Source: Caldisphaera sp. (GTDB taxonomy: Archaea; Thermoproteota; Thermoprotei_A; Sulfolobales; Acidilobaceae). From it: a DNA stretch of 21,588 bases. Location: assembly GCA_049971805.1 (NCBI GenBank), contig JBMFKU010000021.1, positions 1-21,588 of the forward strand. Direction: 5' to 3'. Below the pieces are notes generated by a model. That model was not told where the DNA came from. It did not search any database and saw only the letters and a program-made list of their open reading frames with translations. The position numbers and the translations under genes were made by a program. Positions within the stretch are counted from its first letter, which is position 1. Each line of letters starts with the position of its first letter. Below, in pieces: positions 1 to 21,588 of the stretch.

Positions 1-870
1 AAAATAATTGGGTAGAGGAGAAAATAACTTCTTAATTTTCTCAGAAAGTGTTAAAACCCTATTTAACATGTGTTCATCTATTAAACCTAAAAGTTTCAGC
101 GCTATGCTAGAAGCTTTAGCATTTCCTGATAACGTGCCCAAAACCCCTGTTTCTGAGAGATCATTTCTATTTGTACATATAGCACCTAAAGGCATTTCCC
201 CAGCTATACCCTTACCAAATACTATAACATCTGGTTCAATGCCTAATTCTCTAGAATAAACAAAATATCCAGTTCTTCCATAGCCAGTATAAGCTTCATC
301 AGCTATCAATGTTAGATCATATCTATTTTTTAATTCCTTCATAAAGGAAATCAAATTTTTTCTTACAGGTCTTACTCCGGCATGAACCTGAATAGGTTCG
401 AAAATTAAAGCTGCTTGATCAAGATTTAAAAGCTTTGATGCCTTTTCTATTACGGAATTTATATTTTCAATTTCATCCATACTATCCTTAATTGGAAAAG
501 GTAGGTGAACTATTTTGTTTTCTAAATCAATACCTTTTTCAAATGAAACCTTTCTGGTTAAATATGTTAAACCATGATAAGCTCCTTCAAAGGAAATTAT
601 TGTACTCTTTTTTTCACTTGCTAATGCGATATCACATGCTTCTGTTGCCGAAGAAGTTAAAAATACATTCTTTTTTTGTGTTATTATTGATAATTTTTTT
701 CTTAGCTCAAATGATTCATCTGTTTCAAATATATTAGAACTAACTCCTCCAATATTTTCATTGCCAAAAAAATATCCGGCTATTGCTGCAGACCCTGAAA
801 AATCAACTACCTCTTTTCCATTTATTTTTAATCTAAATCTCGAAATAGCCTTTGCTTTAAGTCTATTCAT
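1..870 (-). CDS. Class-III PLP-dependent aminotransferase; 3' end runs off the window
   Basis: Not in the ORF track. Manual translation from ATG 870 gives VVDFSGS, TSSATEACDIAL, IISFEGAYHGLT, LIFEPIQVHAG, LIADEAYTGYGRTG and PDVIVFGKGIAG (PLP lysine), which are class-III aminotransferase motifs. It starts 13 nt after the amidohydrolase stop. Confidence 0.88.
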   Translation of the reverse strand, partial: MNRLKAKAISRFRLKINGKEVVDFSGSAAIAGYFFGNENIGGVSSNIFETDESFELRKKLSIITQKKNVFLTSSATEACDIALASEKKSTIISFEGAYHGLTYLTRKVSFEKGIDLENKIVHLPFPIKDSMDEIENINSVIEKASKLLNLDQAALIFEPIQVHAGVRPVRKNLISFMKELKNRYDLTLIADEAYTGYGRTGYFVYSRELGIEPDVIVFGKGIAGEMPLGAICTNRNDLSETGVLGTLSGNAKASSIALKLLGLIDEHMLNRVLTLSEKIKKLFSPLPNYF

Positions 871-883
871 TTATTTTCCCTTT

Positions 884-2089
884 TTAAACACCAAAAGGCA
901 TTAAAATGCCATTTAATTTGGCGATCTTACCATTTATCATAACAAAGTCAACATGATTTGGCTCCAATTCATTTACATCATTTAATGGATTACCTTTAAT
1001 GGCTATTATATCAGCTATATAGTTTTCCTTTAATACGCCAGCATTTATCCCTAAACAAGTTGCTGCATTTACAGTTGCAGCTTTTAGAGCATCTAAGTTA
1101 CCTATATATTTTGATAAATGAACTATCTCTAAATAATTTAATCCATGGGGTTCTTCAGAAATACCAACAAGATCTGTTCCAGCAACAATATTTAATTTCT
1201 TTTCTTTAGCAATCTCCATATCTTCATTAAAGTGCCTTTCTATAAGCTTCTTTCTCTCTTCACTACCTTTATTTTTAGACAATGCATAAGCTGTTAAAGT
1301 GGGTACATAACACATATTCTTTTCCTTAATTTCTTCCGCAAGTTTTTCTGTGAGACCGAGACCATGCTCAATAGAATCAACGCCTGCCTTTATTACGTTA
1401 CTTATAGCTTCTTCTCCATAAGCATGGGCTGCAACTTTAAGTCCTGATTCATGAGATTCATCAACAATAGCTGATAATTCATCAACAGTTAATTCTCTTT
1501 TTATTTTACCTCCTCCTGCAAAACTTCCAGATGCATATACTTTTATTACATCAGCACCATCTCTTATACATAATCTTACAGCCTTTCTACATTCCCATGG
1601 AGAATCGCAGTAATAAGAATATGAAAGCCTATATGCGATGTCTATTGGTAATATTCTCGGATCATCGTCCCCACCTGTTTGAGCAATAGAATATGAAGCT
1701 GAGAAAACTCTAGGGCCTAAAAGTTCTTCATTTTTGAATGCCTTAGAAAGAGCTATTGACGTCTTATCTCCCAATGATCTAACAGTTGTGAATCCTGAGT
1801 TTAATAACCTGAAAGCATCTAATGTAGATCTAAGCATAGCAGTCTGAGGGTTTACTGTAACCCAGTCCATTAACTCATGAGAAGTGCCACCAAAAAAATG
1901 AAGGTGCGCATCTATTAAGCCTGGCATTATAGTTAAACCGCTGAAATCAAAAACCTTGTCATCTTTTTTTATCTCTATGGAACCTTTCTCACCAACTTTT
2001 TCTATCATACTCCCAGTTATTTTTATTTCTCCATTTTCTATTATATCATAACCCGTAAACAATTTTCCCTTCAGAATAATTGAGCCCAC
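884..2089 (-). CDS. Metal-dependent amidohydrolase (Xaa-Pro dipeptidase/prolidase-like subgroup)
   Basis: Motifs MPGLIDAHLH, GFTTVRSLG, GADVIKVYASG, VAAHAYG, SIEHG and IVAGTD. GTG 2089, downstream of a GAGGGTGA SD, is preferred over TTG 2107. Confidence 0.9.
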   Translation of the reverse strand: MGSIILKGKLFTGYDIIENGEIKITGSMIEKVGEKGSIEIKKDDKVFDFSGLTIMPGLIDAHLHFFGGTSHELMDWVTVNPQTAMLRSTLDAFRLLNSGFTTVRSLGDKTSIALSKAFKNEELLGPRVFSASYSIAQTGGDDDPRILPIDIAYRLSYSYYCDSPWECRKAVRLCIRDGADVIKVYASGSFAGGGKIKRELTVDELSAIVDESHESGLKVAAHAYGEEAISNVIKAGVDSIEHGLGLTEKLAEEIKEKNMCYVPTLTAYALSKNKGSEERKKLIERHFNEDMEIAKEKKLNIVAGTDLVGISEEPHGLNYLEIVHLSKYIGNLDALKAATVNAATCLGINAGVLKENYIADIIAIKGNPLNDVNELEPNHVDFVMINGKIAKLNGILMPFGV

Positions 2090-2244
2090 TTTTTTCACCC
2101 TCAACAACTCACTATTTAATTTTAGCCAAAAAATATTTTTCTATCAAAAAAGTTCAATCAAAAATTTCAAATTTAACAGATTGATAAAAACCATATTTTA
2201 AATAGCATACATAGCAATTAGTATTTTTAACCAAAAAATAAAAA

Positions 2245-3329
2245 TTAACCTTTAATCCACCAATAGGAAACTGAGTCTCCTCTATTTATAGGATTTTCTT
2301 TATAACTTATTTGATTATAAAATCCACGCATAGATGGCTTAATGATCCAAGTTAAAGTTGGTTGATAAGTATACACGTAGAGATAAAGGTTTATGGCTAT
2401 TTGTTCGGCCTCCTTATAGTATTCTTGAGCAGCAATAACATTTCCTATAAAAGCTTCTTTATCTGCTTTTAATATTAAATTATTCCATTTTATTATATTG
2501 TTGTGACTCATTTGCAAATATTTGTGCCAATAGTGAATTACCTTGTAAAGCAAAATATTTACTTAAATTCTCAAAATAAGAGATGTTCCATCCATTAGGT
2601 GCTGGATAAACTCCGCTTGTCTCTAAATATAAGGCTTCTGTAAAGTCGTTTGCAAGTGAATAATCAGCATACCATGCCTCAGTATAAATGGGCATTGGAT
2701 TTTGCCCAGAAACACCATAAGCACCTACAATAGGTCCAGGCATGTACAATAGAGACCAGTAAAACCAGCGTTTGAAGAAGGCCATTGAACTTTAGTGTTA
2801 TAATTTCCAGCATTGCAAGTTTGTTGGTATTGATAAAATGATTGAGCTAATTCTGTATAGTTTCCATCATATAATCCCATAAGTTTAATCCATCACCTAC
2901 GCTTTCTAACCATTTTGCATCTATTACATAATCAAATGAAGTTATAATATTGAAGAAAAACGTTGGATTTATAGATTGGACTAAATGAAATGTTACAGTA
3001 TTGGTTTGATTATTATAAGATACAGATTCTATTATTTCTTTTGCATCTAAGGAATAGTTTGAGGAAGTTATTATGAATGTAGAAAAATTATAATCAGGTA
3101 TAGTAAATGGAGCTAAATATGTGCCTTCAACACCAGGAAATCCACCTGCTTAAACCAATGCCATGATCATAGTGCACCAAACATCGTAAGCTGTAATTGG
3201 ATCCTCATTAGATGCCTTTAAATCTGGTCTTATTTTAAATATGTAAATTATATAATTTGGAGAGATAGTGCCATATAAATATCTTGCAGTAACATTAGAC
3301 CAGTTGCCAATAGTTGGTATATATTCTGC
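2245..3329 (-). pseudogene. Degraded ABC-type oligopeptide/solute-binding protein (family 5, OppA/DppA-like)
   Basis: Manual translation: ISPNYIIYIFKIRPDLKASNEDPITAYDVW (SBP5-like), an in-frame TAA, NTVTFHLVQSINP, YVIDAKWLES, then GQNPMPIYTEAWYADY and AEQIAINLYLYVY across frameshifts and stops. The ORFs 2480-2785 and 2245-2553 are fragments of it. The 5' end is cut at the repeat element at 3330. Confidence 0.75.
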
Positions 3330-3560
3330 TCTGACCCTTATATAAGATATATTGGTCAGATCATCTATAAATATTAGATCTGGCTGGAGTGTAGACTTTG
3401 ACCTCAGTGAGCCAAGAGCTTCCTGCCCTGATGGGTGAGTGTTACCGAATCTTGAGGTTACCTATAGGAGCTACTCTGATTCCTCCCTACGTAGAAGTAA
3501 AGTTTACTTCAACTGCTAGCTCTTATTAAGTTAACCTAAGGGAGAAATCCCAATCCCCCT
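3330..3560 (+). mobile_element. Putative IS200/IS605-derived remnant or MITE-like element, longer copy
   Basis: 3330-3420 aligns with 4579-4668. The stretch is GC-richer than its flanks, carries hairpins and truncates the SBP gene. The downstream frame VLPNLEVTYRSYSDSSLRRSKVYFNC* resembles, from memory only, the 5' region of crenarchaeal tnpB elements. Confidence 0.45.
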
Positions 3561-3595
3561 TTTTCTTTTATCTTAAAATAGCCATGTTAAAATCA

Positions 3596-4459
3596 TTAAA
3601 TTTTCATAGCTAGTATTCCCATAGATTTTTCATCATAATATATTACTTTAAACCCAGATTTTCTTAATTTGCCAACAATTTTGCTATAAAAATTTTTCCC
3701 TTTGGCTCTTCCAGGTTCTCCTGTATAGTGATATAAAAAGCCTTTATGCCTTAATAAGTTTGATAAGACATCGTAGAATTCTTGACTATATAGCTCACTT
3801 GTATTTGAGGAAAATCTTGGAGGATCGTGAATAATATTATCAAATTTTTCATTTAATTCCTTTAAAACATTAAATGCATTTCCCAACAAAATTGTAACCT
3901 TTTCAGATAATAGTTCTTTACTCCATGGATTTCTCTCTGCCAACCACAATACATTTTCGTCTTTCTCTATTGTTATTATTTCATTTGCGCCTATCTTTAA
4001 TGAATTTATCGTAGTATAGCCTAAACCAGTGCCTATTTCTAAAACTTTTGAGCCTTTCTTAATTTTTGCCAAAATTACTTTTCTTTTAGCATCCTCCATA
4101 GGTGTAACATCTTTTATCCTGTGCATGTGAATTCCGTTTATTTCTAATGTAACATCCCTTTCTGATCTAAGGGGTACTAATTTATAATATCCATTTGATG
4201 CCCTTATTTCTGCCTCATAATATCTTTGATTAATATCTATTAGCAAAACAGATCTTCTATTTACATGTTGCTCTAATATTTCTTTATTTATTTTAAAGAG
4301 ATTATTATTAAAAAATATTGATAACTCACTACCAAAACATTTAATTATTCCCCGATCTTTGCCTAAATTTATTGTTGTTTCTTCTTTATTTATTATTTTC
4401 TTTGATTCATACGGAGATAAAGCTATACCTTCGAAAGGTTTAAACTCAAACACTTCCAT
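3596..4459 (-). CDS. Archaeal SAM-dependent methyltransferase (COG2521-like)
   Basis: VLEIGTGLGYT (motif I), TLEINGIHMH, IIHDPPRFS and HYTGEPG; GAGGG SD upstream. Confidence 0.85.
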   Translation of the reverse strand: MEVFEFKPFEGIALSPYESKKIINKEETTINLGKDRGIIKCFGSELSIFFNNNLFKINKEILEQHVNRRSVLLIDINQRYYEAEIRASNGYYKLVPLRSERDVTLEINGIHMHRIKDVTPMEDAKRKVILAKIKKGSKVLEIGTGLGYTTINSLKIGANEIITIEKDENVLWLAERNPWSKELLSEKVTILLGNAFNVLKELNEKFDNIIHDPPRFSSNTSELYSQEFYDVLSNLLRHKGFLYHYTGEPGRAKGKNFYSKIVGKLRKSGFKVIYYDEKSMGILAMKI

Positions 4460-4578
4460 TTAAATCCCTCTAACAAGTAGAAAAATTAATTTTATTTTTA
4501 TATAAAACTAACTCTAGTCTTTAATAGAAAAACTTAGAAATTATTAAAGCATCGAGATAGCAACTATGTAAAACTCCT

Positions 4579-4668
4579 TCTGACCTCATTATATTAGATA
4601 TATTGGTCGGATCTGAGTATTACAGATCTGACTGAAGAGTGGCTGGTGGCCTCATTGAGCTAAGAGCT
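4579..4668 (+). repeat. Second diverged copy of the ~90-bp structured repeat
   Basis: Shares TCTGACC...TTATAT.AGATATATTGGTC.GATC...AGATCTG.CTG.AG.GT...CCTCA.TGAGC.AAGAGCT with 3330-3420. Confidence 0.8.
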
Positions 4669-4769
4669 CGAATAATAAGGGTGAAATTCGTTGGAAATTC
4701 CATTTACGGAATATACGTATCTAAGAATAATTTAACCTTTTGAAGGCGTAATTTATAATATTTCAAATA

Positions 4770-5325
4770 ATGAGCTATGTCTTCTTTTAAATTTTTAGGT
4801 TCATATTTTGAGTCCCCATTTTTTATAAGATCTTCAATATGTATAACTGTTTTTAATGGAGTATTTGGCAAACTTTCATCATCACTTATTATTATCCATT
4901 GTTTTATAAAAGGGTACTGATTTTGCTATTTTTTCTACTAATTGTACAAATTCATCTCTAATAATAATAGCATCATCCTTAACATAATTCATTGTATATA
5001 CAATTTCTTGTGATGAAAGCCTTAAATTAATAGTATGTAGAATTCCTCCAGTATAAGGAGTTGCAAAGAGAGATTCTAGGAAATAATTTGTGTTCCATCC
5101 TATTATGCCAATTTTTGAGTCTTTTTTAAGGCCAATAGTTTCTAATTCGCTTGCTAGCTTTCTAATCCTTGAATTAAATTCTGTATAATTATTATCTTTT
5201 AATATCTTTATAAACTATCTCTTTTTCGGGCGATCTTTCCAATAATGCAACAAAAAGCTTATCTAGAGTAAGCTCGTATCTCTGAGGTCTCCCTAATATT
5301 TTCCCGTTTGTCCCTATACTTTCAT
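4770..5325 (-). pseudogene. Inverted 5' third of a long-chain fatty acid-CoA ligase gene
   Basis: Translation across frameshifts: YELTLDKLF...EKEIVYKD...YTEFNSRIRKLASELETIGLKKDSKIGIIGWNTNYFLESLFATPYTGGILHTINLRLSSQEIVYTMN...YEPKNLKEDIAH. Confidence 0.8.
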
Positions 5326-5330
5326 TTCAA

Positions 5331-5715
5331 TCATCTTATCTTCATTCAGGAACCACAGGATTTACTAAAGCTGTGCACTTTACCTATAGACAAATAATAC
5401 TACAGTCAATAATAAGCGGCATAGTTGTTACAGCTTATCTATCTCCAGTTAGAGTATCATCAAAAAATGTCATTATGCACATCCCACCATTCTTCCATGG
5501 GCTAGGATGGATAATGCCTTACTTAGCTACACTTTTAGGAATGAAACAAGTTTTACCTGATAGAACCGATCCCTAGTTATGTTAGACTTAATAAAGAATG
5601 AGAATGTAACTTTTCTGCAGGTGTTCCCACATTTTTGAGAATATTAATAGAACATCCAAAAGCCGGAGAGTACAAAGATGCTCTATAAAATTGTAGAATC
5701 ATTACTGGAGGTTCT
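5331..5715 (+). pseudogene. Middle fragment of the same acyl-CoA ligase
   Basis: AMP-binding motif SGTTGFTKAV, PPFFHGLGW and GMKQVLP, then a stop, GVPTFLRILIEHP and RIITGGS. Confidence 0.8.
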
Positions 5716-6045
5716 CAATAGTTTAGTTATTGAAATAAAAGGCAAAGTATTTTTGTTTATCGTCCTTAAACCGGGTCTACAATTATCAGAAGAATTAAAA
5801 AACAAAATAAATGATAGTCTAAAGCGTAATTTAGGTGCTTATTTCATTGCAGATTATATAATCCAAGTACCAGACATAGCTCAGACATTTAATTTCAAAA
5901 AGTTAGAAGTTCCTGTAAAAAAAGCACTTTTAGGGTGGGAAATAAACAAATCGGTAAACCTAGCTAATGCTATTAATCCAGATTCTTTTTTAGGCTTATA
6001 GAGATAGCTAAGCCATATGTAGAACAAATAAAAGAAGAAAACTAA
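5708..6045 (+). pseudogene. 3' fragment of an acetoacetyl-CoA synthetase-like gene
   Basis: EVLNSLV...LFIVLKPG...IIQVPDIAQTFNFKKLEVPVKKAL...AINPDS is a typical acetoacetate-CoA ligase C-terminus. A probable frameshift lies in the T-run near 5990. Confidence 0.7.
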
Positions 6046-6105
6046 ATTAATAAAAAATTTTATAGATTTTATTTATATCAATTTTTTAACATTATTAAAT
6101 AAAAA

Positions 6106-6933
6106 TTATATAGATTTTATTGAATTGGCTGCAATCTTATAATCAATTTCAGGTGTATTACCGGCTATGCCAATAGAACTTAATATACTATGATCTATAA
6201 ATACACCTCCTTGAGTTGTATTAAATCTTTCATTGGATTCTTCTCCATTTGGACATTCAACTACAGAACCAACGTATTTTATGGCATCATGAGAATCTAC
6301 TTTAAATGCTGATGCCGTCCAAGCCCTGCTCCTTGATATCTCAACAAACCCAAATGGTGTATTATCCATTTTATAAATTAGGATTGGCCATCCATCTTTA
6401 TCATTTATAGTAATTGCAACTGGATTAAATTTATTATTATTAACATAACTAATAGCTTTTTCTGCAATATTTCTAGCAATTTCCAAGCCTTTTTCAACTT
6501 TTGTATCAAACTCTTCTTCTCTATATGCACCTGCAAAGCCTGCTTGAGCTATTTTTTCATCACCATCTACAGATTCTCCACTATGACCTATGCCTCCAAC
6601 CACTTCTCCATTAATTATCAAAGGTATTGCGCCATAAATTAAAGTCATCTTACCATGATACTTTACATTTAGCCTACCATACTGTCCTCTAGCTATTACC
6701 TGATCTAAAACCTTAGCAGATAATTTCATTACAGATGCCGTCCAAGCTTTATCTATTGCTAAATCAACAGTAGCTGGTAATGCTACATCTCTTCTTTCCA
6801 TGGCAACAACATGACCTCCTGAATCTGTTACTGCATAGCTTCCAGGTAACATCTCATTATCTATAGAAAATCTTATCATTGCCTTGATTACCTTTCTGGC
6901 CAAACCAAGACTTAAACCATTAGGTATGCTCAT
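6106..6933 (-). CDS. GlcG/HbpS-family (heme-binding, DUF336) protein with two tandem domains
   Basis: Domain 1: AVTDSGGH, AIDKAWTA, GAIPLIINGEVVGGIGHSG, DEKIAQAG. Domain 2: AITINDKDG, SRAWTASAF, GGVFI...IGIAG...DYKIA. It overlaps the upstream gene by 4 nt (ATGA), implying translational coupling. Confidence 0.8.
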   Translation of the reverse strand: MSIPNGLSLGLARKVIKAMIRFSIDNEMLPGSYAVTDSGGHVVAMERRDVALPATVDLAIDKAWTASVMKLSAKVLDQVIARGQYGRLNVKYHGKMTLIYGAIPLIINGEVVGGIGHSGESVDGDEKIAQAGFAGAYREEEFDTKVEKGLEIARNIAEKAISYVNNNKFNPVAITINDKDGWPILIYKMDNTPFGFVEISRSRAWTASAFKVDSHDAIKYVGSVVECPNGEESNERFNTTQGGVFIDHSILSSIGIAGNTPEIDYKIAANSIKSI

Positions 6934-8132
6934 GGTACCACCTCCTTTCTAACATTTGAAAAGTTTTTCTTTTCTACTAAATTAACACCAGATTTATATA
7001 GAAGCTCAACAACTTTTTTACCAAGATATGGAGATGCCGAAACACCTGCAGGACCTAATACTATGTTAATCCAGTACGGAACCAAATCAGGCATACCTAT
7101 AACAAAGTCATGCCACCCTGTATCGGGATTTGTCATAGCCATAAAACCTGTAATGGGCCTTGTAATATGGTTTTCAAATGGTATTTTGGGGAAAAGTTTC
7201 TTTGATACATCAATTGCATGTTTTACTGCATAATCCTTTACTTCTTTATTAGATCTATAGGACATTTCTAGATAAATGCCAGCCAACAATTTATTATCTA
7301 CAGTTGGTGCTATAACTTGTAAATGAGGACTTCCCCTTGGTAGTACAAGAGCTTCATGTTTTATCATTTTTCCCAAATCTTCGTCTAACTCAACAATTGT
7401 ACCTTTAAATGGTACATAAGAAAAATCCCTTGCTTTTACAAGTTCTGCCATCCTGTCTGCTTCTATCCCCGCTGCATTTATAACTAACTTTGATCTTATT
7501 GAAATCTTGTCTGAAATTAATTCAAACTTCCCTAATACCTTATTAATTTTTTTGATTTCTGTATTAAACAAAAAATTAACTCCGTTAGCCTTTGCATTCT
7601 CTGCATATGCTCTTGCTACTTCAGGAGGATCGACTGTTGCTAAATTAGGATCGTAAAGTGCTCCTAAGAATTCATCAGAGATCTCTGGCTCTAAATCTTT
7701 TAGCCCCTTCTTATCAATAAACTTTAAAGGTGTGAAGGATCCTTCTGGTATCAAATTAGGAGATTTAGGATCTAAAGAAGATTTAAATGCCCTTAAATAC
7801 ATCTTTTGGAATTTATTAAAGTCGGAATTATCCCTTATTAACCATAGCCCGCCTATTCTTCTGAATTTAAAATTCAAATCCTCGGCAAGCTTTGGCCATA
7901 AAGGTATGCTCTTTATGTTTAATTCTGCATGCAAGGTACCAGGCCTAAAAGTTAAAGAATCCCCTCCCTGGCAAACAAGGTGATGATTTGTTGCAGTTCC
8001 CTCTAATCCTATACCATTTGTTCTTTCTAAAACGGTAATGGATAAATCATATTTAGATAATTCCCTTGCAATAGATGTTCCGGCAATTCCAGCCCCTATA
8101 ATAGCTACATCTATATCAACAAATTGACTCAT
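6930..8132 (-). CDS. FAD-dependent oxidoreductase, DAO superfamily (GlpA/LhgO-like)
   Basis: Rossmann motif DVAIIGAGIAG, plus VINAAG, PFKG and PAGVSASPYLG. Start ATG 8132 follows a GGGTGA SD. Confidence 0.88.
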   Translation of the reverse strand: MSQFVDIDVAIIGAGIAGTSIARELSKYDLSITVLERTNGIGLEGTATNHHLVCQGGDSLTFRPGTLHAELNIKSIPLWPKLAEDLNFKFRRIGGLWLIRDNSDFNKFQKMYLRAFKSSLDPKSPNLIPEGSFTPLKFIDKKGLKDLEPEISDEFLGALYDPNLATVDPPEVARAYAENAKANGVNFLFNTEIKKINKVLGKFELISDKISIRSKLVINAAGIEADRMAELVKARDFSYVPFKGTIVELDEDLGKMIKHEALVLPRGSPHLQVIAPTVDNKLLAGIYLEMSYRSNKEVKDYAVKHAIDVSKKLFPKIPFENHITRPITGFMAMTNPDTGWHDFVIGMPDLVPYWINIVLGPAGVSASPYLGKKVVELLYKSGVNLVEKKNFSNVRKEVVP

Positions 8133-8262
8133 GTTAAGTACATCACCCACTTTTATTTTACTTATTTAGGATATATAAGTTTTCAAAATCATGTATACTA
8201 TATTGTGCATATCTTAGTTTAATAACTATATTAATTTTACATAATTATCAAATTTCAAAAAT

Positions 8263-8376
8263 TTATGCTCCTTCAGCAAACGATGATACTTCATACCATT
8301 CTAGCTCACTCTCGTCTCTTTCATTAACGTTGAATTTTATTTTTCTTTCATCTTTCCTATATATTAGAGTGCTCAA
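8263..8376 (-). CDS. Unannotated 37-aa small protein, copy A (MSTLIYRKDERKIKFNVNERDESELEWYEVSSFAEGA)
   Basis: TTG start with an AGGTGA SD, an upstream CTTATAA TATA-like box, and the same length as copies B and C with 19/37 identical residues and no indels. Confidence 0.7.
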   Translation of the reverse strand: MSTLIYRKDERKIKFNVNERDESELEWYEVSSFAEGA

Positions 8377-8556
8377 TTCTTTCACCTATTTAATATATAT
8401 GTAGACGAAACCTTATAAGTAGCTGTACTAGAAAAAATAGACAGTAGTCTGATAACATAGAAATTACAAACTAAAAATTTTAAATTTTATAATCTAGCTT
8501 TATAATAGAGAAATTTAAGAATATTAATAATAAAAATTTTATAAGGTGAAATTTCG

Positions 8557-8987
8557 GTGGTTTTAGATAGTTATCCCAAATTTAAAATAGCTGCTATTTA
8601 AATAGCACAGTATTTTTAGATAGAGATTCTACAATAGAGAAGAGGAAAAAGTATATAGAAGATGCTAAAAGAAAAAGTGCAGATCTCGCTGTCTTTGGAG
8701 AATCTTTTATACCTGCCTTTTCTATATGGAATGGAGGTATACCTTTAACTGATTATAAAGAGGCAAAAATTAAAATATATGCATCAAAAGAAAACAGGCT
8801 CTATATAAGAGTATATAATATATTTTTATCAAACAATATAGACGATCAAATAAAAGATGAAAACATATTTGAAATAAAAACGGGTAGCAATATTATAGAC
8901 ATTTCTCAATTTAAAAACATGATAGTATCGTTTAAACTTCAAAATATCGATGAAAAAAGTTATATGATTATTATGCTTAATAATTAG
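8557..8987 (+). pseudogene. Nitrilase/carbon-nitrogen hydrolase 5' fragment fused to an unrelated 3' gene fragment
   Basis: AGGTGA SD and GTG start. YPKFKIAAI*IA, then after a frameshift VFLDRDSTIEK...ADLAVFGESFIPAF (catalytic Glu region). The frame continues as non-nitrilase sequence to TAG 8987. Confidence 0.7.
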
Positions 8988-9039
8988 ATTCAACAAAAAT
9001 TTAATAATCCAATGTGTAAAAATAATTTGGAAATAAAAG

Positions 9040-9906
9040 TTGAGTTTAATAAGTTATCCCCTAGCGGTGTTACTTGCTTTAGGATCTGGAATAGGATTTG
9101 CTATAAATGATGCAGTCACAAAACTAAAAATTAAAGGAAATAGTTCTATGTCTTTAACATTTGTTTCTCTAATTTTTGGCTTACCAATAATTCTGATTTC
9201 TTTACTAATACCATTAGGCAAATTAACTATGACTCTTAATTCCTTAATTTTTTATCTAATAGCAGGTATAGTTAATTTTACTATTGGAAGATCTTCTTTA
9301 TATGCCTCAATATCAAGATTAAGCTCAAGTGGAGGAAGCATATTGTCTAGTACAAGCGCTTTGTTTGGATTCTTAATGGGATGGATTTTATTAGATGAAA
9401 AAGTAACAGTAATTATGGCAATAGGCGTAATTTTAATCATGATAAGCGTCTATATAGCCTCCGGCGGATTTAAAAATAATTTGTCATTGACGGGAATTAT
9501 CTTTGGCCTAATAACAGGTCTTTCAATAGCCATTGCTGTAGTTCTAATTAAATTAGGAGATCAGAATGGCGGGCAACCAGTTTTGGGCACATTGATCGCA
9601 TACTTATCTGGTATTGCATTTAGTTACATTGGATTTAAAAGAAATCCTATAAAAGTAATAGAATTAAAAAGATTGGCTTTTCCATTGGCTATAATGGGAA
9701 CAGCTGCAGCAGCAGGGCAAATTATGAGATATATTGCATTATTGACTGCAGAAGCAAGTGTTGTCGCACCATTGCAAAATATAAGACCTGTTGTAGCAAC
9801 ATTTATTTTATTGGCTTTTGGTGTAGAAGATAAAAAGCCAAAGAAATATCACTGGATAGCTGCTATATTAGCAAGTATAGGCGCAGCATTAGTTAGTATA
9901 AAATAA
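9040..9906 (+). CDS. EamA/DMT family transporter
   Basis: About 10 hydrophobic segments in two repeats; LMGWILLDEKV and AEASVVAPL are EamA-type motifs. Confidence 0.85.
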   Translation: MSLISYPLAVLLALGSGIGFAINDAVTKLKIKGNSSMSLTFVSLIFGLPIILISLLIPLGKLTMTLNSLIFYLIAGIVNFTIGRSSLYASISRLSSSGGSILSSTSALFGFLMGWILLDEKVTVIMAIGVILIMISVYIASGGFKNNLSLTGIIFGLITGLSIAIAVVLIKLGDQNGGQPVLGTLIAYLSGIAFSYIGFKRNPIKVIELKRLAFPLAIMGTAAAAGQIMRYIALLTAEASVVAPLQNIRPVVATFILLAFGVEDKKPKKYHWIAAILASIGAALVSIK

Positions 9907-9966
9907 TTTGAAAAAAGAAATAGGAAATATATTATAAATTAATATCAAGACACTTTACTAAAAATT

Positions 9967-10200
9967 TTACATATATCCTTTAAATTCCTTTCCACTTTTC
10001 AGCATGTTTCTAATTTCTCTTTTCAATATCTTCCCAGATGGTGATTTTGGCAAGGAATCAACAAATATTATTTCTTTAGGTGCTTTGAAATGAGCTAAAT
10101 TATTTCTAGCAAATTCCATTATTTCTTTCCTCAATTCTTCACTTTTCTCATAGTTATCCTTTAAAACTATAACAGCAACAACCCTTTCAATCCACTTCTC
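9967..10200 (-). pseudogene. 3' fragment of an acyl-CoA synthetase
   Basis: EKWIERVVAVIVLK...LAHFKAPKEIIFVDSLPKSPSGKILKREIR is an AMP-binding C-terminal domain. Confidence 0.8.
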
Positions 10201-10635
10201 ATTTTTGCTTATAAATTTTAAATGTTCAAATGATCCTTTCGGTATTAAATAAGGAGATTTAGGATCTAAAGAAGATTTAAATGCCCTTAAATGCATTTTT
10301 TGAAACTTATTGTAATCTTGGTTATCTCTTATTAACCACAAACCTCCTATTCTCCTAAATCTGAATTTTAATTCGTCAGCAAGTTTAGGCCATAAGGGTA
10401 TACTTTTTATGTTTAATTCTGCATGCAAGGTACCAGGCCTAAAAGTTAAAAAGTTAAAGAGTCTCCTCTCTGACAAACAAGGTGATGATTTGTTGACGTG
10501 CCTTCTAATCCTATACCATTTTTTCTTTCTATAACTGTAACTGATAAATCATATCTAGACAATTCCCTAGCCAATGGATGTTCCAGCAATTCCTGCTCCT
10601 ATTATAGCTATATCCGTATTAATAAATTGAGGCAT
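10201..10635 (-). pseudogene. Frameshifted, 3'-truncated paralog of the FAD oxidoreductase at 6930-8132
   Basis: MPQFINTDIAIIGAGIAGTS, NHHLVCQ and LTFRPGTLHAELNIKSIPLWPKLA are near-identical to the intact gene. Frameshifts occur near 10575 and 10441-10458 (AAAAGTT duplication). Confidence 0.88.
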
Positions 10636-10756
10636 ATTAATACACCTACTTTAAATTTATTTTTTAAAATATATATCTTTTTAAAATTGTGTATACTATA
10701 TTGCGCATACCTTAATTAATAAATAACATTACATTTTATATAATTATAATATAAAA

Positions 10757-10946
10757 AATTATGATCCTTCAGCAAATGATGTTACCATATACCAATCTAA
10801 TTTGTTTTCATCTTCTCTTTCCATTTTGAAATTTATTTTCTTTTTGTTTTCCTCATATATTACAGTGCTCATCTCTTTCACCCATTTAATATATATCTGA
10901 CGAAACTTTATAAGTAGATGCGCAAGAAAAAATAGACAAATGTCTA
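10757..10946. repeat. 190-bp exact direct repeat, left copy
   Basis: Identical by eye to 12466-12655 (offset 1709). Confidence 0.95.
10759..10872 (-). CDS. 37-aa small protein, copy B (MSTVIYEENKKKINFKMEREDENKLDWYMVTSFAEGS)
   Basis: ATG 10872 has a GGGTGA SD and a CTTATAAA TATA-like box. The 74-aa ORF-track extension is not conserved in the other copies. Confidence 0.7.
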   Translation of the reverse strand: MSTVIYEENKKKINFKMEREDENKLDWYMVTSFAEGS

Positions 10947-11073
10947 TTAATAAAAATACTAATTTATTGATCATTATTTCCATTAATATAGCTTACTTGT
11001 GAACTAAACAATGATTTTTATATTAAACAAACAAGATAATATATTAAACAAACTTTTATAGCCATACTTAAGT

Positions 11074-12405
11074 TTACCATATCAAGTGACCACAATCAAA
11101 TCTAACTAGATATTTGATATTGCCTACTAATGCCTTTCCCTTTCCACAAATGGGACAAGCTTCTTCATTAAATTTAAACTCTTTATATAAAGTGATTAAC
11201 GTAGGATCGTTTAATTTATAAATATTATTTTCTTCTCTCAAAACAAAATCCATTTCTTCCAATTTATTTAAAATTTTTTTAGCCTCTTTTATATCGCATT
11301 TTAATTCATTTGAAAGATCGTAAGGTTTAACTTCTTTCTTTTTGAGGATAGTTTGTATAGCATTGTAGTAATATTGATCTTTCTTTATTCTCTTAATTGT
11401 GTTTATTTCCTCTCTTATTGACTTTCCTACTTCTTTATAAGACTTCGTTATGGCATCAATAATTCTTTTCTTAACGTCTGATTCCTTACTTTCAACATAA
11501 TTCTTTCCTAATAACGCTAACCAGCCGGGTATTCTATAAGTTAGGTTTATTGCTGAAGAAATTACCCAGTCATCATATTTTGCTTCAGCTGAATCAAAGC
11601 CTTCTTTTAGCATTTTTATTGAGTCTTCAACAGTTATTTCCCTTAATTTGTAAGTGATTATTTCTCTACCGTGAAGTTCACTTTCATATTTATGTGAAAC
11701 TAACATTTCTACTGGTCTAACTAATGAGCCTGTTATCATAACTTTGAAGGTTTCTTGATACTCGTCGTTTATAGTTTTTAGGAATTGAATGAAATCTTGT
11801 GCCCAACTATAAGCTCTCTGTGCTTCATCAATAACTAATGCTATCTTCGATTTAGATGTTATAGCTGCATCTTCCAATATTTTTAAGGTTATTTTTGGTT
11901 CAACTATCTTTTCTACACCTATATCTGAAGAGAACGACAAGCCTTCTATTCCTATTCCAAAGCTCCTTGTATTAGTAAAATTTTCTAATATAATGTTTAA
12001 AAATTTCTTAACATATAATGGATACCTTGTAGAATTTTTTAAATCTCTCCATGTTTTATAGTTAAACTTTTTCCTTCTAAACATTCCTATTTTCGGAATA
12101 GGTAAAAGATTTACAGTTAATCCTTGTAAGTCTTTTATCATATCTAGAGAAATATAAATGGGAATCCAATTCCCTTTAACATCATATATCCTCTTGTACT
12201 TCTCGAATGAAATAATCTTAAGTAAAGTGAGTAAAGTACTGCTTTTTCCTACTCTTCTAGTTCCTTTGAGGAAAAATAAGGTTGCATTTCCTCTTAAAAA
12301 AGACAATAACTCTCTTAAATCATTTTCTCTTCCATAAAGTAATTCAGGATAAAATCTACTGTAAGTTGAGAATATTTCTGTGTAAGATAACCCTTTTTTC
12401 TTCAC
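11074..12405 (-). CDS. Archaeal P-loop ATPase (COG1672/AAA-STAND-like) with C-terminal winged helix and small zinc ribbon
   Basis: Walker A LKGTRRVGKSST, Walker B ALVIDEAQ, ITGS, and IPGWLALLG. The wHTH-like segment is KPYDLSNELKCD...LNKLEEMDFV...YKLNDP, and the terminus has CPICG...DCGH. Confidence 0.85.
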   Translation of the reverse strand: MKKKGLSYTEIFSTYSRFYPELLYGRENDLRELLSFLRGNATLFFLKGTRRVGKSSTLLTLLKIISFEKYKRIYDVKGNWIPIYISLDMIKDLQGLTVNLLPIPKIGMFRRKKFNYKTWRDLKNSTRYPLYVKKFLNIILENFTNTRSFGIGIEGLSFSSDIGVEKIVEPKITLKILEDAAITSKSKIALVIDEAQRAYSWAQDFIQFLKTINDEYQETFKVMITGSLVRPVEMLVSHKYESELHGREIITYKLREITVEDSIKMLKEGFDSAEAKYDDWVISSAINLTYRIPGWLALLGKNYVESKESDVKKRIIDAITKSYKEVGKSIREEINTIKRIKKDQYYYNAIQTILKKKEVKPYDLSNELKCDIKEAKKILNKLEEMDFVLREENNIYKLNDPTLITLYKEFKFNEEACPICGKGKALVGNIKYLVRFDCGHLIW

Positions 12406-12419
12406 ATTAATTCTCGCCT

Positions 12420-12445
12420 AGTTTAGTCCACTAGTGGACTAAACT
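12420..12445. promoter_or_regulatory. Perfect 26-bp palindrome, likely operator of the ATPase gene
   Basis: AGTTTAGTCCACTAGTGGACTAAACT is its own reverse complement. It lies between a minus-strand TTTATTAA box (12445-12452) and the GTG start at 12405. Confidence 0.7.
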
Positions 12446-12465
12446 TAATAAATTTTTATGTTAAG

Positions 12466-12655
12466 AATTATGATCCTTCAGCAAATGATGTTACCATATA
12501 CCAATCTAATTTGTTTTCATCTTCTCTTTCCATTTTGAAATTTATTTTCTTTTTGTTTTCCTCATATATTACAGTGCTCATCTCTTTCACCCATTTAATA
12601 TATATCTGACGAAACTTTATAAGTAGATGCGCAAGAAAAAATAGACAAATGTCTA
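12466..12655. repeat. 190-bp exact direct repeat, right copy
   Basis: Identical to 10757-10946. Confidence 0.95.
12468..12581 (-). CDS. 37-aa small protein, copy C (identical to copy B)
   Basis: Lies within the 190-bp repeat: ATG 12581, TAA 12470-12468. Confidence 0.7.
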   Translation of the reverse strand: MSTVIYEENKKKINFKMEREDENKLDWYMVTSFAEGS

Positions 12656-12821
12656 GTTAAAAACATTCAAACCATATTATAAAATCATTATATATTAAAT
12701 GTTTGAAAGAAATATATATCATACTTATAGATTTATCTTTAATATATTTAATTAAAAAGAAAAATATTTATACTTATTGTATACACTTAATACATTTTGT
12801 AGTAACGAGGTGAAATATAAT

Positions 12822-14212
12822 ATGAGTACTGTAGAAAGTGGATCTGGTGATAAATCTGGTAAAACAATTTTTTGGATAGCAAGTTCGATTTTATTTGTAA
12901 TTGCATTAATAATGTTGATCTATGGTATCTACCAACAAACAGTTCTTCATATTTATAAAGCACCCTTAATCTTAGGTATAGTTGCAGGTCTTTTGCTGGC
13001 TATTCCTCTAGAACTATGGAATTTCTCAGATCCTGACACATTATTTAGAGTGATGTCATTCCAAGATAGATTTTTAATGGTTTGTTTTGGATTTGCAATT
13101 GGGTTAGGAGCAATACTTCTTTACGGCTTAAATCTATTTGTACTCATCCAAATTTTGGCATAAAAGATTTGTTTGTATTTGGTATAGTCATAGGAGGTTT
13201 AATATTTGGAGCAGGAGTAGGTATTGCTGGGTATTTCCCAGGCACAGTATGGATAGCATTAGGCCAAGGTAGACGCGATGCAATTTACGCTGTAATAGGC
13301 GGCCTATTCGGTGCCTTTACATGGTCAGTAATTTTTGGTAATGTTAGATGGTTATTTTGGAATACTTTAAATTTTGGACCCATAACATGGGCAACATTGT
13401 TAGGATTTAACACAAGGCTTGAAATGTTTTTAGTCAGTATAGTATTTGGAATCTTATTATTGCTAATGTTCTTCTTTTTGCCAAGATATCCAAAACAATC
13501 TATGAAACAATCATGCGCATTTCACTTGGTTGGGGCAAATAAAGAAACAACAAAATTTAGTGATCTATTAAAAGAAGAAGAAAAGAAATATCCAAAGGCT
13601 AGAAAATATATTACAGAACTAATAAATGAAAGCAGTATAAGAAATGCTAGATCTATAATACTATTAGGTATAGAATTCACTATAGCAGCAGTTGCAGTAA
13701 TAATATTGAGACAAATATTTGGAGAATCAACAACATATTCTTGGATAGGAGCACAACTATCTTATTTAATAAATCCTAAATGGGCTGCATCGAATGCTTA
13801 TTTCCAATTATTTGGAGGATTACATATAGTTAACGGTTCACCAGTTAATAACCCATTTAGTGAAATAGGTTGGGAGCCTTTTTCAGATTTAGGCACCTTC
13901 TTAGGAGGTCTTATTTCATCATTATTTATTAGCAAAAGATTCATGGGATTTAAAAAACAAATACCAAATGTATGGCAACACACTTTCGGTACTTCAGCCA
14001 GCAAGAGAGCTTTAGGATCATTCATAGGTACATTTATGGTCTTATTCGGTGCAAGGATGGCTAACGGTTGTGCTTCAGGTCATATATTAAGTGGAAACAT
14101 ACAAATGGCAGTTTCTAGCTTTCTATTTATGATAATGGTGTTAATAGGATCTTGGATAGCACTTAGATATGTGCTACATTTAAAAATAAACTCTCAAGGA
14201 TATGTTCAGTAA
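12822..14212 (+). pseudogene. YeeE/YedE-family sulfur-compound transporter with a single frameshift near 13140 (pseudogene or sequencing error)
   Basis: GAGGTGA SD before ATG 12822. YeeE motifs GGLIFGAGVGIAGYFPGT and LFGARMANGCASGH. Two overlapping ORFs join if 1 nt is added near 13140. Confidence 0.75.
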
Positions 14213-14886
14213 CTAATTAAGCTTAATATTATGATTTTTATTTAAAAATATAATCTATATATTATTTTTATTAAAAATTTTGCATAAATGTGTATTTTTT
14301 GATTATCTAATAGTAATAGAGTTAGCGATAGGAAGAAATTTTAAATGTTTTACATGTCTATACACATAAAAGTCTCTAACATAAATATGCTATAAAGTTT
14401 AATTTATTTTATTTTTAGATTTCAATAAAATATATACACCATTTACTGATAAATAAATTGCCTAATACACCTAGAGATATACTAAAAAATTTACTGATAA
14501 ATAGACTAGTAAACTATAATTTTTTATTTAATAAATAAATTATTATTTAATTGTATATGCTATATGTTAGAATTCAAAATCTTCGAATCGCTTTCTTTAC
14601 AGTATTACTTCAGGCTCAAGTAATACCATTTTCTTTGACTTATATTGAAAACTTCTCCTTTTAGCTATATGTTTCATACTATTTTTATGTTAAACTTCTA
14701 ATTAAGGTATTACTTTAGGCTCTAATGAAAAACCGATTAGAGATAATTGTATTATAAAAAATATTTCTTATATAAAAATTAAAAAAATAAGTTAAGTTAA
14801 CTGGGGGTTAACTCAACTTTTTACATAACATAAGTAGAGTTAACCGAAATTTAACTCACTTAGGTTGAAAAAAGGTTAAATTCCTT

Positions 14887-15822
14887 TTGGAAGACACAGA
14901 GCTTAGGCACACTAAAGGGGGATTTAGAATTTCACAAAACCGCTTTTCAGGATTTGGAAGATCGATTATAGAAATTGCAGTCATAATTTTTATTGCCGTA
15001 TCAATCTATATATTTATGCAATTCTTAGGATTATTTTTTCATAAACTAGAGATTTATATGTGGATTGTTAAGGATTTAATAGAATTAGTAGCCAGTCTAT
15101 TAGCAGTAAGAAGCTTAGGTAATGGACTAACAAGGAACCTATTACCAAAATATAAGGAAAGAGCGATTTCTATAGGCAATTTGTTTAAAATATTAGGTTA
15201 TTTGATAGTTATTGTTGTAATTGTTGCGTTTAGTAGAATTAGTACTGAATCAGCATTATTTGGCGGTACGGTAACTGGATTAGTTCTAGGTTTAGCTTTG
15301 CAACCTGTGTTAGGCAATTTATTTGCCGGATTAATAATACTTGGTACAAGATTTATAAAGCCAGGTGATATTATAACAGTTTTAAATTCGCAAATACCAT
15401 ATCAATGGGCTCCTAATCCGGGATATAAGTTTTTCTCTCCAGATTATATCGCACCTGGATTTAAAGGTAGAGTTTTAGAAATAGGATTATTTTCGTCATC
15501 ATTAGTAACAGAGCAAGGACAGGAAATAAAGATACCAAATCAAATATTATTAGGAGGCGCTGCTATAGAACACTATACGCAATGGAGTGATTATATAACA
15601 AATACTCTTAGAGTAGAAATTCCTATAGCAGATATAAAATTATTTGAAAGCAAAGCTAAGGAAGTTCTATCTAAATTTGGTAATAATGCAGAGATTTATA
15701 TATCTGAACAAAGTGATAAAAATTATGTAATTTACTTAATTAAAATAACTATGTCCATCAATGAAGATTGGTTAAAGATAAAAGATAGCATTTTGAGACA
15801 ATTAATTACATATAAGCAATAA
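14887..15822 (+). CDS. mscS: Small-conductance mechanosensitive channel (MscS family)
   Basis: N-terminal TM helices, GLVLGLALQPVLGNLFAG, FIKPGDII, GRVLEIGLFSS and IKIPN. Confidence 0.85.
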   Translation: MEDTELRHTKGGFRISQNRFSGFGRSIIEIAVIIFIAVSIYIFMQFLGLFFHKLEIYMWIVKDLIELVASLLAVRSLGNGLTRNLLPKYKERAISIGNLFKILGYLIVIVVIVAFSRISTESALFGGTVTGLVLGLALQPVLGNLFAGLIILGTRFIKPGDIITVLNSQIPYQWAPNPGYKFFSPDYIAPGFKGRVLEIGLFSSSLVTEQGQEIKIPNQILLGGAAIEHYTQWSDYITNTLRVEIPIADIKLFESKAKEVLSKFGNNAEIYISEQSDKNYVIYLIKITMSINEDWLKIKDSILRQLITYKQ

Positions 15823-16013
15823 ACGATTTATTTACTAGTTTATTCACTAGTACACCAATTTCTTAACTCCAATAAAAATTTTACATTATCTCCTTTAATT
15901 ATGAAAAATTTACAAGAGGAATTAAAAATACAAAAACTTTGCCTTTAATTATGAAAAAGAAGTATAAACAGGAAAATAAAACTTTTATAACGCAATCTAA
16001 TAAAGGTGAAAAA

Positions 16014-16491
16014 ATGAGCAATGAAAAAATAAAAGTAGGCAGTAAAGCACCTCTTTTTGAAGCAATAGCAGATAACGGAGAAAAAATTTCGTTAGCAAAT
16101 TATATTGGAAAATACAAATATAGTACTATATTTTTACCCTAAAGACTTCAGCCCTGTTTGTACTAAAGAAGCGTGTTCGTTTAGAGATAATTGGGATAAA
16201 TTAAAAGATTACAATGCTATAGTGATAGGTATAAGTTCTGATAACCTAGAAACTCATAAAAGGTTTAAAGAAAAATACAAAATACCATTCATATTATTAA
16301 GTGATTCAAAAAAAGAAATTAGGAAAAAGTACAACGCTGAAGGCTTTATATTTGCTGATAGAGTAACTTTTGTTATAGATAAAAATGGTATAATAAGAAG
16401 CATTTACAAGTCTCAATTCAACATCGAAGCTCACATAAACAATGCGCTAGAAACATTAAAATCGCTAAGCGTAAAAAATGAGTCTAAATAA
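16014..16491 (+). pseudogene. bcp: Peroxiredoxin Q/BCP with a +1 frameshift near 16117 (pseudogene or sequencing error)
   Basis: AGGTGA SD and ATG 16014. IKVGSKAPLF is in one frame and [23 protein letters not shown] (CxxxxC) in the next; one extra A in TACAAATATA explains the shift. Confidence 0.8.
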
Positions 16492-16581
16492 AATCGTTAC
16501 AATGAATTTTATTATAATTTTAATAATAAATTCTACAATTAGTTATAATTAAGCATTAAATTTATTCTTGAACGGAGAAAT

Positions 16582-17121
16582 TTATTTCTTGAAATTAGAA
16601 TTTTCAGTATATTTATAATACATTAATATAACATCGTAATATTTATCTTTCCTTTTAATTCTATTTGGAAAAATACCATATGTTATAAAACCAACTTTTT
16701 CATATAATGAAATTGCTATCTTGTTATTAGAAAAAACTTCTAACTGTATTATTTCAAATAAGTTTTTTCCTTCCTCAAGCGCTTTAAGAATTAGCTTTTT
16801 CCCAATACCTTTGCCTCTATATTCTTTCCTAATAGCTATACCCAAATTTCCAATATGAGATGACTCTGAATTTGGCCTTAGCCTATGAATATCGCACATC
16901 CCTACTACTTTACCATTTTCTTCTGCAACAAATGCTATTGCGTCTTTCTTTAAAACTTCGGAATAAAGGCGACTGAACCAACTAACTTCGTCTATATATT
17001 TAGGAGGACTTTTATATAATACTAAACCTAAATCAGGATTTTCTTTTAATTCTTCATAGTATGACAAATAGTTATCTATTAGATCATTCATATCACTCCA
17101 TTTTAAATCTCGAATAATCAT
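16582..17121 (-). CDS. GNAT family N-acetyltransferase
   Basis: LGIAIRKEYRGKGIGKKLI (acetyl-CoA binding) and NKIAISLYEKVGF. Confidence 0.9.
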   Translation of the reverse strand: MIIRDLKWSDMNDLIDNYLSYYEELKENPDLGLVLYKSPPKYIDEVSWFSRLYSEVLKKDAIAFVAEENGKVVGMCDIHRLRPNSESSHIGNLGIAIRKEYRGKGIGKKLILKALEEGKNLFEIIQLEVFSNNKIAISLYEKVGFITYGIFPNRIKRKDKYYDVILMYYKYTENSNFKK

Positions 17122-17267
17122 AATCTCACTATAAACAGATTCGTTATTGCATTTATTAAGCTTTTCTTTTAATATATTTAATTAATTATAATTGAATATT
17201 AATATCTTATCATCTATTGAATACATTAATACATAAAAATATTAATATCTTATAAGCTACTTTTATA

Positions 17268-17612
17268 ATGGTGTCAAATTTGGGCTTACGAGACCCTATC
17301 GAATATATAAATAGTTTAAGAGATGGAAGGATTATATATTATAGAGGTAAAAAAGTAGAAGATGTAACAAAACACGAGGTTTTAAAATCAACAGTAAATC
17401 ATACATCTTTGATATATAAATGGCAACAAGATGATGAAAAAATAAGAGAATTAACTGTATATAAAGATGAAGTATACGGCTATTCTAGCAAATTTTATAA
17501 AATACCTAGATTAGGAGCTTTGTTTACTACTGCAATGATACATGCAGAAGGATCTATAGATCATATGATTATGAAGGAAGCAAGAAATTGGCTTACTATG
17601 CTTCCGAATTAA
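17268..17612 (+). pseudogene. Internally deleted 4-hydroxybutyryl-CoA dehydratase / HpaB-family gene
   Basis: The N-terminus EYINSLRDGRIIYYRGKKVEDVTKH...SKFYKIPR jumps directly to the C-terminal motif AMIHAEGS. The ORF is 114 aa, against roughly 480 aa for the family. Confidence 0.7.
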
Positions 17613-17634
17613 TGATACACTATAGGTGATAATC

Positions 17635-19320
17635 ATGAGTAATAAAATATTTCCTCCTGATCCTACAGCCAAAAAAGGCTTTTATGATATCAATATTTAT
17701 TTAGAGGCTGTGAAAAGATATCCTAATTTAGTCAAACTAATCGAAAACAAATCAATAGAAAATGGAGAAAAGACTTGGCTTATATATGAAGATGGTAGAG
17801 AATTTACTTATAAAGAAGTTAATGATTTAAGTACGTCATTTTTTGCTGGGCTCAAATCTTTAGGAATTAATAAGGAAGAAAAAATTGCCATTTTTGCAAA
17901 TAATTCTCCTGAATGGATAATAAGTTATTTTGGTATATTAAAGGCAGGTGCTATTCCTGTTACTGTTAATATAAACTTTATTAAAGATCCTCTAATATAT
18001 AACCTAGAAAAATCTGACACAAGCCATTTAATAATAGATTCAAAATTATTACAAGCATTTATAGATGTAGAAGATAAATTAAAGAATAAAATAAAGAATT
18101 TAATAATAATTGGCGACGTAGAAGATAAATTAAAGAATAAAATAAAGACTCAGTGGATGTTATATAAGGATTTACTCAAATCTAGTAATGAAAAAGAAGT
18201 GTCTAGCCAAAAGCCATATGACATAGCAGCAATGATACTTACTTCTGGTACAACAGGTCCATCTAAAGTAGTTGCAGATACACATGCCCAATTTATTTAT
18301 ACGGCCTTAGATATGATAGATGCAGGTGGAGTAACGCCAAACAGTAATGTTTATGTTTACCTACCATTATATCACATTATGGCATTAGATTTAGCAACTA
18401 TATCTTCCATGTTAGCTAACGCAAAGATGGTTTTAGTAAAAACATTATACGCTAGTCGTTTTTGGGAAGATATAAACAAGTACAATATAACTCATTTTCA
18501 TGCAGTTGGGCCAATTTTAGAAATTTTATTTAAGCAACCAAAAACCGATTTAGAAATAAATCATGGACAGCTAATAGCTATAGCATATACGTCCAAGGTA
18601 GTATGGCTAGAAGCAGTAAAAAGATTTAACATCTATATAACTGGCGGATATGGATCAACAGAAGCAGGAATACCAGTAACTAGTCCCTATGATGAAGTTA
18701 TAGAAAGAAAAGTACCTCCAGGATCTTCGGGTAAACCTGCACCACCTTTTGAAATAGATATAGTTGATGAAGATGGATTTTCTTTGCCACCAAATAAAGT
18801 TGGTGAAATAGTTGTTAGACCAAAACTACCATGGTCAATTTTCAGAGAATATTATAACATGCCAGATAAAACTATAGAAGCGTTTAAGGGATTGTGGTTC
18901 CATACAGGTGATTTAGGTGTATTTGATGAAAATGGCTATCTATACTTTGTAGACAGAGCAAAAGATGCCATAAGGAAAAAAGGAGAAAATATTTCATCTT
19001 ATGAAATAGAACAAACTTTATTAAAATTTGACAAAATAAAGGAAGCTGCAGTTATCCCTGTTCCTTCCGAAATAGGAGAAGATGAAGTTATGGCAGTAAT
19101 ATCACTAAAAGAAAAGGTTAATCCCGAAGAAATTATTGACTTTTGCCTAGAAAACATGCCTAAATTCTGGGTACCAAGGTATATTAGATTTGTAGATTCC
19201 TTGCCAAGAACTCCAACAGGAAGAATAGAGAAATATAAATTACGCAATCAAGGTATAACTAATGATACTGTAGATATGAATTTATATATAAAACAAAAAT
19301 TACAATCCACTAAAAGATGA
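17635..19320 (+). CDS. AMP-dependent acyl-CoA ligase (CaiC-like subgroup)
   Basis: LTSGTTGPSK, GYGSTE, WFHTGD, FVDRAKDAIRKKGENISSYEIE and LPRTPTGRIEK. An AGGTGA SD favours ATG 17635. Confidence 0.9.
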   Translation: MSNKIFPPDPTAKKGFYDINIYLEAVKRYPNLVKLIENKSIENGEKTWLIYEDGREFTYKEVNDLSTSFFAGLKSLGINKEEKIAIFANNSPEWIISYFGILKAGAIPVTVNINFIKDPLIYNLEKSDTSHLIIDSKLLQAFIDVEDKLKNKIKNLIIIGDVEDKLKNKIKTQWMLYKDLLKSSNEKEVSSQKPYDIAAMILTSGTTGPSKVVADTHAQFIYTALDMIDAGGVTPNSNVYVYLPLYHIMALDLATISSMLANAKMVLVKTLYASRFWEDINKYNITHFHAVGPILEILFKQPKTDLEINHGQLIAIAYTSKVVWLEAVKRFNIYITGGYGSTEAGIPVTSPYDEVIERKVPPGSSGKPAPPFEIDIVDEDGFSLPPNKVGEIVVRPKLPWSIFREYYNMPDKTIEAFKGLWFHTGDLGVFDENGYLYFVDRAKDAIRKKGENISSYEIEQTLLKFDKIKEAAVIPVPSEIGEDEVMAVISLKEKVNPEEIIDFCLENMPKFWVPRYIRFVDSLPRTPTGRIEKYKLRNQGITNDTVDMNLYIKQKLQSTKR

Positions 19321-20090
19321 TAGATATGGAAAAGGTATTAACAGAAATTATTGAAAACATATTAATAGTAACTTTAAATGATCCAAACAATAGAAATGCT
19401 GTAGATTTTGATATGGCAAATGAACTTGAAAAAATATGGATAAATTTTGAGAAAAATGATAATCTTAATGTAGCTATAATAACGGGTTCAGGAAATAATT
19501 TCTCAGCAGGCGCAAATCTATATGATGTTAAAAGATTATTGAATAGGGTTGAAAATCCTAATGGTCCTTTAGGCTTTACAAGACTAATAATAAATAAACC
19601 AGTTATAGCCGCTATAAATGGCTATTGTGTTGCAGGAGGATTAGAAATAGCCCTATGGGCTGACATAAGAGTTGCAGGAAAGAATTCAAAGTTCGGATTT
19701 TTGGAAAGAAGATTTGGTGTTCCATTAATAGATGGAGGAACTCAAAGGCTTCCTAAAATAATAGGTTTAGGAAGGGCCTTGGATCTTATTTTAACTGGTA
19801 GGCTAATAGATGCCCAAGAGGCCTACCAAATAGGTTTAATAAATTATTTAGTAAAAGACAATGAAGTATTAAGCAAAAGCATTGAAATAGCTAAAATGAT
19901 AAGCAGTTTTCCACAAAACACGCTAAGAAACGATAGACTTTCTGTTTATGAAGGACTAGGAAGCAGATTAAGCGATGGATTAAATATTGAGATGAAATAT
20001 GGTATAAACTCTATAAAAACTAATGAATTAATAAATGGAAGCGAGCTTTTTAAAAAAGGACTAGGAAGGCATGGAGAAATCATTAAATAA
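19317..20090 (+). CDS. Enoyl-CoA hydratase/crotonase family protein
   Basis: FSAGANL, KPVIAAINGYCVAGGLEIALWAD and GVPLIDGGTQRLPKIIG. It overlaps the ligase stop (ATGA). Confidence 0.9.
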   Translation: MIDMEKVLTEIIENILIVTLNDPNNRNAVDFDMANELEKIWINFEKNDNLNVAIITGSGNNFSAGANLYDVKRLLNRVENPNGPLGFTRLIINKPVIAAINGYCVAGGLEIALWADIRVAGKNSKFGFLERRFGVPLIDGGTQRLPKIIGLGRALDLILTGRLIDAQEAYQIGLINYLVKDNEVLSKSIEIAKMISSFPQNTLRNDRLSVYEGLGSRLSDGLNIEMKYGINSIKTNELINGSELFKKGLGRHGEIIK

Positions 20091-20320
20091 TTTTACATTT
20101 TTATTAAAATAAAGACTTGAGTTTTCTTAAGGATTTAAGTTAATTTGGGCTTATTAGGTTTAACAGTTTTTCTATTATGACTTTAATTAGTGTTTTTGGA
20201 TGTTATTTAGCAACATTAAATGCTACATCTAGAATGCTATATGATATGAGCAAAAAGAGCAGTTAATGAATTAAAGAAAATGATGGAATTATAAAGCTAA
20301 AAAAGTTATAATTTATTATT

Positions 20321-21288
20321 TTAAACATTGTATATATTTTTATACTGGGCTCTAATAGTTTTTTTATCAAATTTTCCTGTACTTGTCTTCGGTATTTCAT
20401 TTACAAAGAATATCTTATCTGGAATCTGCCATTTAGCAAATCTTTTTGACAAGTGTTCCTTTAATTCTTTTTCAAGCTCATTAAAATCTTTATTTTTATA
20501 CTGTTCTCTTAACACAACTAGAGCAATGGGTCTTTCTTCCCATTTAGGATGTGGAACACCTACTACCGATGCTTCTAAAACTGCAGGATGAGCCATTAAG
20601 TAGTTTTCCAAATCTATACTAGAAATCCATTCGCCTCCACTTTTTATTAGATCTTTTATTCTGTCTACAATTTTTATATACCCATTCTCATCAATAGTTG
20701 CAGCATCTCCAGACTTCCACCAATTATCAACAAAGGATTCCTTACTTCTTTCATCATTATAATATTGATTTGCTATCCACGGGCCTTTTATCAAAAGTTC
20801 CCCAACACTTTTTCCATCCCATGGAAGCTCTCTTCCTGCAGGATCTACAATCTTTACTTCAACCCCAAATAGTGGCAACCCTTGCTTTCTGGCATTTTCT
20901 ATTTGATCTTGTTCGCTCATTTGCTTTATCTTTTTCTTCGGTAAATTGGCTACAATTAGTGGAGCTGTTTCTGTTGCTCCATATGCATGTACTATGTTTA
21001 TCCCAAATTCTTTTAACTGCATCATTAAGGCTAAAGGTGGTTCCGTTGCTCCTGAAAGGAACCTTAAATTATTTAGCTTTGGCTTAGGTTCTATCTTCCT
21101 GAAAACTTCTAATAAAGGAATTAATATCGCAGGTGCTCCCGCTGATACTATAACTCCTTCATTTATTAAGATATTGGCTAAACTTTCAGGTGTGTATCTT
21201 CCTGGTAAAACAATTTTTGATCCCATCATAGTCGCAGCAATATGGAATCCCCAACCATTTGCATGGAATAAAGGAACTACAGCTGCTC
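20321..21288 (-). pseudogene. 5'-truncated long-chain fatty acid-CoA ligase
   Basis: The frame extends upstream only to AAVVPLFHANGWG and has no SGTTG motif. It contains HAYGATET, WKSGD, DRIKDLIKSGGEWISS and IPKTSTGK. Confidence 0.8.
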
Positions 21289-21588
21289 AAGTCAGCATTT
21301 ATAACTTTCCCTATGTGGGGACACTTAAACAAACCACGTTTTATGCGTCCACTTTCGTGGACTTCCCCGCACAGGGAACAAGCCTTAGAAGTGTATGCCT
21401 CATCAACATCAACTACTTTCACCCCAACTCTTCCCCAATTTCATAAAAACGCCTAATGATGTAATCGTAGTTCCAGAAGTTCACCGTTAACTTATTACCG
21501 TTGTTCTTAGAAATATCTTTTGGATAGCCTATAATTACCTCACCTATACCTTTTTCCCTTAACTCCTTCATTATCTTTCTAACCATAC
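21289..21588 (-). mobile_element. tnpB: IS200/IS605-family tnpB 3' fragment, truncated after NADL
   Basis: MVRKIMKELREKG...IGYPKDIS...NKLTVNFWNY...VDEAYTSKACSLCG...RGLFKCPHIGKVINADL is the TnpB zinc ribbon plus RuvC-III. The usual NGAxNI tail is missing. Confidence 0.88.

Follow-up and report, generated by a model that had tools for sequence, protein, structure and literature searches.

Among natural ribbon-helix-helix (RHH) proteins, CopG, at 45 aa, is one of the smallest. Regulators of the RHH_1/CopG/Arc type are very small, stand-alone proteins in which an acidic helix, running to a Gly-x-small turn, comes after a basic N-terminus and a strand with alternating hydrophobic residues, and they have a palindromic site in their own promoter; the small-protein family described here is like them in all of these respects. 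At a similar size and layout, the p53 tetramerisation domain (~30 residues, comprising a strand, a tight turn and an amphipathic helix) forms a stable oligomer; it has no sequence relation to the present family and is an analogy only for folding by self-association. The closest relatives by sequence are Acidilobaceae hypothetical proteins, which are the only named database matches (Caldisphaera lagunensis, 40 aa; Acidilobus, 41 aa; and Acidilobaceae MAGs). They are full-length profile matches with E values of 1e-9 to 1e-15, and none of them is named, assigned to a Pfam family or functionally described. These proteins and the copies studied here are alike in length class, in the K/R-D-E-x-E-L-[D/E]-W-Y...G-x-G-[A/C/S] end and in the operator-TATA-SD promoter, but the tail is AEGA/AEGS in this genus and GLGA/GLGC in the other Acidilobaceae relatives. 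The 'hypothetical protein' entries of this family include several Acidilobaceae and 'Desulfurococcales' MAG proteins. In Sulfolobales, according to a preprint (bioRxiv 10.1101/2022.07.28.501860), aCcr1 proteins are small RHH regulators that bind promoter motifs, and the motif given there, AGTATTA, is unrelated to the TAGAC-N4-GTCTA of the present family.

The window, which is the whole stretch of DNA that was analysed (21,588 nucleotides), contains the following three genes of the family.

8263-8376, minus strand: copy A small-protein gene, 37 codons plus stop, TTG start; translation MSTLIYRKDERKIKFNVNERDESELEWYEVSSFAEGA
10759-10872, minus strand: copy B small-protein gene, ATG start; translation MSTVIYEENKKKINFKMEREDENKLDWYMVTSFAEGS
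12468-12581, minus strand: copy C small-protein gene; protein MSTVIYEENKKKINFKMEREDENKLDWYMVTSFAEGS, identical to that of copy B

The three 37-codon ORFs described in the initial annotation were recovered at these positions, all on the minus strand, and each was accompanied by the Shine-Dalgarno sequence, TATA-like box and AGAC-N4-GTCT palindrome that had been listed for it. As had also been noted, copies A and B share 19 of 37 residues (51%) without an indel, and this similarity (E value of 3.4e-9 in a whole-genome search) is far above chance. The count of three copies holds for the window but not for the genome, which has a fourth copy on another contig (G000:C24:7869-7979); its protein and promoter are identical to those of copy A, and it adjoins a HerA-type ATPase gene. 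The peptide had been called unannotated, whereas its homologues elsewhere carry the annotation 'hypothetical protein'.

The profile of the small protein matched 33 of the 39 other Acidilobaceae genomes; of 211 genomes in the remaining families of the order, only three matched, all of them weakly. The 48-sequence profile matched copy A with an E value of 2.1e-13 and copies B and C with 3.9e-14, from position 1 or 2 to position 42. Among the database clusters at E ≤ 1e-3, 37 of 38 were free-standing proteins of 35-49 aa, with full-length relatives in other genera; the only longer protein was one of 946 aa that matched in seven short stretches (E value of 3.2e-4). The relatives end at the same ...G-[A/C/S], and the stop position and C-terminal motif are kept from 31% GC to GC-rich genera. 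The dN/dS values were 0.18 and 0.11 between copy A and its orthologues, 0.16 for L021 vs. L009, 0.19 for L021 vs. L010 and 0.22 for L009 vs. L010, which revealed purifying selection, and the nucleotide changes between orthologues were concentrated at third codon positions. The widespread full-length, free-standing homologues and these low ratios support the earlier proposal of a real small protein. Its gene is present in one to four copies in this genus and is nearly always single-copy in other genera. No coherent match to a known family was found in Pfam at E ≤ 10 for the 48 members, and a profile search of PDB sequences gave no match, RHH proteins included.

The region upstream of each gene was organized in the same manner, with GGTGA located 6-7 nt before the start codon, CTTATAA(G/A)G about 25 nt further upstream, and (T/C)AGAC-N4-GTCTA about 19 nt upstream of the TATA box. 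The individual elements and the units that they delimit are as follows.

8382..8386, minus strand: Shine-Dalgarno GGTGA of copy A; among 21 aligned upstream regions, at least 80% keep GGTGAA
8412..8420, minus strand: TATA box CTTATAAGG of copy A; the CTTATAA block is kept in at least 80% of 21 loci
8438..8451, no strand: putative 14-bp palindromic operator of copy A, coding-strand CAGACTACTGTCTA, with one mismatch to TAGAC-N4-GTCTA
10933..10946, no strand: perfect palindrome TAGACATTTGTCTA of copy B
12642..12655, no strand: perfect palindrome of copy C
8246..8450, minus strand: 205-nt self-contained unit of copy A, from the operator to ~15 nt past the stop
10742..10962, minus strand: cassette B, 221 nt, a direct repeat of cassette C with 95% identity
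12451..12671, minus strand: cassette C, 221 nt, a direct repeat of cassette B with an identical ORF

Cassettes B and C lie on either side of an ATPase gene. The copy C palindrome has the usual cassette spacing also to a plus-strand TATA-like TTATAAA, which faces Sulf_transp genes.

Across the 21 aligned upstream regions, TAGAC....G.C.A, CTTATAA and GGTGAA occurred at fixed spacing, and this arrangement was kept across genera. An operator with at most one mismatch was found upstream at 29 of 43 loci vs. none of 43 downstream control windows, while the best site in shuffled sequences had 3.4 mismatches on average; each of the four copies in this genome had zero or one mismatch to the consensus. 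The shorter AGAC-N4-GTCT occurred 13 times in this genome, four times at peptide genes, with 12.6 occurrences expected by composition. In five other genomes of the genus, six of eight perfect operator sites were at peptide genes and two were inside long ORFs. Throughout the six genus genomes searched, intergenic perfect palindromes were present only at peptide genes, and the three perfect palindromes outside peptide promoters were in, or apparently in, coding sequence. A scan with one mismatch allowed gave a few candidate sites elsewhere. As judged from these motifs, the palindrome is a predicted operator dedicated to the small-protein gene.

The limits of the unit were evident from its duplicates. 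The copy A unit and the C24 copy are identical at 200 of 205 nt with unrelated flanks, and within-genome duplicates in three species have in common a stretch of only ~205-208 nt, which begins at the palindrome and reaches slightly beyond the stop. As a self-contained unit of ~205 bp, the gene comprises the TAGAC-N4-GTC(T/G)A palindrome, the TATA box 33 nt from the palindrome start, GGTGA and the ORF and, in copies A and B, a T-run. To judge by its sequence signals, the unit is transcribed independently of the genes around it.

Within the protein, D21 is invariant, and L25, Y28 and G36 are kept at 90% or more among the 48 sequences. Both variants in the window carry D-x-E-x-L-[D/E]-[W/Y]-Y ... 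G-[A/C/S]-stop. The N-terminal third is variable in sequence and length, and the best-conserved residues are those of the helix and its cap. AlphaFold2 predicted a single helix at residues 19-36 of 37 with an extended N-terminus (pLDDT of 65 with 17 sequences and 74 with 48). In the predicted architecture, the N-terminal part is variable and net basic and includes a short strand in which hydrophobic residues alternate; a Ser/Thr-x-x-Asp cap comes next, and then one acidic amphipathic helix (DExELDWY...) that ends in G-x-G-[A/C/S]. The median net charge is +3 for the N-terminal part, -4 for the C-terminal part and -1 for the whole protein, with a median pI of 5.3. The protein does not resemble a type I toxin-like hydrophobic membrane peptide, as the 48 members are strongly charged and have GRAVY values of -1.0 to 0.03.

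We infer that the product is probably a small strand-plus-helix regulator, possibly one that binds its own operator. The mechanism to which we commit, as a tentative proposal, is that the strand-plus-helix module self-associates and, together with the basic N-terminal part, is seated on the palindrome before its own gene. This would make the cassette a mini-regulator under negative autoregulation, with a construction like that of the first half of an RHH protein. In the best explanation, each ORF is a functional gene copy that encodes a soluble protein of ~37-45 residues, core in Acidilobaceae, and the protein acts by this mechanism; we consider the two parts, taken jointly, a reasonable candidate that falls somewhat short of an even chance.

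Comparison with RHH proteins gave weak pointers towards an RHH-like first half. In hhalign comparisons with the six RHH_1 domains of this genome, the strand and the helix start were in register, but the alignment was not significant (P of 0.054, probability of 1%). Atlas feature matches of one member fell in NikA-like (0.86) and RHH_1 (0.84) clusters and are leads only; with copy A as the query, Atlas gave no usable match. Membership in the RHH superfamily was not borne out by similarity, given the Pfam, PDB and hhalign results, or by architecture. An RHH chain has a strand, helix A, a turn and helix B, whereas this protein stops at the turn, where the second helix would begin, and therefore the canonical RHH fold cannot form. 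For the RHH dimer, whose antiparallel beta-ribbon binds a repeated DNA site, the one related observation is the dedicated palindrome; the aCcr1 clade member SIRV2 gp21, for comparison, has 59 aa. Additionally, the putative DNA-facing positions of the strand are unconserved and vary even within the genus (K/N/T/I/E and N/K/D at the two central positions), whereas the operator is constant, and the net negative charge and low pI are unusual for a DNA binder; both points count against the autoregulator. In its boldest form, the proposal is that the family represents the smallest sequence-specific DNA-binding regulator known, a 'ribbon-helix' of 37-45 residues in which the RHH is cut to a strand plus one helix that assembles on TAGAC-N4-GTCTA of its own promoter, and that copying or gene conversion carries the 205-bp autoregulated unit from locus to locus in Caldisphaera-like genomes. 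We regard this form as unlikely.

A reading nearly equal to the autoregulator mechanism, and equally tentative, is that the small protein docks on a larger protein by beta-strand addition and through the conserved D..EL[D/E]WY helix and modulates it. The palindrome would then be the binding site of an unlinked transcription factor that turns expression of the peptide on or off in response to some condition. Most characterised proteins of fewer than 50 aa act via binding larger proteins, which counts for docking, as do the concentration of conservation in the helix and cap (D21, L25, Y28 and G36) rather than in the N-terminal third, the variability of the putative DNA-facing strand residues and a monomer predicted to fold no further than one helix. 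However, there is no conserved neighbour to nominate a partner, and an unlinked factor should have further sites, whereas the three perfect palindromes outside peptide promoters in the six genus genomes are all, at least apparently, coding. It also counts against the autoregulator that a different transcription factor may act here and have degenerate sites at other places in the genome.

The sharp edges of the duplicated unit, which begin at the palindrome in all three species, could also suggest a small selfish or mobile cassette, either of an addiction type or a miniature element, with the palindrome as a recombination end and the copies as its spread. In the relatives G003, G005, G006 and apparently G002, the unit lies in the gap that separates the seryl-tRNA synthetase and ABC-2 genes, whereas here that gap is only ~31 nt and lacks it, and cassettes B and C, as direct repeats, flank the ATPase gene. 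The sharp edges are explained equally well by gene conversion between old paralogues, however, and like a core gene the small-protein gene occurs in most of the family's genomes and is nearly always single-copy outside the genus. Inspection of the flanks by eye revealed no matching repeat at the other end and no transposase or toxin partner was adjacent, the protein is hydrophilic, and none of 29 pattern matches in viral contigs was confirmed as a relative. We therefore consider the mobile cassette improbable.

The surroundings of copies A and B bear on a further reading, in which the peptide is a RiPP-type precursor modified by an adjacent FAD oxidoreductase and a double-GlcG protein. The features concerned are as follows.

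6930..8150, minus strand: intact FAD-dependent oxidoreductase (PF01266 DAO), which adjoins copy A outside the unit
10201..10641, minus strand: duplicated N-terminal part of the oxidoreductase (residues 5-148 of 406), broken by three in-frame stops
7717..8466, minus strand: duplicated segment with its counterpart at 10211-10961; five repeat families, 73-87% identity

The initial annotation had placed A and B just upstream of, and co-oriented with, FAD-oxidoreductase paralogs. The position (~110-130 nt) was correct, but the partner of B is a broken, duplication-derived fragment that is joined on its downstream side to a fragment of AMP-binding_C (ORF 9967-10476). The duplicated segment contains the 5' part of the DAO oxidoreductase, the intergenic region and the peptide cassette, and A and B both lie beside an oxidoreductase because of this one segmental duplication (7717-8466 vs. 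10211-10961). The short, multi-copy ORF, its co-oriented position before two oxidoreductase frames and the protein with two GlcG/HbpS-like domains (PF03928, two stretches) that follows the A-side oxidoreductase do resemble a RiPP locus. In contrast to RiPP precursors, the gene has no conserved modifying-enzyme neighbour and is a core, single-copy gene in most genera. An oxidoreductase ortholog adjoins the peptide gene in one of seven genus genomes, this one; in G002 they are convergent with 3 kb between them, and in the remaining five the ortholog is on another contig or far from the peptide gene. Copy C and the fourth copy have no oxidoreductase neighbour, and the neighbours at 19 other loci (HerA, seryl-tRNA synthetase/ABC-2, phosphodiesterase/metallo-beta-lactamase, GTPase and archease genes among them) are unrelated to one another, with no recurring modifying-enzyme family. 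Nor does the peptide have a leader-plus-core layout, as the variable part is N-terminal, conservation reaches the last residue without a variable core, and no residues follow the G-x-G-[A/C/S] end. The flavoenzyme/GlcG adjacency is a by-product of segmental duplication in this genome, and the earlier suggestion that the peptide is a precursor or substrate of these proteins is very improbable; an accessory subunit and a regulatory peptide, which had also been suggested, are still candidate roles. Least credible of all is that the ORFs are untranslated and that the conserved feature is regulatory DNA or a small RNA element, since, strongly conserved as the upstream non-coding part itself is, amino acids are kept while codons shift from AT-rich to GC-rich genomes, the ORFs are conserved in length and in the position of the stop, dN/dS is 0.11-0.22 and no Rfam family matches the window.

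These results remove a tempting lead, a new archaeal peptide-modification pathway, and illustrate that local duplication can mimic conserved gene linkage. Proteins of fewer than 50 residues are poorly annotated in archaea and almost unstudied, and the present family is a small protein nearly universal in one thermoacidophilic hot-spring family, with a delimited promoter and a dedicated putative operator. Because there are cultivable hosts among the named relatives (Caldisphaera lagunensis and Acidilobus) and the protein is of a chemically synthesisable length, its function is directly testable.

The three peptide genes of the window were found where the initial annotation had placed them, as 37-codon ORFs on the minus strand (copies A, B and C), among neighbours that were identified with Pfam.

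Peptide genes of the window and their neighbours
6106-6933: protein with two GlcG/HbpS-like domains, downstream of A
6930-8150: DAO-type oxidoreductase, downstream of A
8263-8376, minus strand: copy A, 37 codons, TTG start
between A and B: EamA transporter
10759-10872, minus strand: copy B, 37 codons, ATG start
between B and C: archaeal-type ATPase with winged helix
12468-12581, minus strand: copy C, 37 codons, ATG start
beyond C: Sulf_transp genes

The products of copies B and C are identical; A and B, as had been proposed, have 19 of 37 residues in common without an indel. A repeat finder placed the copies inside longer repeats of the window. In particular, positions 7717-8466, covering the peptide gene, its promoter, the intergenic region and the 5' end of the gene for the FAD oxidoreductase, are duplicated at 10211-10961 in pieces that are 73-87% identical, and positions 10742-10962 are repeated at 12451-12671 with 95% identity. 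The B-side oxidoreductase is broken, with residues 5-148 of 406 recognisable and three in-frame stops. The second repeat places cassettes B and C as 221-nt direct repeats on either side of a single gene (11074-12405), whose product, an archaeal-type ATPase of 443 aa, has a TrmB-like winged helix and a C-terminal end that is Cys-rich by eye; this layout looks like an insertion or a recombination between cassette copies.

Further broken genes were present in the window. The minus-strand stretch 9967-10641 is a chimeric pseudogene, in which the broken DAO N-terminal fragment continues into an AMP-binding_C fragment within a single ORF of 169 aa, and a faint carbon-nitrogen hydrolase remnant (PF00795, 18 bits, under the cut-off) lies at 8604-8720 on the plus strand, in the ORF-poor stretch that separates copy A from the EamA transporter gene. 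Genes seemingly reduced to fragments occupy 5678-6001 (AMP-binding_C alone, 107 aa), 16105-16491 (AhpC/TSA without a start), 17268-17612 (HpaB_N alone, 114 aa) and 20321-21229 (the C-terminal half of an acyl-CoA synthetase), and the Sulf_transp gene at 12777-14212, one long ORF in the relative G002, is broken up here into two ORFs that overlap (12777-13163 and 13082-14212). Rearrangement and gene decay seem to have affected the window as a whole. Neither an Rfam nor a tRNA scan over its full length gave a match. A hydrophobic 32-codon ORF on the plus strand, antisense to copies B and C (10802-10900 and 12511-12609), probably arises automatically from the Lys/Glu-rich codons of the sense strand.

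In every genome the peptide frames share one stop position, which follows G-[A/C/S] or rarely A-A or G-V, and the amino-acid motif is kept while the codons differ between AT-rich and GC-rich genomes. An alignment of 48 sequences revealed the consensus R-x-x-F-x-V-T-x-x-D-E-E-E-L-D-W-Y-x-x-S-x-x-G-L-G-A, in which D21 is invariant and L25, Y28 and G36 are each conserved in at least 90% of the sequences. Nei-Gojobori estimates of dN/dS were 0.18 and 0.11 for copy A against its orthologues at loci L005 and L006, respectively, and 0.16, 0.19 and 0.22 for the pairs L021-L009, L021-L010 and L009-L010. Between the copies themselves, a comparison that the initial annotation had proposed, dN/dS was 0.44 for the paralogues A and B and up to 0.9-1.0 for B-type against other paralogue types; the high B-type values have very few sites behind them and may reflect relaxed or changed constraint in the B copy type. 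Judged by these patterns, each ORF reads as a protein-coding gene. A search of sequencing runs matched no RNA data set; one DNA set that it matched came from a hot-spring metagenome.

The window's own genome (1.52 Mb, 66 contigs, 31% GC) holds a fourth copy on another contig (G000:C24:7869-7979; locus L002, 1501-1611, plus strand), which is identical to copy A, promoter included. This copy is situated downstream of a HerA/DUF87 ATPase gene, at a distance of about 100 nt, and faces an MFS transporter gene, with no oxidoreductase nearby; two further species of the genus (L005 and L020) also have the order HerA then peptide. With protein A as the sole query, 16 of 61 related genomes were matched, including all six of the same genus, and a profile of the 48 sequences matched 33 of the family's 39 other genomes. 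In twelve other families of the order, represented by 211 genomes, the same profile matched three genomes, all weakly (E 2e-4 to 4e-3); the two of these that were inspected had a tail that was similar yet divergent. The weak matches L030 (G043:C38:77446-77550) and L031 (G047:C2:19013-19111; E 2e-4 to 3e-4), from two other families, are frames of 47-50 aa that carry the motif Y-[E/D]-Y-Y and differ in the tail; in one of them, a TAGAC lies close to a TATA box. They could be distantly related, and the family may thus extend beyond what the profile shows.

The existence of full-length homologues elsewhere, which had been left to a profile search, was confirmed in a library of 1.84 billion proteins: 37 of the 38 clusters matched at E<=1e-3 are 35-49 aa in length, and the remaining one, a 946-aa protein matched over seven short stretches (E 3e-4), was taken as compositional. 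A word-indexed search returned 32 proteins whose only name is 'hypothetical protein' (Caldisphaera lagunensis, Acidilobus and Acidilobaceae MAGs), and a scan of genome contigs added Acidilobaceae, 'Desulfurococcales' and 'Thermodiscus' MAG records. The family is thus already in the databases as unnamed hypothetical proteins. Pfam gave scattered single matches only, both for the 48 members at E<=10 and for copies A and B at E<=0.01, and covers no such family; full-text literature searching, judged from the result listings, turned up nothing on it; and none of 29 pattern matches in viral contigs was confirmed as a relative. The proposal of a real small protein is supported by the free-standing relatives across the family and the orthologue ratios of 0.11-0.22, and the alternative that the ORFs are non-coding is improbable.

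The initial annotation had suggested, as one of several options, that the peptide could be a precursor or substrate modified by the adjacent flavoenzyme and GlcG protein. Orthologues of the oxidoreductase were found in all seven genomes of the genus, but the gene adjoins the peptide gene in the window's own genome only: in G002 the two are 3 kb apart and convergent, and in the other five the distance exceeds 1 Mb or the contigs differ. Additionally, the second 'linked' pair, on the B side, is a duplicated oxidoreductase fragment, and the intact oxidoreductase has its own TATA-like sequence within the 112-nt spacer, as read from the window. The precursor reading thereby loses its only support, and a RiPP precursor modified by the adjacent enzymes is unlikely.

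Comparison of duplicates within genomes revealed that their common part runs from the palindrome to no more than about 20 nt past the stop codon, with unrelated flanks; identity within this unit was 200/205 nt in the window's own genome, 207/208 nt in G002 and 203/205 nt in G001. Across 19 loci in relatives, the neighbours were HerA (three species of the genus), seryl-tRNA synthetase with an ABC-2 permease (three loci, a fourth being apparent from its flank), ArsR and Sulf_transp, a phosphodiesterase with a metallo-beta-lactamase (one genus), a GTPase (another genus), and archease, glutamyl-tRNA synthetase, TldD and others; the neighbours of the unit are arbitrary. The gap between seryl-tRNA synthetase and ABC-2 permease holds the cassette in G003, G005, G006 and apparently G002, whereas in the window's own genome it is empty and about 31 nt long (G000:C29:9038-9070), which constitutes a clean presence/absence difference of a unit of about 210 nt. 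Gene conversion among old paralogues could have produced these patterns, as could some kind of copying. To the reading of a selfish cassette we assign low odds.

On the coding strand, the unit begins with the putative operator, the palindrome TAGAC-N4-GTC(T/G)A, followed after about 19 nt by CTTATAA, a short T..G.C block, which is TCGTC or TCGAC at most loci, about 25 nt to GGTGAA, and 5-7 nt to the start codon. This order is common to 21 aligned loci from six genera of very different base composition, and the promoter is conserved as strongly as the protein. Within 120 nt upstream of the gene, the operator was perfect in 13 of 43 loci and had one mismatch in 16; the best site in downstream control windows had two mismatches, and shuffled upstream sequences averaged 3.4. 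AGAC-N4-GTCT occurs 13 times in the window's own genome (12.6 expected), four times at peptide genes. The perfect 14-mer occurs at eight places in five other genomes of the genus, six being peptide promoters and two lying inside long ORFs; one genome lacks it because its operator variant reads TAGACAATTGACGA. From these counts, the palindrome is not a general promoter motif. In the regulon search, all perfect sites away from peptide genes in the genus genomes scanned were in, or apparently in, coding sequence, and a one-mismatch scan with the TATA spacing returned six matches, copy A and five other candidates.

The TCGTC/TCGAC block of the 21 loci (window 8401-8409, for example) resembles the reverse complement of the right half of the operator (GACGA/GTCGA) and is possibly a third half-site, one that overlaps the start of transcription. 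In copy C, the palindrome (12642-12655) also has the usual cassette spacing to a plus-strand TATA-like TTATAAA facing the Sulf_transp genes. A peptide gene in G002 (C15) likewise adjoins, and is divergent from, a Sulf_transp gene; the plus-strand TATA was examined in the window's own genome alone.

AlphaFold2 predicted a single helix, spanning residues 19-36 of A, and an N-terminal half that is extended, with a mean pLDDT of 65 from 17 sequences and 74 from 48. The segment before the helix has alternating hydrophobics (I-x-F-x-V) and then a Ser/Thr-x-x-Asp cap; the median charge is +3 in the N-part, -4 in the C-part and -1 overall, with a pI of 5.3. A double-glycine leader, a PIP box and a Pup-like or ubiquitin-like tail were set aside, as the peptide presumably differs from them in motif spacing or end residues. 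A mimic of the ribosomal stalk tail was rejected; the genome's own aP1 ends in VSEGLSGLFGT, and the peptide is without the LFG part.

We take the layout to resemble the first half of a domain of the ribbon-helix-helix (RHH) type, up to its Gly-x-Ser turn. Alignment with six RHH_1 domains of the same genome (hhalign) placed the strand and the helix start in register, but at P 0.054 and a probability of 1%. Atlas feature matches for one member (DUF3950, 0.91; DUF2274, 0.87; NikA-like, 0.86; RHH_1, 0.84) are weak leads only, the last two being below the level counted as more than a lead, and copy A gave nothing usable. No RHH match was found in Pfam for the 48 members at E<=10 or in the PDB sequence profile search, whose best matches, cytochrome c2 and cadherin, had E>1 and are thus noise. 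Unlike an RHH domain, the peptide has no second helix, and its would-be DNA-facing residues vary. For these reasons, membership of the superfamily is not claimed. Among described proteins, small archaeal RHH regulators such as aCcr1 come closest. SIRV2 gp21, a regulator of this type, has 59 aa and binds the motif AGTATTA (bioRxiv 10.1101/2022.07.28.501860); these regulators are like the peptide in size and life-style but unlike it in sequence, completeness of fold and motif.

Taken together, the analysis revealed a conserved small-protein gene that has its own promoter and a palindromic site dedicated to it. The site is found with the gene at all loci and in all genera, no regulator gene accompanies the unit, and there is no other intergenic perfect site in the genus genomes scanned; for economy, we infer that the peptide might self-associate through its strand and helix and bind its own palindrome, which would amount to negative autoregulation. 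We put this forward tentatively, as somewhat doubtful. About as likely is an alternative in which the peptide's target is a larger protein, the palindrome being read by an unlinked factor. The cassette is of moderate interest, mainly for its clean delimitation and testability, and the peptide it encodes is a lineage-specific small protein with a probable regulatory role.
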